DNA of 64,000 bases from Candidatus Aenigmatarchaeota archaeon (GCA_016187335.1 JACPJW010000001.1:853978-917977); one strand, 5' to 3'. Counted from the stretch's first letter, positions 1 through 64,000 are shown. The notes: a model not told the origin generated them from the letters alone. Made by a program: numbers and translations.

Positions 1-14
1 TCTTTCAACCGGTT

Positions 15-467
15 TTATTTTACTATGCTTAGCCATACTACCGCACCTAAAATCAGCGTTGACGCTATTTCAAAATGCATCCTGTATTTGTCGGGAAGCA
101 TCCCCAAGGAAATCTCCTTTTTTGAGAAAGGATAGAAGGGCCTGCTTTTGCCCACCAGAAAATCGGCGGCGTAGTGGACAATAGCCGAAAGCGCTATGAC
201 CTTTGCCAGCGTGGCACCGGAGAAAAAAGCAAGCAGAGACGCGGCTGCCGAAAAGAGCGTTAATCCGTACAGTTCATGGAACCTTGACCTGGATTCGGAA
301 CCGAATTTCTTCCGCAGGACTTTTCTCCTTGTTTTTATTACATACGGGATGTGGTCAAGGTCAAGGATAACGGAAAACAGAAGGATGTAAACGGCGTAGT
401 TGTAGGCATTGCCTAAGGCGCCTTCAACAACAAGGTAGCTGAGAAAAAAATGAAGCAGCGTGTTCAT
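15..467 (-). CDS. membrane-bound metal-dependent hydrolase-like (DUF457-type) integral membrane protein
   Basis: 150 aa ORF with several hydrophobic segments and His/Asp-rich loops (LDLDHIPYV, IVHYAADF). Family assignment is from memory of motif style only. Confidence 0.4.
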   Translation of the reverse strand: MNTLLHFFLSYLVVEGALGNAYNYAVYILLFSVILDLDHIPYVIKTRRKVLRKKFGSESRSRFHELYGLTLFSAAASLLAFFSGATLAKVIALSAIVHYAADFLVGKSRPFYPFSKKEISLGMLPDKYRMHFEIASTLILGAVVWLSIVK

Positions 468-530
468 GATTTTTATTTATCCTTTCTTTTTATAAAGTAT
501 CTGAAAATTAAAATATAAACGGTATTTTTC

Positions 531-2036
531 ATGAAAATCTACAACACGCTGACAAGGCGGAAAGAAGATCTCGTGCCGCTGCAGGACAATACTGTGCGAA
601 TATACACGTGCGGCCCGACGGTTTACGATTACGCGCACATCGGCAACCTGCGCACGTACGTTTTCGAGGATGCCCTTGTCCGTGTTTTGGAATGGCTGGG
701 ATTCACCACACTGCGCGTGATGAACATAACCGACGTCGGGCACCTGACCAGCGACGCCGACACTGGCGAGGACAAGATAGAAGTGGGCGCGCGCCGCGAA
801 GGCAGGAGCGCGTGGGAAATTGCTGCTTTCTATACCGAAGCATTCCTCAGTGACATGAAAAAGCTGAGGATAAAGGAAGCCGATGTATTGTGCAAGGCAA
901 CCGACCACGTAAGCGAGATGATTCAGATTATACAGGAGCTGGAAAGGCGCGGATTCACTTACAAAATCTCCGACGGGATTTATTTTGACACCTCAAGGCT
1001 GAAGGATTACGGGAATATGGCGCTGGTTGATTTGGAGCAGTTAAAGGCGGGGGCGCGCGTCGAGATGGTTCCGGGCAAAAAGAATGCAACGGACTTCGCG
1101 CTGTGGAAATTAACGCCGAAACAGACCGACGCCGAAGGCGTCATGCGCCCTGTCAAAAGGCAAATGGAATGGGACTCGCCATGGGGCCGCGGCTTCCCCG
1201 GCTGGCACATCGAGTGCAGCGCCATGTCAATGAAATATATCACGGACGCTTTTCTCAGCGGCGTATTCAAGCCTGAAAAATTCCAGACGATTGACGTTCA
1301 CGGCGGAGGCGTTGACCACATAAACGTTCATCACACCAACGAGATAGCGCAGAGCGAGGGGGCGACAGGCAAAAAATTCGTGAATTACTGGGTCCATGGG
1401 GAGTTCCTGCTGGTGGAAGGGCAGAAGATGGCAAAATCCCTCGGGAACCTTTATACTGTAGCTGATTTGGAAAAGAAAGGCTACAGCCCGCTGGCGTTCC
1501 GCCTGCTCTGCCTGATGTCCCATTACCGCAACCAGATGAACTTCACCTTCAACGCATTGGACGACGCAGAAAAAAATTTGGAAACAGTGAACGATTTTTT
1601 CTGCAGGGTGGAAGATTACCTGAAATGGAGCGCCGTGCCCGAACTGAAAGAAGCGCCTTTGCTCGTGGAGGAATTCAGGGAAAAAATAAGGCTCAAGCTT
1701 GCGGACGACCTTAACACGCCGGAAGCTCTGGCGGTTTTCTTTGATTTCATGAGCGAAATAAACAAGCTGCTTGACAGGAACGTTCTTGGCAGGGAATCGC
1801 TCGGGCTTGTAAGGGATTTTGTTCTTGAATTAGATGATGTTTTCTGTTTCCTTCAGCCCAAGGGAGAGCTTACTGACGTTGAGCAGGACCTTCTGGAAAA
1901 AAGAGAAGCCGCGCGCGCCGCGAAGGACTACGAGAAATCAGACCACTACCGCGCCCGCTTGCGCAGCATGGGCGTTGTTCTGGAAGACACGCCGTATGGA
2001 ACGAGATGGAGAAGAACGAAGTTTAAGGAAGAATAG
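531..2036 (+). CDS. cysS: cysteine--tRNA ligase
   Basis: 501 aa with class I HIGH-type motif (YDYAHIGNLRTY) and KMSKS variant (KMAKSLGN). It also has Cys/Trp zinc-site residues typical of CysRS (CSAMS, GWHIEC). Confidence 0.9.
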   Translation: MKIYNTLTRRKEDLVPLQDNTVRIYTCGPTVYDYAHIGNLRTYVFEDALVRVLEWLGFTTLRVMNITDVGHLTSDADTGEDKIEVGARREGRSAWEIAAFYTEAFLSDMKKLRIKEADVLCKATDHVSEMIQIIQELERRGFTYKISDGIYFDTSRLKDYGNMALVDLEQLKAGARVEMVPGKKNATDFALWKLTPKQTDAEGVMRPVKRQMEWDSPWGRGFPGWHIECSAMSMKYITDAFLSGVFKPEKFQTIDVHGGGVDHINVHHTNEIAQSEGATGKKFVNYWVHGEFLLVEGQKMAKSLGNLYTVADLEKKGYSPLAFRLLCLMSHYRNQMNFTFNALDDAEKNLETVNDFFCRVEDYLKWSAVPELKEAPLLVEEFREKIRLKLADDLNTPEALAVFFDFMSEINKLLDRNVLGRESLGLVRDFVLELDDVFCFLQPKGELTDVEQDLLEKREAARAAKDYEKSDHYRARLRSMGVVLEDTPYGTRWRRTKFKEE

Positions 2037-2052
2037 AAGATTTAAATAAATT

Positions 2053-2069
2053 AGTATACTTAGTATACT
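2053..2069. promoter_or_regulatory. tandem palindromic operator-like repeat (AGTATACT x2) preceded by an AT-rich TATA-like stretch, overlapping the vapB start
   Basis: agtatact at 2053-2060 and 2062-2069, each self-complementary. ttaaataaatt lies just upstream. Typical position for an autoregulated toxin-antitoxin operator. Confidence 0.4.
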
Positions 2070-2326
2070 TGGTGTTAAAAGTGGAAAAAACTATAAAAGT
2101 GGATGAACGCACTTACAAGCTTCTTAACGAGCTTGTCGGAGAGATAAGGGCTGAAGAAAAGAGGCCTGTTTCTATAAACGAGGCCCTTTCGCGGGTGCTG
2201 AAAGAAAAGAAAAAGCGTAATTTAATGGATTTCGCCGGGTCATGGTCGATGAGCGACAACGAAGCGAAAAAAATGAAGTCTGGGTTAAGAAAAGTGTGGT
2301 CTAAATGGAAGCCAAGGTCGTTCTAG
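2069..2326 (+). CDS. vapB: VapB-like antitoxin
   Basis: 85 aa Lys/Glu-rich ORF ending 22 nt inside the downstream PIN-domain ORF. Start is ambiguous (TTG 2069, GTG 2072 or 2081). Confidence 0.55.
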   Translation: MVLKVEKTIKVDERTYKLLNELVGEIRAEEKRPVSINEALSRVLKEKKKRNLMDFAGSWSMSDNEAKKMKSGLRKVWSKWKPRSF

Positions 2327-2700
2327 ACACATCAATCCTGATAGATTTCATCAGAAACAGGGACGGCGCTGTTTCTCTTGTAAAAAGGCTTTCAGAAAAG
2401 TATGATATCTGCACAACAGACATAAATGTATTTGAACTCTATTACGGCGCTTACCTGAGCAAAGAAACAAGCAAAAACATGGCTGCGGTGAAAGGAATTA
2501 TTAATACCATACTTGTTTTCAGCACTTCACCGGAGAGCGTGGAGATATCGGCAAAAATACTGGCAGAATTGGACAGGAAAGGCCAAAAGATTGAAATCAA
2601 GGATATACTTGTGGCTGGCATTTGCATGGTAAATTCTTGCATTGTAGCAACGCATAACAAGCAGCACTTTGAACGGATGGGCGTAAAATTAATAGAATAA
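2305..2700 (+). CDS. vapC: PIN-domain ribonuclease toxin VapC
   Basis: 131 aa with N-terminal VVLDTSILIDF and acidic residues spaced as in PIN domains. Overlaps the upstream small ORF. Confidence 0.75.
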   Translation: MEAKVVLDTSILIDFIRNRDGAVSLVKRLSEKYDICTTDINVFELYYGAYLSKETSKNMAAVKGIINTILVFSTSPESVEISAKILAELDRKGQKIEIKDILVAGICMVNSCIVATHNKQHFERMGVKLIE

Positions 2701-2722
2701 GGAATTCATGGGGGAATAATTC

Positions 2723-3025
2723 ATGCGCTCGCGCAGCAAGCCGGAATACCAGCTGAAGATAGCAAGGGAGCGGATACAGATACTGTTTGATGAAGCTGAG
2801 CATGCCGAAGACCCGAAGCTCGCGAAGCGGTACATCGAGCTGGCGCGAAAAATCGGCATGCGCTACAACGTCAGGATACCAAGGGACCTGAAAAGGAAAT
2901 ACTGCAGGCACTGCGGGGCATTTTTAAGGTACGGCGCCAACGCAAGACACAGCGTCAGGAAAGGCGTAGTAACTATTAAATGCTTTTCCTGTCAAAGTGA
3001 AATGCACTATCCGTACGGGAAGTAA
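2723..3025 (+). CDS. rnp4: RNase P protein component Rpp21/Rpr2 (zinc ribbon)
   Basis: 100 aa with a basic N-terminal helix (KRYIELARKIGMRYNVRIP) and C-terminal CxxC...CxxC (CRHCGAF...CFSCQ). Confidence 0.7.
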   Translation: MRSRSKPEYQLKIARERIQILFDEAEHAEDPKLAKRYIELARKIGMRYNVRIPRDLKRKYCRHCGAFLRYGANARHSVRKGVVTIKCFSCQSEMHYPYGK

Positions 3026-3040
3026 AGTGGAAAGATTGAT

Positions 3041-3451
3041 ATGGTTTCAGCAAGAGACGCAGAACCGCAAAGGCTCATCGAAAGTACAGCGGAAGAGCTG
3101 AAAAAAACCTTGAAAAGACCTGGCTGGGCCGATTACGTAAAGACCGGTGTATCGCGGGAGCGCCCGCCCGAGGACGCTGACTGGTGGTATATGCGCGCCG
3201 CATCCGTGCTGAGAAAGGTTTATGTTGACGGCCCTGTTGGCGTGTCGCGGCTGCGCAGCTTTTACGGCGGCCTGCACAGGAGGGGGCACAAGCCTGCGCA
3301 TTTCGCCAAGGGCGGCGGGAAGGTTGTGCGTGTCATCCTGCAGGACCTGGAAAAAGCCGGCTTTGTGAAGCAGGCCGAGAAGAGGAAAGGGCGTATAATC
3401 ACCCCGGCCGGCCAGAAGTTCCTGAACGGTGTCGCGAAAAACACTAAATGA
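3041..3451 (+). CDS. rps19e: 30S ribosomal protein S19e
   Basis: 136 aa. PGWADYVKTGVSRERPPED...WYMRAASVLRKVYVDGPVGV is characteristic of S19e. Confidence 0.85.
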   Translation: MVSARDAEPQRLIESTAEELKKTLKRPGWADYVKTGVSRERPPEDADWWYMRAASVLRKVYVDGPVGVSRLRSFYGGLHRRGHKPAHFAKGGGKVVRVILQDLEKAGFVKQAEKRKGRIITPAGQKFLNGVAKNTK

Positions 3452-3767
3452 TTGCTGTAACTCCTTCTGCAATAATTTTATTTGTTCTGAAATCCAAAAG
3501 GTAAGCATCCGAGTGATGCCTTTGATAAGACACAATCCATATCCGGCACAAAATATCCCTGACATTCCGTATGTAGAAGGTTTCTGTCAAGAAAGGCATT
3601 TGCTTTATACGAGAAATTTTCCACATGCACGTTCATATATGGGTGACAGGACCGCCGTAGAAAAAGTTCTTTTTCACAGGAGCTTGAGAAAATATTGTCA
3701 CAAGCCGGATATTTCTCGATGGGAAAAACATTGGAGTTTCCGATGGATATAGACCTTTTTAAAACCT

Positions 3768-4121
3768 TTGCGGCCATCTTTTGATATGCCCACGGAAGAA
3801 GAACTGAAAAGGAAGATATTGCAGCAGCGCATGCTTGAGCAGCAACAGCATGCGCTTCAGGAGCATATGCAGGCACAGGCGCAGCAGCAGCAAATGGAAG
3901 AAGTCCTGCGCGTCATAAAGATGCAGGTCCTGGAGCCGAAGGCCCGCGAGCGCCTGGCAAACCTGAAGCTGGTCAAGCCGGAGCTGGCAACGCAGCTTGA
4001 GCTTTATCTGGCCCAGCTTTACCAGTCCGGCCAGATACGCGGAAAAATCAATGATGAGCAGATGGTCTCAATCTTAAAAAAGATTTCCGAGAAGAAAGAA
4101 TACAGGATAAAGAGGAAATAG
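3768..4121 (+). CDS. PDCD5/TFAR19-like double-stranded DNA-binding protein
   Basis: 117 aa with a Gln-rich helical N-terminus and a conserved ARERLANLKLVKPELA...QLYQSGQIRGKI block. Lies in the conserved ribosomal-protein neighbourhood. Confidence 0.6.
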   Translation: MRPSFDMPTEEELKRKILQQRMLEQQQHALQEHMQAQAQQQQMEEVLRVIKMQVLEPKARERLANLKLVKPELATQLELYLAQLYQSGQIRGKINDEQMVSILKKISEKKEYRIKRK

Positions 4122-4174
4122 CCTGGATTTAAAGATGCGCTAACAATTCTGTTACGCTTTTGAAAGTGATATTC

Positions 4175-4339
4175 ATGGGCTCAAAAAAAACATTGTGGCA
4201 GAAAATAAAGCTGATAGCGTCCAGAAGAAGCAACGCGCCGCGCTGGGCGGACATAAAGAAGTTCGGGCTGAAAAGAGCCAGAGGCCGCCGCATCGCTGCG
4301 GTTACCAAGCACTGGCGCCGCGGCAGGAACAAGATATAG
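4175..4339 (+). CDS. rpl39e: 50S ribosomal protein L39e (ORF below the 60 aa cutoff, not in the supplied track)
   Basis: Manual translation gives MGSKKTLWQKIKLIASRRSNAPRWADIKKFGLKRARGRRIAAVTKHWRRGRNKI* (54 aa). The basic HWRR C-terminus and its position just upstream of L31e match the archaeal L39e-L31e-eIF6 cluster. Confidence 0.65.
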   Translation: MGSKKTLWQKIKLIASRRSNAPRWADIKKFGLKRARGRRIAAVTKHWRRGRNKI

Positions 4340-4427
4340 AAAACCGGAAGCAAAAGTTCGGCTTATGTTCCAACGGCAACTGACGTTTTGAAATTAGGAA
4401 ACTAGAAGCTTTTCCGTCCTGACAAGA

Positions 4428-4826
4428 GTGGTTCTCATGCCTGAAGAAAAAATCTACACGATACCGATTCGCGCAGAAAAGAAAACGCGCGTAAAGAGAA
4501 GCGCGCACGCTGTAAGGATTGTCCGCGCCTTTTTGAAAAAGCACTCTAAAGCTGACGAAATAAAGCTTGGCAGAAAGCTCAACGAAGCTGTATGGAGCAG
4601 GGGTGCAAAGAAGCCGCCTTCTTCCGTGCGCGTCAAAGCAGTGAAAGACGCCGGCGTCGTGCGCGCAGAGCTGCTCGGCTTCGATTACGAGGAATTCCGC
4701 GCGAAACCCAAGGAAGAAAAGAAGGGCATGAAGGAGCGGCTGATGGAACGCCTGGGCCCGAAGGCGCAGCAGAAGCAGGAACTGGAAGAAAAGATAGAGG
4801 GGAAAGCTGAGGAAAAGAATGAATAA
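4428..4826 (+). CDS. rpl31e: 50S ribosomal protein L31e
   Basis: 132 aa. The N-terminal EKIYTIPIRAEKKTRVKRSAHAVRIVRAFLKKH matches the L31e signature. A Lys/Glu-rich C-terminal extension follows. Confidence 0.8.
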   Translation: MVLMPEEKIYTIPIRAEKKTRVKRSAHAVRIVRAFLKKHSKADEIKLGRKLNEAVWSRGAKKPPSSVRVKAVKDAGVVRAELLGFDYEEFRAKPKEEKKGMKERLMERLGPKAQQKQELEEKIEGKAEEKNE

Positions 4827-4875
4827 GTTACTATAAAGTAGTGACTTTAAGTACTTTTATTCTAAACTTGTTATC

Positions 4876-5973
4876 ATGGCATCACAGTTTGTAGAAAGAA
4901 AAGATTATTTAGTCGGAAAATTGCTGGATGGCAACAGAGTTTTATATGAATTTTTTGAAGTGGTGATTTCTAGAAAAAGTACTGACCCGTTTCAAGTAGC
5001 TGAAAATCTTATACGTCATTATAATCTTACTCCAAATCAACAGAAATATTTGCGCAGAATTGCTGACAGAACACAAAGAGCAAAAAGAGTTATTTCTTAT
5101 CTTGAAAAAAGATTTGGAATTAACAGAGAGGGATATTTCGATAATCCAGAAGAAGTTTATAGATTTATGCATAGTGGCAAAGAACCACCAAAGCCGGTTT
5201 TGAATGCAAAACCTTATTCTATAGCTGTTGGGTTTGAACATGTTGAATGGGTTTATCAAAATATATTAGGTTATGCCGGACGAGGAAGTGTGGATATTGA
5301 TTCTTTGGACTCAGATGAAAATCTTAGAAGAACTTTCAAAAGAGCAATTAAAGGCGATGATAGAAGTTTTGAAATGTTATCATTTTCTTATCGCACGCCA
5401 GAACAAAGACATAGAATTTTAGAACAAGAATTTCTAGATTATTTAGGAACAGATGAAAGTGCAGATGTCAAGGCACTAAAACATGGTGTTCGTCGTACTG
5501 TATTACATGAGATAAGACATGTTATAAATAGAATAATTTCACCAGAAAATTATTATTCAGAAGAAATAAGTGCTCGTTTATACGAAAGAGGTGGTGACCT
5601 TTTGAGTGTTTATACCGGATTTGACCAAGAAATTGAAAAGGCTAAAAAAATGGCAGAAAAACTTATAAATGAACATGAAATGAGATTGAAAAGACTGATT
5701 GAGCAAGGAGCACCACCTATTATTGTTGAAAGATCAAATAAGCGACTTCCCGAATTAAGAGAAAGGGGAAAGAAAGATGTAGAAGATATAACCAGTTGGG
5801 AAGATCTTACAAGGCAGATTTTAGGAAGTCTTAGATGGAATAGTACTTATAGAAGAGAACTTTCATACTTTTTCACTACAACGCCCCAAGAAAAAACAAG
5901 ACACAGACTGGAACTAATAAGAGATTATTTACCTAGAAGGATAAAACGAAAAGGCAAAAGTATTAAACATTAA
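4876..5973 (+). CDS. hypothetical protein with an HExxH zinc-metallopeptidase-like motif (AT-rich, likely foreign)
   Basis: 365 aa. HEIRH in TVLHEIRHVINRI plus a downstream Glu (SEEISARLYE) would fit a gluzincin-like arrangement. About 35 % GC versus 50-55 % in flanking ribosomal genes. Confidence 0.5.
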   Translation: MASQFVERKDYLVGKLLDGNRVLYEFFEVVISRKSTDPFQVAENLIRHYNLTPNQQKYLRRIADRTQRAKRVISYLEKRFGINREGYFDNPEEVYRFMHSGKEPPKPVLNAKPYSIAVGFEHVEWVYQNILGYAGRGSVDIDSLDSDENLRRTFKRAIKGDDRSFEMLSFSYRTPEQRHRILEQEFLDYLGTDESADVKALKHGVRRTVLHEIRHVINRIISPENYYSEEISARLYERGGDLLSVYTGFDQEIEKAKKMAEKLINEHEMRLKRLIEQGAPPIIVERSNKRLPELRERGKKDVEDITSWEDLTRQILGSLRWNSTYRRELSYFFTTTPQEKTRHRLELIRDYLPRRIKRKGKSIKH

Positions 5974-6032
5974 TTTTTCTATATCAAGTCCTAGGAGAAT
6001 TCTTTTATAAGCCTTTAATAAAAATAATACTC

Positions 6033-6488
6033 ATGCTCGCGAAAGCGACGGTTTCGCCGGGAGTTCACAGAGGATCAGGCCTCATAAAGAAATATGCGCC
6101 ACGCCTCAGGAGTATCATAGGGTTCAAGCCTTTCCCGGGAACCATGAACCTGAAAATAGAAAGAAAGATCAGCTTCAGGCTGTACGCCACGCAGACAATC
6201 GGTCATCTCCTTCTGAGCGGCCACAGCTACGTGGAGGCATACCTTGCGCCCGCGCGGCTGCATATCCGCGGAGAAAGCTACGACTGCTGGGGTTTCTGGC
6301 CTTTCGTGCAGGACAGGACAACGCAGCGGAACGAAGTGGAAATAATAGCCCGTGACAATCTTCACGAAAAATTCAAGCTCGAGGACGGTGACGAAGTTAC
6401 ATTGGAGCTGCTTGAGCACCCCGGCAGGCCGAAGAAGGATGGCATCCTGAAAGGGCTTTTCAGGAACGAGACGAGAATTTCAAGGTAA
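6033..6488 (+). CDS. ribK: archaeal CTP-dependent riboflavin kinase
   Basis: 151 aa. The GTMNLKIE motif and C-terminal FKLEDGDEVTLELL resemble the MJ0056-type RibK family. Confidence 0.65.
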   Translation: MLAKATVSPGVHRGSGLIKKYAPRLRSIIGFKPFPGTMNLKIERKISFRLYATQTIGHLLLSGHSYVEAYLAPARLHIRGESYDCWGFWPFVQDRTTQRNEVEIIARDNLHEKFKLEDGDEVTLELLEHPGRPKKDGILKGLFRNETRISR

Positions 6489-6595
6489 AAATCAAAACGG
6501 AATGTAATTTACCATTCATTTCCTGGCATAAACTTTGCTTTCTTCTTTTGAATTTTTCAGACTTAAAAAACTGACTGTTCATTATCTTTCTGAAC

Positions 6596-7249
6596 ATGTT
6601 CCTGAAAACGTCTGTGAGGGGGGACCCCAACATAGGGCTGTACGGCTTTGCAACCGACAAGTACGCTTTTTTCGGTGCAAATCCGGAAAAGAAGGTAAAG
6701 GAAATTTTAGGCGTGAAAATCGTGACCTCGACGACAATGCACACGGATTTCGCCGGGATGTTCGCTGCAGGAAATTCTTCGGGCATTGTCGTGCCTGGAA
6801 TCCTTGAAGAATACGAGCTGCCCCGTCTTCGCAGGCATTTCAGGGATGTACTTGTCCTTGAAACAAATTACACGGCACTGGGAAACCTGATTCTCATGAA
6901 CGACGCCGGCATTGTCCTCTCCCCGCTGCTGAGGAAGCACAAAGCCGCTGTAGAAAGGTTTTTCGGCCTGAACGCCGAGACAGCAACAATAGCGGGAATA
7001 AATCTTGTCGGTTCCGTGGCGATAGCAACAAACAAAGGATGCCTTGCCCACCCGAAAATAAGGGAAAAGGAAGCCGCCATTGTCGAGAAAACGCTTGGTG
7101 TCCAGCTGAATGTCGGCACGGTGAATTTCGGCTCGCGCTTCGTGAAGGCGGGCGTCATTGCGAACAGTTCAGGCTTCCTTGCTTCCAAGAGCACCTCCGG
7201 CTCCGAGCTCGGCAGGATAAACGAGGCGCTGGGCTTTCTGAAAGCTTAA
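6596..7249 (+). CDS. eif6: translation initiation factor 6 (aIF6)
   Basis: 217 aa with repeated Gly-rich pentein-fold motifs (GDPNIGLYGFATDKYAFFG, AGNSSGIVVP, NDAGIVLSP, ANSSGFLAS). Confidence 0.85.
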   Translation: MFLKTSVRGDPNIGLYGFATDKYAFFGANPEKKVKEILGVKIVTSTTMHTDFAGMFAAGNSSGIVVPGILEEYELPRLRRHFRDVLVLETNYTALGNLILMNDAGIVLSPLLRKHKAAVERFFGLNAETATIAGINLVGSVAIATNKGCLAHPKIREKEAAIVEKTLGVQLNVGTVNFGSRFVKAGVIANSSGFLASKSTSGSELGRINEALGFLKA

Positions 7250-7274
7250 ATAAACTGGAGTTATTTTTCTGATA

Positions 7275-7751
7275 ATGGGAATGGCAAATTATATGAGAGT
7301 AACTCCACCGGCAAGTCCGGTAATTATAAGAACAATTTTACAAGTTCTTCCAGAGCCTTCTTCAGTAGAAGTTCATTTATCAGGTAATTTAGATTATTCC
7401 TCTATTTCAAAACAGGTTGGGGAAATACTTCCAGGTGTAGAAATTTACAAGGGTCATGATTTTTATTTAAAGGATCCTGAAAAAGAAACTATTTTTGACA
7501 TTTTCTTGCCATCCAGCGGGAGTGCTAACGCTGAACGTCATAGTGTAAGAGGAATCCAATTAATAAAAGCTACTTGGTACATACCAGACCTAATGGCTTA
7601 TGATCTTAGACATCCTAGCAGTGCCCATATAGAGCTGACGCCTTATGAACTCAGCATAAGTTACAACAGCCCAATGCCCGACTACGTTTCCAAACTCGTA
7701 CAAAAGATTAGGAGAGGAAAAGTTGCACTTAAATTTGAACTTAGTTCTTAA
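7275..7751 (+). CDS. hypothetical protein (AT-rich block)
   Basis: 158 aa ORF with no recognisable motif. Low GC like its neighbours at 7761-8428. Confidence 0.4.
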   Translation: MGMANYMRVTPPASPVIIRTILQVLPEPSSVEVHLSGNLDYSSISKQVGEILPGVEIYKGHDFYLKDPEKETIFDIFLPSSGSANAERHSVRGIQLIKATWYIPDLMAYDLRHPSSAHIELTPYELSISYNSPMPDYVSKLVQKIRRGKVALKFELSS

Positions 7752-7760
7752 TTATCAAGA

Positions 7761-8051
7761 TTAAACTCTGAAAATCCTTTCAATGATTTCTTTCTTTCCT
7801 TTGTGCTTGTAATAAAAGCCAAGCGCCGCCCGGTAAAGCCTGTAATTCCCGTAGGGCATTATTTCCCATGAAAAGGTCTGGAATTTCTTGTGCCACAGAA
7901 GCCTGAAAATCAGGTAGTCTTTTTTTGATTTCCCGAACTTCTCGGCTTCCTCGACCTTTTCAAACATCCTTGAGTGAATCCTTCTTGTGTTCCTGGTTAC
8001 CCAGACGACCTTTATGGTTCCTTTTTCTATTGCCATACTATCCTCGTGCAT
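7761..8051 (-). CDS. hypothetical protein (AT-rich block)
   Basis: 96 aa basic ORF with no recognisable motif. Confidence 0.35.
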   Translation of the reverse strand: MHEDSMAIEKGTIKVVWVTRNTRRIHSRMFEKVEEAEKFGKSKKDYLIFRLLWHKKFQTFSWEIMPYGNYRLYRAALGFYYKHKGKKEIIERIFRV

Positions 8052-8110
8052 TATCTAACTGTAATATCTTAAAAAGAAAGAGGGTCAAGGGAGAAAGGCT
8101 TTTCTCCTTG

Positions 8111-8428
8111 TTACCAGTGGCTGACTTTCTTGGACGATGACTTCATCTCAATGTCTTCCTCGACGTACCACAGCTCCTTGTGACGGTAAAGGAAAAAGCT
8201 TCCTACCATCAGGGAAGTTCCCGACACTACAAGGACCATTCCTTCCAGCGAGAACAGGGGGATGTTGTAAAGGTAGGAGAAAACGATGAAATGCGCGTCA
8301 AAAAGGTAAATTCCTGTGGACATGAAAATCCATATGTATTTGTATTTGTTGGAAAGCTGCGCGACGTACGAAAGGACAAAGGCCGATATAAGGTATTCAA
8401 TAAAGGCCACTATAATCGCTGTTGCCAT
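8111..8428 (-). CDS. hypothetical small membrane protein (AT-rich block)
   Basis: 105 aa with 3 hydrophobic segments and an aromatic-rich sequence. Confidence 0.4.
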   Translation of the reverse strand: MATAIIVAFIEYLISAFVLSYVAQLSNKYKYIWIFMSTGIYLFDAHFIVFSYLYNIPLFSLEGMVLVVSGTSLMVGSFFLYRHKELWYVEEDIEMKSSSKKVSHW

Positions 8429-8530
8429 TCTTACATCTTCCCGCTACAAAGACTATTTTCTCGGCCCTTATTTAAAGATTTATAAAAACTTTTACAGCAA
8501 AGCCGGAAATGCAGCATTCCGTCCGCTGAG

Positions 8531-8977
8531 GTGGATATCATGCCCAACGAAAAAGAGATACAGAAAAAATACATCCAGGCCCAGCTGCTCAAGCAGCAGA
8601 TAAACGCCATGATAGAGCAGAAAAGCGCTATAGATGAAAAGCTCGGCGAAATGGCCGTTTCCCTGGACGCCATAAGCAAGCTGGAAGAAATAAGGAAAGG
8701 CGAGGAGATATGGTCTTCCGTGGGCGGCGGCGTGTTCGTGAGGAGCGACATAAAGGACACTGAAAGCATCCTTGTGAGCGTCGGTGCCGGGGTTGTTGCC
8801 AAAAAATCGCGGCAAAGGGCCTCGGAAATCCTGAAAGAAAGGATGGTCGAGCTGAAAAAGGCGGATTTGCAGATAATGGAAGAAGTGACCAGCTATGCGC
8901 ACCAGATCGAGGAGCTGGAAGGGGAAATGGAATCCATGATGGAAGAGCAAGAAGGGAAAAAAAGCAGGAAGAAATGA
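8531..8977 (+). CDS. pfdA: prefoldin alpha subunit
   Basis: 148 aa coiled-coil protein with a central beta-hairpin segment (EEIWSSVGGGVFVRSDIKD). Lies in the conserved position between eif6 and ftsY. Confidence 0.75.
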   Translation: MDIMPNEKEIQKKYIQAQLLKQQINAMIEQKSAIDEKLGEMAVSLDAISKLEEIRKGEEIWSSVGGGVFVRSDIKDTESILVSVGAGVVAKKSRQRASEILKERMVELKKADLQIMEEVTSYAHQIEELEGEMESMMEEQEGKKSRKK

Positions 8978-9101
8978 GGCGCCTTTGATTCTTGGCATTG
9001 AAACGTCGTTCTCGGATTTCTTTTATAAACATTCTCCTGATACTTAATTAAAATAAAATGGTCTGGACAGAATTGCTTTGCAATTCTGGGTAGTGATACT
9101 T

Positions 9102-10367
9102 ATGTTCGGCGCTTTGAAGAAAAAACTGCAGGAAGCAATAAGCAGGATTACGGGCAAGGAAAAGCCGGCTGAAGAGGAAAAGCCAAAGCCACAAGAAACG
9201 ACGGTGGAACCGAAACAGCCTGAAGTTCCTTCGAAACTTCCTTCTGCCCAAGATCTTCTTGAAGAGAAAACAGAAGGGAGAGAAGAGAAACCAGGGCAGC
9301 CGGAAGAAATCAAAAAGGAAGAGGCGAAGCCTTTTGTCTTGGAAAAAGAAGAAAAGCCGCTGATAAAAGAAGTTGACGAAATTCTTGAAGAAGAGAAGCT
9401 TCCTGTTACGGAAAAAGAGGAAAAAGAACGGCTGGGCAGGAGAGAAGAGCTGAAACCGGAGCCTGTTCTGGAAGAAGAAAAGCCCGGATTTTTTTCCGGT
9501 CTGCTGAGGAAAGTCACGAAGAAGGTAACGGAAAAAACGCTTGGCGGCGAGGAAATTGACAAGTTCCTGAAAGATTTGCAGTTAGCGCTGCTTGAAAACG
9601 ACGTTTCAATGGAAACAGCAGAACGGATATGCGAAGAAGTGAAGCAGCAGCTGAGCGGCAAAAGCGTGAGGCGCGGCGATGTTGAAAAGGAAATAAAGTC
9701 AGCGTTGCGCAGCGCCATGCTCGACGTGATGCAACAGCCTGAACTGGATTTGGAAAAAATGATAGAAGAAAAAGGCGGCAGCCCGCTGCTTGTGGTGTTC
9801 TTCGGCTTCAACGGCACCGGAAAAACTACAAGCATAGCAAAGCTTGCGCACAGGCTGAAGCAGTACAGGCCCGTGATTGCCGCAGGCGATACGTTCCGCG
9901 CGGCGAGCATCGAGCAGCTGGAGGAGCACGGCCGCAGGCTTGGCGTTGATGTTGTAAAGCACAAATACGGCGCTGACAGCGCTGCGGTGATTTTTGACGC
10001 CGTGAAGCATGCATCAGCAGTTGGCGGCAAAATAGTGCTGGCGGATACAGCCGGCCGCAGCCACAGCAACGTGAATTTGATGGACGAGCTGAAAAAAATA
10101 GTGCGGGTGAACAAGCCTGACCTGAAGGTCCTGATACTGGATTCCATAACCGGCAACGACATCTACGACCAGTCGGTGCTTTTTGAAAAAGCCGCGGGCG
10201 TTGACGCAATAATACTGACAAAAGCCGACGTCTACGAGAAAGGCGGGGCGGCGCTTTCAGCTACTCATACGCTGAAAAAGCCCGTGCTGTTCCTTGGCGT
10301 AGGGCAGGAATACGGTGATTTGAAGGAGTTCGAGCCCGAGGAGATCGTAAGGAATCTGCTGGAGTAG
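9102..10367 (+). CDS. ftsY: signal recognition particle receptor FtsY
   Basis: Glu/Lys-rich acidic N-domain, then an NG domain with G1 (GFNGTGKTTS), DTFRAAS, DTAGR and TKAD motifs. The likely start is Met 9102 (the track ORF begins at 9078). Confidence 0.9.
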   Translation: MFGALKKKLQEAISRITGKEKPAEEEKPKPQETTVEPKQPEVPSKLPSAQDLLEEKTEGREEKPGQPEEIKKEEAKPFVLEKEEKPLIKEVDEILEEEKLPVTEKEEKERLGRREELKPEPVLEEEKPGFFSGLLRKVTKKVTEKTLGGEEIDKFLKDLQLALLENDVSMETAERICEEVKQQLSGKSVRRGDVEKEIKSALRSAMLDVMQQPELDLEKMIEEKGGSPLLVVFFGFNGTGKTTSIAKLAHRLKQYRPVIAAGDTFRAASIEQLEEHGRRLGVDVVKHKYGADSAAVIFDAVKHASAVGGKIVLADTAGRSHSNVNLMDELKKIVRVNKPDLKVLILDSITGNDIYDQSVLFEKAAGVDAIILTKADVYEKGGAALSATHTLKKPVLFLGVGQEYGDLKEFEPEEIVRNLLE

Positions 10368-10777
10368 AAATCGAAATGGAAATTTTTGAGTTCTAAACCA
10401 AATAACTTATAAACTGGTTAGTCGATTCTCGAAATCAGAGGGTCAGTTCTACCGATACAAACAATATCTGATTCACCAGCACCTACATATGATGATTTTC
10501 CTAACCGCCACTTGAAATTTTTTACTGTATTTAGATTCACTTCAAAATCTGTGTTTCTAGGTCCTAGTCTTTTAATGTACAATTCCGATGTACCAAAGGG
10601 GTTTCTGTCCTTATTGCAGGGAAAGTATGAAAGAACCTTTTTCTGGGACGATCCGCTTGATCCTTAGTCATTTTGATGCACCTATGCAATTCTCTTTATT
10701 TGCTAATAAAATCCAACTTCTGGCCTCTCATGCACGCTTATCTTGAAAGAATATCGTGTGTTTTGATCGCTTCGCGT

Positions 10778-10924
10778 CTAGTTCCCGTTGTTCTCGCCCA
10801 CGAGCTTGCGGACAGCGTCCCTGACAGCTTCGCTGCGGTTCGGGTAGACGCCTTTCTTGACAAGAACGTCTATGTTCTTTATCTGCTTCTCCGTGAGCCT
10901 TATCTGGATTGTTTCCATGACCAT
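10778..10924 (-). CDS. ribbon-helix-helix (CopG/NikR-type) small DNA-binding protein (48 aa, not in ORF track)
   Basis: Manual reverse translation gives MVMETIQIRLTEKQIKNIDVLVKKGVYPNRSEAVRDAVRKLVGENNGN*. This is a classic RHH pattern (beta-strand IQIRL, helix, SRSEAVR helix). It lies 12 nt downstream of the 10937-11251 ORF on the same strand. Confidence 0.6.
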   Translation of the reverse strand: MVMETIQIRLTEKQIKNIDVLVKKGVYPNRSEAVRDAVRKLVGENNGN

Positions 10925-10936
10925 GATGATTTCACC

Positions 10937-11251
10937 TCATTTCAATTGAAGAGTTTTTGTCGTATCTTTACCAACATAAAAATCCGGTATTGAAGCCTCA
11001 TTTTGCGGTTCTCCGTCTGGAATACCAAAAACGCGATAATACCCTTCTTTAACTTTAGTTGTGACAAAGGGATCTTCGTCAAAAGCGTCCACTTCTAATG
11101 GAAGGCCGACACGGACACCATTTATCGTCATTATGCTAACTTTAACCGGATATCTGCCTTCACGGCTTCCTCTTCTTGCAATTACATTTTCAGGGTCCAA
11201 TCTTATTCTCAGATTGTATTTCGGCATTTCACCCATCAGACCACCTTCCAA
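10937..11251 (-). CDS. hypothetical protein, co-oriented immediately upstream of the RHH gene
   Basis: 104 aa ORF with no recognisable motif. Possible alternative start at internal Met (MPKYNL). Confidence 0.4.
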   Translation of the reverse strand: MEGGLMGEMPKYNLRIRLDPENVIARRGSREGRYPVKVSIMTINGVRVGLPLEVDAFDEDPFVTTKVKEGYYRVFGIPDGEPQNEASIPDFYVGKDTTKTLQLK

Positions 11252-11413
11252 ATGTGCGTGTAATGCATTACCTTCATAATGTAATTACTTTACAATAGTG
11301 ATTATAGTAATCTTTAAATACCTTACTACGGGGCGGTGACTATAAGCAGGAAACTGCTGCTTTACAATGAATTTGTTTCCGAGGATTTAATCTTTTTGCT
11401 TCATCTTGTTGTT

Positions 11414-12718
11414 ATGCTTTCAGGATTGTCGCAGAAGCTCAGGGACGCCATAGACAGGTTCTCCAGGGGCGGCGCGAACAGGGAGGAAGTGGATGAGCTG
11501 GTGAGGGAAATCCAGCGCTCCCTGATATCCGCGGACGTTGATGTCCAGCTTGTCCTGCAGCTGAGCGAGTCCATAAAGAAGCAGTCCTTTGAAAAGATGC
11601 CCGCAGGCCTGACAAGAAGGGAGCATGTTGTCCGCGTTGTCTACGAGGAACTGGCGGAAATAATGGGCAGAGAGAAGTCGGCTATCGCCCTAAAACCGAA
11701 AAAAATACTGCTTGCGGGGCTTTACGGCAGCGGAAAGACGACTACAGCCGCAAAGCTCGCGCGCTTTTACCAGAAAAAAGGGCTGAAAACAGCGCTGATA
11801 TGCTGCGATACGGTAAGGCCCGCGGCTTATGAGCAGCTGAAGCAGCTGGCGGAAAAAATAGACGCGGAATTCTACGGCGAGAAGGGCGAGAAGGATTCTG
11901 CTGCTGTTTTAAGAAACGCGCTGAAAAAAGTCCGCGGCGACGTGATCATTGTAGACTCATCAGGAAGAAACGCCCTTGACGGTTCTTTGATAGAAGAGAT
12001 AAAGGAAATTGATTCTTTGCTTAATCCCGACGAGCGCATTTTAGTGATACCAGCCGACATCGGCCAGGCGGCTAATGAGCAGGCGACGGCGTTTTCTAAT
12101 GCCCTTCACATCACGGACGTCATTGTCACAAAACTGGACGCGACGGCGAAAGGCGGCGGAGCGCTTACGGCTTGTTATCAGACGAGGGCGAAAGTGATTT
12201 TTGTCACCGTAGGCGAGACGCCTGAGGACCTTGAGCAGTACGACCCGAAAAAATTCGTCGCGCGGCTGCTGGGTTTCCCGGATTTAGAGGCGCTGCTGGA
12301 AAAAGCCAAGACCGCAGTTGATGAAGAAAAGGCGAAAAAAGTTGTCAGCGGGGATTTTACAATAGAGGAATTCTACGAGCAGATAGAGTCTGTGCAAAAA
12401 ATGGGCCCGCTGTCGCAGATAATGGACATGATGGGCCTCGGCAAGATGAGCGGAAAGGTTCCGGGCGGCGTTGATGTCCACGAGGCGAAGATGAAGAAAT
12501 GGGGGCACATCATAAAAAGCATGACAAGAGAGGAGAAATCCAGCCCGGACATCATCAATCCTTCGCGCGTGAGCAGGATAGCCAGGGGCAGCGGAACAAG
12601 CGAATCAGAAGTCCGCGAGCTGCTGTCAAACTACGGAAAAATAAAGAAGATGATGAAGAAGATGTCGCCATCAAAATTAAAAAGAAGCGGGCTGTTCAGG
12701 AAGTTCGGGCTGAGATAG
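11414..12718 (+). CDS. srp54: signal recognition particle protein SRP54
   Basis: N domain, then a G domain (GLYGSGKTTTAAKLA, DTVRPAAYEQL, DSSGR, TKLD) and a Met-rich M domain (MGPLSQIMDMMGLGKM). Start chosen at Met 11414 (track ORF 11336). Confidence 0.9.
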   Translation: MLSGLSQKLRDAIDRFSRGGANREEVDELVREIQRSLISADVDVQLVLQLSESIKKQSFEKMPAGLTRREHVVRVVYEELAEIMGREKSAIALKPKKILLAGLYGSGKTTTAAKLARFYQKKGLKTALICCDTVRPAAYEQLKQLAEKIDAEFYGEKGEKDSAAVLRNALKKVRGDVIIVDSSGRNALDGSLIEEIKEIDSLLNPDERILVIPADIGQAANEQATAFSNALHITDVIVTKLDATAKGGGALTACYQTRAKVIFVTVGETPEDLEQYDPKKFVARLLGFPDLEALLEKAKTAVDEEKAKKVVSGDFTIEEFYEQIESVQKMGPLSQIMDMMGLGKMSGKVPGGVDVHEAKMKKWGHIIKSMTREEKSSPDIINPSRVSRIARGSGTSESEVRELLSNYGKIKKMMKKMSPSKLKRSGLFRKFGLR

Positions 12719-12739
12719 CAATTCTGGAGTTTTTCATTA

Positions 12740-13387
12740 TCAGGATTGCGGCGAATAAGGCAGGAAAAGCACGGTTTCTCTCAGCGAAAACATTTTCGGA
12801 TAATAATCGCTTCTGCCTTGCCTGTCCACGAGAACTCCTCTTATCCCTGCTTTTCCGGCGCCTTCAATGTCGTCGGCAATCCTGTCGCCGACCATCACCG
12901 CTTGTTCAGCAGTAACTCCTAATCTTTCTAATGCCGTTCTGTAAATCCGCGGGTCCGGTTTCACCAGACCAATGTCGCAGGAAACAATAACGGCGTCAAA
13001 GCAATCGTATATGCCAAGGCCTTTGATCATGCTGTGGGCGCCAGCGTAGCCGTTTGACACTATGCCGAGCTTGTATCTTTTTTCTTTCAATTTATGAAGG
13101 ACTTCCCTTGTTTCAGGAAACAATCTTACCTTTCTTACGTTCTCTTCCCATATTGAGGCAAGCTTCTCCTCAACAGAAGCGTCGCTCACGCCAAACTCCC
13201 CGCAGACGTACGCAAAAGCGGCTTTGAAAGAAGGAAACTGCCTTGTCATCAGTGACGACTGGAATTTCGCCATGAATTCCTCGAAGCTTTTGTCGTAGCC
13301 AAGAAGTTCCCGCGCTTTTTGCACAGGATTTCCCGCCTCGCTGTAAATAAGCGTGTCCCACAAGTCAAATATGACCGCGCGAATCAT
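12740..13387 (-). CDS. HAD-superfamily hydrolase (phosphatase/dehalogenase-like)
   Basis: N-terminal motif I VIFDLWDTLI (DxD-type) and C-terminal GDRIADDIEGA motif. Confidence 0.75.
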   Translation of the reverse strand: MIRAVIFDLWDTLIYSEAGNPVQKARELLGYDKSFEEFMAKFQSSLMTRQFPSFKAAFAYVCGEFGVSDASVEEKLASIWEENVRKVRLFPETREVLHKLKEKRYKLGIVSNGYAGAHSMIKGLGIYDCFDAVIVSCDIGLVKPDPRIYRTALERLGVTAEQAVMVGDRIADDIEGAGKAGIRGVLVDRQGRSDYYPKMFSLRETVLFLPYSPQS

Positions 13388-13589
13388 GTTAACTCACATT
13401 TCTGGTTTCAGATTAGCTTAAAAAGTTATTGTTGTATATCATAAGTTGATAATATTTTCTCCGGGAAAGCTGTTGCAGACCGTCATCGGCTGCTTGATCC
13501 AGATTCCTGGCGGTCTCGTGGAACGCCTGGCGTTCTCTTGGCTTTTAGAAAAATGAAAAGAGGTTTTTGATATCGAAGTAACTCCCCCT

Positions 13590-14285
13590 ATGAAGCAGAT
13601 GGGATATGACCGCGCCATCGTTGTATTTTCTCCAGAGGGCAGGATGTATCAGGTGGAGTACGCAAGGAAAGCTGTTGAAAAGGCAACAACCATAGTCGGC
13701 GTGACGTTTGTCAACGGCGTCGTGCTCGTGGCAACAAAAAGCCTGCAGAAGCTGCTCGTTCCCGAAAGCGTGGAGAAGATTTCAAAGATAGACGAGCACA
13801 TAGGCGCAGGCTCTGCGGGCATTCTTGCTGACGCCCGTGTCCTTGTTGATTACGCGCGCGTGCGCTGCCAGGTCAACAGGATAAGCTTCGGCGAATCCAT
13901 AGAAATCAACGCGCTTGTAAAGGACATTTCCGACAGGAAGCAGAGGTTCACCCAATTAGGCGGCATCAGGCCTTACGGTGTATCGCTGCTTTTGGCAGGA
14001 GTGGACGGCGGGCCGCATCTGTACGAAACAGACCCTTCCGGCACGATCAGGGAGTGGCGCGCGCATGCCATAGGCAGGGGCGCGAAGGAAGCGAAGAAAG
14101 TTCTCATAGAAGAATACAAGGATGAAATAAGCAGGGAAGAAGCCCTTGCGCTTGCGCTGAAGGCGCTGAAAACCGGCGAAAAGAAGCTTGCAGCAAAGGC
14201 CGTGGAGATAGGAGTTGTCGAGGACGGGAAATTCCGCTTGCTGGAGCGCAATGAGGTCCGCGAGGCGCTGAAGGGATTTGTGTGA
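13590..14285 (+). CDS. psmA: proteasome subunit alpha
   Basis: The N-terminal YDRAIVVFSPEGRMYQVEYA block is the archaeal/eukaryotic proteasome alpha signature. Confidence 0.9.
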   Translation: MKQMGYDRAIVVFSPEGRMYQVEYARKAVEKATTIVGVTFVNGVVLVATKSLQKLLVPESVEKISKIDEHIGAGSAGILADARVLVDYARVRCQVNRISFGESIEINALVKDISDRKQRFTQLGGIRPYGVSLLLAGVDGGPHLYETDPSGTIREWRAHAIGRGAKEAKKVLIEEYKDEISREEALALALKALKTGEKKLAAKAVEIGVVEDGKFRLLERNEVREALKGFV

Positions 14286-14287
14286 AG

Positions 14288-15127
14288 TTAATAGACTTTT
14301 CTTCTAGCAAGAGCAATGTATTTTTCAGAAGATTTTAAATTGCCTCCACCGAGGTAAAATTTGTCTCGAGCATCCCAAAGATGATTACTATCGCGATCTC
14401 CTAAAAATCTCCTAAAACCATCAAGAAGTCCATGTTCTTCGACAAATTGTCTCGGTCGCATTCTGTAAAGCGCGTCGCAAAATTCTTCAGCATGAGGAAT
14501 TTCTAATGCATCAAGTCTTTGCCTTAACCTGTCAATACGCCTTTCTCTGTCTTTGCCGTCCATCCAATCGAATACTTCCGACCAGTAAGTCAAATCTGGC
14601 ATGTGTTTGCGATAAAGAAAATGATGCATTGCTGTAGAAATTCTTTCAGGTCTTGATAAGTGAGGATTTGAAAATTCTTCGTGGATGGGAAGCGCTTCAA
14701 GGAAGGAAGGTAAAATATTGTCAATACCTACTATCATGTCAGAAGCTGCGTGCATGTATTCGTGAGTTAAGGCAGGTCTGCCAGATAAATACATTACAAT
14801 TCCATAAAGACCAATACAAGATGCCGGAATTATAGAAATTTTCCCTATTGCTGTATAAGATAAAATTCCTAACGCTGTGGAAAGAGCAATACTTCCTGTA
14901 ATTACACCAACATCATGACCAAAAATGTAAATGGTTTCAGTCTCGGGATCGTAATGCGTATAATAAGGTTTTCCTGTTTTTGGACCATAGACTGGACTGC
15001 CTATAAATTTTAGTTCAATGCCCGACAAATCAACATCATATTTCGTTTCGATATAACTTCGTGTCTGTTTAATTGCGGATTCGTTTATCATAGTTATTAA
15101 GAAGTGGTGACAAATGTTTAAATGCAT
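14288..15127 (-). CDS. hypothetical membrane protein with an HExxH motif (putative zinc metalloprotease)
   Basis: 279 aa. LTHEYMHAASD contains HExxH, with hydrophobic segments in the N-terminal half. Confidence 0.4.
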   Translation of the reverse strand: MHLNICHHFLITMINESAIKQTRSYIETKYDVDLSGIELKFIGSPVYGPKTGKPYYTHYDPETETIYIFGHDVGVITGSIALSTALGILSYTAIGKISIIPASCIGLYGIVMYLSGRPALTHEYMHAASDMIVGIDNILPSFLEALPIHEEFSNPHLSRPERISTAMHHFLYRKHMPDLTYWSEVFDWMDGKDRERRIDRLRQRLDALEIPHAEEFCDALYRMRPRQFVEEHGLLDGFRRFLGDRDSNHLWDARDKFYLGGGNLKSSEKYIALARRKVY

Positions 15128-15231
15128 GAGCCCTGAGCTTTCAGGAACGCGTTAATTATGTGAAAATGAATTACGCATTACTCCTGAATTACGTTTTTCG
15201 CCATTTCAAATCTTAAAAGTGTTTTTGTGAA

Positions 15232-16275
15232 TTGTATCTAATGGGCAGCGTAAAGGACCTGGTAGTCCGTCAGCATCCGTCTCCGCAGGAAATGGGCTCG
15301 GGCGCGTTTGTTTTTTCTGACCGCTATTCTGTTTTTGACTGGGGAGAAATGCCTGATCATGTACCTAACAAAGGTTCTTCCCTGTGCTTGATGTCGGCAT
15401 ATTTCTTCGCGCAGCTTAATCAAAGCGGAATCCGGACGCATTATACCGGGCTTGATGGCAACCATGCAATGAATGTGCATCTTGTGAATGTTGTGAAGCC
15501 CGGCGTCCTTGCTGGCGGCTATGATTATTCATCTTTTCGTTCAATGCAGGGTAATTTCGTAATTCCTTTTGAGATAATTTACAGGAACACCTTGCCGAAA
15601 GGAAGCTCTGTGTTCAAAAGGCTGAGAGAAGGTTCGCTTTCCCTCTTGTCAATGGGCTTGACGGAGCAGCCCGGAGAAGGCGACCCTCTGCCGCGAATGT
15701 TTCCGGATATAAGCACAAAATACGAGGCATTCGACCGCTATCCGGATGAAAGAAAAGGCGAAAGCAGGGCAGCGTTCCTAAGAGACCTTGGCGGCCTGAG
15801 CGAAGAAGAAGCAGTGATGATAGACTGCATTACAAAAGAAGCAAACAAAGTTATAACAGATGGTATCGGGCACGCTGGCCTGCGCAATGATGACGGGAAG
15901 CTTGAATTCGCTTTCACGCCTGAAAGAGATCTGATGGTTGTTGATGCCATAGGCACGCTTGATGAATGCAGGTTCACATATCCTGCTGGAGGCAGGCGGA
16001 TAGAGGTGAGCAAGGAAATCCCGAGGCAGTGGTACCGTTACAGGCAGCCGGAATGGGTCGCAGAAGTGGAAGCTGCAAAAAGCACAGGAAATGCTGAGTG
16101 GCGGGCTCTTGTTACGCAGAAACCTGAACCATTGCCGCCACGTTTATTGGAATTGCTGGGCATGGCTTACGCGTCGTCAGCAAACGCGGTTTTGGGAAAA
16201 GACGTCTTTGATTGCCCGCCGCTGGATACAGTTGTAAGGGAATACCAGAGGTTCAAGGAGATTGAGATGAAATGA
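15232..16275 (+). CDS. purC: SAICAR synthetase-like protein (phosphoribosylaminoimidazole-succinocarboxamide synthase family)
   Basis: 347 aa with an N-terminal GSVKDLVV...FSDRYSVFDW pattern reminiscent of PurC. Sits next to purB and purF. Longer than typical PurC, so the assignment is tentative. Confidence 0.5.
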   Translation: MYLMGSVKDLVVRQHPSPQEMGSGAFVFSDRYSVFDWGEMPDHVPNKGSSLCLMSAYFFAQLNQSGIRTHYTGLDGNHAMNVHLVNVVKPGVLAGGYDYSSFRSMQGNFVIPFEIIYRNTLPKGSSVFKRLREGSLSLLSMGLTEQPGEGDPLPRMFPDISTKYEAFDRYPDERKGESRAAFLRDLGGLSEEEAVMIDCITKEANKVITDGIGHAGLRNDDGKLEFAFTPERDLMVVDAIGTLDECRFTYPAGGRRIEVSKEIPRQWYRYRQPEWVAEVEAAKSTGNAEWRALVTQKPEPLPPRLLELLGMAYASSANAVLGKDVFDCPPLDTVVREYQRFKEIEMK

Positions 16276-17693
16276 GCTCGGTTCTTGAAAAAAGATATGC
16301 TAGCAGGCGCATGCGAGAAATCTGGGATGATAACCAGAAATATCTCAGGTGGCGTGGCGTATGGGTTGCATCGGCCGAGGCATTGATGGAATTAGGAATC
16401 CTGGGAACTCAGGAACAGATTGACGAGCTACGTGCTTATCGTAGCATAATTGATTATGACAAGGTTGCGGTGTACGAAAGGCAAACAAAACATGATGTTC
16501 TTGCCCACAGAAAAGCTTATGCAGACCTATGCCCTAATGGCGGAAAAATATTGCATGCGGGTCTGACAAGCGATAACGTCACAAGCCCTGCTGAATCAAT
16601 GCAGATGCGGGATGCGCTTCATCTTCTTGTTTTGGAAGCGGCGCGAACCGTAGACCTGCTTGGCATGCAGGCAGAACGTTACCGGGACCTTCCTTGCGTC
16701 GGTTACACCCATTTTCAGGAAGCCCAGCCAACAACTATTGGAAAACGCATCGCATTATGGGGCCAAGGATTTTCAGATGCTCTTCACGACTTAGAAAAAA
16801 GGCTTGAATTAAGATGGGGTGGAATGAGGGGAGCAACAGGAACGCAGGAAGCGCTTTTGCATCTTTTCAATGGAGACGTCAAGAAAATAGAAGAGTACGA
16901 AAGGCGCGTTGCAGAAAAGCTTGGTCTGGGCGAAACTTATATATTAACGGGCCAGACGCCGCCAAGGTCAGGCGACTACCAGATTCTTTCTGCTTTGGCT
17001 GAAATAGGAATGGCAGGACAAAAATTTGGCACGGACATACGGCTTTTATGGAATACAAAGCAGGTCGGGGAGCCGTTTGAAGAGGGACAACTGGGTTCCA
17101 GCGCAATGGCTTACAAACAAAATCCCAGCCGTTCAGAAAGGATTTGCGGGCTTGCAAGAAATTTGTATGCATACGCGGAAGCTGCGGCGCATATGGCCGG
17201 ACAACAATGGCTTGAAAGAACTTTGGATGATTCTTCGCAGCGAAGGATTATAAACCCGGATGCGTTTCTGACTGCCGATGCTGTCCTGAACCTTGCCATG
17301 TATGTCGCAAAAGGTCTTCGTGTTTATCCCGCGCGTGTAAAGCGTGAATTAATTGAGCACCTTCCTTTTGTGGCAACTGAAAATATAATCACATCAGCTG
17401 TAAGGTCCGGCAGGGACAGAACAACTGTTTATGACGCTGTGCAGAGACACAGCAGAAGTGTTATGGAACATCTTATGGAAGATCCTTATGCGCAAAACGA
17501 CCTTCTAGAACGTATTGCCCGTGACCCCGATGTAGGATTGGCGAAAGAACAAATAGACGGAATTGTTGGGGACGGCCGCCATTATGCAGGTCTTGCGCCG
17601 CAGCAAGTTGATAAGTTTCTCCGGGAAGTTGTCCAGCCTGTCCGTGAAAAATATCCGGAAGCATTGGTCATAGAGCCGGAAGTTGAAATCTGA
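16272..17693 (+). CDS. purB: adenylosuccinate lyase
   Basis: 473 aa fumarase/aspartase-fold protein with GSSAMAYKQNP (lyase signature SSxMPxKxN). Confidence 0.85.
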   Translation: MSSVLEKRYASRRMREIWDDNQKYLRWRGVWVASAEALMELGILGTQEQIDELRAYRSIIDYDKVAVYERQTKHDVLAHRKAYADLCPNGGKILHAGLTSDNVTSPAESMQMRDALHLLVLEAARTVDLLGMQAERYRDLPCVGYTHFQEAQPTTIGKRIALWGQGFSDALHDLEKRLELRWGGMRGATGTQEALLHLFNGDVKKIEEYERRVAEKLGLGETYILTGQTPPRSGDYQILSALAEIGMAGQKFGTDIRLLWNTKQVGEPFEEGQLGSSAMAYKQNPSRSERICGLARNLYAYAEAAAHMAGQQWLERTLDDSSQRRIINPDAFLTADAVLNLAMYVAKGLRVYPARVKRELIEHLPFVATENIITSAVRSGRDRTTVYDAVQRHSRSVMEHLMEDPYAQNDLLERIARDPDVGLAKEQIDGIVGDGRHYAGLAPQQVDKFLREVVQPVREKYPEALVIEPEVEI

Positions 17694-17783
17694 TTTATAA
17701 GATTTGCGGGTATTGATTCTGCATGGTGCTGCAGCATAACTGCGGAATAGCCGCGGTTTACAATCCAAACAGACTAGGCTGAA

Positions 17784-19247
17784 CTATTTCACGCCTTGAA
17801 ATTCTTTTAGAAAATTTGGTGCTTCAATTTTCCCGTCAAAGCCTATCCCGAGGCATTTCATGCATATTTCCTCGCCAAGAACCTCTTGTAAACCTTCTAT
17901 TGTCATGTAACCCCACGAGTCGGCACCTGTTAGTTGTCTCATATATTCATTTGCTACTTTTATATCATCCGAAGCAATCTGGCTTGCTATTAATTCCTCG
18001 GCTCCTCTGAAATCAATACCCCAGTGGCAGGCGTATTTTATCGGAGGGTCAGAAACTCTGATATGCACCTCTTTGGCGTTCATTTTTTTTAGCAACTCTA
18101 TATTTCGTCCTATCGTTGTTCCCCTTACAACACTGTCTGTAAGATACCCGACTCTTTTACCACTAACAAATTCTTCCAAAAGAAGTCTGTTTCCAGCTAT
18201 GAACTGTCTTTTCTGCAAGTTGTCTGTCATGAACCCTCTCTGAGACAGACTGACACCTCTGTCAGCCAGTTTTACAGGAAATCTTTCTTTGGGCATAGCT
18301 TTTATGTACAAAGTGCCTGCTTGTGCTGCAAATCCCATTGCTACATAGTCGCCTGACTCCGAATCAGGGACGATAACGTCAACGTCAGCAGGACAAATCT
18401 CATGTAATTTTTCGCCAAGCCTGTATCTAGCAACGGCTACCCGCAAATTTCCATTAGTTGTTGTGAAAGATGAATCGGGTCGTGCAAAATAAATGAATTC
18501 AAAGTGGCATAGCGATCTATTCGGATGACTTTCAATAGTATGAGTACGAATCCCGCCTTTATTTACAACTATTAACTGGGTGGGACCTATTTCTTCGATT
18601 TTTTGAATCGGGAAATCTGGACACAAGCCGTTATGTATTGCAGGCTCTTCAGAAGCAAATACATATGTCGCGCCTGATTGTCCGAAGAAAAGAGGTCTGT
18701 AGTTTTTCGGGTCCTGAATAGCCAGCAAAGTATTCTGTTCAGGAAGCAAGGCGACAACAGCGTAAGCACTGTCCTCCAGTTCTTTCATAAGTTTCTTCGT
18801 CCCGTTTTCGATTCCGTGTTGAGAAATTTCCCGCAGCCACAGTGCACCCAGAGATTCAGTGTCAGTCGTTGTCGTGTGATGATAGCCATCTCTTTCCATG
18901 TATTGTCTGAGTACATCTGCATAAGGTACATTCCCGTTGTGCACAATATGAAGCGACATGCCTTTGTACCCGACTACAATAGGAGGAGCGTTTACCATGC
19001 CTGACCGCCCACCTTCTGTACCGTATCTTAATCCTGCCACGCCCATATGCCCGGAGAGTCTGCCAGATATGTTGGGAAAGAATTCATAAGGTGGGTCAAG
19101 GCTCTTTTCTATCGGCAAAGTGCCGTTTGAAATTCCTACACCCTGCGGGTGCAAGCCGCCACGATTTTGCAGCATCTGAGCCGCTGTTGAAATCAAAGGA
19201 ATTACGTTTCTTCCATCAACAGAATAAGCTCCCGTAATTCCGCACAT
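17784..19247 (-). CDS. purF: amidophosphoribosyltransferase
   Basis: N-terminal MCGITG (Ntn Cys), then a glutamine amidotransferase class II domain and a PRTase motif (GYLTDSVVRGTT). Confidence 0.9.
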   Translation of the reverse strand: MCGITGAYSVDGRNVIPLISTAAQMLQNRGGLHPQGVGISNGTLPIEKSLDPPYEFFPNISGRLSGHMGVAGLRYGTEGGRSGMVNAPPIVVGYKGMSLHIVHNGNVPYADVLRQYMERDGYHHTTTTDTESLGALWLREISQHGIENGTKKLMKELEDSAYAVVALLPEQNTLLAIQDPKNYRPLFFGQSGATYVFASEEPAIHNGLCPDFPIQKIEEIGPTQLIVVNKGGIRTHTIESHPNRSLCHFEFIYFARPDSSFTTTNGNLRVAVARYRLGEKLHEICPADVDVIVPDSESGDYVAMGFAAQAGTLYIKAMPKERFPVKLADRGVSLSQRGFMTDNLQKRQFIAGNRLLLEEFVSGKRVGYLTDSVVRGTTIGRNIELLKKMNAKEVHIRVSDPPIKYACHWGIDFRGAEELIASQIASDDIKVANEYMRQLTGADSWGYMTIEGLQEVLGEEICMKCLGIGFDGKIEAPNFLKEFQGVK

Positions 19248-19415
19248 AAACTATCTTAAACCAGTGAAATTTTAAAAAGTGATTCTGTTCTGCTGCGGAC
19301 TGAATAATCTCCGATGTTTTTAACCCCTTAAATCCTTTGCGATTCAGAATAATTCTTGGAATTACGAAAAGGCTCCCTATTACGCACGCTGTGCTTACAA
19401 ACGGAGCCTCGGATT

Positions 19416-20126
19416 ACCGGTGAAAAGATGGTTACAGTCGACGAAGCCATAATTGCCAAGTACAGCAGGGAAGGAAAGCATTTTGAAATCCTTGTTGACC
19501 CTGACTTGGCTTATGACCTCAAGGAAGGCAGAACTGTTTCTCTTTCCAGAATGTTGGCTGTTAACACGGTGTTTACAGACGCGCGCAAGGCGGACAAGGC
19601 GTCGCCGTCGGACATCCAGAAGGCTTTCGGCACAGGCGACGCCGAGAAGATAGCTGAGTTCATCGTGAAGCACGGCGAAGTGCAGCTCACGACGGAATTC
19701 CGCAGGAAGAAAACGGAGGAGAAGAGGAAGCAGATAGCCGCCTTCATCTCGCGCAATGCAATAAATCCGCAGACCCGCGTGCCGCATCCGCCCGAAAGAA
19801 TTCTTACAGCCATGGAGCAGGCACGGGTCAGCATAGACCCGTTCAGGCCCGCGGAGCAGCAGGTGGATGACGCCGTAAAGGCGATAAAAAGCATCATCCC
19901 GATATCAATAGAAGAAATCGTGCTGGACATTGAAATACCGGCGAAATATTCGGCGCGCGCTTACGGGCTTTTGAAGGAACTGGGAACGCTGCAGAAGGAC
20001 AACTGGCTCAGCGACGGCTCGCTTTTCGCCAAATTGCTCATCCCCGCGGGGCTCAAGGAGTCAGTATTCAGAAGGCTAGGCGCAGTCACGGAAGGCAATG
20101 TCAGTATTACGGAAGCGAAGAAATAA
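19416..20126 (+). CDS. sdo1: SBDS/Sdo1 ribosome maturation protein
   Basis: FYSH-domain N-terminus VDEAIIAKYSREGKHFEILVDPD. Located upstream of the exosome operon as in most archaea. Start chosen at Met 19416. Confidence 0.8.
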   Translation, partial: TGEKMVTVDEAIIAKYSREGKHFEILVDPDLAYDLKEGRTVSLSRMLAVNTVFTDARKADKASPSDIQKAFGTGDAEKIAEFIVKHGEVQLTTEFRRKKTEEKRKQIAAFISRNAINPQTRVPHPPERILTAMEQARVSIDPFRPAEQQVDDAVKAIKSIIPISIEEIVLDIEIPAKYSARAYGLLKELGTLQKDNWLSDGSLFAKLLIPAGLKESVFRRLGAVTEGNVSITEAKK

Positions 20127-20158
20127 AATGGTCTAGACAGAATCCGAAGGAGTATGAG

Positions 20159-20890
20159 GTGTTGATTATGGAAATGGAAACAACGGAGACAAAAAGGAAG
20201 CTTGTAGTTCCAGGCGACCTGCTGGGAGAAGGCCGCGCGGGGCGGGGCGCTTACGAAGACGGCGACAGGGTTTACTCGCAATACATCGGGCTTGCCGAGG
20301 AGCGCAACGGCGTTTTCGTCGTGATTCCGCTGAGCGGCATTTACGACCCGAAGCGCGGCGACGGGGTAGTGGGCAAGATAGAGGACATAATTTTCTCGAA
20401 ATGGATTGTTGACATAAACAGCCCGTACGAAGCTGTCCTGCCGATAAGCGAAGCAACGGACGAGTTCATAGACATGACAAAGACGGACCTGACGCATTTC
20501 TTTAATTACGGCGACCTGATTTTCGCGGAAATCAGCAGCGTGACAAAGACAAAAAACGTTCAGCTGTCAATGATGAACAGGAAATGCAGGAAGCTGAAAG
20601 GCGGGCGCATCATCAAGGTCACCCCCGCGAAAGTTCCTCGCATAATAGGGAAAGCCGGCTCGATGGTCGAGATGATAAAGAAGCTCACGGACACGCAGAT
20701 TGTTGTCGGCCAGAACGGCATCGTCTGGGTAAAGGGGACGAACGAAGACGTTGCGGCTGAAGCGGTCCTGCTGATAGAAAAGAAATCGCACATTTCCGGG
20801 CTCACCGATTACATAAGCAGCATGCTCCAGCAGCGCCTGGGCGAGAAAACGGAAACGAAGGGCGATAATGATGATTTTGGAGGACGATAA
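20159..20890 (+). CDS. rrp4: exosome complex RNA-binding protein Rrp4 (S1 + KH)
   Basis: N-terminal domain, an S1-like region, and a KH motif IIKVTPAKVPRIIGKAGSMVEMI. Confidence 0.8.
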   Translation: MLIMEMETTETKRKLVVPGDLLGEGRAGRGAYEDGDRVYSQYIGLAEERNGVFVVIPLSGIYDPKRGDGVVGKIEDIIFSKWIVDINSPYEAVLPISEATDEFIDMTKTDLTHFFNYGDLIFAEISSVTKTKNVQLSMMNRKCRKLKGGRIIKVTPAKVPRIIGKAGSMVEMIKKLTDTQIVVGQNGIVWVKGTNEDVAAEAVLLIEKKSHISGLTDYISSMLQQRLGEKTETKGDNDDFGGR

Positions 20891-20892
20891 TC

Positions 20893-21630
20893 ATGGGCGG
20901 AAAAACGAATCCCGACATAATAAAAAACGGCATCCGCATTGACGGCCGCAGGCTTGATGAGATGCGCCCCGTGGAAGCGCAGGTCGGCGTGCTGAAAAAT
21001 GCCGACGGCTCCGCGCTTTTCAGGATGGGCAGCACAATAGCCGTGGCAGGCGTTTACGGCCCGAGAAAGGTGCACCCCAAGCACGAAGAGGAAGCGGAAA
21101 GGGCAATTTTACGCACGCGGTACAACATGGCGGCTTTCTCCACTACGGAAAGAAGCAGGCCCGGACCGAGCAGGAGAAGCCAGGAAATATCAAAGGTCAC
21201 AAGGGAAGCGCTCGCGCCCGTGATATTTCTGGAGGAATTCCCGAAAACTGCGATAGACGTTTACATCGAGATACTGCAGGCGGACGCTTCAACGCGCATT
21301 GCCGGCATAAACGCCGCCTCGCTGGCGCTGGCTGACGCCGGAATCCCGATGGCAGACCTCGTTGCAGCGTGCAGCGCGGGAAAGGTCGCGGGCCATCTCG
21401 TGCTTGATGTCGCAGGAAAAGAGGATACGGAAGGCGAGCTGGATCTGCCCGTGGCGCTTTACAAGAGAAAAAACATCATAACGCTCCTGCAGATGGACGG
21501 GCTGGCGCCGAAAGAAGAAGTCAAGGAGCTGATTAAGCTGGCACTGAAGGGCTGCGAGATTGTTTATGAGAAGCAGAGGAGCGCCCTGAAGAAAGAATAT
21601 TCTGTTGACGAAAAAGAGGCGGGGAAGTAA
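20893..21630 (+). CDS. rrp41: exosome complex exonuclease Rrp41 (RNase PH domain)
   Basis: RIDGRRLDEMRPVEAQVGVLKNADGSALFRMGST is a typical RNase PH/Rrp41 N-terminus. Confidence 0.85.
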   Translation: MGGKTNPDIIKNGIRIDGRRLDEMRPVEAQVGVLKNADGSALFRMGSTIAVAGVYGPRKVHPKHEEEAERAILRTRYNMAAFSTTERSRPGPSRRSQEISKVTREALAPVIFLEEFPKTAIDVYIEILQADASTRIAGINAASLALADAGIPMADLVAACSAGKVAGHLVLDVAGKEDTEGELDLPVALYKRKNIITLLQMDGLAPKEEVKELIKLALKGCEIVYEKQRSALKKEYSVDEKEAGK

Positions 21631-21643
21631 AGGAGGCTAAAAA

Positions 21644-22444
21644 ATGACACTGGAAATCGATGCTGACCTGGTTAAGGAAATCGTAGGAAACGAGAAAAGG
21701 CTGGATTACAGGAAGTTTGACCAGTACAGGGACATCGTGATTGAGACGGATTTCATAACATCGGCAGAAGGCTCAGCCAGAGTCAGGCTGGGCGACAGCG
21801 TTGTCGTTGCCGGGGTGAAGATGGACGTTGGCGAGCCTTTTCCTGACACTCCTGATGAAGGGGTAATGATGGTTGCCGCGGAATTCCTGCCGCTGGCTTC
21901 GCCGGAATTCGAGCCCGGCCCGCCTGGCGAGAATGCCATTGAATTGTCAAGGGTTGTTGACCGCGCCATCCGCGAATCAAAGTGCATCGACTTCAAGAAA
22001 TTGTGCATAACGCCGGGCGAAAAGGTCTGGATGGTTTTCATTGACCTTGATATTCTGGATGACGACGGAAACCTGATAGACGCCGCAGGGCTCGCCGCGA
22101 TGGCTGCCCTGCTCAATGCGAGAATGCCTGCGCTGAAAGAAGACGGAAGGACTGATTACGACAATAAAACGGACAAAAAACTGCCCATGAGCGGCGTTGC
22201 TGTGTCAACGACGTTCGCGAAAATTGCCGACCGCATCATTGCCGACCCTTCCTACCCTGAATGGCGTGCGCTTGACGCGCGCCTTACAGTAGGCACAGTC
22301 GACAAGGGCGGAAAAACCATGCTCAGCTCAATGCAGAAAGGCGGCAGCTACGGCTTTACCTTGGAAGAAATAGAATACATAGTCGGGAAAGCCGTGGAAA
22401 AGGGCGATGAGCTGAGAAGCAAGATAAAAGAAGCGGTTTCTTAG
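21644..22444 (+). CDS. rrp42: exosome complex subunit Rrp42
   Basis: RNase PH-like. Sits immediately after rrp41 in the canonical operon order rrp4-rrp41-rrp42. Confidence 0.85.
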   Translation: MTLEIDADLVKEIVGNEKRLDYRKFDQYRDIVIETDFITSAEGSARVRLGDSVVVAGVKMDVGEPFPDTPDEGVMMVAAEFLPLASPEFEPGPPGENAIELSRVVDRAIRESKCIDFKKLCITPGEKVWMVFIDLDILDDDGNLIDAAGLAAMAALLNARMPALKEDGRTDYDNKTDKKLPMSGVAVSTTFAKIADRIIADPSYPEWRALDARLTVGTVDKGGKTMLSSMQKGGSYGFTLEEIEYIVGKAVEKGDELRSKIKEAVS

Positions 22445-22515
22445 TCAGCTTTCTTTTTTATGGGTCCTGAATGTTCGTGTGATACCTATTCAGCAGACGG
22501 AGTTCATCAGCGCTT

Positions 22516-22872
22516 TTATTTTCTTCTGCGCCTGCGCACATAAACGATAGTTTCCCTGGGCACGATTTTCAGGGTTCCAAGACCTTCGCCAAAAGGAATT
22601 ACTTCGTAAGGCATCTTCTTTTTCAGGGAACGTAGCTTTCTGGAGAAGTACTTTCCTGTTCTTCTGATGTCGGGCCCGATGCCGTCGATTGCTTCTTTTA
22701 AATATTCAACCCCTATCTCGCTTCCAAGCATCCCGGAATTTTCAATGTAGCTTCTTATGCTCGCGTAAAGATCTCCCACATGTCCTCTCAATTTTTCCTG
22801 CAGGTACGATAAAACTGTTTCTCTTGCACGTATCTCTTCCAGCAAACGCATGGCTTCTTCTTTCTGCGACAT
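22516..22872 (-). CDS. hypothetical protein
   Basis: Start chosen at Met (MSQKEE). The longer track ORF would overlap htpX. Confidence 0.35.
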   Translation of the reverse strand: MSQKEEAMRLLEEIRARETVLSYLQEKLRGHVGDLYASIRSYIENSGMLGSEIGVEYLKEAIDGIGPDIRRTGKYFSRKLRSLKKKMPYEVIPFGEGLGTLKIVPRETIVYVRRRRRK

Positions 22873-22940
22873 GCAAACCAGAAAACGATAACATGAAAAC
22901 TTTTTAAGATTAGAAATTACGCATGTAATTACAAAGTAAT

Positions 22941-24071
22941 TCACTTCTTCTTCCATTCCCGCGCCATCTTGATGCGCCGCCACGTCGCCGGGTGCGTATG
23001 GAACAGGGCTTCAATTATTGGGTGCGGCCTGTGGTCGCCCAGGGAAAGGTCCGCGAGCCTCTTTTCCGTGGACACCTGCGCCTTCGCTTTCTGCACAGTG
23101 TTCAGGGCGAACAGGTCCGCCTCGGCTTCCCTTCGGCGTGAATAAGTGTTGGCAAGGGGCATGGCGATAAGCTCTGCTACGGAGAACAGCAGCATGAACA
23201 GGGGCAGCGCGGCAAGGTCGCCGAAATACGCTATGCCGAAATAATTCACCGAAGAATGCATTATTTTGTCAATGATGAACAAAACGGGGAAAATCTTTAT
23301 AGCATCAACAGCAATGGAACGCCATATGTCATGGTTCACGTAATGGCCGAGCTCGTGGCCGATGACCGTTTCTATCTCATCCTCGGTGAAATTGTTTGTC
23401 AGCGTGTCGAACAAGGCGATTTTCTTGGTGTTGCCGAAGCCCGTGAAGAATGCGTTGGGCTTCTTGCTTTTTTCTGATTCCTTTACGACAATCACGTCCT
23501 TTATCTCGCTGACGCCAAGCATCCTGCACAAAGCAAGCAGTTTTTTCTTGTGCCTCTGGTTCCTGTAAGGCCCGAACTTGTAGAAGAACGGGACGAGCAC
23601 GACGGGATAAATATAGTTGAGAAATACTGAGAACAGGGTATAGAGCACCCCGGCAACCAGCCACCAGCTGCTTACCGACCATAAATAAAAGAAAGCCGTC
23701 AGCGTTATTATCCCGATAATGTACCCGATAAGCTGCCTTTTCATGTAGTCTTTGAACCAGCCGCGAATAGTGTAATTGGACAGCCCGTACTTGTGCTCAA
23801 AGACATAGCCGGCGTAAAAGCTGAGCGGCAGCTTTGCGAGGTTCATTATGGTCATCAGAAAGAAGGCATAAAGCGGGACAACCAGCAGCGTGGGCAGCGG
23901 CGACAATGCCTCCTTCAGGAAAACGTTCGCCTGGAAAAGCAGTATAAGCAGCAATGTTAGCAGCTCAATTATTATGCCGTTGGCTATTCCCATCAGCAGC
24001 CTTTGCCTTGAGTAAAGCTTTGCCATATTGCGCTTTTTCGGGTCGAATTCGTAGGGATATTTGATGGGCAT
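22941..24071 (-). CDS. htpX: M48-family zinc metalloprotease (HtpX/Ste24-like), membrane
   Basis: Multiple TM segments, HELGHYVNHD (HExxH), and downstream EAEAD (third ligand region). Confidence 0.8.
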   Translation of the reverse strand: MPIKYPYEFDPKKRNMAKLYSRQRLLMGIANGIIIELLTLLLILLFQANVFLKEALSPLPTLLVVPLYAFFLMTIMNLAKLPLSFYAGYVFEHKYGLSNYTIRGWFKDYMKRQLIGYIIGIITLTAFFYLWSVSSWWLVAGVLYTLFSVFLNYIYPVVLVPFFYKFGPYRNQRHKKKLLALCRMLGVSEIKDVIVVKESEKSKKPNAFFTGFGNTKKIALFDTLTNNFTEDEIETVIGHELGHYVNHDIWRSIAVDAIKIFPVLFIIDKIMHSSVNYFGIAYFGDLAALPLFMLLFSVAELIAMPLANTYSRRREAEADLFALNTVQKAKAQVSTEKRLADLSLGDHRPHPIIEALFHTHPATWRRIKMAREWKKK

Positions 24072-24239
24072 ATTGATACCTCATTAGGATTTTAAAGTCT
24101 TGTTGCAGGATAAATAGGTTATAGCGATACAAGGAGAACATCCGGTTCTCCTGTATGTGAAACCAGGAAATCTTGTTATATCTTCTGGTTTCACTATAAA
24201 TGGCGCAAAGCATTTTTAAGGTTTTTCGCGTATGCTTAG

Positions 24240-25196
24240 GTGGTTCTCGTGAACGATCTTGCTGAACATATTCTCGGGCGGGGGGCCAGAAAGGTCATGC
24301 TGCAGATGCCGGAAGGGCTGAAATCAAGGGCTGCAGCGATAGCCGGGATGCTGGAGAAAGAGGGCATTGAAACTTTGATTTCCGCCGAGGCATGCTACGG
24401 CGCCTGCGACCTGCGCGACCATGAGGCGAAAGCGGCTGGGTGCGACCTGCTTGTCCACATAGGACACAGCAAGTTCTACGTGGATTCCGCTACGGAAGTG
24501 CCTGTTTTGTATTATCCATACCACGTGCCGTATCGATTTGACGGAATCGACTTCTCGCCGATTCCCGAGAAAAGGATAGGCCTTGTCACCACGATACAGC
24601 ACCTGCCCCTGCTGAAGGACGTAAAGCAGCTGCTGGAGAAGCAGGGCAGAGAAGCCGTCGTAGGCGGCCAGATTCTGGGCTGCTGGTTCGTGAATGCTGA
24701 AAAAATTGAGGAGAAGGTAGACGCCTTCCTCTTCGTCGGCTCGGGAAAGTTCCACCCTCTCGGCATGGAAACGAAAAAACCGGTGTATACATACGATCTG
24801 GAAACGCACGAGCTTGAGAAGATTGACCTGGTGACTGCAAAAAAGCGGAAATACGCGATGATTTACATGTGCAAGGACGCGAAGACCTTCGGCGTCATCG
24901 TCTCGTCAAAAACGGGCCAGCACGAGCTGCAGGGAAGGGCGGAAAAAATTGTCAGCTACCTGAAAGAAAAGGATAAAAGGGCTTTCATCATAGTTATGGA
25001 TGAGATAACGGACAATAAATTGCTGGCATTAAGATTGGACGCTTACGTCAACACCGCATGCCCGCGGCTGATGGACGACCATTTCACCAAGCCGCTCATA
25101 AACGCCGAGGACGTCCCGAAAATCTTTGACGAGGATTTTATTGATTTTGAAGGAGCGATGAACCGGGAAAGAATTGAAGCGGAAAAGGAAATTTAG
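24240..25196 (+). CDS. dph2: 2-(3-amino-3-carboxypropyl)histidine synthase (diphthamide biosynthesis Dph2)
   Basis: 318 aa with three conserved Cys in separate domains (CYGACD, GCWF, NTACP), typical of archaeal radical-SAM-type Dph2. Confidence 0.8.
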   Translation: MVLVNDLAEHILGRGARKVMLQMPEGLKSRAAAIAGMLEKEGIETLISAEACYGACDLRDHEAKAAGCDLLVHIGHSKFYVDSATEVPVLYYPYHVPYRFDGIDFSPIPEKRIGLVTTIQHLPLLKDVKQLLEKQGREAVVGGQILGCWFVNAEKIEEKVDAFLFVGSGKFHPLGMETKKPVYTYDLETHELEKIDLVTAKKRKYAMIYMCKDAKTFGVIVSSKTGQHELQGRAEKIVSYLKEKDKRAFIIVMDEITDNKLLALRLDAYVNTACPRLMDDHFTKPLINAEDVPKIFDEDFIDFEGAMNRERIEAEKEI

Positions 25197-25205
25197 GTGT
25201 CTTAT

Positions 25206-25475
25206 ATGAAAATCGAAGTCCTTGAAGATGAAGATGAAAGGCTGAAAATAGAAGTCCACGACAACCTGACGCTGCTGAACCTGCTCAACGAGAACCTGTG
25301 GAAGCAGCGGGGGCTTGATTACGCCGCCTATGCCCAGGACCATCCGTACATTTCCAAGCCCGTTCTTGTCGTGAAAAGCAGGAATCCCAAGAAAGCCCTG
25401 CTGGACGCCGCTGACCGGATTGTTGAGGACGCCAGGGATTTGAGGAAGCAGCTGGAGCGGGAACTGAAGGACTGA
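25206..25475 (+). CDS. rpoL: DNA-directed RNA polymerase subunit L
   Basis: MKIEVLEDEDERLKIEVHDNLTLLNLLNENL is the Rpb11/RpoL fold signature. ATG at 25206 is preferred over GTG at 25197. Confidence 0.75.
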   Translation: MKIEVLEDEDERLKIEVHDNLTLLNLLNENLWKQRGLDYAAYAQDHPYISKPVLVVKSRNPKKALLDAADRIVEDARDLRKQLERELKD

Positions 25476-25516
25476 ACAAAAACAGCATTAATTCTTTTCT
25501 TCTCACTTTATTATCC

Positions 25517-26089
25517 ATGTTCAAGCCCGAGGTCCGCATTATAGCCTGGGACGACTGCTCCTTCAAATACAGGACGAAGAAGGTCCGTCTTGTAGGCGTT
25601 GTCTACCGCGGCGGCTCGTTCCCTGACGGATTATTGTCTTCGAGCATTAAGAAGGACGGACTTGACGCTACGGAAAAAATCTCCGCAGCAATAAACAGCT
25701 CAAGGCATTACGACCAGCTGTCCTTAATCATGACAGACGGCATAACCTTTGCGGGCTTCAACGTAGTGGACATAAAACAGCTGGCGAAGCAGACGAAGAT
25801 GCCTGTTATAGCAGTAATAAGAAAAAAGCCGGACATGCAGCAGTTTTTGCAGGCTCTGGGAAAGTTTGGCAGTCTTAAAAAAAGAAAAAATGCCGTCAGG
25901 AACGCGGGGAAAATCTACAAGTATAAAAGCAGGTTCGGCGATATCTTTTACCAAAAGCGCGGGCTGGGCAGCAGGGACGCAAAGGAAATTTTGAAGATAA
26001 CGTGTATCAGGTCCAATATCCCGGAGCCGATACGCGTCGCCCATCTTATTGCAACAGGGCTTTCCGGAGAATCAAGAGGAAGAGCGTAA
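25517..26089 (+). CDS. conserved archaeal protein of the DUF99/UPF0215 family
   Basis: 190 aa. A RIIAWDDCSFKY N-terminus and its position next to rpoL fit this family (recognised from memory). Confidence 0.55.
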   Translation: MFKPEVRIIAWDDCSFKYRTKKVRLVGVVYRGGSFPDGLLSSSIKKDGLDATEKISAAINSSRHYDQLSLIMTDGITFAGFNVVDIKQLAKQTKMPVIAVIRKKPDMQQFLQALGKFGSLKKRKNAVRNAGKIYKYKSRFGDIFYQKRGLGSRDAKEILKITCIRSNIPEPIRVAHLIATGLSGESRGRA

Positions 26090-26616
26090 TGCCGAAAAAG
26101 AAAAACTGGCTTCACGATTTGGGTGAAATACTCGTAGCTTTCGTCGCGGCGTTTGTTTTTTACCAGCTTCTGGCGTTCGCCACGGGCACGCCTATGCCCA
26201 TAGTTTCCGTTGTCTCGCAGTCAATGTACCATAGCAGCCCTTCCCCGTATGCTTCGTTCGACCAATGGTGGAACGAGAAGTCTTCTTTCTATATTTCCAG
26301 CGGCATCTCAAAGCAGGAATTCAAGGCATTTCCTAACCCCAACGGCATGTCGCGCGGCGATTTGCTGCTTGTGATAAAGGAAAAGCCCCGCGTCGGCGAC
26401 ATAGTCATTTTCCAGACAACAACAGCACCGTACACGATTGTCCACAGGGTTTTGAGAATCAATACTGACGGCACTTTGGAAACGAAAGGCGACGCCAACA
26501 GCGGCCAGAACAGCTACGAGCACAGCATCCCTGAAGAAAAAATCGTCGGCAAGGTAATCTTTGCCGTGCCGCTGCTGGGCTATCCGCGCCTCGCGCTGCA
26601 TGCCGTGGGGATATGA
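26089..26616 (+). CDS. signal peptidase I (archaeal Sec11/S26B type)
   Basis: N-terminal TM anchor, catalytic-region motifs (VSQSMYHS, GDLLLVIKE, GDIVIFQT), and a C-terminal VPLLGYP. Start overlaps the upstream stop (TAATG). Confidence 0.75.
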   Translation: MPKKKNWLHDLGEILVAFVAAFVFYQLLAFATGTPMPIVSVVSQSMYHSSPSPYASFDQWWNEKSSFYISSGISKQEFKAFPNPNGMSRGDLLLVIKEKPRVGDIVIFQTTTAPYTIVHRVLRINTDGTLETKGDANSGQNSYEHSIPEEKIVGKVIFAVPLLGYPRLALHAVGI

Positions 26617-26651
26617 ATTACGAACTTTGACTAAGAAATTTAAGGCTTGTT

Positions 26652-27062
26652 CTATTTATGTATCCCATGTCTTCTCTTGTAACAGTTGCGCTGAATTATC
26701 CAGTCTGAAAATTGTAGGGAAGACACCTTGATTTTCTTGTATTTGGGCATGACCTCTATGTGGCACACGCTTGTGCGCCCTGCGGTTCTCAGACGGCTTG
26801 CATCAACTTTCTCGGATTTGAGCTCCTTCAGAATGTTCATCCCGTCTTCGTCTTCCCCACAAGTTCCTATAATCCCTGTCCGCAGGCCGAACCGTGCCAG
26901 AGTTATTATAGTGCTCGTGTTGGACCCGCCGTGAAATTTCTTCCTGCCTTCAGGCGTATAAAGTATGTCCACAAACGGATTGTCGACTCCTACCACATCA
27001 AGACGCATAGAAAAAAATGTCGGTAAAGGTTTAATTCCTTTTATTTTCCGAATCTCTGCCAA
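26652..27062 (-). pseudogene. truncated PfkB-family sugar/ribokinase (N-terminal fragment only)
   Basis: 136 aa with the PfkB N-terminal Gly-Gly region (FHGGSNTSTIITLARFG). It lacks the C-terminal ATP-binding DTxGAGD half. Only 35 nt separate its stop from the upstream signal peptidase gene. Confidence 0.45.
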
Positions 27063-27073
27063 AAAGGCTTCTT

Positions 27074-27553
27074 CTATGGATTTTTTGCTCCTTGATCCTG
27101 TGGCCCTTTTGTTTCTTCGTTCTCTCTGTTAGCAGCCATGTCGGCAAGGTTGCGCGTATCGTGTTCCACAGCGAACAAAACTTCTATTAAACCTAGAGTG
27201 TCCATGCGTTCTCTTTGCTTCAGGGGTTCAACATCTCGCCTAAAGGTTGTCGCTGTGTATACGGCATCGTCAACAATTACAAGCTTTCTGCCCCTGACAT
27301 CGTTTAATCTATATTCCGGAATGCCTTCTCCTTTCCTGATTTCTACGTATGTCACATCTGACCCTTCTTGTGTTAAGTATGCGTAAAGTTTCAGGGCAAA
27401 AAACTTCCCGCCGTCTCCTATAGGAGCTACGCATGCGGGATAACCACCAATCCTGGAAAGTATTTTTGGTCCTAACTTGACTACAAAATAGTTGACCCTC
27501 GGGTCGTCGATTGCCACTATAGTAGGTTTGCAGTCAACAGTCATAACGGTCAC
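27074..27553 (-). CDS. type I phosphoribosyltransferase
   Basis: PRPP-binding motif KLVIVDDAVYTATTF. Confidence 0.7.
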   Translation of the reverse strand: MTVMTVDCKPTIVAIDDPRVNYFVVKLGPKILSRIGGYPACVAPIGDGGKFFALKLYAYLTQEGSDVTYVEIRKGEGIPEYRLNDVRGRKLVIVDDAVYTATTFRRDVEPLKQRERMDTLGLIEVLFAVEHDTRNLADMAANRENEETKGPQDQGAKNP

Positions 27554-28485
27554 TCCAAAAATTCCACGGAATCTATTATTCCATCGCTGTCTTTGTCAAA
27601 GCCTCTAACAACCTTTGCCATAATTTTTTTATCTTTATCGTTGCCTTTCATTATTTCTTCCATGTGTCTTGTGAAAGCTAAAACGGCTGTTTCGAGTCCT
27701 GCCGACCTCTTGCCCGCTAAAATCAATATTTCATTTTTTTTATTGAACGGATTTCTTGTTCTGATTATAACTGCATCGTGATCGTAGTCGTAAGAGTTGC
27801 CGCTGATTTTTGACGTTATTGACCATTCCCTGTTCTTGTCAAAATATACAGGCAAAGTTCCATTAAGCTTGTCTGTAATAGCATTTATCTTCGGATTGCC
27901 TATTATGATAAGATTTTCTTCCAAATCCTTCTCCTTTACTTCTGTATCAAGCTTGTAATTCATGGAGTTAAGGTGTGTCAGAAACGATCCGAGGAACAGC
28001 GCAAGGTCAACTGCATGGACTCCGTCCCTTGCCGTTGCTGCATATCTGCCGTGCGGTCGGGGGCTGCCTAAAATGATTCTGGCGTTCAGCTTCCCGCCTT
28101 TGATGAACGGCTTCAGGAACTCTTCTATTTCAGGGTCCCTGGGTACATCCTTGCTGACAGTCCTGTACCCCTCCTCGTGCAGTTTCGCTGCTATAACCGG
28201 GGAAACCAGCTCGTAAATCTTCGCCGTCATGCCGGAGCGGTTTTCCTCGATGAGAAGTCTTATCAATCCGGCGTTGCGCAGTCTTTTCAGGTGGTAGTAG
28301 ACATTCTGCTCGTGCTCCTTCAGCTTCCTGGCAAGGTCCATGGCGCACTGCGGCTGCTTCCCAAGCTCGCGCACGATTTTCATGGGCAGGCCGTTGCTGA
28401 AGACATTCAGGCTCTCAGGCTTCACGAGCACTGTGTTGTAAACGCGCTGGTTCTCTCTATCTTTCTCAACAAGGACTGTTCCCAT
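27550..28485 (-). CDS. winged-helix (ArsR-like) transcriptional regulator with a large C-terminal domain
   Basis: N-terminal MKIVRELGKQPQCAMDLARKLKEHEQNVYYHLKRLRNAGLIRL (wHTH), then an uncharacterised domain of about 200 aa. Confidence 0.55.
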   Translation of the reverse strand: MGTVLVEKDRENQRVYNTVLVKPESLNVFSNGLPMKIVRELGKQPQCAMDLARKLKEHEQNVYYHLKRLRNAGLIRLLIEENRSGMTAKIYELVSPVIAAKLHEEGYRTVSKDVPRDPEIEEFLKPFIKGGKLNARIILGSPRPHGRYAATARDGVHAVDLALFLGSFLTHLNSMNYKLDTEVKEKDLEENLIIIGNPKINAITDKLNGTLPVYFDKNREWSITSKISGNSYDYDHDAVIIRTRNPFNKKNEILILAGKRSAGLETAVLAFTRHMEEIMKGNDKDKKIMAKVVRGFDKDSDGIIDSVEFLE

Positions 28486-28835
28486 TTCAGCTCAACTTCA
28501 GGGTATATAGCTATATCCGCTAGACTAGTCTTCTTCAGAAAGCAGTTTCCATGCCGAAGAATTATTTTAATTAGCCATGAAAAGCTTTTAAAGATTCTGT
28601 TAAGGTTACAAACTTTTTCATAGATACCTATTTAAGTATCATGCCTGATTTGCAAGAAAATTCATAAGTTTTCTAAGGAAAGTCTTGACCGGAGCTTATA
28701 TCGGTTCTTTGTCTCTGTTATTATGCCCATGACTTAGGTGGGATAACAGTGGGCTGTAGAAAATGGAAAAATTACGCGAATTAACATGATTTGCTGGTGT
28801 TTGCTGTGGATCACATAAAATGCTGCGGCAGGGAA

Positions 28836-28949
28836 ATGAAGCTGAAGATAGAGACGCTGCGGTTCAGCGAATTCGGCTGCGAAAAATGCGGCGACATTGT
28901 TTACATCAAAAAGATTTCCAGCTCAAAGCCGCAGCTGCTGGACGATTGA
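28836..28949 (+). CDS. small zinc-ribbon protein (possible GTG-extended start at 28806)
   Basis: MKLKIETLRFSEFGCEKCGDIVYIKK with CxxC. The upstream in-frame KCCGRE would complete a 4-Cys ribbon if the GTG start is used. Confidence 0.3.
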   Translation: MKLKIETLRFSEFGCEKCGDIVYIKKISSSKPQLLDD

Positions 28950-28958
28950 GGTGCTGGC

Positions 28959-29324
28959 ATGAACATAGCCAAGACAAGGATTGACTCAAAGGGGCGCATT
29001 TCAATACCCTACCATATGCGCACTTCCCTGAATCTGGACAGCTCTTCTGAAATGAAAATAGCCGCGAACGAAAAGGAGATAGTCCTGACGCCTTCCATGG
29101 ACGGCGTAAGGGTGAGGATAAGGTTCAGGGATTTCCCTGCCCTGCTTAGGGTTATAAAAATGATTTCCGGATTCAAGGTATACATAGGGGACGACAGGAT
29201 AACAAATTTTGACCGCAGGAACGTTGAGTGGTCGGCAGTCCTTGAAGGGGACAGCAGAATTCTGAAAAACCTGGTAAAGAAAATAAAGAAATACGGAAGC
29301 GTCAAAAGCGTTGTTTTAAACTGA
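28959..29324 (+). CDS. AbrB/SpoVT (swapped-hairpin) N-domain + ACT-like C-domain protein
   Basis: N-terminal RIDSKGRISIPYHMRTSL (AbrB/MazE-type motif). The C-terminal VRVRIRFRDFPALLRVIKMI is ACT-like. Confidence 0.55.
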   Translation: MNIAKTRIDSKGRISIPYHMRTSLNLDSSSEMKIAANEKEIVLTPSMDGVRVRIRFRDFPALLRVIKMISGFKVYIGDDRITNFDRRNVEWSAVLEGDSRILKNLVKKIKKYGSVKSVVLN

Positions 29325-29336
29325 GAATGATGCCTT

Positions 29337-29732
29337 CTAGTTATTCTTGATTTCAGCGCTTTTCACCGCGCTGAGCGATTTCAGCTGCCTTTCAAGCTTT
29401 TTGGAGTCGCTGCATTTTGATACGTCTATGATCGCCGTCCATTCCGCCGTTTTGCCTTTCACGACAGTCTTGCTCATGCTTATCAGTATGTCAACCTTGT
29501 GCTTCGCGACCGTTTCAATAACCTTTGCGAGCGACCCCGGCGTGTCGTTAAGCAGAACGCTGACGTTGGCCGTTGAGGAATTCAGCGGGAATATCCTTAG
29601 TTCCTTTTTCCCGTTGTTGCTTACAATCAGCTCCGTTCCTTCCTTGAGGCCCAAATAATCCCTGATGTGGAAAGGAACTATAATCCTGCCTTTTGAATCT
29701 ACCCTGACAACGTTGAAATTTTTCATAAGCAA
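29337..29732 (-). CDS. AbrB/SpoVT N-domain + ACT-domain protein (paralog of 28959-29324, convergent)
   Basis: N-terminal VRVDSKGRIIVPFHIRDYLGLKEGTEL. The C-terminal VLLNDTPGSLAKVIETVAKHKVDILI is a classic ACT motif. Confidence 0.55.
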   Translation of the reverse strand: MLMKNFNVVRVDSKGRIIVPFHIRDYLGLKEGTELIVSNNGKKELRIFPLNSSTANVSVLLNDTPGSLAKVIETVAKHKVDILISMSKTVVKGKTAEWTAIIDVSKCSDSKKLERQLKSLSAVKSAEIKNN

Positions 29733-29916
29733 TCACGAATTATCAAGATGGAAAGATGGGCCGGGCTTGAAAATAGATTTTTAGAAAAATTATATTCCAT
29801 TTTTGCTTCCCTTGACCACAAACGTCCCACCTAACTTATATAAAGATATTTTTAAAAGGATTGTGCTTAGTGAATATCGTTTATTTTGCTATGCGAAAAA
29901 AATCCGCGTGATTCTT

Positions 29917-30306
29917 ATGGCAGGGAAAAAAAGAGCGAAAAAGGAGAAGAAGACAGCCAAGCAGGCGCCGCCAAAAGCTCCTTCCGTGGAATTCTGCAAG
30001 AAATGCGGCGCGATTCTTGTTCCGCAGAAAAAAAGAACAAACGTTGTCATGAAATGCCGCCATTGCGGCTACGAGCTGAAAAAAAATATCAGGAACCTGA
30101 AGATAGTTGAGGAGAAAAAGAAACCCGCCGGTATAATTGTCTTGGAAAAAGACGACACGCCCCTGCCGATGACAGTAAGGGAATGCCCGAAATGCGAAAA
30201 CCAGAAGGCATGGTACTGGATGCAGCAGACGCGCGCCGCTGATGAGCCGCCGACCCAGTTCTTCCGCTGCACCAGATGCAAGCATGTCTGGCGCGAGTAC
30301 AAGTAG
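29917..30306 (+). CDS. tfs: transcription factor S (TFIIS-type) / RNAP subunit M paralog
   Basis: N-terminal Zn ribbon (FCKKCGAIL...CRHCGY) and C-terminal TFIIS-type ribbon (CPKCENQKAWYWMQQTRAADEPPTQFFRCTRCKHVW, which includes the acidic insertion-hairpin DE). Start chosen at Met 29917. Confidence 0.8.
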   Translation: MAGKKRAKKEKKTAKQAPPKAPSVEFCKKCGAILVPQKKRTNVVMKCRHCGYELKKNIRNLKIVEEKKKPAGIIVLEKDDTPLPMTVRECPKCENQKAWYWMQQTRAADEPPTQFFRCTRCKHVWREYK

Positions 30307-30396
30307 ACCCTTTTTCTTTGAAAGAAAAACCGTCTACGGAAAAAGAACATATTAGTTTTCAATAAAAAGAAAAGCTACATTTTCCAAAAGAAAATA

Positions 30397-30807
30397 TTAC
30401 TTTCTAAAGGCCTTAGCGCAGCTGGGGCAGCAGAAATATTTTGTCGCGCCTTTCACTTTCTCGCTGTGGCCGCCGCTGTATATCTCGCAGCCGCAGTGGG
30501 CGCACGTCTTGAGCCTGTTTTGCACGGCAAGTTCAACCATAGAACCGAATTTTTCTATCATTGCTTTTGAAAATCTTTCGCCGCTTTTCGTCAGAACGTA
30601 AACCTTCTTGTCTCTGGTTCCGACCTTTCGTATTTTCACATAACCAAGATTCTGCAGCTTTTTCAGGAAAGGGTATATCTGTCCGGGCGAGGCGTTCCTG
30701 CCCAGCTTCTCCTTTATCGTTTTGATTATCTCGTAGCCGTGCACCTGCTTTTGCAGAAGCAGCAGTGCGTACAGCTTCACCAAGTTGTCTACCCTGACTT
30801 CTTTCAT
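30397..30807 (-). CDS. PadR-like winged-helix regulator fused to a C-terminal TRASH-type Cys motif (candidate copper-responsive regulator)
   Basis: The N-terminal LLLQKQVHGYEIIKTIKEKLG...GQIYPFLKKLQNLGYV is a PadR signature. The C-terminal CAHCGCEIY...YFCCPSCAKAF is a CxxC-Xn-CxxxC TRASH/YHS-like pattern. Divergent from the copper locus. Confidence 0.6.
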   Translation of the reverse strand: MKEVRVDNLVKLYALLLLQKQVHGYEIIKTIKEKLGRNASPGQIYPFLKKLQNLGYVKIRKVGTRDKKVYVLTKSGERFSKAMIEKFGSMVELAVQNRLKTCAHCGCEIYSGGHSEKVKGATKYFCCPSCAKAFRK

Positions 30808-30884
30808 GAACTATTCTTATGGAAGAATCTTTAAATATATTACTTATCATGATATATCAGATTATGATATATGGAGGCGGTTAA

Positions 30885-31208
30885 ATGGCAAAAAAGAAGG
30901 AATGGAACGCGGCTTTGATTTTTGGCGCCGGTATGCTGGCTATGCTAATGCTTCTGACAGCATGGAATTACGCAACTGCACCGCGCTATCCCAACGCTTA
31001 CATGATGCCTATGGCGAGGATGATGATGGGAAGCGCAAGAAGCGTTGATTGCGGCTCCCTGACGGAAAACGACCTGGAAATAATAGGTGACAGCATGATG
31101 GGTCAGATGATCGGCGACGAACAGCTGCATGAGCAGATGGACGCACAAATGCGCGATGAAAGGGTAATGCATATACTCATGGCAAAGATGATGACCGGTT
31201 GTCGATAA
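30885..31208 (+). CDS. Met-rich membrane/secreted protein (candidate Cu(I)-binding)
   Basis: 107 aa with a signal anchor and dense Met clusters (MMPMARMMMGS, MMGQMIGDEQLHEQMDAQM, MAKMM). Met-rich motifs are known Cu(I) ligands in CopC/PcoC/CusF-type proteins. Confidence 0.5.
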   Translation: MAKKKEWNAALIFGAGMLAMLMLLTAWNYATAPRYPNAYMMPMARMMMGSARSVDCGSLTENDLEIIGDSMMGQMIGDEQLHEQMDAQMRDERVMHILMAKMMTGCR

Positions 31209-31223
31209 TGGAGGTATGATATC

Positions 31224-31460
31224 ATGGCACTGAACGAAAAAGCCTTTGCGTTCGCGTCAGCGGCAGTAACCGCTTTGACCGACGTGGCGGGCTATGTGTG
31301 GCACGGCCTGCTTCAGCAGCCGAGCATGATGAACACGCTGTATCCGGGATTCTGGAGCGACTGGACACTGATGGCTCTAGGTTTGATCGGAACAGTTGTT
31401 GGCGCCTACATATTGGGCTACGTGTTCGCATGGGCTTACAACAAGCAGAGCAAGAAGTAA
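31224..31460 (+). CDS. small membrane protein
   Basis: 78 aa with two hydrophobic segments. Confidence 0.4.
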   Translation: MALNEKAFAFASAAVTALTDVAGYVWHGLLQQPSMMNTLYPGFWSDWTLMALGLIGTVVGAYILGYVFAWAYNKQSKK

Positions 31461-31472
31461 ATCAATAAAGAA

Positions 31473-31685
31473 GTGATGAAAAGAATGGTGAAACAAAATC
31501 TGGACAGACTTGACAGGGTCCTGCGCTTTGCGCTCGCCTTCTGGTGGCTCGGGCCTCTTGCCCCGCAATACAGCGCCGTGTGGGCAAACTGGATTATAGC
31601 TGCTATAGGCTGGATCGCGCTCATAGAGAGCTTCATCGGCTGGTGCTGGCTGCATGACATGCTTGGCATAAAAAAGGGTAGGTGA
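31473..31685 (+). CDS. small inner-membrane protein (YgaP-like DUF2892-type)
   Basis: 70 aa. A Trp-rich two-TM pattern (FWWLGPLAPQYSAVWANWIIAAIGW) is typical of the DUF2892 family. Confidence 0.4.
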   Translation: MMKRMVKQNLDRLDRVLRFALAFWWLGPLAPQYSAVWANWIIAAIGWIALIESFIGWCWLHDMLGIKKGR

Positions 31686-31755
31686 TTTCATGGCAAAGAA
31701 GAAGGAAAGGAAGCACGGCTGCTGCTGAGTTTTTTGTTTTTTATCTTCTTTTTAA

Positions 31756-32004
31756 TTGATTCGGCGGGATGATTTTATGAAAGAAAAATGCCTGGTATGC
31801 GGCATGGAAAAAATTTATTCAAACCAGCATAAATGCAAGAGAAGCAAGCTTCTCTGTAAGATGTGCGGCATGGCGGTAAACTATGAAAGCGCCGAATATT
31901 TTATGAATTTTGTTTTCTGCTCCAAGAGGTGCAGGATTCTGTTTGAAAATCTGCTTGAAAAAACAAACGTTAAGGATTTATTTGAGAGAGAAATTGTAAT
32001 TTAG
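31756..32004 (+). CDS. TRASH/YHS-type metal-binding zinc-finger protein (metallochaperone-like)
   Basis: CLVCGMEK ... [26 protein letters not shown]: two CxxCGM units as in TRASH domains. Immediately upstream of copA. Confidence 0.5.
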
Positions 32005-32012
32005 GGGTAACC

Positions 32013-34121
32013 ATGGCAAAAGACGTAATATGCGGCATGTACGTTGACGAGAAGACGCCGTTCAGGGCGGAGCAGGACGGCGTAAAGTATTACTTCTGCA
32101 GCCAGAAGTGCCTTGACACGTTTTTGCAGCCGCAGGTTGAGATGAGAAAGCTGAAATACCTGACGGTGTTCGCTTTGACTTTCGGCTTCCTTACCGCGTT
32201 CTTTGAATATTTCTACCCTGTGTCGCCTTTCGGCCTGCCTAACTACGTTCTATTGTTTCTGTTAGCCACGCCGGTCCAGTTCGTAGCCGGCTGGCGCTTC
32301 TACCAGGGCGCGCGCGACGCTGTAAAGGCAAAGCAGGCGAACATGGACCTTCTCATTGCCATAGGCACGAGCGCCGCGTGGATTTACTCAACGCTGTACA
32401 CATTCCAGGGCATTTTGTGGCCAAGGTTCCTGCCGTCAGTGTCAGCAGGAACGGAGGTTTATTTCACGGAATCCGGGCTCATTATTGGCTTCATCCTTCT
32501 CGGAAAATACATGGAGCACATCGTTAAAGGAAGGGCGTCGCGGGCAATAAGCCGCCTGATTGACTTGCAGCCCAGGATGGCAACAGTTGTCAGAAAGGGA
32601 AAGGAAATTCAGGTGCCCGTAGAGCAGGTGAAAGTCGGAGATGTTATCATCGTAAAGCCCGGCGAGAAAATACCCGTTGACGGGCTGGTTGTTGACGGCT
32701 ATTCTTCCGTTGACCAGTCAATGATAACCGGAGAAAGCATTCCTGTGGAAAAAAAGAAAGGCGACGAGGTAATCGGTGCGACCATAAACAAAACGGGCTT
32801 GCTGAAAGTAAAAGCGACTAAGGTGGGAAGCGACACAACGCTGTCGCAGATAGTCAAGATGGTCCAGGAAGCGATTGTCTCAAGGACGCCGATGCAGCGC
32901 CTGGCCGACGTTGTTTCGTCTTATTTCGTGCCTGCTGTGGTGCTCATAGCCGTATCTTCCTTCCTGTTCTGGTATTACATAGCTGGCCTGGAGTTCTCTT
33001 TGGCATTCACGATGCTCATCGCCGTGCTGATTATCGCATGCCCTTGCGCCCTGGGCATTGCCACGCCCGCTGCAATAATGATAGGCGCGGGCAAGGGCGC
33101 GCAATACGGTATCCTGATAAAAAGCGGCGAGTATCTCGAAAAGGCGAGAAAGATTAACGTTATTGTTTTTGACAAGACGGGAACGCTGACAAGGGGTGAA
33201 CCGTCAGTAACAGACGTGATGCCAATAAGCGGCAGCGACAAGGATGTTCTCCGGTACGCAGCGATAGCTGAGAAAGGCTCGGAGCATCCGCTTGGTGAAG
33301 CGATCGTCCGCGCTGCGCAGGAAAAAAGAATAAAAATACCTTCTGCAGGCAGATTCCGCGCAATTCCTGGTCACGGCGTGGAAGCTTCCTATCAGGGAAA
33401 GAAAATCCTGCTGGGGAACAGGAAATTAATGGGAAAGAGCAAGATAAAGATTGGGAGCGAGGAAAAAATTCAGCAGCTTGAAAATGAGGGAAAAACCGTC
33501 ATGCTTCTGGCAGTCAATAAAAAACTTCTCGGCATGATTGCTGTCGCCGACACGCTGAAGGAAGAATCAGCGGAAACCGTGGAGAAGCTTCATAGTATGA
33601 ACATTGAGACTGTCATGATAACCGGCGACAACCCCAGGACAGCTGATGCCATAGCATCAAAGTTAGGAATAAAGCGCGTGCTTGCGGAAGTGCTGCCGCA
33701 GGACAAGGCAAAAGAAATAAAAAAGCTGCAAAAAGAAGGTAAGATAGTTGCTATGGTCGGCGACGGCATAAACGACGCGCCCGCGCTTGCGCAGGCTGAT
33801 GTCGGCATCGCCGTAGGCGCGGGAACGGACGTTGCAAAGGAAACCGGCGGCATAATATTGATCAAGAACGACCTCCGCGACGTTGTGTTCAGCATTGAAT
33901 TGAGCAGGAAAACCGTGAGGAAGATAAAGGAGAATCTTTTCTGGGCGTTCTTCTATAACATCGCCCTCATCCCGGTTGCCGCCGGTGCCCTGTATCCTTT
34001 CGGGATACTGCTTAATCCTGTTTACGCCGCGATAGCGATGGCGCTCAGCTCCGTCACGGTCGTCGGCAACTCCATGCTGCTGAACCTGTACAATCCGAAA
34101 AAAGGTGATGCGCATCAATGA
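32013..34121 (+). CDS. copA: copper-translocating P1B-type ATPase
   Basis: N-terminal TRASH/YHS metal-binding domain (ICGMYVD...YYFCSQKC), TM CPC motif (IIACPCALG), DKTGTLT phosphorylation site, GDGINDAP hinge, and HP motif (SEHPLGEA). Confidence 0.9.
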
Positions 34122-35259
34122 GAAAAAAGTGGCTTCATTTATCATAGCCATACTCATACTGTCAATTTTGGCGATAATCATATTGTCCGTGTCAATGGCA
34201 TGGTTCTTTTTCAAGTCGCCGCCAAAGACCGGCGGGATTTCCGAGAATGTCCTGAAATCTTCAATGAAAGGGATGATGGGCTACGCATCGCCTGATGACA
34301 TTCCAATTAGGACTCCGCATGACAGGACACCGTTAAGCTTTAATGAGAAAGACGGCGTCAAAGAATTCCGTCTTTCTGCGGAGCCTATAAGATGGGAATA
34401 CGCGAACGGCTATTACGTGACAGCATGGGGGTTCAACGGCCAGGTGCCGGGACCGGAGATACGCGTTTCAGAAGGCGACAGGGTGAGAATAATTTTCACG
34501 AATAACCTTCCAAAGGCAACAGCAGTCCACTGGCACGGCGTAAACGTCCCTAACGGCATGGATGGCGTTCCCGGCGTTACGCAGGAAGCTGTAAAGCCCA
34601 ATGAAACTTTCGTTTACGAATTCACAGCAGAACCAAAAGGCACAAGATACTACCATGCCCACGGCTCGTCGCACATGGACGAGGCCCAGCAGCTTGACAT
34701 GGGATTGTACGGCGCATTCATAATAGAGCCAAGCAACTTTTCAGAAAAGTTGCATCAAAACGGTAAATACGACAAGGAATTTACGCTGCTGCTTGACGAA
34801 TGGGAAATCATGCCCGATGGAACAAACGCTGCCATGCTGCCAGGAATGCATTCAATGGACCATAACGTTTTTACCATAAACGGAAGAGCTTTTCCCGACA
34901 CGGAGCCGCTCAATGTCGCGGAAGGAGATAAGGTTCTTGTGAGAATAATAAACGCCGGCTCGTCAACGGCACATCCCATGCACTTGCACGGGCATTCCTT
35001 CAAAATTGTTGCCGTTGACGGGAATCCCGTGCAGGCGGGGGCGCAGATTGTGAGGGACACCCTGCCTGTGAGCCCGGGAGAGCGATATGATATAGAAATC
35101 ACGGCCGGCAATCCCGGAACATGGATATTCCACTGCCACGAGCTTCATCATGCGGACGGCGGGATGATAATACCTTTTATGTATGAAGGGTATGATAACA
35201 TAAGCAGGCCGCCATCCCAAAAAGTGCCGGGCTTGGGGCACGAAATGCACGGAGGATAA
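34105..35259 (+). CDS. multicopper oxidase (two/three cupredoxin domains)
   Basis: HWHG (type 2/3 Cu site), HxH (HAHGSSH), C-terminal [12 protein letters not shown] (type 1 Cu Cys plus His pairs), and an N-terminal signal anchor. Overlaps the copA 3' end by 17 nt. Confidence 0.8.
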
Positions 35260-35260
35260 A

Positions 35261-35758
35261 ATGTTAAGCAACATTTCATTGAGCAGGAAAAACATCGGCG
35301 CGATAATCATAGTCATATCGCTTTTCATCTTCGTGCTTTCATACCTCTACATGGACACCGTGAAAAAGCTGGATGCGCAGCTCCACAAGGACTGCGACCT
35401 GCCTGACGAGATATGCCCGTTCAAGAAGAACATACCGCCCGAAGCTGCGGCGGGCTTCGCCGTTTCAGCCGTTACAGGCTTGTTCGGCGCTTTCGTTTAT
35501 TTTTCCTCTCCCAAAAACGAAAAGGAAGTCGCGGAAAAATTAAGCAGGAGCAAAGAAATTCTCTCAAGGCTTGACATCGACGAAAAGAAAATCTACGGCA
35601 TGATAGCAGAAAGCGGCTCAGTGTTCCAGAGCGAGCTTGTTGAGAAGAGCGGCATGAGCAAGGTGAAGATAACGCGATTATTGGATAGATTAGAGTCAAA
35701 AGGCGTCGTGGAAAGGAAGAGAAGGGGCATGACGAACATAGTCATGGTGAAGCAGTAA
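35261..35758 (+). CDS. membrane-anchored winged-helix (MarR-like) transcriptional regulator
   Basis: N-terminal TM, a second hydrophobic segment, and a C-terminal wHTH (ESGSVFQSELVEKSGMSKVKITRLLDRLESKGVVERK). Confidence 0.5.
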   Translation: MLSNISLSRKNIGAIIIVISLFIFVLSYLYMDTVKKLDAQLHKDCDLPDEICPFKKNIPPEAAAGFAVSAVTGLFGAFVYFSSPKNEKEVAEKLSRSKEILSRLDIDEKKIYGMIAESGSVFQSELVEKSGMSKVKITRLLDRLESKGVVERKRRGMTNIVMVKQ

Positions 35759-35882
35759 AACGAAGAATTTCTCTTTCATCTAATTCTATTTTAATTGCAG
35801 AACAAAATGGAAGTTCAAATAGCTCGGTAAGTTGCCAGAACCAAGCATTACCATCAACTTTATTATGCCGATATTCACATAA

Positions 35883-37193
35883 ATGATTATCATGAAAAAC
35901 AAAAAAGGCCATTACAAGCTGAAGCGCTCGCTGGGATTGCTTGAGTTGTCTTTGTACGGCATCGGGATAATCCTCGGCGCCGGGATTTACGCCCTGATAG
36001 GCGTTGGCGCAGGGATTGCCGGAAATGCGTTGTGGATTTCCTTTGTCGTAGCGGCGATGATAGCGGCTTTTACGGGGCTGAGCTACGCGGAACTGTCTTC
36101 TATATATCCTAAGGAAGCCGCGGAATACAATTACACGAAAAATGCGTTCAATAGAAAATACCTGTCGTTCAGCGTAGGCTGGCTCATGGTCGTCGCAAGC
36201 GTCGTCGCGGCTGTTACCGTGGCTTTCGGCTTCGCAGGTTATTTCACGCACATGTTCGGCGGCAACGTAACAATTGTCGCTGCCGCTCTGGTCCTGGTTC
36301 TTTCGGCCATAAATTACATCGGGATAAAGGAGTCATCCGCCTTTAACATAGTTTCCACTATTATTGAAAGCGCAGGCCTGCTGATTGTGATTTTTGTAGG
36401 GCTGCTCTTTTTCGGCTCAAACGGAGTCAGTGTCGACCTGTTCGAGACCCCGGGCAGTGCGGGCATTCCTGCAATCCTTTCCGCGACGGCGCTGATATTC
36501 TTCGCTTACCTGGGCTTCGAGGACATTGTCAACGTTTCCGAAGAGACGAAAAACGCAAAAAAGATTGTCCCGAAAGCGCTTTTGATAGCGATAGTCGTGT
36601 CCACGGTGCTTTACATTCTGGTGGCCCTCTCCGCCGTGAATATCTTGGGATGGGAAAGGCTTGCCGCGAGCAAGGCGCCGCTCACGGAGGCGGTTTCTTC
36701 GGTAATTCCTAACAGCGATTTCATGTTTTCGCTCATTGCGCTTTTTGCAACGGCGAACACGGCGCTGATACTGCTCATTGTCGGCTCGCGCATACTTTAC
36801 GGCATGTCTTCGGACCGCTCCATGCCCGAAATGTTCTCCGTCATAGGCAAGAGGGGAACGCCTTATTTCTCCGTCGCGGCTGTCGCGCTTGCCTCGATGG
36901 CTGTAACCTCTGTCGGAAACATCAAGGCTGTTGCGTCGATAACCGACATCACGCTGTTCATCATCTATTTCGCCGTCAACGCGTCGCTGATTGCGCTGCG
37001 ATATAAACAGCCCAATGCGAAAAGAACTTTCAGGACTCCCCTGAACATCGGAAAATTCCCGGTCCTCGCTTTCCTCGGCCTGCTTTCCTCGCTCTTCATG
37101 CTGTTTTATTTTGAGAAGGACCTCATCGTCATCGAAATCGCCCTCATCCTTGCGGGCTTCGTTCTTTACAAGGCTTTCGGCAAGAAACAGTGA
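35883..37193 (+). CDS. APC-superfamily amino acid/polyamine permease
   Basis: 12 predicted TM segments. The N-terminal LGLLELSLYGIGIILGAGIYALIG is typical of the APC family. Confidence 0.8.
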   Translation: MIIMKNKKGHYKLKRSLGLLELSLYGIGIILGAGIYALIGVGAGIAGNALWISFVVAAMIAAFTGLSYAELSSIYPKEAAEYNYTKNAFNRKYLSFSVGWLMVVASVVAAVTVAFGFAGYFTHMFGGNVTIVAAALVLVLSAINYIGIKESSAFNIVSTIIESAGLLIVIFVGLLFFGSNGVSVDLFETPGSAGIPAILSATALIFFAYLGFEDIVNVSEETKNAKKIVPKALLIAIVVSTVLYILVALSAVNILGWERLAASKAPLTEAVSSVIPNSDFMFSLIALFATANTALILLIVGSRILYGMSSDRSMPEMFSVIGKRGTPYFSVAAVALASMAVTSVGNIKAVASITDITLFIIYFAVNASLIALRYKQPNAKRTFRTPLNIGKFPVLAFLGLLSSLFMLFYFEKDLIVIEIALILAGFVLYKAFGKKQ

Positions 37194-37370
37194 AACTTTT
37201 TCCAGAAATTCCTCAGAATCTGAGCTTGTTCACGACGCCGTCCAGTGCCTTGGCAAATTTCTTGTGCAAAATAATTTCAGAAACCTCGTTGGCGAAGTCG
37301 CCGAATCTGTGCTTTCTGACCTTGTTTTTCACGAATCCTATTGGCATGAAAGTGATTTCTTCCGTAGCGT

Positions 37371-37805
37371 TCACCCCGCGCCGCTGATTTTCTTTCGGGG
37401 CATCAGGTAGAGTGAAACAAGCCTGTCAGCAAGCTTGTCCTCGTATTTCATCAGGTCTGTTGCAGTTACCATGCCTATGCACCTGTTGTCCTTGCATACT
37501 GGCAGCCGCTTGATGTTGTGCTTCAGCATAAGTCTTGCAGCTTCTTCCAGCGTCGTTTCCGGCGTTATCGTGATGACTTTTTTTGTCATTATGTTTTTTA
37601 TCAGCGTGTCCGGGCTTTTCCCTGCTGCAAACGCCTTTAAAATATCCCGCTCCGTGATGATGCCGCTCAGCTCAAAGCTGTCAACAACAATCAGGGAGCC
37701 GATGCCGTACTTGCTCATGACCTCGGCGGCAAACCTTATTGTTTCGCCTGGCTCGATTATTTTCAGCTTCGTGCTCATGATTTCCTTGACTTTCATCGGT
37801 TTCAA
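37371..37805 (-). CDS. CBS domain pair protein
   Basis: Two CBS motifs (VKEIMSTKLKIIEPGETIRFAAEVMSKYGIGSLIVV and IMTKKVITITPETTLEEAARLMLKHNIKRLPV). Confidence 0.75.
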   Translation of the reverse strand: MKPMKVKEIMSTKLKIIEPGETIRFAAEVMSKYGIGSLIVVDSFELSGIITERDILKAFAAGKSPDTLIKNIMTKKVITITPETTLEEAARLMLKHNIKRLPVCKDNRCIGMVTATDLMKYEDKLADRLVSLYLMPRKKISGAG

Positions 37806-37908
37806 TTCCTCCGCTGATGACTTAACATTATAGTTCCTTGCTTATAAATAGCTAGATGAAACTAGTTTCACCTTATCCGATATATGGTGTTTCATTTATT
37901 CTAAATGC

Positions 37909-38643
37909 ATGAACGAAAAGGAAAACGGCAACAAAGAAAAGCGCGGGGAAGTCGTAAACCTGAGCATCCCGCTGGAAACAATAACCATCGTCCTGGCAGT
38001 TGCCCTGGTCATCGTGGTTGTCTACAACCAGCTGGCAATCAACGAGCTCGGCTACCTTGCGGCTGCGGTCGGCGCGTCGCCGGAAAACCAGAACGCCGCT
38101 CAAAGCGCTGTATTAAGCAGCATTGACGTGACTCCGAAAGGCGTTCCGGCGGTGTACGGAGCGGAACTCGGAATAAGCTACGATGACGTGAGCGCAGGCA
38201 ATCCCCAGAAAGCCGATGCAACGATACAAAAATTAGCGGCATATGACACAAGCATAGAGCTTGATGCGCAGCAGCTTGAGCGGTACGTGAAAATTGCAGG
38301 CCAGATATCCTGCGAGTACTGCTGCGGGGCCGACTCAATTATCTTCACGAAGGATTCAGGACAGTACAAGAAGGGCGACGCGGCATGCGGCTGCGCGCAC
38401 AGCTACGCGATGAGGGGCTTGGCGAAATACCTGATAACGCAGCACGGTGACGAATTCACGGACGACCAGATACTCGAGGAACTGGGCAAGTGGAAGACGC
38501 TGTTCTTCCCTGACATCCTGGCACAGAAAGCTGCAGTGCTCCAGGATAAAGGAATAGAGCTTAACTACGTGAACCTTGCCTCCAACAAGTACAGGAACAT
38601 AGAAGCGGGAACTGACGGAGGCGGAATGGTAGGAGGTTGCTGA
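37909..38643 (+). CDS. secreted/membrane-anchored Cys-motif protein (PCYCGC-like motifs) ending in GGGMVGGC
   Basis: N-terminal TM, SCEYCCGADS and ACGCAHS motifs, and a C-terminus GTDGGGMVGGC*. First gene of a co-directional cluster. Confidence 0.45.
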   Translation: MNEKENGNKEKRGEVVNLSIPLETITIVLAVALVIVVVYNQLAINELGYLAAAVGASPENQNAAQSAVLSSIDVTPKGVPAVYGAELGISYDDVSAGNPQKADATIQKLAAYDTSIELDAQQLERYVKIAGQISCEYCCGADSIIFTKDSGQYKKGDAACGCAHSYAMRGLAKYLITQHGDEFTDDQILEELGKWKTLFFPDILAQKAAVLQDKGIELNYVNLASNKYRNIEAGTDGGGMVGGC

Positions 38644-38647
38644 ATTT

Positions 38648-38671
38648 GAAACTTTGCTTCTCCAAAGTTTC
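38648..38671. repeat. B-type hairpin (GAAACTTT-N8-AAAGTTTC) in the intergenic spacer between 38643 and 38697
   Basis: Perfect 8-bp inverted repeat, a member of the AACTTTT/AAAAGTT hairpin family seen elsewhere in the window. Confidence 0.55.
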
Positions 38672-38696
38672 ATCAAAAGAGACTAGTGGTGAATAA

Positions 38697-38888
38697 ATGA
38701 ACGTAAATATCTTGTTTGCAGTATTCATGGCTGTCCTGCTTGTGCTGTCCGTGTTCCAGACGATGCAGATAACAAGCATAAAGAGCGAGCTGAAAACAAA
38801 AATATCTGCCTCGCCGTCTGCCGCATCAAGCAGTCAAAGCCAGGGAAGCACGGGCTCCAGCAGCTCCGGAATGGTCGGTGGGTGCTGA
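38697..38888 (+). CDS. small single-TM protein with Ser-rich tail ending in SGMVGGC
   Basis: 63 aa. Shares the C-terminal GMVGGC-stop with the upstream gene at both amino-acid and nucleotide level (ggaatggtNggNggNtgctga). Stop overlaps the next start (TGATG). Confidence 0.4.
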   Translation: MNVNILFAVFMAVLLVLSVFQTMQITSIKSELKTKISASPSAASSSQSQGSTGSSSSGMVGGC

Positions 38889-39400
38889 TGATAGCCTTCT
38901 TTGCTTTTTTTATTATTTTTTTGCTTTCGCTGGCGCAGAAATCTTTCGCCCACTGCCCGCTGTGCGTGGCTGCAACGGGCTCTGTGGTGGCTGCATCAAG
39001 GGTAATGGGAGTTGACGATGCCATAACCGGAACGTTCGCGGGAGCTTTCATAATATCGACAGCATTGTGGACGGACAAAATGCTTTCAAAAAGAAAAGTC
39101 CATCTGCCTTTGCAGCCATACCTGCTGTCGGCGCTATTCATTACAATGACATTCGCAGGGTTTTACCTTTTCGGATTCGTCGGGACCGAGCCGGGATTCC
39201 TTAGCATAATGGGGATCGAGAGGCTCTCTTTTGGCATCATTGCCGGAAGCTTAATAGTCCTGATTTCGTATGAAGCTCACAACTTTTTGAGAAAATCGAA
39301 CAGCGGCAGGAATCACATACCTTTCCAGGGAATTCTTGTGCCGATAATTGCTCTGGTCATTTTTGACGTGCTGATGTACGTAGCAGGTGTGTTCGGATGA
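38888..39400 (+). CDS. integral membrane protein with HCPLC motif
   Basis: 4-5 TM segments and a CPLC pair at the start of the first TM (AHCPLCVAATG). Candidate thiol/metal-handling membrane protein. Confidence 0.45.
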   Translation: MIAFFAFFIIFLLSLAQKSFAHCPLCVAATGSVVAASRVMGVDDAITGTFAGAFIISTALWTDKMLSKRKVHLPLQPYLLSALFITMTFAGFYLFGFVGTEPGFLSIMGIERLSFGIIAGSLIVLISYEAHNFLRKSNSGRNHIPFQGILVPIIALVIFDVLMYVAGVFG

Positions 39401-39822
39401 AGCCGCAGAAAAATAATAAGGGAAATGAGGTTAGAAGGAGAAAAACCGTAGGTTTTTCCTCCTCTAAAGGCGATGTAACGAAGGCGCAGGACCTCGCGCT
39501 CGCAGTCACGAACCTGATAAGCCTTGAGGAGCACCTTGCCTTCACGGCAATGAAGACAGGAAACAGCGACTTTCACGAGATGGCTAAAGCAGTGAGAAAG
39601 ATAAGAATCATGTGCCTGCGCAACCTGATAGGCGAGCCTGCGGGCGAGTTATGGTGCTCGTCAAAGCACGCGCTGTCGGCCATGATGCGTTTGTTTGAGG
39701 TCGCGAGCAAGGAAGAAGGCAAAAAATGCGAGGAATACATGAAAGCTGCGTTCGATCTGTACCAGCTGTTCTGGCTTTTCAAGGAGATAGGAAATGATGG
39801 AACTAAAACTAAAAAGGCTTAA
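39397..39822 (+). CDS. hypothetical protein
   Basis: 141 aa soluble ORF with conserved Cys (CLRNL, WCSS, KKCEEY). No recognisable family. Confidence 0.35.
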   Translation: MKPQKNNKGNEVRRRKTVGFSSSKGDVTKAQDLALAVTNLISLEEHLAFTAMKTGNSDFHEMAKAVRKIRIMCLRNLIGEPAGELWCSSKHALSAMMRLFEVASKEEGKKCEEYMKAAFDLYQLFWLFKEIGNDGTKTKKA

Positions 39823-39858
39823 AGCAAAATTAAGCAAAGCGGTAAAAAACGCGCTGCA

Positions 39859-40290
39859 GTGCTGCTACGAGGAGTGAACAAACTTTTCAAAATGGTGATA
39901 AAATTCATGAAGAAGATATACCTTGCACTTGCTGTATTTCTGGTCGCCGCGCTTGTCGCAGGAGTTGTCATAGCATTTCCCAATAAAAATGCGGTTCCGG
40001 CGTATGCAACAAGGCATCCCCTGATAAAGGAAGCCTACATGTTTTCAGTGGACAGCCCCGAAGCACTTGACGGCGTGAACTGCTACTGCGGCTGCATGCA
40101 CCACCCTCATGACGGGCGCATTCATGCCCGCGGGCTGCTTGACTGCTTCAGGACAGCAGACGGCGGCTTTGACCGGCACGCGAGTGAGTGCGACATGTGC
40201 ATCAAGGATGCACTAGAGGTCAAGCAGATGACCCAGCAGGGAAAATCACGCGATGAAATAAGAAGCTACATAGACGGAAAATACGCCTGA
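39859..40290 (+). CDS. PCYCGC-motif domain protein (membrane-anchored)
   Basis: Signal anchor, then VNCYCGCMHHPHDG...CDMC. The CYCGC motif defines the PCYCGC family of unknown function. Confidence 0.5.
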   Translation: MLLRGVNKLFKMVIKFMKKIYLALAVFLVAALVAGVVIAFPNKNAVPAYATRHPLIKEAYMFSVDSPEALDGVNCYCGCMHHPHDGRIHARGLLDCFRTADGGFDRHASECDMCIKDALEVKQMTQQGKSRDEIRSYIDGKYA

Positions 40291-40292
40291 AA

Positions 40293-40360
40293 GAAACTTT
40301 TCCAAAAAGTTTCATCATTTGCGAAGAAACAAAGTTTCTTCGAAATCCCGAAGAACTTCG
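40293..40360. repeat. three consecutive hairpins immediately after the 40290 stop
   Basis: gaaactttt-cca-aaaagtttc (40293-40313), cgaagaaac-aaa-gtttcttcg (40322-40342), and cgaag-aa-cttcg (40349-40360). Confidence 0.55.
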
Positions 40361-40440
40361 CTCTTCGAGGAAAATGGTAGACCTTCTTAGAGGTCTTCAA
40401 TCAAAAATAAGAATCCAAGGTTTGCTTTCCATCTTGATAG

Positions 40441-40908
40441 ATGATTGTTATGAAAAAAACGGGGAAAAAGAACGGCAAAAGTATCTTTGGTTGGCTGGGT
40501 TCAGCTTCAGGAAGCGGCGCGATAGCGGGCGCCCACAACGTATGCCATGCCCTGTGCCAGGGCTTGGTTCTTTTCTTGGCGCTGTTCGGGATAGCCGTCT
40601 CGTCAACCGCCCTCATGTTTCTGGAGGACTACGCGGTGTATTTCTGGTCAATGGGACTGTTTTTCCTTTTAATCTCGGCGTATTTTTTTGCTGTCAGGAA
40701 ACAGGGCTCGCAAAAGCTGCTGCTCGCGAACTCGGGAATACTTTTGGCAGGAATACCTTTCAGGCAGTTCGAGGCATTTTCGGCGGCTTTTCTTGCCGCG
40801 GGCGGGGCGATGATAGCTTTCAGTGTTTTCCTTTATTTGAACGAAAGAAATTTTCTTGTATTTGGAAATAGGAACAATGGAGGGCGTAAGAATGGCAAAA
40901 GTGGCTAA
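40441..40908 (+). CDS. integral membrane protein with CxxxC motif
   Basis: 155 aa with 4 TM segments. NVCHALCQG lies at the first TM. Confidence 0.45.
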   Translation: MIVMKKTGKKNGKSIFGWLGSASGSGAIAGAHNVCHALCQGLVLFLALFGIAVSSTALMFLEDYAVYFWSMGLFFLLISAYFFAVRKQGSQKLLLANSGILLAGIPFRQFEAFSAAFLAAGGAMIAFSVFLYLNERNFLVFGNRNNGGRKNGKSG

Positions 40909-41134
40909 GGAAAAAATATTCACGTATGTATTGGCAGGAGCGATAGCAGTGCTCGTCGCAGTTCTTTTATGGTCGCTGCTCCAGCCGGCGCCTGATTACT
41001 ACGGCGCCAGCTATGAGCGCGCGAAGCAGAGCAAGCTGTCAGACAAATGCGCGACGCCGTCTGGCTACACCGATGCGCAGTGGCGCGAGCATATGGGCCA
41101 CCACCCGGACCAGTACGCGGAATGCTTTAAGTAA
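40877..41134 (+). CDS. small TM-anchored protein with C-terminal Cys/His motif
   Basis: Start uncertain (40856/40877/40892). C-terminus CATPSGYTDAQWREHMGHHPDQYAEC. Confidence 0.35.
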   Translation: MEGVRMAKVAKEKIFTYVLAGAIAVLVAVLLWSLLQPAPDYYGASYERAKQSKLSDKCATPSGYTDAQWREHMGHHPDQYAECFK

Positions 41135-41169
41135 ATTTTTGAATAATTTGAACTGCGGAAAGGATAGGA

Positions 41170-41787
41170 ATGAAAATGAAAAAAGCCGCATATATTGCCG
41201 CAGGGCTTATTCTTGTTGCTATAATCTACCTTGCATTCTTCACCAAGCCTTCCTATGAGCCGGGAGAGATGGAAGAGCACATCAGGGGAAACCACAACGC
41301 TCCCATTGTCATCGTGGAGTTCAGCGACTTCCAGTGCCCTTACTGCAGGGCCGTGCAGCCGGCGCTCAACCAGCTGCTAACGGAATACCCCGATGATGTC
41401 AAGCTGATTTACCGGCATTTCCCGCTGCCTTCGCACCAGTACGCCATGAAAGCCGCGGAAGCCTCGGAATGCGCAGCCAACCAGGGAAAGTTCTGGGAAT
41501 ATCACGACATGCTTTTCCAGAATCAGGAGCGGCTTGACGTAAATTCGCTGAAAAGTTACGCAAAGCAACTTGGATTAAACACGACCTCTTTCAATGCGTG
41601 CCTTGACAGCGGAGCAATGCAGCAACGCATAGAAATAATCGTAAAGAACGGCGCGGAGAAAGGCGTTACAGGGACGCCGACATTCCTGATAAACGACAAA
41701 ATGCTGTCAGGCAACCAGCCCTACAGCGTGTTCAAAACATCTGTGGACGAAGAGCTGAAAAAATTAAATGAAACCCGGCGAGTCTAA
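41170..41787 (+). CDS. DsbA-like thiol:disulfide oxidoreductase (thioredoxin fold), membrane-anchored
   Basis: Signal anchor plus a CPYC active site in FSDFQCPYCRAV, and a DsbA-type second domain. Confidence 0.7.
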   Translation: MKMKKAAYIAAGLILVAIIYLAFFTKPSYEPGEMEEHIRGNHNAPIVIVEFSDFQCPYCRAVQPALNQLLTEYPDDVKLIYRHFPLPSHQYAMKAAEASECAANQGKFWEYHDMLFQNQERLDVNSLKSYAKQLGLNTTSFNACLDSGAMQQRIEIIVKNGAEKGVTGTPTFLINDKMLSGNQPYSVFKTSVDEELKKLNETRRV

Positions 41788-42128
41788 TGATTTGCATCGC
41801 GGCTTTGATAGTCCTCGGCATTCTCGGCATTTTTTCCGCATATCATCGGAAGCTCGCCAGAGAAGCCTTTGACTGCGTGCTGAACAGGATAAAGCTGCGC
41901 GAGTGCGAGGCGGGCTTTGACCGCAGGATGAAGATGGCTGTTTTCAATAAGCTTTCATGGTCGCCGCGCCTTGCACGGCTCTGGTATGACCACTTTGAGC
42001 TTGTTTCGTGGGCTTTCGTGATTTTGTTTTTTGCAAGCCTGTATTTCGCGGCTGCCGGAATCTACAACCTTATAACATACGGGACATGCGACCCCGCGAC
42101 GGGGCAGTGCATTTTGAAATTGAAATAG
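41787..42128 (+). CDS. small membrane protein with conserved Cys pairs
   Basis: 113 aa with two TM segments. CVLNRIKLRECEAG and a C-terminal GTCDPATGQC. Start overlaps the dsbA-like stop. Confidence 0.4.
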   Translation: MICIAALIVLGILGIFSAYHRKLAREAFDCVLNRIKLRECEAGFDRRMKMAVFNKLSWSPRLARLWYDHFELVSWAFVILFFASLYFAAAGIYNLITYGTCDPATGQCILKLK

Positions 42129-42130
42129 AA

Positions 42131-43306
42131 TCAGTACCTTCTTCTGCCGAAGCGCCTGTGAAATCCCCTTTCCTGATACCTTCTTTTCACGAAAACCTTC
42201 GGATAGTCCCTTTCGACAATTTTTTCTATGTCAGAAATGAAACGCATTATGCGCCTGAAAGATTCGTGGTCCTTTTTTGACAGGAGGGTTATTGCCTTGC
42301 CCTCTCTGCCTATGCGCGCTGTCCTGCCTATCCGGTGCGTGTAGCCGTCGGCATCGTTTGGGACATCGTAATTGAAGATGTGCGTGACGTTTCGTATGTC
42401 CAGGCCGCGCGCCGCGACATCCGTGGCAACAAGTATATGCGGCCTGCCCCGGTGGAATCCCTCCATGACATGCATTCTCTGCTGCTGGGTCATGTCGCCG
42501 TGTATCGCTTTCGCCTCAGCGCCGTTCTGTTCCAGCGCGTCGGCGACAAAATCCGTTTCCCTTTTCGTGTTACAGAAAATTATTGCCAGAGAAGGCTTTT
42601 CCTTCTTTATCAGGTGCAGCAGGAGCGATATCTTGTCATCTTCGCGCACGTCATAATAAAACTGCTTCAGCTTGTGCTTCGGCACGCGCAGGGCGACTGA
42701 AATCCTGACAGGCTCGTGCATGTAATTCCTTGCTATTCGCATAACATCGTCGGATATCGTCGCCGAGAACAGCATGGTCTGCCTTTTCCGGGGCAGGGCG
42801 CTGATGATGCGCCGTATGTCGTCGATGAATCCCATGTCAAGCATGCGGTCCGCTTCGTCCAGGACAAGTATTTTTAGCGACGAGAAATTCACGGTTCTTC
42901 TGCTCATGTGATCCAATATTCTGCCGGGCGTTCCGACAACTATTTCGGATGACCGCAGCGCGTTTATCTGCGGCTCTATGCCCACGCCGCCGTAAACCTT
43001 CGCGACGTTCAGCTGCATGTATTTCGAGAATTTTCTCATCTCGTTGGCAACCTGCTCGGCCAGTTCCCTTGTCGGCACAAGGACAAGCGCCTGCACGCCG
43101 CGCCGCGCCTCAATGGAATGAAGCATCGGGACGCCGAAAGCAGCTGTTTTGCCGGACCCCGTCATTGACTGTGCCACGACGTCATTGCCGCGCATCGCTA
43201 TGGGTATAACTTTTTCCTGTATTTCCGTCGTCTTGACGAAGCGCATATCCTTGAGCGCTGACAGAACTCTTTTGTCAATATTCAGCTTTTCAAACATGAT
43301 AATCAA
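42131..43306 (-). CDS. deaD: DEAD-box ATP-dependent RNA helicase
   Basis: Q motif (FVKTTEIQ), motif I AQSMTGSGKT, PTRELA, DEAD (VLDEADRMLD), SAT, and HRIGRTAR. Confidence 0.85.
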   Translation of the reverse strand: MIIMFEKLNIDKRVLSALKDMRFVKTTEIQEKVIPIAMRGNDVVAQSMTGSGKTAAFGVPMLHSIEARRGVQALVLVPTRELAEQVANEMRKFSKYMQLNVAKVYGGVGIEPQINALRSSEIVVGTPGRILDHMSRRTVNFSSLKILVLDEADRMLDMGFIDDIRRIISALPRKRQTMLFSATISDDVMRIARNYMHEPVRISVALRVPKHKLKQFYYDVREDDKISLLLHLIKKEKPSLAIIFCNTKRETDFVADALEQNGAEAKAIHGDMTQQQRMHVMEGFHRGRPHILVATDVAARGLDIRNVTHIFNYDVPNDADGYTHRIGRTARIGREGKAITLLSKKDHESFRRIMRFISDIEKIVERDYPKVFVKRRYQERGFHRRFGRRRY

Positions 43307-43327
43307 TTGGATGGTAGGTTTATATCT

Positions 43328-43589
43328 GCAGAAAGCATAGCTTTCTGAGATTTCAAAAAGCTTTGCTTTTTGTAAATTCTGTTAAGATGGGGAGGAAATC
43401 CCGTTTTTATTGCATGAAATGCAGTCAATAAGTTCATAATACTTCTGCATTCGCTCAAAAAGCGAAGCTTTTTGGCGTGTCAGAAAGCTCTGCTTTCTGA
43501 ACATATGCAACTCGAAGAAAGCGAAGCTTTCTTGAGTCTTCGGAAAGCTATGCTTTCCTGAAGAAAATACTACGGGCTTTAGCCCGTAG
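43328..43589. repeat. tandem array of 7 short palindromic hairpins (A-type: xRAAAGC-N3-GCTTTYx) in the deaD upstream/leader region
   Basis: cagaaagc-ata-gctttctg (43328-43346), caaaaagc-ttt-gctttttg (43353-43371), caaaaagc-gaa-gctttttg (43456-43474), cagaaagc-tct-gctttctg (43481-43499), aagaaagc-gaa-gctttctt (43515-43533), ggaaagc-tat-gctttcc (43542-43558), and ctacgggct-tt-agcccgtag (43570-43589). Base changes are compensatory between arms. Confidence 0.6.
43561..43589 (-). terminator. GC-rich hairpin followed (on the minus strand) by a U-tract: candidate terminator of the 43642-44643 gene
   Basis: Minus-strand reading gives ctacgggctaaagcccgtag tattttctt, 50 nt after the stop. Confidence 0.3.
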
Positions 43590-43641
43590 ATATTTATCCG
43601 CTGCTTTGAACGGAAAATCCACTTTTCGCCCCGTTTTGCTT

Positions 43642-44643
43642 TTACCCGAACGTGAACGCGAAAATCTTCAGCCCGTCCTCCGTGACGATTTTTATCTCCC
43701 TGGTGCCGTGGTTTCCTTTTACGAGATTGTACATATCGGGATGCGTTACGACGACAAAGCTCTTTCCGCCCTCGGTGACGACATCATCGCCCGCTTCTTC
43801 TTTCTTCAGGGGCTTGTCGTTGAGCAGTATTTCCGCTTTCGCTTTGCTGGAGTCCATCACGGCGTTGACTTCCGAGGCCGTGAATTTCAATGTGAGGTGA
43901 CCTTTCTTCTTTTCATGCTGCAGGAACTCGTCGTGCTGCGACCAGTCGCCGTCAAGGTAGATTGTGTCATTGCGGTGGTGCTTCGGGTCTGCGTAGGAAC
44001 CGCAGTCGCCGGGCATGCAGACGATGCCGTTGCCCAGCCCGGGATTGCGCAGCAGGCCGCAATACAGTTCGGGTGTTATTTTCAAAGCGGAAGGGCGGGG
44101 CTCGCTCCCAAGCTTGGCCGGAAGATCATCCTTGGTTTTTCTTTTTATTCCGAGCAGTTCGACAATCTTTCCCTCCGTTTCCCCGTAGGCGCCCTCGCCG
44201 GCGTGGTCGTAAACAATAACGCCTTTCCTGTCAACAAGAAGCTTTCTCGGCCACCATCTGTTTTTGTATCTGTACCATGTTTTGTATTCGCTGTCAACCG
44301 CTACGGGGTAAGCAATGTTATACTTTTTCACGGCGCTGCGCACATTTTCAGCGTCCTTCTCAAAATCAAACTCCGGCGTATGCACGCCGATTATCACCAA
44401 GCCTTTCTTTGAGTACTGCTGATGCCACTGCTTCAGGTATGGCAGCGTCCTCTGGCAGTTGACGCATGAATACGTCCAGAAATCTATCAGAACAACCTTG
44501 CCCTTTAGTTGGCTGATTTTCAGCGGCTTTGAATTGAGCCATGCCACAGCGTCTATTTCAGGCGCCTGTTTGCCCATCCATCCCTGTGAAAGCAGTCTTT
44601 CGAACATGATTAACACCGGAAGAAAAGCAGAGCGATCCGGCAA
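43642..44643 (-). CDS. thioredoxin-like (TlpA/ResA-type CxxC) oxidoreductase with a C-terminal beta-rich domain (DipZ C-terminal-like)
   Basis: FWTYSCVNCQRTLP is the redoxin active site. An extra domain of about 170 aa with conserved Cys (YCGLL, CMPGDCGSY) follows. Confidence 0.6.
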   Translation of the reverse strand: MPDRSAFLPVLIMFERLLSQGWMGKQAPEIDAVAWLNSKPLKISQLKGKVVLIDFWTYSCVNCQRTLPYLKQWHQQYSKKGLVIIGVHTPEFDFEKDAENVRSAVKKYNIAYPVAVDSEYKTWYRYKNRWWPRKLLVDRKGVIVYDHAGEGAYGETEGKIVELLGIKRKTKDDLPAKLGSEPRPSALKITPELYCGLLRNPGLGNGIVCMPGDCGSYADPKHHRNDTIYLDGDWSQHDEFLQHEKKKGHLTLKFTASEVNAVMDSSKAKAEILLNDKPLKKEEAGDDVVTEGGKSFVVVTHPDMYNLVKGNHGTREIKIVTEDGLKIFAFTFG

Positions 44644-44684
44644 AAGGTTCGTCTGCTCTTTGTTTGAAAAATTTAATCCTCCTC

Positions 44685-44843
44685 TTACTTTGCGTACTTG
44701 TCAGGGCTTTCCATGAACTTTTTCCTGCAATCCGGGCTGCAGAAGAAATAGCCAGCACCCTTGTAGCTCGCCCTCTCTCTGCCGGCGCTTATGTGCATCT
44801 TGCAGACAGGGTCTATCGGCATAATTCCATCCTTTCTGTTCAT
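44685..44843 (-). CDS. YHS-domain small metal-binding protein (52 aa, not in ORF track)
   Basis: Manual translation gives MNRKDGIMPIDPVCKMHISAGRERASYKGAGYFFCSPDCRKKFMESPDKYAK*. It fits the YHS consensus (DPVCGM...Y.G..YYFCS..C...F). Lies directly upstream of, and co-oriented with, the redoxin gene. Confidence 0.6.
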   Translation of the reverse strand: MNRKDGIMPIDPVCKMHISAGRERASYKGAGYFFCSPDCRKKFMESPDKYAK

Positions 44844-45036
44844 TAACTTTGTGATTAAGGGTTTAAATTCCTGAAAACAAGAAGAGGATGATTATAGGGA
44901 AATGGGGATAAGAAGAAAATCTGTAATATTTTTAATTAAGGAAATGAGGGTACAAGCAGTTTGATAAATTATATAAAATTTGAAATAGTTTGTCAAACTG
45001 CTTGAAGGGAGAGAAACCGCAAGTTTCCCTTTTGAT

Positions 45037-45057
45037 GAAACTTTTCGGAAAAGTTTC
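45037..45057. repeat. B-type hairpin gaaacttttc-g-gaaaagtttc abutting the 5' end of tRNA-Cys
   Basis: Perfect 10-bp inverted repeat whose arms are identical to the hairpin at 40293-40313. Confidence 0.55.
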
Positions 45058-45225
45058 GCTGGGTTGGCAGATCGGCTATCTGCAAAGACCGTCGGAAAAA
45101 CGGTTGCGGATAACGCAAACCGAAGATGTGCCCGCCTGCAGAAACCCTTTTGCACATGTAAACGTGCAAAAGCGTTTACGGAAAGCAGCGAGCGGGATAG
45201 GGGGGTTCGACTCCCTCACCCAGCT
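45058..45225 (+). tRNA. tRNA-Cys(GCA) with two introns (non-canonical intron near position 26/27 and canonical 37/38 intron)
   Basis: Acceptor GCTGGGT/ACCCAGC (7/7 bp) and D-arm GCAG-ATCGGCTAT-CTGC (45067-45083). Exon 2 CCCGC-CTGCAG (45131-45141) gives the anticodon loop C-T-GCA-G. Exon 3 from 45191 (A38, then GCGGG pairing CCCGC), variable loop ATAG, T-arm GGGGG-TTCGACT-CCCTC, discriminator T. Introns about 45084-45130 and 45142-45190. The 5' half resembles known archaeal tRNA-Cys (GCCAGGGTGGCAGA...GGCTAT). Confidence 0.6.
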
Positions 45226-45291
45226 TTATAGAAAATTAAAAGTGGGTGAATAGTTTTTTATATTTATCTTTCTTACTACTCTGAAATAACT

Positions 45292-46395
45292 ATGAGAAAT
45301 CTTAATCCTGACTTTGATATAAAAGGTTCGTCGCCGGCAATAAATGGGGTAAAATTGCTGATTGAAACGTATGCGCCATGGGATATTTCGGTCCTAATAA
45401 CAGGAGAGAAGGGAACCGGAAAAGAACTTGTTGCGCGCCAGATGCATAATAGGTCAGGACGAAAAGGCAATTTTGTTGCTCAGAATTGCGGCGGCGTACC
45501 AGAGGGTCTCGCGCCTACGCTTTTTTACGGCCATAGAAAAGGTGCATTTACAGATGCCAGGGATGACAAACCCGGGCTATTCTTGCTCGCTGAAAACGGC
45601 ACGTTGTTTCTTGACGAAGCCGAAGCCATGCCTCTGTCAATTCAACCGGTATTACTAAGGCCGCTTGATGGTTACGGCATCAGGCCGATAGGCAGCACTG
45701 CAGAAATTTATCCTAATTTTCGTGTTGTTGCAGCCACAAATCAAGAGCTTACACCAGACGGTTTCAGGAGCGACCTTCTTGACCGGCTTGATGGTTTCAG
45801 AATTCATATGCCGCCGCTGCGCGAGATACGAGAGGATATCCCAGAGATAGTAGAATTTTACTTGGAACAGATGAGGCGTAATTACGGTAGGAGAAAACAA
45901 TTTACAAGTGACGCGCTTTCCTTGTTGAAAAATCATGACTTTCCCGGAAACACGCGCCAGCTTATAAATGTTGTAAAATACGCTTATTTTGGCTCGAATA
46001 TGCACGATTTTATAGGAGCCGACCTGGTAGAACGGAGGCTATTTGGGAAAACAGCTGTAGAAGTTCCTGAAAAAGATGCGCCAGCTTATGAACCCGGAAG
46101 AGTTGTACCTGTTACCGGCAACGGTGAAGTCCGGGATAGAATTGCTGCCATACAAAATCCGCGCGAAAGAGAAATAGTTGAGGCGCTTTTAAGGCATGGC
46201 GGAAGAATGAGAGATGTCGCAGCAGAAATGCATATTACGTATCAAGGATTGTACGGAAGAATAAGAGCCTTAGGTTATCCAGGAACGGAAGAATTATATG
46301 TAAAGCATGAAATACCGAATTACAGGACTAGAACATCCAAGGCTCCTCCAGGTGTGCGGGTTGAAGTGCGGCAAAGAAGCAGCCATGTTATGTAG
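45292..46395 (+). CDS. sigma54-interaction-domain AAA+ transcriptional activator (PspF-like bEBP lacking a sensor domain) with a C-terminal Fis-type HTH
   Basis: Walker A GEKGTGKE, GAFTGA-like loop KGAFTDA, Walker B LFLDEAEAM, R-finger RVVAATNQ, and the FRSDLLDRL...PPLREIREDI block. C-terminal HTH IVEALLRHGGRMRDVAAEMHITYQGLYGRI. Confidence 0.75.
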   Translation: MRNLNPDFDIKGSSPAINGVKLLIETYAPWDISVLITGEKGTGKELVARQMHNRSGRKGNFVAQNCGGVPEGLAPTLFYGHRKGAFTDARDDKPGLFLLAENGTLFLDEAEAMPLSIQPVLLRPLDGYGIRPIGSTAEIYPNFRVVAATNQELTPDGFRSDLLDRLDGFRIHMPPLREIREDIPEIVEFYLEQMRRNYGRRKQFTSDALSLLKNHDFPGNTRQLINVVKYAYFGSNMHDFIGADLVERRLFGKTAVEVPEKDAPAYEPGRVVPVTGNGEVRDRIAAIQNPREREIVEALLRHGGRMRDVAAEMHITYQGLYGRIRALGYPGTEELYVKHEIPNYRTRTSKAPPGVRVEVRQRSSHVM

Positions 46396-46425
46396 GCTTC
46401 GCTGGTTCTAAATTCATGCGTCTTG

Positions 46426-47559
46426 TTATATACCGTGTTCTATGCCGTAAAGAATGGCTTCGGCCCTGCTGTGAACGCCTAATTTCTTGAAAAGAGTGCC
46501 AGCATGCGTTTCAACTGTTTTAACTTGTAATCCCATCCTTTTTGCGATCTGCCTATATGTATTTGCCTCGCCGCTGGCCAGAACGCGCAGCACTTCCTTT
46601 TCACGTCGTGTAAGAGGTTCAGGCGGGGAGTAATCATGTCCGGTGACTTGGTCCTGCCGGGATTCAAATCCATGAAAACTGCCGTTCCTTAAGAGTTCGC
46701 GGAACCTGGCGTAAACGATAAGTTGCGCTTTTTTTTCAAGACCCAGCTTTTCCATAATATGTGAAACATGTGCTTCAGCCGTCTTCACCGACATGCAAAG
46801 GCTGCCGGCAATCTCCTTGTTTCCGGTGCATACACCCTCCCCGATAAGCTTCAGGATTCTTTGCTCCATTGGGGCAAGTTTCAAAGTATTGTATTTAACG
46901 CCTTCGGGATGCCCGCGGAAATCTGCGTCTTCAGGCCTTCTGTAGACGTAGCCTATCCCGCCAACATTCATGATGTAGGGGGTTTCGGCGTCTCCGGTTT
47001 TCAAGTTAAGCGACCGGACCATTGAATCAACATCAATTTCATTCAAATGACCGTTTCCTGCTGCGTGGCTTAGTTCCTTGGGCGTCATGACAGTGCCGGA
47101 TGCCGCCAGCGCGTGCAGCAGCGACAGCTCCGGGCGCGACATTTCTCTGCGCCTGCCGCCAATCACCGCGTAATCCTCGGTCATCGTAATTTGCGAGTCT
47201 CTGTACACTATCCTTGGTTCTGCCATGTGCTTGAGCCTGTCCTGCTCAAACTTGATCCTTTCAACGTCAATCCGCATGCATACCCTCTCTCCATCTATCG
47301 GACTGATGTATCCTTGCGTCATAGCATCGTTCAAATAACTCCAAAATGTCCTGGCATCCATCCCCATATTCCTGCATTTAGCCCAAAGGGAATCTTCATA
47401 AAATATTCCGGTCTCCTGATTGGTGCTTTCAAGGGCTGCAAGAACAAGCTGCGCAAAACCGCTCATAGGGCGGTGATGCTGTTTGTTGTTTTGTCTCCTA
47501 TAGCTGAAATCATTTACTCCTGTCTGGTAAGTAATTTTTGCTCTTTTTCCTGAAGCCAT
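46426..47559 (-). CDS. transcriptional regulator with two LuxR/GerE-type HTH domains
   Basis: Two segments matching the LuxR-type HTH signature (MEQRILKLIGEGVCTGNKEIAGSLCMSVKTAEAHVSHIMEKLG and TRREKEVLRVLASGEANTYRQIAKRMGLQVKTVETHAGTLFKKLG). Confidence 0.6.
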   Translation of the reverse strand: MASGKRAKITYQTGVNDFSYRRQNNKQHHRPMSGFAQLVLAALESTNQETGIFYEDSLWAKCRNMGMDARTFWSYLNDAMTQGYISPIDGERVCMRIDVERIKFEQDRLKHMAEPRIVYRDSQITMTEDYAVIGGRRREMSRPELSLLHALAASGTVMTPKELSHAAGNGHLNEIDVDSMVRSLNLKTGDAETPYIMNVGGIGYVYRRPEDADFRGHPEGVKYNTLKLAPMEQRILKLIGEGVCTGNKEIAGSLCMSVKTAEAHVSHIMEKLGLEKKAQLIVYARFRELLRNGSFHGFESRQDQVTGHDYSPPEPLTRREKEVLRVLASGEANTYRQIAKRMGLQVKTVETHAGTLFKKLGVHSRAEAILYGIEHGI

Positions 47560-47792
47560 ATTACATGTTAAAACACAATGTTTTTAAATCCATGGCGTCT
47601 GGGACGATTTCCCATGCGACCTAAGCCTGCGCTGTTGTACAATCCTGCCCAGCTCTTGGAACAAAATTGCTAATCTGTTAACCCTTTTAAGCGCGCGGAA
47701 ACAAATTATCAAAGACATCAAAGACGGAATGAATTAGCTGGAATTTAACTGCGCGGGCTTTCCTTTCCGTTTTGATATGGAGGTTGTGAAAA

Positions 47793-48377
47793 ATGGCAGA
47801 AAATGTCAAGGACCTGATAGAGGAAGCGAAAAACCTTTCCGAGCTGATGCTGGATTTGTCTTATTCCGCCGTGCTTTTTGAGAGCAAGGACATAGCAAAA
47901 GAGGTCATTATATCTTACGACAGGCTGAAGGAGCTGCAGGAGCGGCTTTACATGCACCTGTTTGCTGCGTCGCGCGGAAAATTCTCAAGAAAGTTCGTGA
48001 GCATCATAGACCTGATAGAGAACGCCGAAAGGGTGGCTGTTGCCGCAAAGAACATGTCTGAGCTTGTTCTGGAAGGCAGGGAAATGCATCCTGTGATAAA
48101 GTCAGCCCTGAAAGGAAGCGACGAGACGATGGTCCGCACGCAGGTCAGCGGCAATTCCGTTCTTGCAGGCCAGGTGATAGGCGACCTGAAGATAAGGACG
48201 CAGACAGGCGCGCAGATTATAGCGATAAGAAGGGACGAGGGAGGGCGCAGCAAGTGGGTGTTCAGCCCGAAGAAGGATACAGTTATTGTAGGGAATGATG
48301 TTATCATCGCCGTGGGCCCGAAGCAGGCGTGCGACAAGCTGCGTAAACTAGCCGAAGGGGTGCTGAAAAAGTTATGA
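47793..48377 (+). CDS. PhoU-like / TrkA-C (RCK_C) regulatory protein
   Basis: Helical N-terminal domain and a C-terminal RCK_C-like beta domain (VSGNSVLAGQVIGDLKIRTQTGAQIIAIRR...VGNDVIIAVG). Stop abuts the start of the downstream transporter. Confidence 0.6.
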   Translation: MAENVKDLIEEAKNLSELMLDLSYSAVLFESKDIAKEVIISYDRLKELQERLYMHLFAASRGKFSRKFVSIIDLIENAERVAVAAKNMSELVLEGREMHPVIKSALKGSDETMVRTQVSGNSVLAGQVIGDLKIRTQTGAQIIAIRRDEGGRSKWVFSPKKDTVIVGNDVIIAVGPKQACDKLRKLAEGVLKKL

Positions 48378-49727
48378 GTGAGAGCGATGAAAAGGACGCA
48401 CAAAGGAACTTTTCAGGAAAGTTCCACCAGAACGGAGAGGGCACAACCAGAACCCCTTTCAGGCGAGAAGACGATTTACGAATCAATCGCCTCAACGTTT
48501 TCTGATTTCTTCAGCCTTCTCGGGGGGAGCTCCGATGTCCTGAGGCAGAGCCTCACGGCAATAATGCTGAGCATTGCAACGGACGTGTTTGCAGGCGTGC
48601 TGCTTCACGGCGCCGAGGAGACGCTGGCGCTTCTGCCGGGGCTTATCGTTCTTGTTCCGGCGGCCATAGGAATGCGCGGAAACATATTCTCGTCCATGGG
48701 CTCGCGCCTGGGATCTGCCCTCCATCTGGGAGCTGTTGACAGGCTGTCCCTTGACGACAGGACCGTGAAGAACAATATTTACGCCCCATTGAGCCTCAGC
48801 ATCATTTTTTCTGTCCTTTCCGCTTTCATCGCGAAAGCCGTGCTCCTTCTGGCAGGGTTCCCGAGCATAAGTGTTTTTTCGCTTGTCCTGATCTCCTTCA
48901 TCGGCGGCATGATATCAAGCATCCTCCTGCTGATAATCACCTTCGGCATTTCCTTCCAGTCATACAGGCGCGGATGGGATCCGGACAACCTTACGTCGCC
49001 TATGCTGTCAGGACTTGGCGACCTGTTCACGATACCGGCATTGCTCATCGCGGCGGAATTCGTCATTGGCCTGGGCGGCAGGACCCAGATTGCCGAGGTT
49101 TTTGTGCTTTCAATTTTCATTCTCAGCGTCCTTTTCTTCTTCAAGGCCGGGATGTCCAGGGAAGCGGTAGCGGGCAGCTACAGGGGGATAGTTCTTCAGA
49201 GCGCTCCCGTCATCGCGGTGGGCCTTCTGCTCGATTCTTTCGCCGGCCTTTTCATCCACATAAAATTCGAGAACTTCGCGACCCTCGGGTTCCTGATTGT
49301 CATGCTTCCAGCTTTCCTGGAAGAGGGCGGGAACATAGGGACTATACTCGCCTCCCGGCTTGGGACGAAGCTGCATCTGGGCACTTTGGACCCCGAGCTT
49401 ACGATATCAAAGGAAATAAAGAAGGAATTCTTCAACTCTTACTTCCTTGCCATGGTTATATTCCCTGTAGTTGCCGTGGCTTCGTACTTCACGGCAAGGA
49501 TACTTTCGATACCTGTCTTGCCGCTTGCGCAGGCCGTGTACATCTCCGTATTCGCGGGGCTTGCGCTGACGACGCTGATCATCATACTCAGCTTCTCGAT
49601 TTCCGTCATTTCCTACAAGCACAACCTGGATCCTGACAACGTTACGATACCGCTGATAACGAGCACAGCCGACCTGGTGGGCGCGTTCTCGCTTCTCGCA
49701 ACCGCAAGCCTGTTCGGGATAATTTAA
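48378..49727 (+). CDS. MgtE/SLC41-family divalent cation transporter (duplicated MgtE TM domain)
   Basis: Two internal repeats, each with PGLIVLVPAAIGMRGNIFSSMGSRLGSALHLG-like and DPDN(L/V)T motifs, and 10 TM segments. Confidence 0.7.
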   Translation: MRAMKRTHKGTFQESSTRTERAQPEPLSGEKTIYESIASTFSDFFSLLGGSSDVLRQSLTAIMLSIATDVFAGVLLHGAEETLALLPGLIVLVPAAIGMRGNIFSSMGSRLGSALHLGAVDRLSLDDRTVKNNIYAPLSLSIIFSVLSAFIAKAVLLLAGFPSISVFSLVLISFIGGMISSILLLIITFGISFQSYRRGWDPDNLTSPMLSGLGDLFTIPALLIAAEFVIGLGGRTQIAEVFVLSIFILSVLFFFKAGMSREAVAGSYRGIVLQSAPVIAVGLLLDSFAGLFIHIKFENFATLGFLIVMLPAFLEEGGNIGTILASRLGTKLHLGTLDPELTISKEIKKEFFNSYFLAMVIFPVVAVASYFTARILSIPVLPLAQAVYISVFAGLALTTLIIILSFSISVISYKHNLDPDNVTIPLITSTADLVGAFSLLATASLFGII

Positions 49728-49747
49728 GAAATAATATGTTCTTTGCT

Positions 49748-49844
49748 CAGAAAGCAAAGCTTTCTGGCAACTCAAGAAGCTTATGCTTCTTCGAGTTTTC
49801 CGTAGACGATTTTCGTTTTGATGCAACTTTTCTGAAAAGTTGCA
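49748..49844. repeat. hairpin cluster between convergent transporter and mscL genes: two A-type and one B-type
   Basis: cagaaagc-aaa-gctttctg (49748-49766), aagaagc-ttat-gcttctt (49774-49791), and tgcaactttt-ctg-aaaagttgca (49822-49844). A T-rich tract (tctatttcttttcatcttt) follows. Confidence 0.55.
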
Positions 49845-49850
49845 AAGGGT

Positions 49851-50147
49851 CTATTTCTTTTCATCTTTCGCGACCTTCTTCACGATAATGAAGACCACAA
49901 GCGCGATAATCAGGAAGTTTATCACTGCCGCAAGGAACGCGCCCCATCCGATGACAACAGGCCCTATGGACAGCTTTGCGGTCTGCCACTCCCCGCCGGG
50001 AATGAAAAAAGTTATCACGGGCATGATTACGTTGCTTACCAATGACTGCACCAGCGCCGTCAGGGCAAGCCCTATGATGAACGCCACTGCCAGTCCTACG
50101 ACTTTGTATTCCTGCAAAAATTCGCTGAACTCCTGCGCAAAGCCCAT
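49851..50147 (-). CDS. mscL: large-conductance mechanosensitive channel
   Basis: 98 aa. VVGLAVAFIIGLALTALVQSLVSNVIMPVI is the MscL TM1 signature, and the C-terminus is charged. Confidence 0.8.
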   Translation of the reverse strand: MGFAQEFSEFLQEYKVVGLAVAFIIGLALTALVQSLVSNVIMPVITFFIPGGEWQTAKLSIGPVVIGWGAFLAAVINFLIIALVVFIIVKKVAKDEKK

Positions 50148-50493
50148 AAAAATCCTTATCCACCCAAGAAGCAGGAAGAAGACCTAAATTCTCATAGGAG
50201 GCGAAAGGTTCTTAATGGTTTCAAGGCATCAGAACAGCGCGTCAACCTTCACTCCGTGCTCTGTTAAATCATCTGTTGCAAAAACAGGCGTTAAACTTCT
50301 GTTGCTGGACTTTTTCTCTGGATGGCGGTCTGAACGAATAAGCGAACTTATATAGCCCTTACTCTGTCGTCTTTTGTGATTGGTTAAATGATTGCGGTAA
50401 ATTATTGAATATCACTTTTGGCTGTTCTTGTTGTTTTCTTGCTGTTGAGGGAAGGGCTTTTAAAGTTAAGTTTGAAAAAATAAAATATAAGAA

Positions 50494-50781
50494 GTGTCTA
50501 AAATGGAACAGAAAGAAAAAGACAATATAATTAAAGAAATAAAAAAAAGAGCACCTCATCCTTCATGCCCTATTTGTGGCAATAAGCAATTTTCTTTGGC
50601 AGATGGCTATCATAACAAAAACCTGCAAGATAAATTATCTGGCGGAATCATTTTTGGTGGCAAAGCTATACCAACTGTTTGTGCAATATGTAGTAATTGC
50701 GGTTATATTGCAGAATTAGCCGTTGGTATTCTTGGATTTTTACCAAAAAGTGAGGGAAATGAAGATGAAAAACAAAAGTAA
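50494..50781 (+). CDS. small zinc-ribbon protein (AT-rich block)
   Basis: CPICGN ... CAICSNCG gives a four-Cys ribbon. About 30 % GC. Confidence 0.4.
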   Translation: MSKMEQKEKDNIIKEIKKRAPHPSCPICGNKQFSLADGYHNKNLQDKLSGGIIFGGKAIPTVCAICSNCGYIAELAVGILGFLPKSEGNEDEKQK

Positions 50782-51133
50782 AAAGCCGGCGATAAGCGAT
50801 ACCCCACTTAAAGTATATGATGTCGCAAAGAATGAAGGTTTATTTCGTATAACAGAAAACCAATTAGCTTCGGTATTACGTAAATCTCATGAAACAAAAA
50901 GTTATAAAGAAAGTTTTTTCTTTTCATTAAGTATCGTAATAGGAATTAGTCTTGTATTTGGAACAACTAATTTTATAGATGCTTTAGGTGTTCCATCAAC
51001 TTCTTGGCAAGCGGTTTTTATAATACTTTTTGGATTGGCTTTTTTATGTATTTGTTATTTTGGTTATAAGTGGTATACCAATAGATGTTCAGTAGATGAA
51101 ACCATAGAAAAACTAAAGGAAAATAAAATATAA
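50759..51133 (+). CDS. small membrane protein (AT-rich block)
   Basis: Two TM segments after a basic N-terminus. Overlaps the upstream zinc-ribbon ORF by 23 nt. Start at Met 50759 (TTG 50723 is also possible). Confidence 0.35.
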   Translation: MKMKNKSKKPAISDTPLKVYDVAKNEGLFRITENQLASVLRKSHETKSYKESFFFSLSIVIGISLVFGTTNFIDALGVPSTSWQAVFIILFGLAFLCICYFGYKWYTNRCSVDETIEKLKENKI

Positions 51134-51182
51134 CAATAGGATTTTAACAAGAGATGAATTTCACTGAAAAACAACAGTTCGT

Positions 51183-51923
51183 TTAACAGAGCATCACTCC
51201 GCTTTCCTTGAAAACTGCAGCCAGCTCGTCCCTGGTTCTTTCATAAAACTCCTTGCCCAGCTGCAGCTTATGCTTTTCCGCTATGCTTTTCCACAGCTGC
51301 GGGTAATTCAGCTTGTCTATGAACGCGCTGTCTATATTCGGCGAGACCGCGTTTCCTACTGCTGAAGCGTCCATCGGCAGCATCGGCCCTATGAACGCAT
51401 AAGTCCGCAGCCCTGCATCCTTGAGCTTTTTCAGCGTTTCTATCCTGACCCTGAAAGGCGGCGTGAACGGCTCAAAAATATTTTTTATTTTGTCGTTGTC
51501 CGTGGTGATGCTCACGCCGACGGTGCATTCCCTGAACTGCTGAAGCAGGTCAATATCGCGCATGACCAGAGGGGAACGTGTAAGGATAGTTATCGGAAAA
51601 TCATGCTTCAGCAGGATTTCCAGGCACTTCCTTGTCAGCTCGTATTTCTTTTCAAACGGCTGGTAAGGATCAGTAACGGAAGAAAGCATTACAACGCCCT
51701 TTTCTGCTTTCTTTATTTCCCTTTCCAGAAGCTCCGGTGCGTTCACCTTTACATCCAGATATCCGCCCCATTCCTCGTTGGGATGGAACTTGCGGATAAG
51801 CAGCTGCGCGTAGCAGTAAGTGCAGCCGAAGCCGCAGCCCATGTAGCAGTTCACGCAGTAATCCGTGATTCCGCTTTTGCTGAGGATGCTTCTAGCCTGA
51901 ACTTCGCGGATTTTCAGCGGCAT
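51183..51923 (-). CDS. radical SAM protein of the SplB-like (DNA repair photolyase) family
   Basis: CVNCYMGCGFGCTYCYA Cys cluster near the N-terminus. 246 aa. Confidence 0.65.
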   Translation of the reverse strand: MPLKIREVQARSILSKSGITDYCVNCYMGCGFGCTYCYAQLLIRKFHPNEEWGGYLDVKVNAPELLEREIKKAEKGVVMLSSVTDPYQPFEKKYELTRKCLEILLKHDFPITILTRSPLVMRDIDLLQQFRECTVGVSITTDNDKIKNIFEPFTPPFRVRIETLKKLKDAGLRTYAFIGPMLPMDASAVGNAVSPNIDSAFIDKLNYPQLWKSIAEKHKLQLGKEFYERTRDELAAVFKESGVMLC

Positions 51924-51984
51924 GATAAGAGTAAGCCGGGAAAGTTAAAAAAGAAGCAGGGTGAAAATCATAGCGCGCAAGTGA

Positions 51985-52650
51985 TTACGAAGCCGGCACG
52001 TCCCGGTAAAGAATGTCCAGGGCATCGGTGATTTCCGGCGTGATTTCCTGCGAATAAGCGTTGAACGGGAACATCACGCTGTGGGAATTGTCGTTGTGGG
52101 CGAAGCCCATTACGTGCCCTATCTCGTGCATTATCTGGACAAGGTTCTCGGCGCCCCCGAAAGTGGGCTCCAGTTTCATTTCTCCTCCCGTTATCAGGCT
52201 GTAGTCGTCATACTGGTATCCGAACGGCCTTGCCTCGCCTATCGTGTCGCTTGTCAGGTTCGTGACGAGCTTTATGGTTATCCCGTCCTCCGGTTTCTGG
52301 GATGCCTGCACGAACATTACCCTTCCTTTCGTGGCGTTTTCCCACCTGTCAAACGCTGTCCTTACGTTCCTCATCGTCAGCTCGTACTTGTATTCGTTGA
52401 TTTCCGTGTCGTTGTACACGTAGTAAGGCATCGGCGATTTCACTATCGGGAACTTAACGAGAAGCGGGTGCTTTATTTCCGTTGCCGGCGGCTTGTAGTT
52501 CTCGTAGTCAAAGCCTTTGCTGGTTTCAAGGTTTTTGTTCTGGACGGCCTTCTCGTAGCCGTATGTTCCCTGCGTTCCCTGCGAGACGCATGCCGAAGCG
52601 AGCACGGCAAGAATTAACGCAAGCGCAGATAAGTTCCTGAAAAGTTTCAT
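51985..52650 (-). CDS. secreted metzincin-type zinc metalloprotease (matrixin/archaemetzincin-like)
   Basis: Signal peptide, then HEIGHVMGFAHNDNSHSVMFP (HExxHxxGxxH plus Met-turn). Confidence 0.75.
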   Translation of the reverse strand: MKLFRNLSALALILAVLASACVSQGTQGTYGYEKAVQNKNLETSKGFDYENYKPPATEIKHPLLVKFPIVKSPMPYYVYNDTEINEYKYELTMRNVRTAFDRWENATKGRVMFVQASQKPEDGITIKLVTNLTSDTIGEARPFGYQYDDYSLITGGEMKLEPTFGGAENLVQIMHEIGHVMGFAHNDNSHSVMFPFNAYSQEITPEITDALDILYRDVPAS

Positions 52651-52714
52651 AATAACAAATGCTGCGGTTAGATTTTAATAAGCAATCACAATAGATTAAT
52701 GAATCGTCTGGATT

Positions 52715-52906
52715 GCGTCTGTAGTCTAAACAACTTTTCTTGGAAAGAAAAATTGTATCAAAAGAATCCAAGAAAGTTGGGATAACGGTTAGGACCTCAG
52801 CCTTCCATGAAAGGCTGTCAGAAGAAAATTTTAGAAAGAAGTTTTTGACCAAACTTTTTTCTAAAAAGTTTGGCTGATGATCCGGGTTCGAATCCCGGCG
52901 GACGCA
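52715..52906 (+). tRNA. tRNA-Gly(UCC) with two introns (D-loop intron and canonical 37/38 intron)
   Basis: Acceptor GCGTCTG/CGGACGC, TA, D-stem GTCT (52724-52727) pairing GGAC (52792-52795), and D-loop AAAC[intron about 52732-52785]CGGTTA. C26, anticodon stem TCAGC (52797-52801), loop C-T-TCC-A (52802-52807), intron 52808-52871, G38, stem GCTGA (52873-52877), variable TGAT, T-arm CCGGG-TTCGAAT-CCCGG, discriminator A. Matches the archaeal tRNA-Gly pattern GTAGTCTA..GGTTAGGAC...CTTCCA. Confidence 0.75.
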
Positions 52907-52912
52907 TTATTT
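52892..52912. repeat. 21-nt direct repeat copy 1 (tRNA-Gly 3' end, attL-like)
   Basis: atcccggcggacgcattattt, identical to 54430-54450. Confidence 0.7.
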
Positions 52913-52915
52913 GAA

Positions 52916-53209
52916 TTAAAGTTCGATGTGAAGAACCCTTTTGATGAATTCTTTCATTTCCTGCGACTTTGTAGAATTCAGTGACACATGCAATCCGTAG
53001 GAAGTCGGCTTTTTTATTATGAAGCCTTCTCTTGCCAGCTCGTCGGCAAGCCTGCCTATTCTCTTGTGCCCTGACTTTCCCAGATGCTGCGGCTTGAATC
53101 CTTTTGAAATATTCTCGAAATCAGTATGCCTTCCGTGAAAATATCCGTGCTTTGCAAGCTTGTACAAAATCCATGCCTTCAACTCCTCATCGCTTTTTTC
53201 TTGTCTCAT
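52916..53209 (-). CDS. hypothetical small protein (possible winged-helix) inside cassette 1
   Basis: 97 aa basic ORF. No confident family. Confidence 0.35.
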   Translation of the reverse strand: MRQEKSDEELKAWILYKLAKHGYFHGRHTDFENISKGFKPQHLGKSGHKRIGRLADELAREGFIIKKPTSYGLHVSLNSTKSQEMKEFIKRVLHIEL

Positions 53210-53262
53210 ATGCTTTACATCTAAAATAAAGCTTTTAATACTTTAATTCTCTATATTTTTGT

Positions 53263-53580
53263 ATGGAAACATTGCTGAAATCCTTGAGGCCGAACATAAC
53301 GGACCTGATAAACCCTTCGGTCAGAAAAGTCCTTGAATTTCTGGTTGAAAACAGGGGGTTTGATTACTCGAAAGAAGAAATAGCCGGAGGCTCGGGTATA
53401 TCGCGCCCCACATTATACAGGATATGGCCAATGCTGGAAAGGAACGGGCTGCTTCAGGCAACGAGGAAATACGGGAAAACGCAGCTTTACAAGATAAACG
53501 AAAGCAGCGAGCTAGTCAAGCTCCTGATAAAGCTGGAGATAGCCGCGGTGAAGGAGCAGTTCAAGCGGATGGAAAGATAA
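53263..53580 (+). CDS. winged-helix transcriptional regulator (MarR/ArsR-like) inside cassette 1
   Basis: VRKVLEFLVENRGFDYSKEEIAGGSGISRPTLYRIWPMLERNGLL is a wHTH. Confidence 0.5.
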   Translation: METLLKSLRPNITDLINPSVRKVLEFLVENRGFDYSKEEIAGGSGISRPTLYRIWPMLERNGLLQATRKYGKTQLYKINESSELVKLLIKLEIAAVKEQFKRMER

Positions 53581-53656
53581 CATGAAGGGCAGATGCAGAT
53601 TTATTATGATGAAGAGGGCGGGAAATAAAGAGAAAGGTTTAGTTCTTGAGATTCTG

Positions 53657-53668
53657 GGCGGACGCATT
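53657..53668. repeat. 12-nt partial copy of the tRNA-Gly 3'-end repeat (internal att-like remnant)
   Basis: ggcggacgcatt, identical to the core of the 21-nt repeat. Confidence 0.45.
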
Positions 53669-53707
53669 GATTAATGGCAATTATAAGACTTTGCCTAAAA
53701 TTCAACT

Positions 53708-54376
53708 TTAGCTAGTAAAACTGCGCCATCTAATTGTTCCTTTTTTTGTAACTTCCCATATGCCGCTTTCAGTTACACTTTCTACCTCAAAATCATATTT
53801 TTCTACAACTTCTCTAATTTGCGGGTCAAATTCTGGCGGAACGTAAATTGTTCCGCGATTTCGGTAATGACTAAGGTCGTTTGATCTCACCCCAATCCCC
53901 ATTTCTTTAAGTGTTCCGTTTATATGTCTCCAAAATTCTTCCTTCTCTCGGTTTCGGTAAGGTTTTGGTTTTAATTTATATCCTGAAAGAGGCTGTACCA
54001 GTTCGACGTTGGAAGGGCCTTCAAGTCTGTCTATTGTATCTTCTTTTGGATGTTTATTGATATCCGGGGCGTTGTAAAATGGTTCTACCATATCTACAAG
54101 AATAGGCGATCCGTATTGAATCCAAGGCGGAACAAGTACGTATCCTTTGCTTGGCGAATCTGATCTCGGAACCAAGTACAAATGACCTGGTGATGCTAGA
54201 TGAAATCTTTTAGATGAAGAAATTAAACCACCAATCTCTTCTTGATCAACTCTAGAAAGCCTGTTTCCAGATAATCTGTTGAGTTCATCATCAAGCTGAT
54301 CTCGAGAGGAGGCGAATTGATTATAAACCCTAACAACATCTTGAGAGGAAGGTATCATAGCCACACAACTTTTCAC
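53708..54376 (-). CDS. hypothetical protein inside cassette 2
   Basis: 222 aa ORF. No recognisable motif. Confidence 0.4.
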   Translation of the reverse strand: MKSCVAMIPSSQDVVRVYNQFASSRDQLDDELNRLSGNRLSRVDQEEIGGLISSSKRFHLASPGHLYLVPRSDSPSKGYVLVPPWIQYGSPILVDMVEPFYNAPDINKHPKEDTIDRLEGPSNVELVQPLSGYKLKPKPYRNREKEEFWRHINGTLKEMGIGVRSNDLSHYRNRGTIYVPPEFDPQIREVVEKYDFEVESVTESGIWEVTKKGTIRWRSFTS

Positions 54377-54429
54377 TACTTTATAGTAATATATATTTAA
54401 AGATATCGCCTTATCGCCCGCCTTCCTTT

Positions 54430-54450
54430 ATCCCGGCGGACGCATTATTT
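54430..54450. repeat. 21-nt direct repeat copy 2 (attR-like)
   Basis: atcccggcggacgcattattt. It provides the stop codon of the 54445-55653 gene. Confidence 0.7.
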
Positions 54451-55653
54451 TCTTCCGTGCCGTGCTTCGGCTTTTTCATACCAGGGCATTATAAGCGATG
54501 CCTCCACGGAGCTTCTTGCATAGACCTTCCTGGCGGAATCAAGATATTCCAAGGTTCCTAAATGAAATTTGCGTCGTGGCTTTCTGAGATGCCTGATAAC
54601 CGCCCCCCTGCTTGCGGGGAGATTATGCGTGGCTGCCGTCATTGCCGCCACAAATATTTCTCTTTCCCTCTCGTCCAGGCTCTCTATAGCTTTTCTCGCA
54701 TCGTCAATCAGCCCGTATCTTCCCAGATCAAACACCATGCGCCTCCAGTTGGCGTAGCTGAACAGCATAGCGGAGTTCGCATGGTCCTGCAGGCTTTTCA
54801 AATTTAGTGCAGACTCCGGTACCCTTTTCGCTTCGGGAAGGAACTGGTTCATGGCAGCCACATCTTCCATGGCATATTTTGTCATCTGGAAAGGGCTGAT
54901 GCTGACGAAAGGATCGGCCCTGGCAGGGTAGAACGTCAGGAATTGTATTCCAGCTTCCTTCAGAAGCCTGTCGAGATACCATGCCTTGAGCGCGGCGTTT
55001 ATCCATTCACGTCTTCCGTTCCTGAATGCTACGCGGGGGAGCATTTCAGTAATGTTATAGCCGATAATGACATCGGGGTTTGTGCTATTCACTACGGCGT
55101 CCATGAAGGGCCGTGCATTGTCGCCGTAAGTTCGCCTCCTGTCCTCGTGAAGCTCTTTAAGAAGTTCTATTGCCTTGGCAGCTTCGTTTTGCTTATACTG
55201 CTTCAATGAATAGCGGGCTCCTTTTCTTGTTTCTGCAACGGCCTTTTCCCTGAATCTTTGGAGAAGTTCTTTCTGCCTTTGGTAACCGGGCCTTGAAAAT
55301 TCGCGCCGTCTTAATTTTTCATCCCACATTGCCCTCATTGCGCGCTCGAAATCAATCTTTTCTCCGTGTCTTGACACTCCGAGGGGCAATGCAAAATCTC
55401 CATCGGTTTCAAGGCGTATAATGCGTTGATCAACGGCCTGCTGGAGTGTAAGAGGATAAAGCTCGCGCGCAACGCCCCATGCCGACGGCGCATCGAAAGT
55501 GTACACTTCATCAAACAGCCTGCCAGTCATCATGTTCTGGGGCTTTTTGTAAGATATTCTTTCCGCCGGCCTGCAACCGGAAAAATAGAAAGCTGCAGCA
55601 CTAGCTAATGCAAGATGTATAAGTTCTCTTCTAGTGGGATTTCCATAGACCAT
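54445..55653 (-). CDS. hypothetical lipoprotein-like protein
   Basis: N-terminal hydrophobic leader ending AAFYFSGC (lipobox-like Cys). 402 aa helical protein. No family recognised. Confidence 0.4.
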   Translation of the reverse strand: MVYGNPTRRELIHLALASAAAFYFSGCRPAERISYKKPQNMMTGRLFDEVYTFDAPSAWGVARELYPLTLQQAVDQRIIRLETDGDFALPLGVSRHGEKIDFERAMRAMWDEKLRRREFSRPGYQRQKELLQRFREKAVAETRKGARYSLKQYKQNEAAKAIELLKELHEDRRRTYGDNARPFMDAVVNSTNPDVIIGYNITEMLPRVAFRNGRREWINAALKAWYLDRLLKEAGIQFLTFYPARADPFVSISPFQMTKYAMEDVAAMNQFLPEAKRVPESALNLKSLQDHANSAMLFSYANWRRMVFDLGRYGLIDDARKAIESLDEREREIFVAAMTAATHNLPASRGAVIRHLRKPRRKFHLGTLEYLDSARKVYARSSVEASLIMPWYEKAEARHGRK

Positions 55654-55718
55654 AAAATACTTTCACAAGAAAGCTTTAAATTTTCACTACTTTGAAGTGA
55701 AACTTTGTTTTCTTCCCT

Positions 55719-57185
55719 CTACCTCGGCTTGTAGTTGTACCGGGGCTCGGATAATTTTCTTCCATGGCCGTGGTAATGGAACCATCCCAGAATGAGCACG
55801 ATTATGATTACGGCTATTAATATAGCTATTCCGTAGTCGGCAACAGCCTTTGGAACTTTTATGCCGGCTATTTCGCCTTGTTCCTGCGGCTGCTCAACCT
55901 GCTGTTGCCCTGCGCCCGGCTCGGCGCTTGCTGCAGGCTGCGCGGTTATCGCGAACACGCTGAAGCCCGGCGTCGCTGCAGTGTACTTTACGGAAGCTGT
56001 TTCTTCGCTCAGCAGCGTTGTTGGAAGCTCATTCCATCCTCCCGCATACCTGCTGAGCTTCACGGAATTCCTGTCCTTGTCCGCGAGCCATGTCTTGTTG
56101 ACGGAAAAAGTGATTGACGCTGATTTTATGTCGCTGTCAGAAATATTGATTGTTTTTATGTCAAGATACTTGTAAACGCCCTGCGGCGGCGCGGGCACGC
56201 TGGGCGCTGTAACCTCCTTGACAGTTATGGAAACATCCTTGACCGCGTTCACAACATCTATCAGAATGCTGCTCACGGCGGTTTTCGTGAACGTGACTGT
56301 TGATGCAACGCCCGGGCTTATCTGGCTTATTGTTTTCGTTTCCGAAACCTCTGTGGTTGTGACAGAGCCGCCGCCGCCTCCACCCCCTCCAGAACTGGAG
56401 CTGCTTGATGGCGAACCGCTGGAACTGCTCCCTGTGCCGCTGAACGTCACCGTCGCGCTTTTTGATTTTGTTGTAGTCACTGATGAAGAAGTTCCCGATG
56501 CCGTTACCGTGTTCGTGCAGTCAGCGCCTCCCTGGACAATGCGCCACGTTCTTGTGGCTTCCGTATTATGCGACAATGCCCCTACGCTCTTGGCGGCAGT
56601 ATGACCAGAAGAAAGCGAGCATCCGCCTGCGCCGCCCCATGTCATTGTAACATCTCCAAGGTCGCCGCCTGCTATGGTTGTTGCCGTCACGTCAAACTCG
56701 GCGCCCTGCGCGGCTGAAGCGACTGATGCCGATGCCGTCAGTGATTTTATGGTTATTACGTTTATGTTTGTGTTCGTCACGAACGTGTCCGCTGTGTTGT
56801 CAATCTGCACCGACTGGAACTTGTTCGTGGCTCCGGGACTCACGGCCTTTATGCCTGAGAAGGTTGCCGTTGTGCTTCCGCCCGCGGTTATGCTCGTTGA
56901 AAAGCTAGTTCCTGTGTAAGACGTCTGCTCCGCCCAGCTGCCGCTGACAAGAAGCGATACTGTGCTTATGCTTGCGGAATTCTGCGTGTCTTCGTTCTTC
57001 AATGATACCTGGCATGAGAACGCCGCGCCGTTCTCCACTACAACCGTGCCCGACTGGCCGTTGCACGTGAACGTCTCGACGCTCACCGCGGCAAAGGCGG
57101 GAGCAATCAGAGCGGAAAGGAAAACCATCAAGGCTGCCAAAAGCGTCATTTTGCCCGGTCCGAATTTTTTTTTCATTCCTTTCAC
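55719..57185 (-). CDS. cell-surface protein with C-terminal TM anchor
   Basis: Signal peptide, Thr/Ser-rich beta-domain, poly-Ser/Gly linker (SSSSSSGGGGGGGGS), Gln/Pro-rich stalk, a C-terminal TM (IAILIAVIIIVLILGWF), and a basic tail. Confidence 0.55.
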   Translation of the reverse strand: MKGMKKKFGPGKMTLLAALMVFLSALIAPAFAAVSVETFTCNGQSGTVVVENGAAFSCQVSLKNEDTQNSASISTVSLLVSGSWAEQTSYTGTSFSTSITAGGSTTATFSGIKAVSPGATNKFQSVQIDNTADTFVTNTNINVITIKSLTASASVASAAQGAEFDVTATTIAGGDLGDVTMTWGGAGGCSLSSGHTAAKSVGALSHNTEATRTWRIVQGGADCTNTVTASGTSSSVTTTKSKSATVTFSGTGSSSSGSPSSSSSSGGGGGGGGSVTTTEVSETKTISQISPGVASTVTFTKTAVSSILIDVVNAVKDVSITVKEVTAPSVPAPPQGVYKYLDIKTINISDSDIKSASITFSVNKTWLADKDRNSVKLSRYAGGWNELPTTLLSEETASVKYTAATPGFSVFAITAQPAASAEPGAGQQQVEQPQEQGEIAGIKVPKAVADYGIAILIAVIIIVLILGWFHYHGHGRKLSEPRYNYKPR

Positions 57186-57195
57186 TTCCGTTTTC

Positions 57196-60100
57196 TTACG
57201 CCGTAGCGTTTATCCTTATCGTGCGCGAAGCCGTGACGTTCGTGTTCCCGAAGGTGTCGTTGGCGTAAACCTTGTACGTGTAATTGCCGATGCTGAGCCC
57301 TGTCTGGTTCCTGAACCAAAGAAGCTTTGTCGCAGACAGGTTGGTCATGCTGTAGTTGGTTCCGTTGAACTCAAGCTGCGCTACATCGGCTGCCTCGTTT
57401 AATGTGATATTAACAAACGTGTGGTTGACGTTAATAACAGCGCCGCTGCTTGCCGTTGGCGCCACAAAAGTAATGTTCGGCCCGTTCGTGTCCACGGTGA
57501 AATTGATTACGGCTGATAAATTGCTTCCGCTGGAATTGCTCACGTTCACCTGCAGTTTGTTGGACCCTTCGCCCCCGAGGAACGATGTGTTCCCGCATGC
57601 AAATGTCGTGAATGATATCCACTCGTCGCTGGTAAGGTTGTAAGTGCATGTTGTTATGTTCCCTGTCCATGTGAAATTAAGAGTGATGTTCTTCGCCGTA
57701 TACGTCGTGTTTGTCGGGCTTTGTACGGATATCTGCGAGGTGAAATTATTCAGGGTCACAGTAAATCTTATGAGCGAAGAATTCGCTGTTGTCCCGCCCG
57801 TGCTGTTGGCGTATATTGTCAGATTGTTCGCCCCTTCGGCTGCCGTGAACGTGCTGTTGCCGCAGCCGGCTAGCGTTACATTCGTTGTGTTGCTGTTCAG
57901 CCTGTACCAGCATGCCGACGCCGTTGCGTTGACTACGGAGTAGCTCAGCGATATGTTCGTGAAACTATAGCTTGTGTTGGCTGGCGATGAAACGGTTACC
58001 GCAGGCGTTCCGTTCATGTTCAACGTGAACCTGACAATAGACGAGTTGACCGTCGTGCCATTGGTGCTGGTCGCATAAACGGTTACGTTGTTGGCGCCGC
58101 TTGAAGCCGTGAAAGAGCTGTTTCCGCAGCCTGTCAGCGTTACATTGCTGGCGTTGTTGAGCTTGTACCAGCACGCTGTGACTGTTCCGCTCACTATGGA
58201 ATAATTAAGCGAAATGTTCGTGGACGCGTACGTTGTGTTCGCGGGCGATGAAACAACTACCGCAAACGTCCCGTTCACGCCGGTGGCGTTGCTCGTTGCG
58301 TTTGACAGTCCTCCTATAAGGTTGAACGTCGTCGCGTTCGTCGCGGAGTTCCAGTCGTTATCATAGCAGTACGTATACACTGTATAGTTCTGCTGCGTCG
58401 TCATGCCCGCCGTGCTGTGGTTGTACGAATGCGACGTTGAGTCTGTGGAAACAGGGACTCCTGAGTTGCTCCACCACTTTGACGCGTAGCTGAAATATGC
58501 CGTGCTTGAATTTGTAGGATCATACTTCGTAAGGTTGCACGCCGAAGGCAGCGAAGTGCCGTTGCTTCCGCAATAGTTAGCGTTGTACTGCCCGTAATTG
58601 TAAATGTAAATATAGCATACGGCCTGCTCCGTTGTGGTCGCAGTGAACAGGATGCTTGTCGCGTTTATCACCTGCTCCGCCGTTGGCGATGTTATCGTTA
58701 TGCTCGGCGCAGTCCTGTCAATGATGCGGAACGTTGCGTCCTTTATTATTCCTATTTCTCCAGTGGTTTTTTCCGTGACAAAGATCTTCACCGCGTAATC
58801 GCCGAAGTCCCATAACCCGCCGGATGCATTGATGCGTATATATCCCGAACCTGTCATGTTGGCTCCTGCAACGCTCGTGAACCTGCCGCTGGTGAGGTTC
58901 ATTGCCTCAAACGTCGCGTTCTGGTATACCCTGCAGCTGTCAGACCAGCATCCTGATGATGTCTTAGCTATCTGGACATTGGTTACGTTCACGCTTATCT
59001 GGGTTCCGCTCACGTTCCGCAGCGAATACACGAACATTGTCACGTTCTCGCGCTGGCCGAAGGAATTCTTCCATCCCCCGCTGTCGTCAACGGAATACAT
59101 GTATCCCGTCAGCGTCTGCTGCGCGTAGAAATAAACGCTGTTGTAGGATTCTATGATTGATGAAGCGTCGTCCTGTTCCACGTATTCAAAGTAAATATAA
59201 TTGTATCCCTCGTTCCACCCGTTCGCAGGGGGCACTATTGTTACTATGGCTGACCTGTTTATGAAGCATGTCGTTGATGTCTGTGAGTCGCAGCTTCCTA
59301 TCACAAACCTGTACCTTGTCTTGCTGGGCCATCCCCAGTAGAATGCCGACGAGAGGTTGCCTGTTGCCGGCGCGCCGGCTGGGGTTGTGAGCGTTATGTT
59401 GACGGTTATGTTCGTGTTGAGGCCGACATTGTAACTGGATATCCTGTTGGTGCTGTCAATGAACGAGGTTACCCTGAACCAGAACCATGCCGTCTGCGTG
59501 TCGTTCGTCAGGTTGTCCTTGACTATTATGGTGCCGCTCTTGTAGCCCGGCCTCCACTTGCCGCTTGTGGGGTTTATCACAAGCGTCGTGGTGTTCCTGA
59601 ACGTCGAGGCGTTGCTGCTTATGCTGTAGTTGAGGTTCGTTATCCTGTAGACGCCGTTGGTCCATGATGTTTCCTGGACTTTCGTGACTGTATAATTTCC
59701 GTTGATAAGGGCGCTGTTGTACCAGTCAGGCTCGTTGACAGTCAGGGAAACAGACGCGTTTTCAGTTGTGCCGACGTTGTAGGAAACAATATTTGTGGAA
59801 ACCCTGAAAGGCTGCACGGAGAACCATATGTACCCTTTTGACGTTGTATTTTCCACGCTCTCTCTCATCTTGATTTCGCCGTTGTACCATCCTGAAGGCC
59901 AGTTTCCTGCAAGATACGTCACGTTTATTATTTGGGTTCCGTTTACAAGCAGCGGCGTTATGTTTATGTCGCCGGGATATCTGAACTCCCGCTGCGACTG
60001 CGTTGTCTGGTCCCACATGCGTATGACGGCTTCTGTTATGGTTGCGTTGACGTAGTCAGCAGCGGTATAGCTGCTTTTTTGCGATTTTGTTGTTGTCACG

Positions 60101-63100
60101 TTGAAATAAATCGGGGTGTTGCCCTTGTTGTTGTAGACGTAACCGGAGCCGTTTGCATTCGTCGGCTGCGTGTTCACGTAGAAGGTTATGACATTGAACC
60201 ATCCGTAGCCGCTTTCCGTGCCGTTCAGGTCTAAAACAACTGAATAATATCCTGACGACCACGTGCCCCCTGTCGGCGAGATGTTGAGCAGGTATTTGCC
60301 GTGCGTTGCCGTATTGGCAGAGGAAAACCACGGGCTTGAGGTGTTTATGGTTATCGGCGTCGCCGTGAAGTTGCTTGTTGTCAGCTCAACAGGCGGCCAC
60401 TGGGAATAGTCAAGTATTTTCTTCACGTTTATCGTGACGTTGCCCAGAGCCGTTCCTCCGTTGTCGTTCCAGTTGCTGGCCTCCGTTATCCTTACGTACA
60501 ATGACACGTTCTCGCGGGCGTTTAATGAGTTCTTGTAATCAAAGCTGCTGCCCCTTATTTCAACGGGCTGCGCGTAGGCGTCCCAGTTCCTTATGCTGAA
60601 CCACGCCTCGCCGTAATCCACCTGGCTGTTAACGGTCACCTTGATGACCGCTGAATAATATCCTCCTGCCCAGATCCCGGATGAGGAACGGCCCGAAGGA
60701 AGCGTGACGCTGCCCACGCCGTTCGTTATGGTCATGTTCAGGCCCGTTGCGTTGTAGTCGTATTTTATCGGCGGCCATATCCATTCGCCGACGCCGCCGT
60801 AAAAGTTTATGCTGTCAACAACAGCTGTCCCCGACAATCCGTTGGAAGACGTCCACCACCCGCTTCCCGCCTCGTAGACGTTGACATTCAGCGAGATGTT
60901 GGAGGTGCCTTTGTTCGCCCAGTTGGTGCTGTAGCCGTACACGTAAAACGCCCGCGCCTCAAAATAGCTTCTTGCCTTGTGGTACGTTATCTTGTCGTCG
61001 CCGAGTATGTTGAAGGTCACGACGTGCCTGCCGCCGTCCCACGTGCCGTCGGGCTGGACGGTGCAGATGTACCCGCCGCTGTTGTCCGTGGCGCTGCATG
61101 TTGACGCGCTCGTATTCAGCGACTTTGTTTTTCCTGTCTGCGTGTTGAACACGTTTTCTATCGTCACTGTCGCGTTGTTGATTGACCTTTTCTTTGTCGT
61201 GTCAAAGCTGCATTGCGTTCCGCGGCCGTAAGAGGCGTTTCCTGATATGTTGCTCAGGGAAGCCTTCCCTGTAGGATTCTGCGCCTCGTTGATTGTCAGC
61301 TGGAAGTAAATCGTATCCGACGTCCTGAACTGGTACCAGTAGTCGCTCGTGCTGGTATCGGATGTGCCTTTTGCCGACGCGCATACGTCATAAGGATTTA
61401 TCCCGAAGCGCGTTGTTACGACAGCTGACTTGTTGTTGGCGTAAACCTCAACAAGATATACGCCGCCTGTCTTCGGGGGATCAATCTGCAGCCTGCCTGC
61501 CGTGCTGTTCCACGCCCACTGCAGCGTCGCGTCGGAAAAATTCATGGAGCTTACGTTCGTCTCGCTGTATGAAAACTGCGTGCCGTTGTCGTAAGTTATG
61601 CTTGATAAAGCCGCGTTGTATATCGTGATATTTGACGTCACGTTCTTGCCGGACAGGGATATGTAAACGAATTCCGTCGTGCCAAAGAGCTCTTTTATAT
61701 TTCCTTCTGAATCCGATGGGTACGAAGTTGCTGTTATGTCCGTTGCTTTTATTGTCTGATCCGCCGATTCGTAAACCCCCGAGTAGTTCGCTGCTACTGA
61801 AAGCGTATAGTCTCCTACCGTGGACGGCACTGCCAGGTTGAATTCGTAGCACGCCTTCCCGCCGCAGCTTGCGTTGTAGCGGACCGTGGTATTTCCTACG
61901 ATGGAGCCCAGCGGGTTTTTCAGAAGGATTGTGAAATTTGACGTGAGGTTCTGCAATACAGTGCCGTTGGCCCTTTCGGTCGGGTACGCTTCAAACGAGA
62001 CGTTCTTGCCGACGAACGCGGTGTAGCCGTATTCAAAGCCGGAGTTCTGGGACGCTTTCTTGAAGCTCATGGACCAGTCGCGCACCTGGAACGATGTTGT
62101 CGCGTTGACGGTCTCGCCGCCCTGCTTCGCAACGGAAATCCTTGTCGTGTAAAATCCTACAATGAGCGACGAAGAAGCAGTAAAAGGTATCTTGTCAACG
62201 AAGCCGTTTGATGAGTTGAGCAGCACGCTTGTCAGGTTCAGCACGTTGTTGCCGTTCGTGTCTATGACATCGCCCGTCGCGTTGTAAACCCCCGTCGGCG
62301 TCGTGGAGTTGTAGCTGACCCGGACTTCAACGAAGCCCGTCTCGCCCCTTGTGAAGATATTCTTGAAAACAAGAGCGGAAGAGTCTTTCATGTACGCTTC
62401 AACGTCAAACGGCACGACCTTGAAATTGGTAAAGCCCACGAAGTTGTTTGCCTCCAGAATGTATGTGCCTGATGCGGAGGGCGCCGTCGTGTTTATGGCG
62501 CATGTTCCCGACGCCGACGTCACGCAGGTGTAGCTGCTGATGATGCTTTCGTTCAGCTGCATCATTGTCATGTTTATTGTAATATTGCTGACAGCGGCGA
62601 AGCTGTCGCCCACTTTCTGCACGGCTCTCACTGTTATTGACATGTTTTCGGACGCGTAGAAATTTATTTTCGCCAGCTGAAAGAGAATGTCGTCAATCCT
62701 GCTGTTCACGACAACGATGTTTGCCTTGGAAATCCATATGCCGCTTTCTATTGACGAGTTGGCAACTAATATGTACGTACCTGTCGCATTGGGCGATAAT
62801 ATTGCCGTGGCGGAAGGGTTGAAGCTGCTCCTGGAGAAGAAGGTGCCGTTCTCGTTTGTCGTGAAAGTGTAATTGCTGACTGTCCCGTTGGTTGAATTGA
62901 GCATGGAAACGTTAACGTTCACGCTGCCGAGATAAGTCGTGATGTTGAGCGTGGAATTGGATGTGATGTTCAGCACGGTCCCTGTTATGGAAACATTTTC
63001 CGCGGGCCCGAAGACGTACTTGGAAACGACAAGCTGTATCTCGTAGGTGCTGGATGCAAAGGATATGGACGAAAGTAGCAATACAAACAAGAACAGGAAC

Positions 63101-63117
63101 AAGCTGTTATTTTTCAT
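57196..63117 (-). CDS. giant secreted surface (S-layer-like) glycoprotein, 1973 aa
   Basis: Signal peptide and extreme Asn/Thr/Ser content with very many N-x-S/T sequons. Four tandem Ig-like repeats of about 85 aa at the C-terminus (VTVSSPANTSYSFTNISLSYS...CWYRLN...). No TM anchor. Confidence 0.6.
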   Translation of the reverse strand: MKNNSLFLFLFVLLLSSISFASSTYEIQLVVSKYVFGPAENVSITGTVLNITSNSTLNITTYLGSVNVNVSMLNSTNGTVSNYTFTTNENGTFFSRSSFNPSATAILSPNATGTYILVANSSIESGIWISKANIVVVNSRIDDILFQLAKINFYASENMSITVRAVQKVGDSFAAVSNITINMTMMQLNESIISSYTCVTSASGTCAINTTAPSASGTYILEANNFVGFTNFKVVPFDVEAYMKDSSALVFKNIFTRGETGFVEVRVSYNSTTPTGVYNATGDVIDTNGNNVLNLTSVLLNSSNGFVDKIPFTASSSLIVGFYTTRISVAKQGGETVNATTSFQVRDWSMSFKKASQNSGFEYGYTAFVGKNVSFEAYPTERANGTVLQNLTSNFTILLKNPLGSIVGNTTVRYNASCGGKACYEFNLAVPSTVGDYTLSVAANYSGVYESADQTIKATDITATSYPSDSEGNIKELFGTTEFVYISLSGKNVTSNITIYNAALSSITYDNGTQFSYSETNVSSMNFSDATLQWAWNSTAGRLQIDPPKTGGVYLVEVYANNKSAVVTTRFGINPYDVCASAKGTSDTSTSDYWYQFRTSDTIYFQLTINEAQNPTGKASLSNISGNASYGRGTQCSFDTTKKRSINNATVTIENVFNTQTGKTKSLNTSASTCSATDNSGGYICTVQPDGTWDGGRHVVTFNILGDDKITYHKARSYFEARAFYVYGYSTNWANKGTSNISLNVNVYEAGSGWWTSSNGLSGTAVVDSINFYGGVGEWIWPPIKYDYNATGLNMTITNGVGSVTLPSGRSSSGIWAGGYYSAVIKVTVNSQVDYGEAWFSIRNWDAYAQPVEIRGSSFDYKNSLNARENVSLYVRITEASNWNDNGGTALGNVTINVKKILDYSQWPPVELTTSNFTATPITINTSSPWFSSANTATHGKYLLNISPTGGTWSSGYYSVVLDLNGTESGYGWFNVITFYVNTQPTNANGSGYVYNNKGNTPIYFNVTTTKSQKSSYTAADYVNATITEAVIRMWDQTTQSQREFRYPGDINITPLLVNGTQIINVTYLAGNWPSGWYNGEIKMRESVENTTSKGYIWFSVQPFRVSTNIVSYNVGTTENASVSLTVNEPDWYNSALINGNYTVTKVQETSWTNGVYRITNLNYSISSNASTFRNTTTLVINPTSGKWRPGYKSGTIIVKDNLTNDTQTAWFWFRVTSFIDSTNRISSYNVGLNTNITVNITLTTPAGAPATGNLSSAFYWGWPSKTRYRFVIGSCDSQTSTTCFINRSAIVTIVPPANGWNEGYNYIYFEYVEQDDASSIIESYNSVYFYAQQTLTGYMYSVDDSGGWKNSFGQRENVTMFVYSLRNVSGTQISVNVTNVQIAKTSSGCWSDSCRVYQNATFEAMNLTSGRFTSVAGANMTGSGYIRINASGGLWDFGDYAVKIFVTEKTTGEIGIIKDATFRIIDRTAPSITITSPTAEQVINATSILFTATTTEQAVCYIYIYNYGQYNANYCGSNGTSLPSACNLTKYDPTNSSTAYFSYASKWWSNSGVPVSTDSTSHSYNHSTAGMTTQQNYTVYTYCYDNDWNSATNATTFNLIGGLSNATSNATGVNGTFAVVVSSPANTTYASTNISLNYSIVSGTVTACWYKLNNASNVTLTGCGNSSFTASSGANNVTVYATSTNGTTVNSSIVRFTLNMNGTPAVTVSSPANTSYSFTNISLSYSVVNATASACWYRLNSNTTNVTLAGCGNSTFTAAEGANNLTIYANSTGGTTANSSLIRFTVTLNNFTSQISVQSPTNTTYTAKNITLNFTWTGNITTCTYNLTSDEWISFTTFACGNTSFLGGEGSNKLQVNVSNSSGSNLSAVINFTVDTNGPNITFVAPTASSGAVINVNHTFVNITLNEAADVAQLEFNGTNYSMTNLSATKLLWFRNQTGLSIGNYTYKVYANDTFGNTNVTASRTIRINATA

Positions 63118-63163
63118 TAATCGCCCTTTCCCCTGACCACTGAAATAATATGCAGAAACACGG

Positions 63164-63171
63164 TATATAAG
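63164..63171 (-). promoter_or_regulatory. candidate archaeal TATA box for the giant surface-protein gene
   Basis: Minus-strand TTATATAC lies about 47 nt upstream of the ATG at 63117. Confidence 0.35.
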
Positions 63172-63222
63172 CGTAATCCCTGCGGAATCCCGGGCAATCC
63201 AGGGCGTAATCCAGGCGTAATG
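63171..63222. promoter_or_regulatory. array of five direct repeats (GCGTAATCC / GGAATCC / GCAATCC) with 10-12 bp periodicity upstream of the surface-protein promoter
   Basis: AATCC at 63175, 63186, 63196 and 63208, plus a partial copy at 63219. The helical-turn spacing suggests an activator-binding array. Confidence 0.4.
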
Positions 63223-63335
63223 TAGTTTAAGAAACAGCTGGGAATATTACAATTTTGGACATTAAGTCTGGTGTAATTTTACCAAAAGGTTAAATTTAAA
63301 TAGATTACTATTAAGTGATAACTTAAGGTACAGAC

Positions 63336-63701
63336 ATGACGAAGAAAATTATTATTGCTGATGACCAGAGCTTCTTTAGAGATTCTATTGTTTTATTAGT
63401 CCAAGGTGAATATCCCACTCTTGAAATTGAAACAGTTGATGACGGGAAGCCCCTTGTAGAAAAAGTCAGAAATGGCGGGTATTCTTTTGTTTTAACGGAT
63501 AATAATATGCCTGTGATTAAGGGAACAGAAGCAGTAAGACAAATAAGACAATACGACGAGAATACTCCAATATATTTGATGAGTAGCAGCAACGATCCTG
63601 ATACAGTAAGAGGAGCTTTAAAAGCAGGAGCAACAGATTTCATATATAAAAATAAATTATGGGAAGAATTACAACCAGTTCTGAAAAAGCATCTGGGATA
63701 A
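63336..63701 (+). CDS. stand-alone response-regulator receiver (CheY-like) protein
   Basis: IIIADDQ, phospho-Asp region FVLTDNNMPVIKG, LMSSS (Thr/Ser) and FIYKN (Lys) all intact. About 36 % GC. Confidence 0.7.
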   Translation: MTKKIIIADDQSFFRDSIVLLVQGEYPTLEIETVDDGKPLVEKVRNGGYSFVLTDNNMPVIKGTEAVRQIRQYDENTPIYLMSSSNDPDTVRGALKAGATDFIYKNKLWEELQPVLKKHLG

Positions 63702-63735
63702 AATTATTAATCCTTCTTATATATTCTTCAAATAA

Positions 63736-63978
63736 TTATTCCAGCTCCCAGCTTTCTATGAAGCGGTCAACAGCCTTGTCAAAGAAGCTCGCCTTGTAGG
63801 CGACAAGGTATTTTATTATCCTTTTCTCGTCGCTCACGGAATAGAAGCGGAACCGCCCCTTCCTTTTCTGCACGACCAGCTTTTTTTCAAGAAGCATTTT
63901 CAGGTACCACGAAAGGTTTGAAGGGCTTACGCCAAGTTCGTCGGATATTTTCCTGGCGTTTGATTTTCTGTTTTCCAT
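63736..63978 (-). CDS. ArsR/winged-helix transcriptional regulator
   Basis: 80 aa. ISDELGVSPSNLSWYLKMLLEKKLVV is a wHTH motif. Confidence 0.6.
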   Translation of the reverse strand: MENRKSNARKISDELGVSPSNLSWYLKMLLEKKLVVQKRKGRFRFYSVSDEKRIIKYLVAYKASFFDKAVDRFIESWELE

Positions 63979-64000
63979 GAGGTGAATAAGTATTTTTCTT

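What the first reader, a model, noticed from the sequence alone, without database searches (positions are those of the whole stretch)
52715..52906. tRNA-Gly(UCC) interrupted by two introns, one in the D-loop
The mature sequence can only be assembled by removing a segment of about 54 nt inside the D-loop (about 52732-52785) and a 64-nt intron at the canonical 37/38 site (52808-52871). All stems then pair canonically (acceptor 7 bp, D 4 bp including a U-G pair, anticodon TCAGC/GCTGA, T CCGGG/CCCGG). The loop reads C-U-UCC-A-G. The anticodon intron contains a perfect 11-bp B-type hairpin (ccaaacttttt-tct-aaaaagtttgg, 52849-52873). Multi-intron tRNAs are restricted to a few archaeal lineages (Thermoproteales, some DPANN), so this is a useful taxonomic marker.
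Basis: partly seen in the sequence, partly recalled or inferred. Interest (0 to 1): 0.6.

Follow-up and report, generated by a model that had tools for sequence, protein, structure and literature searches.

The report
Three-intron glycine tRNA gene, DPANN archaeon
This is a real glycine tRNA gene of an uncultured Aenigmarchaeota (DPANN) archaeon, broken up by protein-spliced introns, most likely three rather than two; it is a good new example of a known archaeal oddity, not a new kind of element.

Summary
Window 52715-52906 (+) encodes tRNA-Gly(UCC), which ARAGORN and Rfam miss until the inserts are removed. The details need correcting.

- **D-loop intron:** it is 52730-52785 (56 nt, position 15/16), not 52732-52785. 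It has a bulge-helix-bulge (BHB) motif, and relatives L026, L027, L039 and L043 carry an intron at the same site.
- **"64-nt anticodon intron":** it is best read as two introns, 52808-52826 (37/38) and 52828-52872 (38/39), flanking a one-nucleotide exon, A52827. The 38/39 intron borrows part of the 37/38 intron for its helices, so it must be removed first.
- **Mature tRNA:** this reading gives a 72-nt tRNA identical (72/72) to the same three-intron reading of the syntenic orthologue in an Aenigmatarchaeota genome. The loop is CUUCCAA, as in all 11 relatives.
- **Weak points:** the 38/39 motif in the window has only 2 of 4 central pairs. Only three sequences carry the composite. There are no RNA data.
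- **Intron turnover:** relatives with the same exons carry introns at 15/16, 29/30, 37/38 and 38/39 in different combinations.
- **Intron family:** the D-loop intron resembles 37/38 introns of tRNA-Gly(CCC) genes elsewhere.

Multi-intron tRNAs, relaxed BHBs and ordered removal of close introns are all published. This is a new member of a known kind.

The parts
52715..52906 (+). tRNA-Gly(UCC) gene, 192 nt. The mature product is 72 nt, CCA is not encoded, and the discriminator is A73.
   Evidence: ARAGORN calls tRNA-Gly(tcc) on the spliced sequence. It is 72/72 identical to the spliced orthologue in L032.
52715..52729 (+). Exon 1, tRNA positions 1-15: acceptor 5' strand, U8 A9, D-stem 5' strand GTCT, A14 A15.
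52730..52785 (+). Intron 1, 56 nt, position 15/16 in the D loop. Central helix H is GTCT (52724-27) with GGAT (52780-83). 5' bulge is AA|A (52728-30). 3' bulge is AA|C (52784-86). Inner helix h' is 52731-43 with 52768-79. There is no outer helix.
   Evidence: BHB scan: H 4/4, h' 8 bp. The minimum-energy fold shows the same pairing. L026, L027, L039 and L043 have an intron at the same site. Only 5 of 5000 shuffles reach H=4 with h' of at least 4.
52786..52807 (+). Exon 2, positions 16-37: rest of the D arm, anticodon-stem 5' strand TCAGC, loop C32 U33, anticodon UCC (52804-52806), A37.
52808..52826 (+). Intron 2a, 19 nt, position 37/38. H is CTTC (52802-05) with GAAG (52821-24). 5' bulge is CA|T. 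3' bulge is AA|A (52825-27). The outer helix is the anticodon stem, which only abuts the bulge once intron 2b is gone.
   Evidence: H 4/4 and h 5 bp after in-silico removal of 2b. The block TCAG-GNNG-AAA is invariant in the window, L015 and L032 within otherwise diverged introns.
52827..52827 (+). One-nucleotide exon, A38. By sequence alone it could be any one of A52825-A52828.
   Evidence: All 11 relatives read CTTCCAA in the loop, 8 of them uninterrupted there. The BHB cut rule places the cuts on either side of this base.
52828..52872 (+). Intron 2b, 45 nt, position 38/39. Outer helix h is GTCAG (52817-21, inside intron 2a) with CTGAT (52874-78). H is AAGA (52822-25) with AGTT (52867-70), only 2 of 4 pairs. 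5' bulge is AA|A (52826-28). 3' bulge is TG|G (52871-73). h' is the 16-bp hairpin 52829-44/52851-66.
   Evidence: h 6, H 2/4, h' 16, with 7 nt on each strand between h and h' as in a 3-4-3 BHB. The minimum-energy fold has h and h'. The equivalent intron in L032 has a strict BHB.
52873..52906 (+). Exon 4, positions 39-73: anticodon-stem 3' strand GCTGA, variable loop TGAT, T arm, acceptor 3' strand, A73.
52849..52873 (+).
   Evidence: A perfect inverted repeat. L015 has the equivalent hairpin with changed closing pairs. The conformer is 6.5 kcal/mol above the minimum-energy fold.
52673..52682 (+). TATA-like box TTTTAATAAG, 33-42 nt upstream of the mature 5' end. This is an inference. The 64-nt intergenic region is shared with a divergent protease gene.
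   Evidence: Sequence. Relatives have A/T boxes at a similar distance. Archaeal tRNA promoters 30-49 nt upstream are reported in PMC3218864.

Best explanation
This is a functional archaeal tRNA-Gly(UCC) gene of a Candidatus Aenigmarchaeota (DPANN) genome. It is interrupted by three short protein-spliced introns at positions 15/16, 37/38 and 38/39.

**Proposed pathway (inferred, not shown).**
1. The roughly 192-nt precursor is transcribed as one piece.
2. The archaeal splicing endonuclease (EndA) cuts after the second base of each 3-nt bulge of a BHB motif, and the RtcB-type ligase joins the exons.
3. Intron 1 (52730-52785) forms its BHB by pairing the D-stem 5' strand with an intronic copy of the D-stem 3' strand. 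It can be removed independently.
4. Intron 2b (52828-52872) is removed next. Its outer and central helices use the 3' part of intron 2a (GTCAG AAGA) paired with the 3' exon (CTGAT).
5. Only after that ligation does the anticodon stem abut the AAA bulge, completing the BHB of intron 2a (52808-52826).
6. Removing intron 2a leaves A52827 as nucleotide 38. CCA is added after transcription.

**Origin.** The introns are gained and lost quickly in this lineage. They belong to intron families shared between tRNA genes and positions.
For: **tRNA identity.** ARAGORN calls tRNA-Gly(tcc) on the spliced sequence. It has C2-G71, G3-C70 and A73, the archaeal/eukaryal glycine identity set as I recall it.

**Orthology.** The window is syntenic with L032, Aenigmatarchaeota JACQIH010000010.1. 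The 1973-aa neighbour is 68% identical and the 488-aa neighbour 66%. The spliced tRNAs are 72/72 identical while the introns differ.

**Intron presence and absence on near-identical exons.**
- 15/16 only: L026, L027, L039, L043.
- 29/30 only: L038, L042, L044.
- 37/38 only: L011, L040. L041 is truncated at its 5' end.
- 29/30 plus the composite: L015, L032.

**BHB scores.**
- Intron 1: H 4/4, h' 8.
- Intron 2a: H 4/4, h 5.
- Intron 2b: h 6, h' 16, with 7/7 spacing.
- L032 2b: h 7, H 4/4, h' 4. L032 2a: h 5, H 4/4.
- The single-intron reading gives H 0/4 in L032.

**Conservation.** TCAG-GNNG-AAA is invariant in the three composite introns. GAAG, GGAG and GGGG all pair with CUUC.

**Folding.** The minimum-energy fold of the whole precursor (-67.5 kcal/mol, z -6.4) contains the intron 1 BHB and the h and h' of intron 2b.

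**Shuffle controls.** 5 of 5000 shuffles pass for intron 1 and 20 of 5000 for the composite criteria. The criteria were chosen after the fact.

**Loop.** The loop reads CUUCCAA in all 11 relatives.

**Literature.** Up to three introns per archaeal tRNA are known, and close introns can need ordered removal (PMC8450103). Relaxed BHBs are cleaved by some EndA types (PMC3239211).
Against: - Intron 2b in the window, and in L015, has only 2 of 4 pairs in the central helix (A-U, A-U, G.G, A.A). The minimum-energy fold uses a shifted 3-bp GAA/UUU register with two 2x2 loops.
- The inner helix of intron 2a is irregular. There is a 2-bp stem with an unpaired A opposite the 5' bulge, or a 2-nt bulge.
- The BHB conformer of the 2a intermediate is 4.3 kcal/mol above its minimum-energy fold.
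- In L032 the 2b BHB conformer is 5.7 kcal/mol above the minimum-energy fold.
- Only three sequences carry the composite. In L015 the one-intron and two-intron readings give the same mature tRNA, so it does not discriminate.
- No EndA or ligase gene was found among 49 window ORFs scanned.
- There are no RNA data.
- The conserved 11-bp hairpin over the 3' junction has no role in this model.
Confidence: 0.68

Rival explanations
1. There are two introns only: the D-loop intron and one 64-65-nt intron at 37/38 (or 38/39), removed in a single step by an endonuclease with relaxed specificity. The result is a tRNA with G38 (or U38).
For: - ARAGORN accepts the product and reports a 64-nt canonical intron once the D-loop intron is removed.
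- In the three-way-junction fold, CUUC/GAAG stacks on the anticodon stem and the 5' site sits in a CA(U) bulge (constrained fold).
- Some archaeal endonucleases cut sites in loops (PMC3239211).
- For L015 this model also gives A38.
Against: - At the 3' site the central helix has 2 of 4 pairs and there is no inner helix. In the orthologue L032 it has 0 of 4.
- The 3' cut would lie in a 6-nt linker of a multiloop, not in a 3-nt bulge.
- G38 would form a Watson-Crick pair with C32 and shrink the loop. From my own knowledge, G38 is very rare in tRNAs.
- All 11 relatives have A38.
- It does not explain the invariant TCAG-GNNG-AAA block.
Confidence: 0.22
2. This is a decaying pseudogene. A former tRNA-Gly gene was disrupted by insertions that are not spliced, and another gene elsewhere supplies tRNA-Gly(UCC).
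For: - No RNA evidence exists.
- The 2b central helix is imperfect.
- Standard tRNA finders do not see the gene.
- The rest of the genome was not available to check for a second copy.
Against: - The exons are 72/72 identical to those of an orthologue whose neighbouring proteins are only 66-68% identical, while the introns have diverged. That is the pattern of purifying selection on the exons.
- Every insert lies exactly where a BHB-type cut restores the family's mature sequence.
- The second tRNA gene in the window, tRNA-Cys, is built the same way.
- The same gene is identical in two independent assemblies that include it (L001, L002), out of seven assemblies sharing the identical neighbouring protein.
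Confidence: 0.06
3. This is a split gene read as two transcripts. The A/T-rich hairpin region in 52828-52872 would act as terminator plus promoter. The 5' and 3' parts would be made separately and joined in trans, as in Nanoarchaeum.
For: - The segment is A/T-rich with strong hairpins followed by T runs.
- TCAG/CUGA pairing between the two parts resembles the leader-trailer pairing of split tRNAs.
Against: - The pieces are collinear and only 45 nt apart.
- L032 has a G+C-richer, unrelated sequence at the same place with a strict cis BHB.
- No separate TATA-like box at a suitable distance was evident. This was not tested rigorously.
Confidence: 0.03

Closest known systems
Multi-intron tRNA genes of Thermoproteales (Pyrobaculum, Thermofilum) and of ARMAN-2 / other DPANN
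   Same: [quoted passage not shown]
- Up to three introns per gene.
- Missed by standard tRNA finders.
- Close introns that must be removed in order (PMC8450103).
- Adjacent introns in one loop, as in ARMAN-2 tRNA-Pro at 53/54 and 59/60 (PMC3239211).
   Different: - The lineage is Aenigmarchaeota. It was not among the genomes surveyed in the papers I read.
- The two anticodon-loop introns are separated by a single exon nucleotide.
- The second intron builds its helices from the first intron. I found no description of that exact arrangement, but my search was limited.
- I could not verify whether position 15/16 has been reported before.
tRNA intron transposition in Thermoproteales (Fujishima et al. 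2010, as summarised in PMC4090602)
   Same: - Similar intron sequences occur in different tRNA genes and at different positions.
- Window intron 1 (15/16, Gly-UCC) matches the 37/38 introns of tRNA-Gly(CCC) in L029 and L010. Identity is 32 of 37 over the first 37 nt, z about 10 and 8, with 0 of 500 shuffles as good.
   Different: - It is seen here among DPANN-type genomes.
- The shared module is a pyrimidine/purine hairpin CTTTTCTT...AAGAAAAG followed by TATCAAAAGAA.
- The mechanism and direction of transfer are unknown.
Canonical archaeal 37/38 tRNA intron with strict hBHBh' motif (3-4-3)
   Same: - Intron 2a after removal of 2b: anticodon stem as outer helix, positions 32-35 as central helix, cuts after the second base of each bulge.
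- The second intron of the window's tRNA-Cys (45142-45190) is a textbook case, with h 5 and H 4/4.
   Different: - In the precursor as transcribed, the 3' bulge of 2a is separated from the anticodon stem by the 45-nt intron 2b.
- The inner helix is irregular.
Split and tri-split tRNA genes (Nanoarchaeum equitans, Caldivirga maquilingensis)
   Same: Exon pieces are brought together by complementary non-tRNA sequences that form a BHB. Here, intronic GTCAG pairs with exonic CUGAU.
   Different: All pieces here are collinear within 192 nt and are presumably one transcript.

Membership tests
Archaeal endonuclease-spliced (BHB) tRNA introns | Removing the inserts restores a canonical cloverleaf tRNA. 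| tested here: met
   ARAGORN calls tRNA-Gly(tcc) on the 72-nt product. It is identical to the spliced orthologue and consistent with relatives uninterrupted at each site.
Archaeal endonuclease-spliced (BHB) tRNA introns | Intron 1: two 3-nt bulges separated by a 4-bp helix, with cuts after the second bulge base. | tested here: met
   H is GUCU/GGAU, 4/4 with two G.U pairs. Bulges are AA|A and AA|C. h' is 8 bp or more. The outer helix h is absent, so the motif is relaxed.
Archaeal endonuclease-spliced (BHB) tRNA introns | Intron 2a (37/38): BHB motif. | tested here: met
   After in-silico removal of 2b: h 5 bp, H CUUC/GAAG 4/4, bulges CA|U and AA|A. The inner helix is irregular, and the conformer lies 4.3 kcal/mol above the minimum-energy fold.
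Archaeal endonuclease-spliced (BHB) tRNA introns | Intron 2b (38/39): BHB motif. | tested here: inconclusive
   h 6 bp, h' 16 bp and 7/7-nt spacing as in a 3-4-3 motif, but H has only 2 of 4 pairs. The motif is strict in L032 at the same site.
Archaeal endonuclease-spliced (BHB) tRNA introns | The genome encodes the splicing endonuclease EndA and an RtcB-type ligase. | not testable with these tools
   Neither was found among 49 of about 75 window ORFs scanned against Pfam.
Archaeal endonuclease-spliced (BHB) tRNA introns | A spliced product and excised introns are detectable in RNA. | not testable with these tools
   No transcriptome data are available here.
Multi-intron archaeal tRNA genes (two or three introns) | Two or more independent introns in one tRNA gene, with relatives lacking each of them. 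| tested here: met
   Presence and absence at 15/16, 29/30 and the anticodon loop across 12 genes with near-identical exons.
Self-splicing group I / group II introns in tRNA genes | A ribozyme core of hundreds of nucleotides that matches Rfam intron models. | tested here: not met
   The inserts are 56, 19 and 45 nt. There is no Rfam match even at E up to 10.
Split or permuted tRNA genes | Exon pieces at separate loci or in permuted order. | tested here: not met
   The exons are collinear within 192 nt.

The most novel reading that the evidence does not exclude
The anticodon loop carries two interlocked introns separated by a one-nucleotide exon (A38). The BHB of the outer-acting intron (38/39) is built from the body of the other intron (37/38). 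Splicing order is therefore hard-wired into the RNA, and the precursor must refold between the two rounds.

Together with the D-loop intron, these belong to intron families that move between positions and between tRNA genes across DPANN lineages. That would make Aenigmarchaeota a second hotspot of tRNA intron mobility, independent of Thermoproteales.
Probability: 0.55. Interest if true: 0.5.

Novelty: new member of a known kind. Interest (0 to 1): 0.4.

Why it matters
**Practical.**
- Both tRNA genes in this 64-kb window are invisible to ARAGORN and to Rfam's tRNA model. Genomes of this lineage will therefore look as if they lack tRNAs, which lowers completeness estimates.
- Kaneta et al. 2018 (PMC5829648) already suspected unidentified disrupted tRNA genes in DPANN. 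This locus is a concrete, comparatively supported case.

**Biological.**
- Twelve related genes with identical or near-identical exons carry introns at four sites in different combinations. That makes a clean natural series for studying gain, loss and movement of archaeal tRNA introns.
- The series also bears on how far the splicing endonuclease of this lineage tolerates degenerate BHBs.
- The one-nucleotide exon and forced splicing order, if confirmed by RNA data, would be a neat extreme of a known principle.

Tried and rejected
The central helix does not form: AAGT or AGTT against CUUC or UUCC.
2. **A stand-alone strict BHB for 2b in the window with shifted cuts** (52825-52828 / 52870-52873, worked out by hand). 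None was better than 2 of 4. The general scan of the region is dominated by low-complexity A/T hits.
3. **The 11-bp hairpin as the inner helix of a BHB.** The implied cuts fall at 52847|48 and inside the 3' exon, so it was rejected.
4. **A tRNA-Met reading of CAGCCT-TCCATGA-AGGCTG.** It would put C at position 33, so it was rejected.
5. **More orthologues of the composite intron through synteny.**
   - Homologues of the 488-aa neighbour: none has a tRNA-Gly gene nearby.
   - Homologues of the pirin gene next to L015: the same result.
6. **A viral-contig scan** found only an unrelated interrupted tRNA-like gene.
7. **EndA in the window.** It was not found.
8. **Literature searches for nested or ordered tRNA introns** returned nothing beyond the tRNAscan-SE 2.0 remark. 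Terms containing a slash, such as 15/16, cannot be searched. Sugahara et al. 2007 is not held.

Full report
**1. The observation**

ARAGORN finds no tRNA anywhere in the 64-kb window. Rfam finds nothing at gathering thresholds, and around the locus only chance-level hits plus a 17-nt T-arm match.

Removing only the D-loop segment makes ARAGORN report tRNA-Gly(UCC) with a 64-nt intron. The stems are as stated. So there is a disrupted tRNA-Gly(UCC) gene here.

**2. Where the window comes from**

The window is archaeal. It encodes eIF-6, a proteasome alpha subunit, SBDS, exosome Rrp4/Rrp41/Rrp42, diphthamide synthase, TFS, SRP54 and FtsY.

The 488-aa protein next to the locus is 100% identical to an NCBI protein named as from a Candidatus Aenigmarchaeota archaeon, on a 918-kb contig.

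The window is syntenic with L032, Aenigmatarchaeota JACQIH010000010.1. The 1973-aa protein is 68% identical and the 488-aa protein 66%, and the tRNA gene lies in the corresponding place and orientation. The same locus occurs in several Logan assemblies of one sample series.

**3. Relatives**

I scanned species-representative genomes for the 3' end of the gene, and metagenomes for the 3' exon. This gave 37 loci.

Eleven other loci carry a tRNA-Gly(UCC) gene with the same or nearly the same exons. One more, L041, is truncated at its 5' end. The inserts differ:
- L026, L027, L039, L043: only a D-loop insert, at the same site as the window.
- L038, L042, L044: only a 19-nt insert in the anticodon stem (29/30).
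- L011, L040: only a 37/38 intron.
- L015, L032: the 29/30 insert plus a long anticodon-loop insert.
- The window: the D-loop insert plus a long anticodon-loop insert.

Wherever the loop is uninterrupted it reads CTTCCAA.

This presence and absence on constant exons is the signature of true introns. It also fixes the mature sequence independently of any folding rule.

**4. Intron 1**

The BHB rule places each cut after the second base of a 3-nt bulge, with the two bulges separated by 4 bp. For intron 1 this gives:
- central helix GTCT (52724-27) with GGAT (52780-83);
- bulges AA|A and AA|C;
- an inner helix of 8 or more bp;
- no outer helix.

The intron is therefore 52730-52785 (56 nt), between A15 and C16. 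The mature D arm is GTCTAACGGTTAGGAC, exactly as in L032.

By sequence alone the junction could slide 1-3 nt to the left, because TAA precedes both junctions.

The minimum-energy fold of the whole precursor (-67.5 kcal/mol, z -6.4, 0 of 200 shuffles as stable) contains this pairing. L026, L027, L039 and L043 have the same geometry with a different inner-helix sequence. Only 5 of 5000 shuffles of the intron keep H 4/4 with an inner helix of 4 or more bp.

**5. The anticodon insert**

A single intron 52808-52871 fails the rule at its 3' side. The central helix has 2 of 4 pairs and there is no inner helix. It would also give C32-G38.

Three observations point to two introns.

(a) *The orthologue L032.* The single-intron reading has 0 of 4 central pairs. 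Two strict motifs exist instead:
- a 38/39 intron with outer helix GUCAG/CUGAU, central helix GGGA/UCCC, bulges AA|U and GU|G, and inner helix GAGA/UUUC;
- after its removal, a 37/38 intron with the anticodon stem as outer helix, CUUC/GGGG as central helix, and bulges CA|C and AA|A.

(b) *A conserved block.* TCAG-GNNG-AAA is invariant in the window, L015 and L032 inside otherwise diverged inserts. GAAG, GGAG and GGGG all pair with CUUC.

(c) *The mature sequence.* In the window the same reading gives intron 2b = 52828-52872 and intron 2a = 52808-52826. A52827 is retained as nucleotide 38.
- The mature tRNA is then 72/72 identical to that of L032.
- The loop is CUUCCAA, as in all 11 relatives.

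The outer helix of intron 2b is made from the 3' part of intron 2a. The outer helix of 2a is only adjacent to its bulge once 2b is gone. So 2b must be removed first.

The tRNAscan-SE 2.0 paper states that such ordered removal is needed for some close archaeal introns (PMC8450103).

**6. Weaknesses of the three-intron reading**

- In the window and in L015 the central helix of 2b is A-U, A-U, G.G, A.A. The minimum-energy fold prefers a shifted GAA/UUU register with two 2x2 loops.
- The spacing is still exactly 7 nt on each strand between a 5-6-bp outer helix and a 16-bp inner helix, as in a 3-4-3 motif.
- The BHB conformer of the 2a intermediate lies 4.3 kcal/mol above its minimum-energy fold. 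In that fold CAGCCUU pairs with the intronic AAGGCUG.
- In L032 the 2b BHB conformer lies 5.7 kcal/mol above the minimum-energy fold.
- The composite criteria are met by 20 of 5000 shuffles, and they were chosen after the fact.
- Only three genes carry the composite, and L015 does not discriminate between the two readings.
- Attempts to find more orthologues by synteny failed.
- Some archaeal endonucleases do cut relaxed motifs (PMC3239211; PMC12397907). The enzyme of this genome was not found in the window.

**7.

The hairpin at 52849-52873 is a perfect 11-bp inverted repeat, but it includes G52872 and G52873.
- It competes with the 16-bp hairpin 52829-44/52851-66.
- The conformer containing it is 6.5 kcal/mol less stable.
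- L015 has the equivalent hairpin with different closing pairs, TT/AG instead of CC/GG.
- L032 has a local hairpin that also reaches G39.

A junction-covering hairpin may therefore be maintained, but I have no tested explanation for it.

**8. Intron relationships**

The first 37 nt of window intron 1 match the 37/38 intron of a tRNA-Gly(CCC) gene in L029 at 32 positions (z about 10). They also match the one in L010 (z about 8). In both cases 0 of 500 shuffles score as well. The match to introns at its own site in L026 and L027 is weaker (z 3.3-3.8).

Many introns in these loci begin with a CTTTCTT...AAGAAAG hairpin right after the 5' splice site. This parallels the intron transposition described in Thermoproteales (PMC4090602).

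**9. Comparison with what is known, and verdict**

The following are all published:
- multi-intron archaeal tRNAs, up to three introns;
- non-canonical intron positions;
- relaxed BHBs;
- adjacent introns;
- ordered splicing;
- intron mobility.

Kaneta et al. 2018 explicitly expected undiscovered disrupted tRNA genes in DPANN.

The locus is a real and well-supported new member of this class, in a lineage that the papers I read did not survey. Its particular feature is a likely one-nucleotide exon between two interlocked introns.

- **Confidence:** that it is a BHB-intron-containing tRNA-Gly(UCC) gene, about 0.95; in the three-intron architecture, about 0.68.
- **Interest:** 0.4.

Noticed in passing
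window 45058-45225 (+): A second hidden tRNA gene, tRNA-Cys(GCA) with U73, also missed by ARAGORN and Rfam. It has two introns. The first is at 25/26 (45084-45129, 46 nt): central helix ATCT/AGAT 4/4, bulges GC|A and GT|G, no outer helices. The second is at 37/38 (45142-45190, 49 nt): strict motif, h CCCGC/GCGGG, H CTGC/GCAG. ARAGORN calls the 73-nt spliced product tRNA-Cys.
   Followed up: partly
L043 (Ga0209211_10028676), D-loop intron of tRNA-Gly(UCC): Its 15/16 intron is 118 nt, against 66 nt in L026, L027 and L039. The extra 52 nt sit in the loop of the intron's first hairpin (58 nt replacing 6), which may be an insertion within an intron.
   Followed up: no
L029, L010, L022, L037, L019 (tRNA-Gly(CCC) genes) and window 52731-52767: Introns of different tRNA genes, positions and genomes share a CTTT(T)CTT...AAGAAA(A)G hairpin right after the 5' splice site, often followed by CAAAAGAAA. 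Window intron 1 is 32/37 identical to the start of the L029 intron. The role of this module is unknown.
   Followed up: partly
L010 (JAFCBY010000019.1): A contig labelled Candidatus Falkowbacteria (a bacterial phylum) carries an archaeal-type tRNA-Gly(CCC) with an 87-nt intron at 37/38 of the same intron family. This is probably a mis-binned or mislabelled DPANN contig.
   Followed up: no
L008, L009, L031 (Thorarchaeota): Genes with the same 3' end have long, multiply interrupted bodies that ARAGORN mis-calls or misses. They are likely further multi-intron tRNAs in Asgard archaea.
   Followed up: no
window 52849-52873; L015; L032: In all three composite-intron genes a local hairpin covers the 3' splice site of the 38/39 intron up to G39. 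Its closing pairs differ between the window (CC/GG) and L015 (TT/AG). It is mutually exclusive with the splicing conformer, and it is unexplained.
   Followed up: partly
L055 643-770 (-), IMG/VR contig of 123 kb: A viral contig carries a tRNA-like gene with the same acceptor and T arm (GCGTCTGTAGTGTAATGGCTAGCAC ... GTCCGGGTTCGAATCCCGGCGGACGCA), interrupted by about 70 nt. It was not analysed.
   Followed up: no
window 52526-52852 (-): A 108-aa ORF with a TTG start overlaps the tRNA gene and the end of the protease gene. It is almost certainly not a gene.
   Followed up: no
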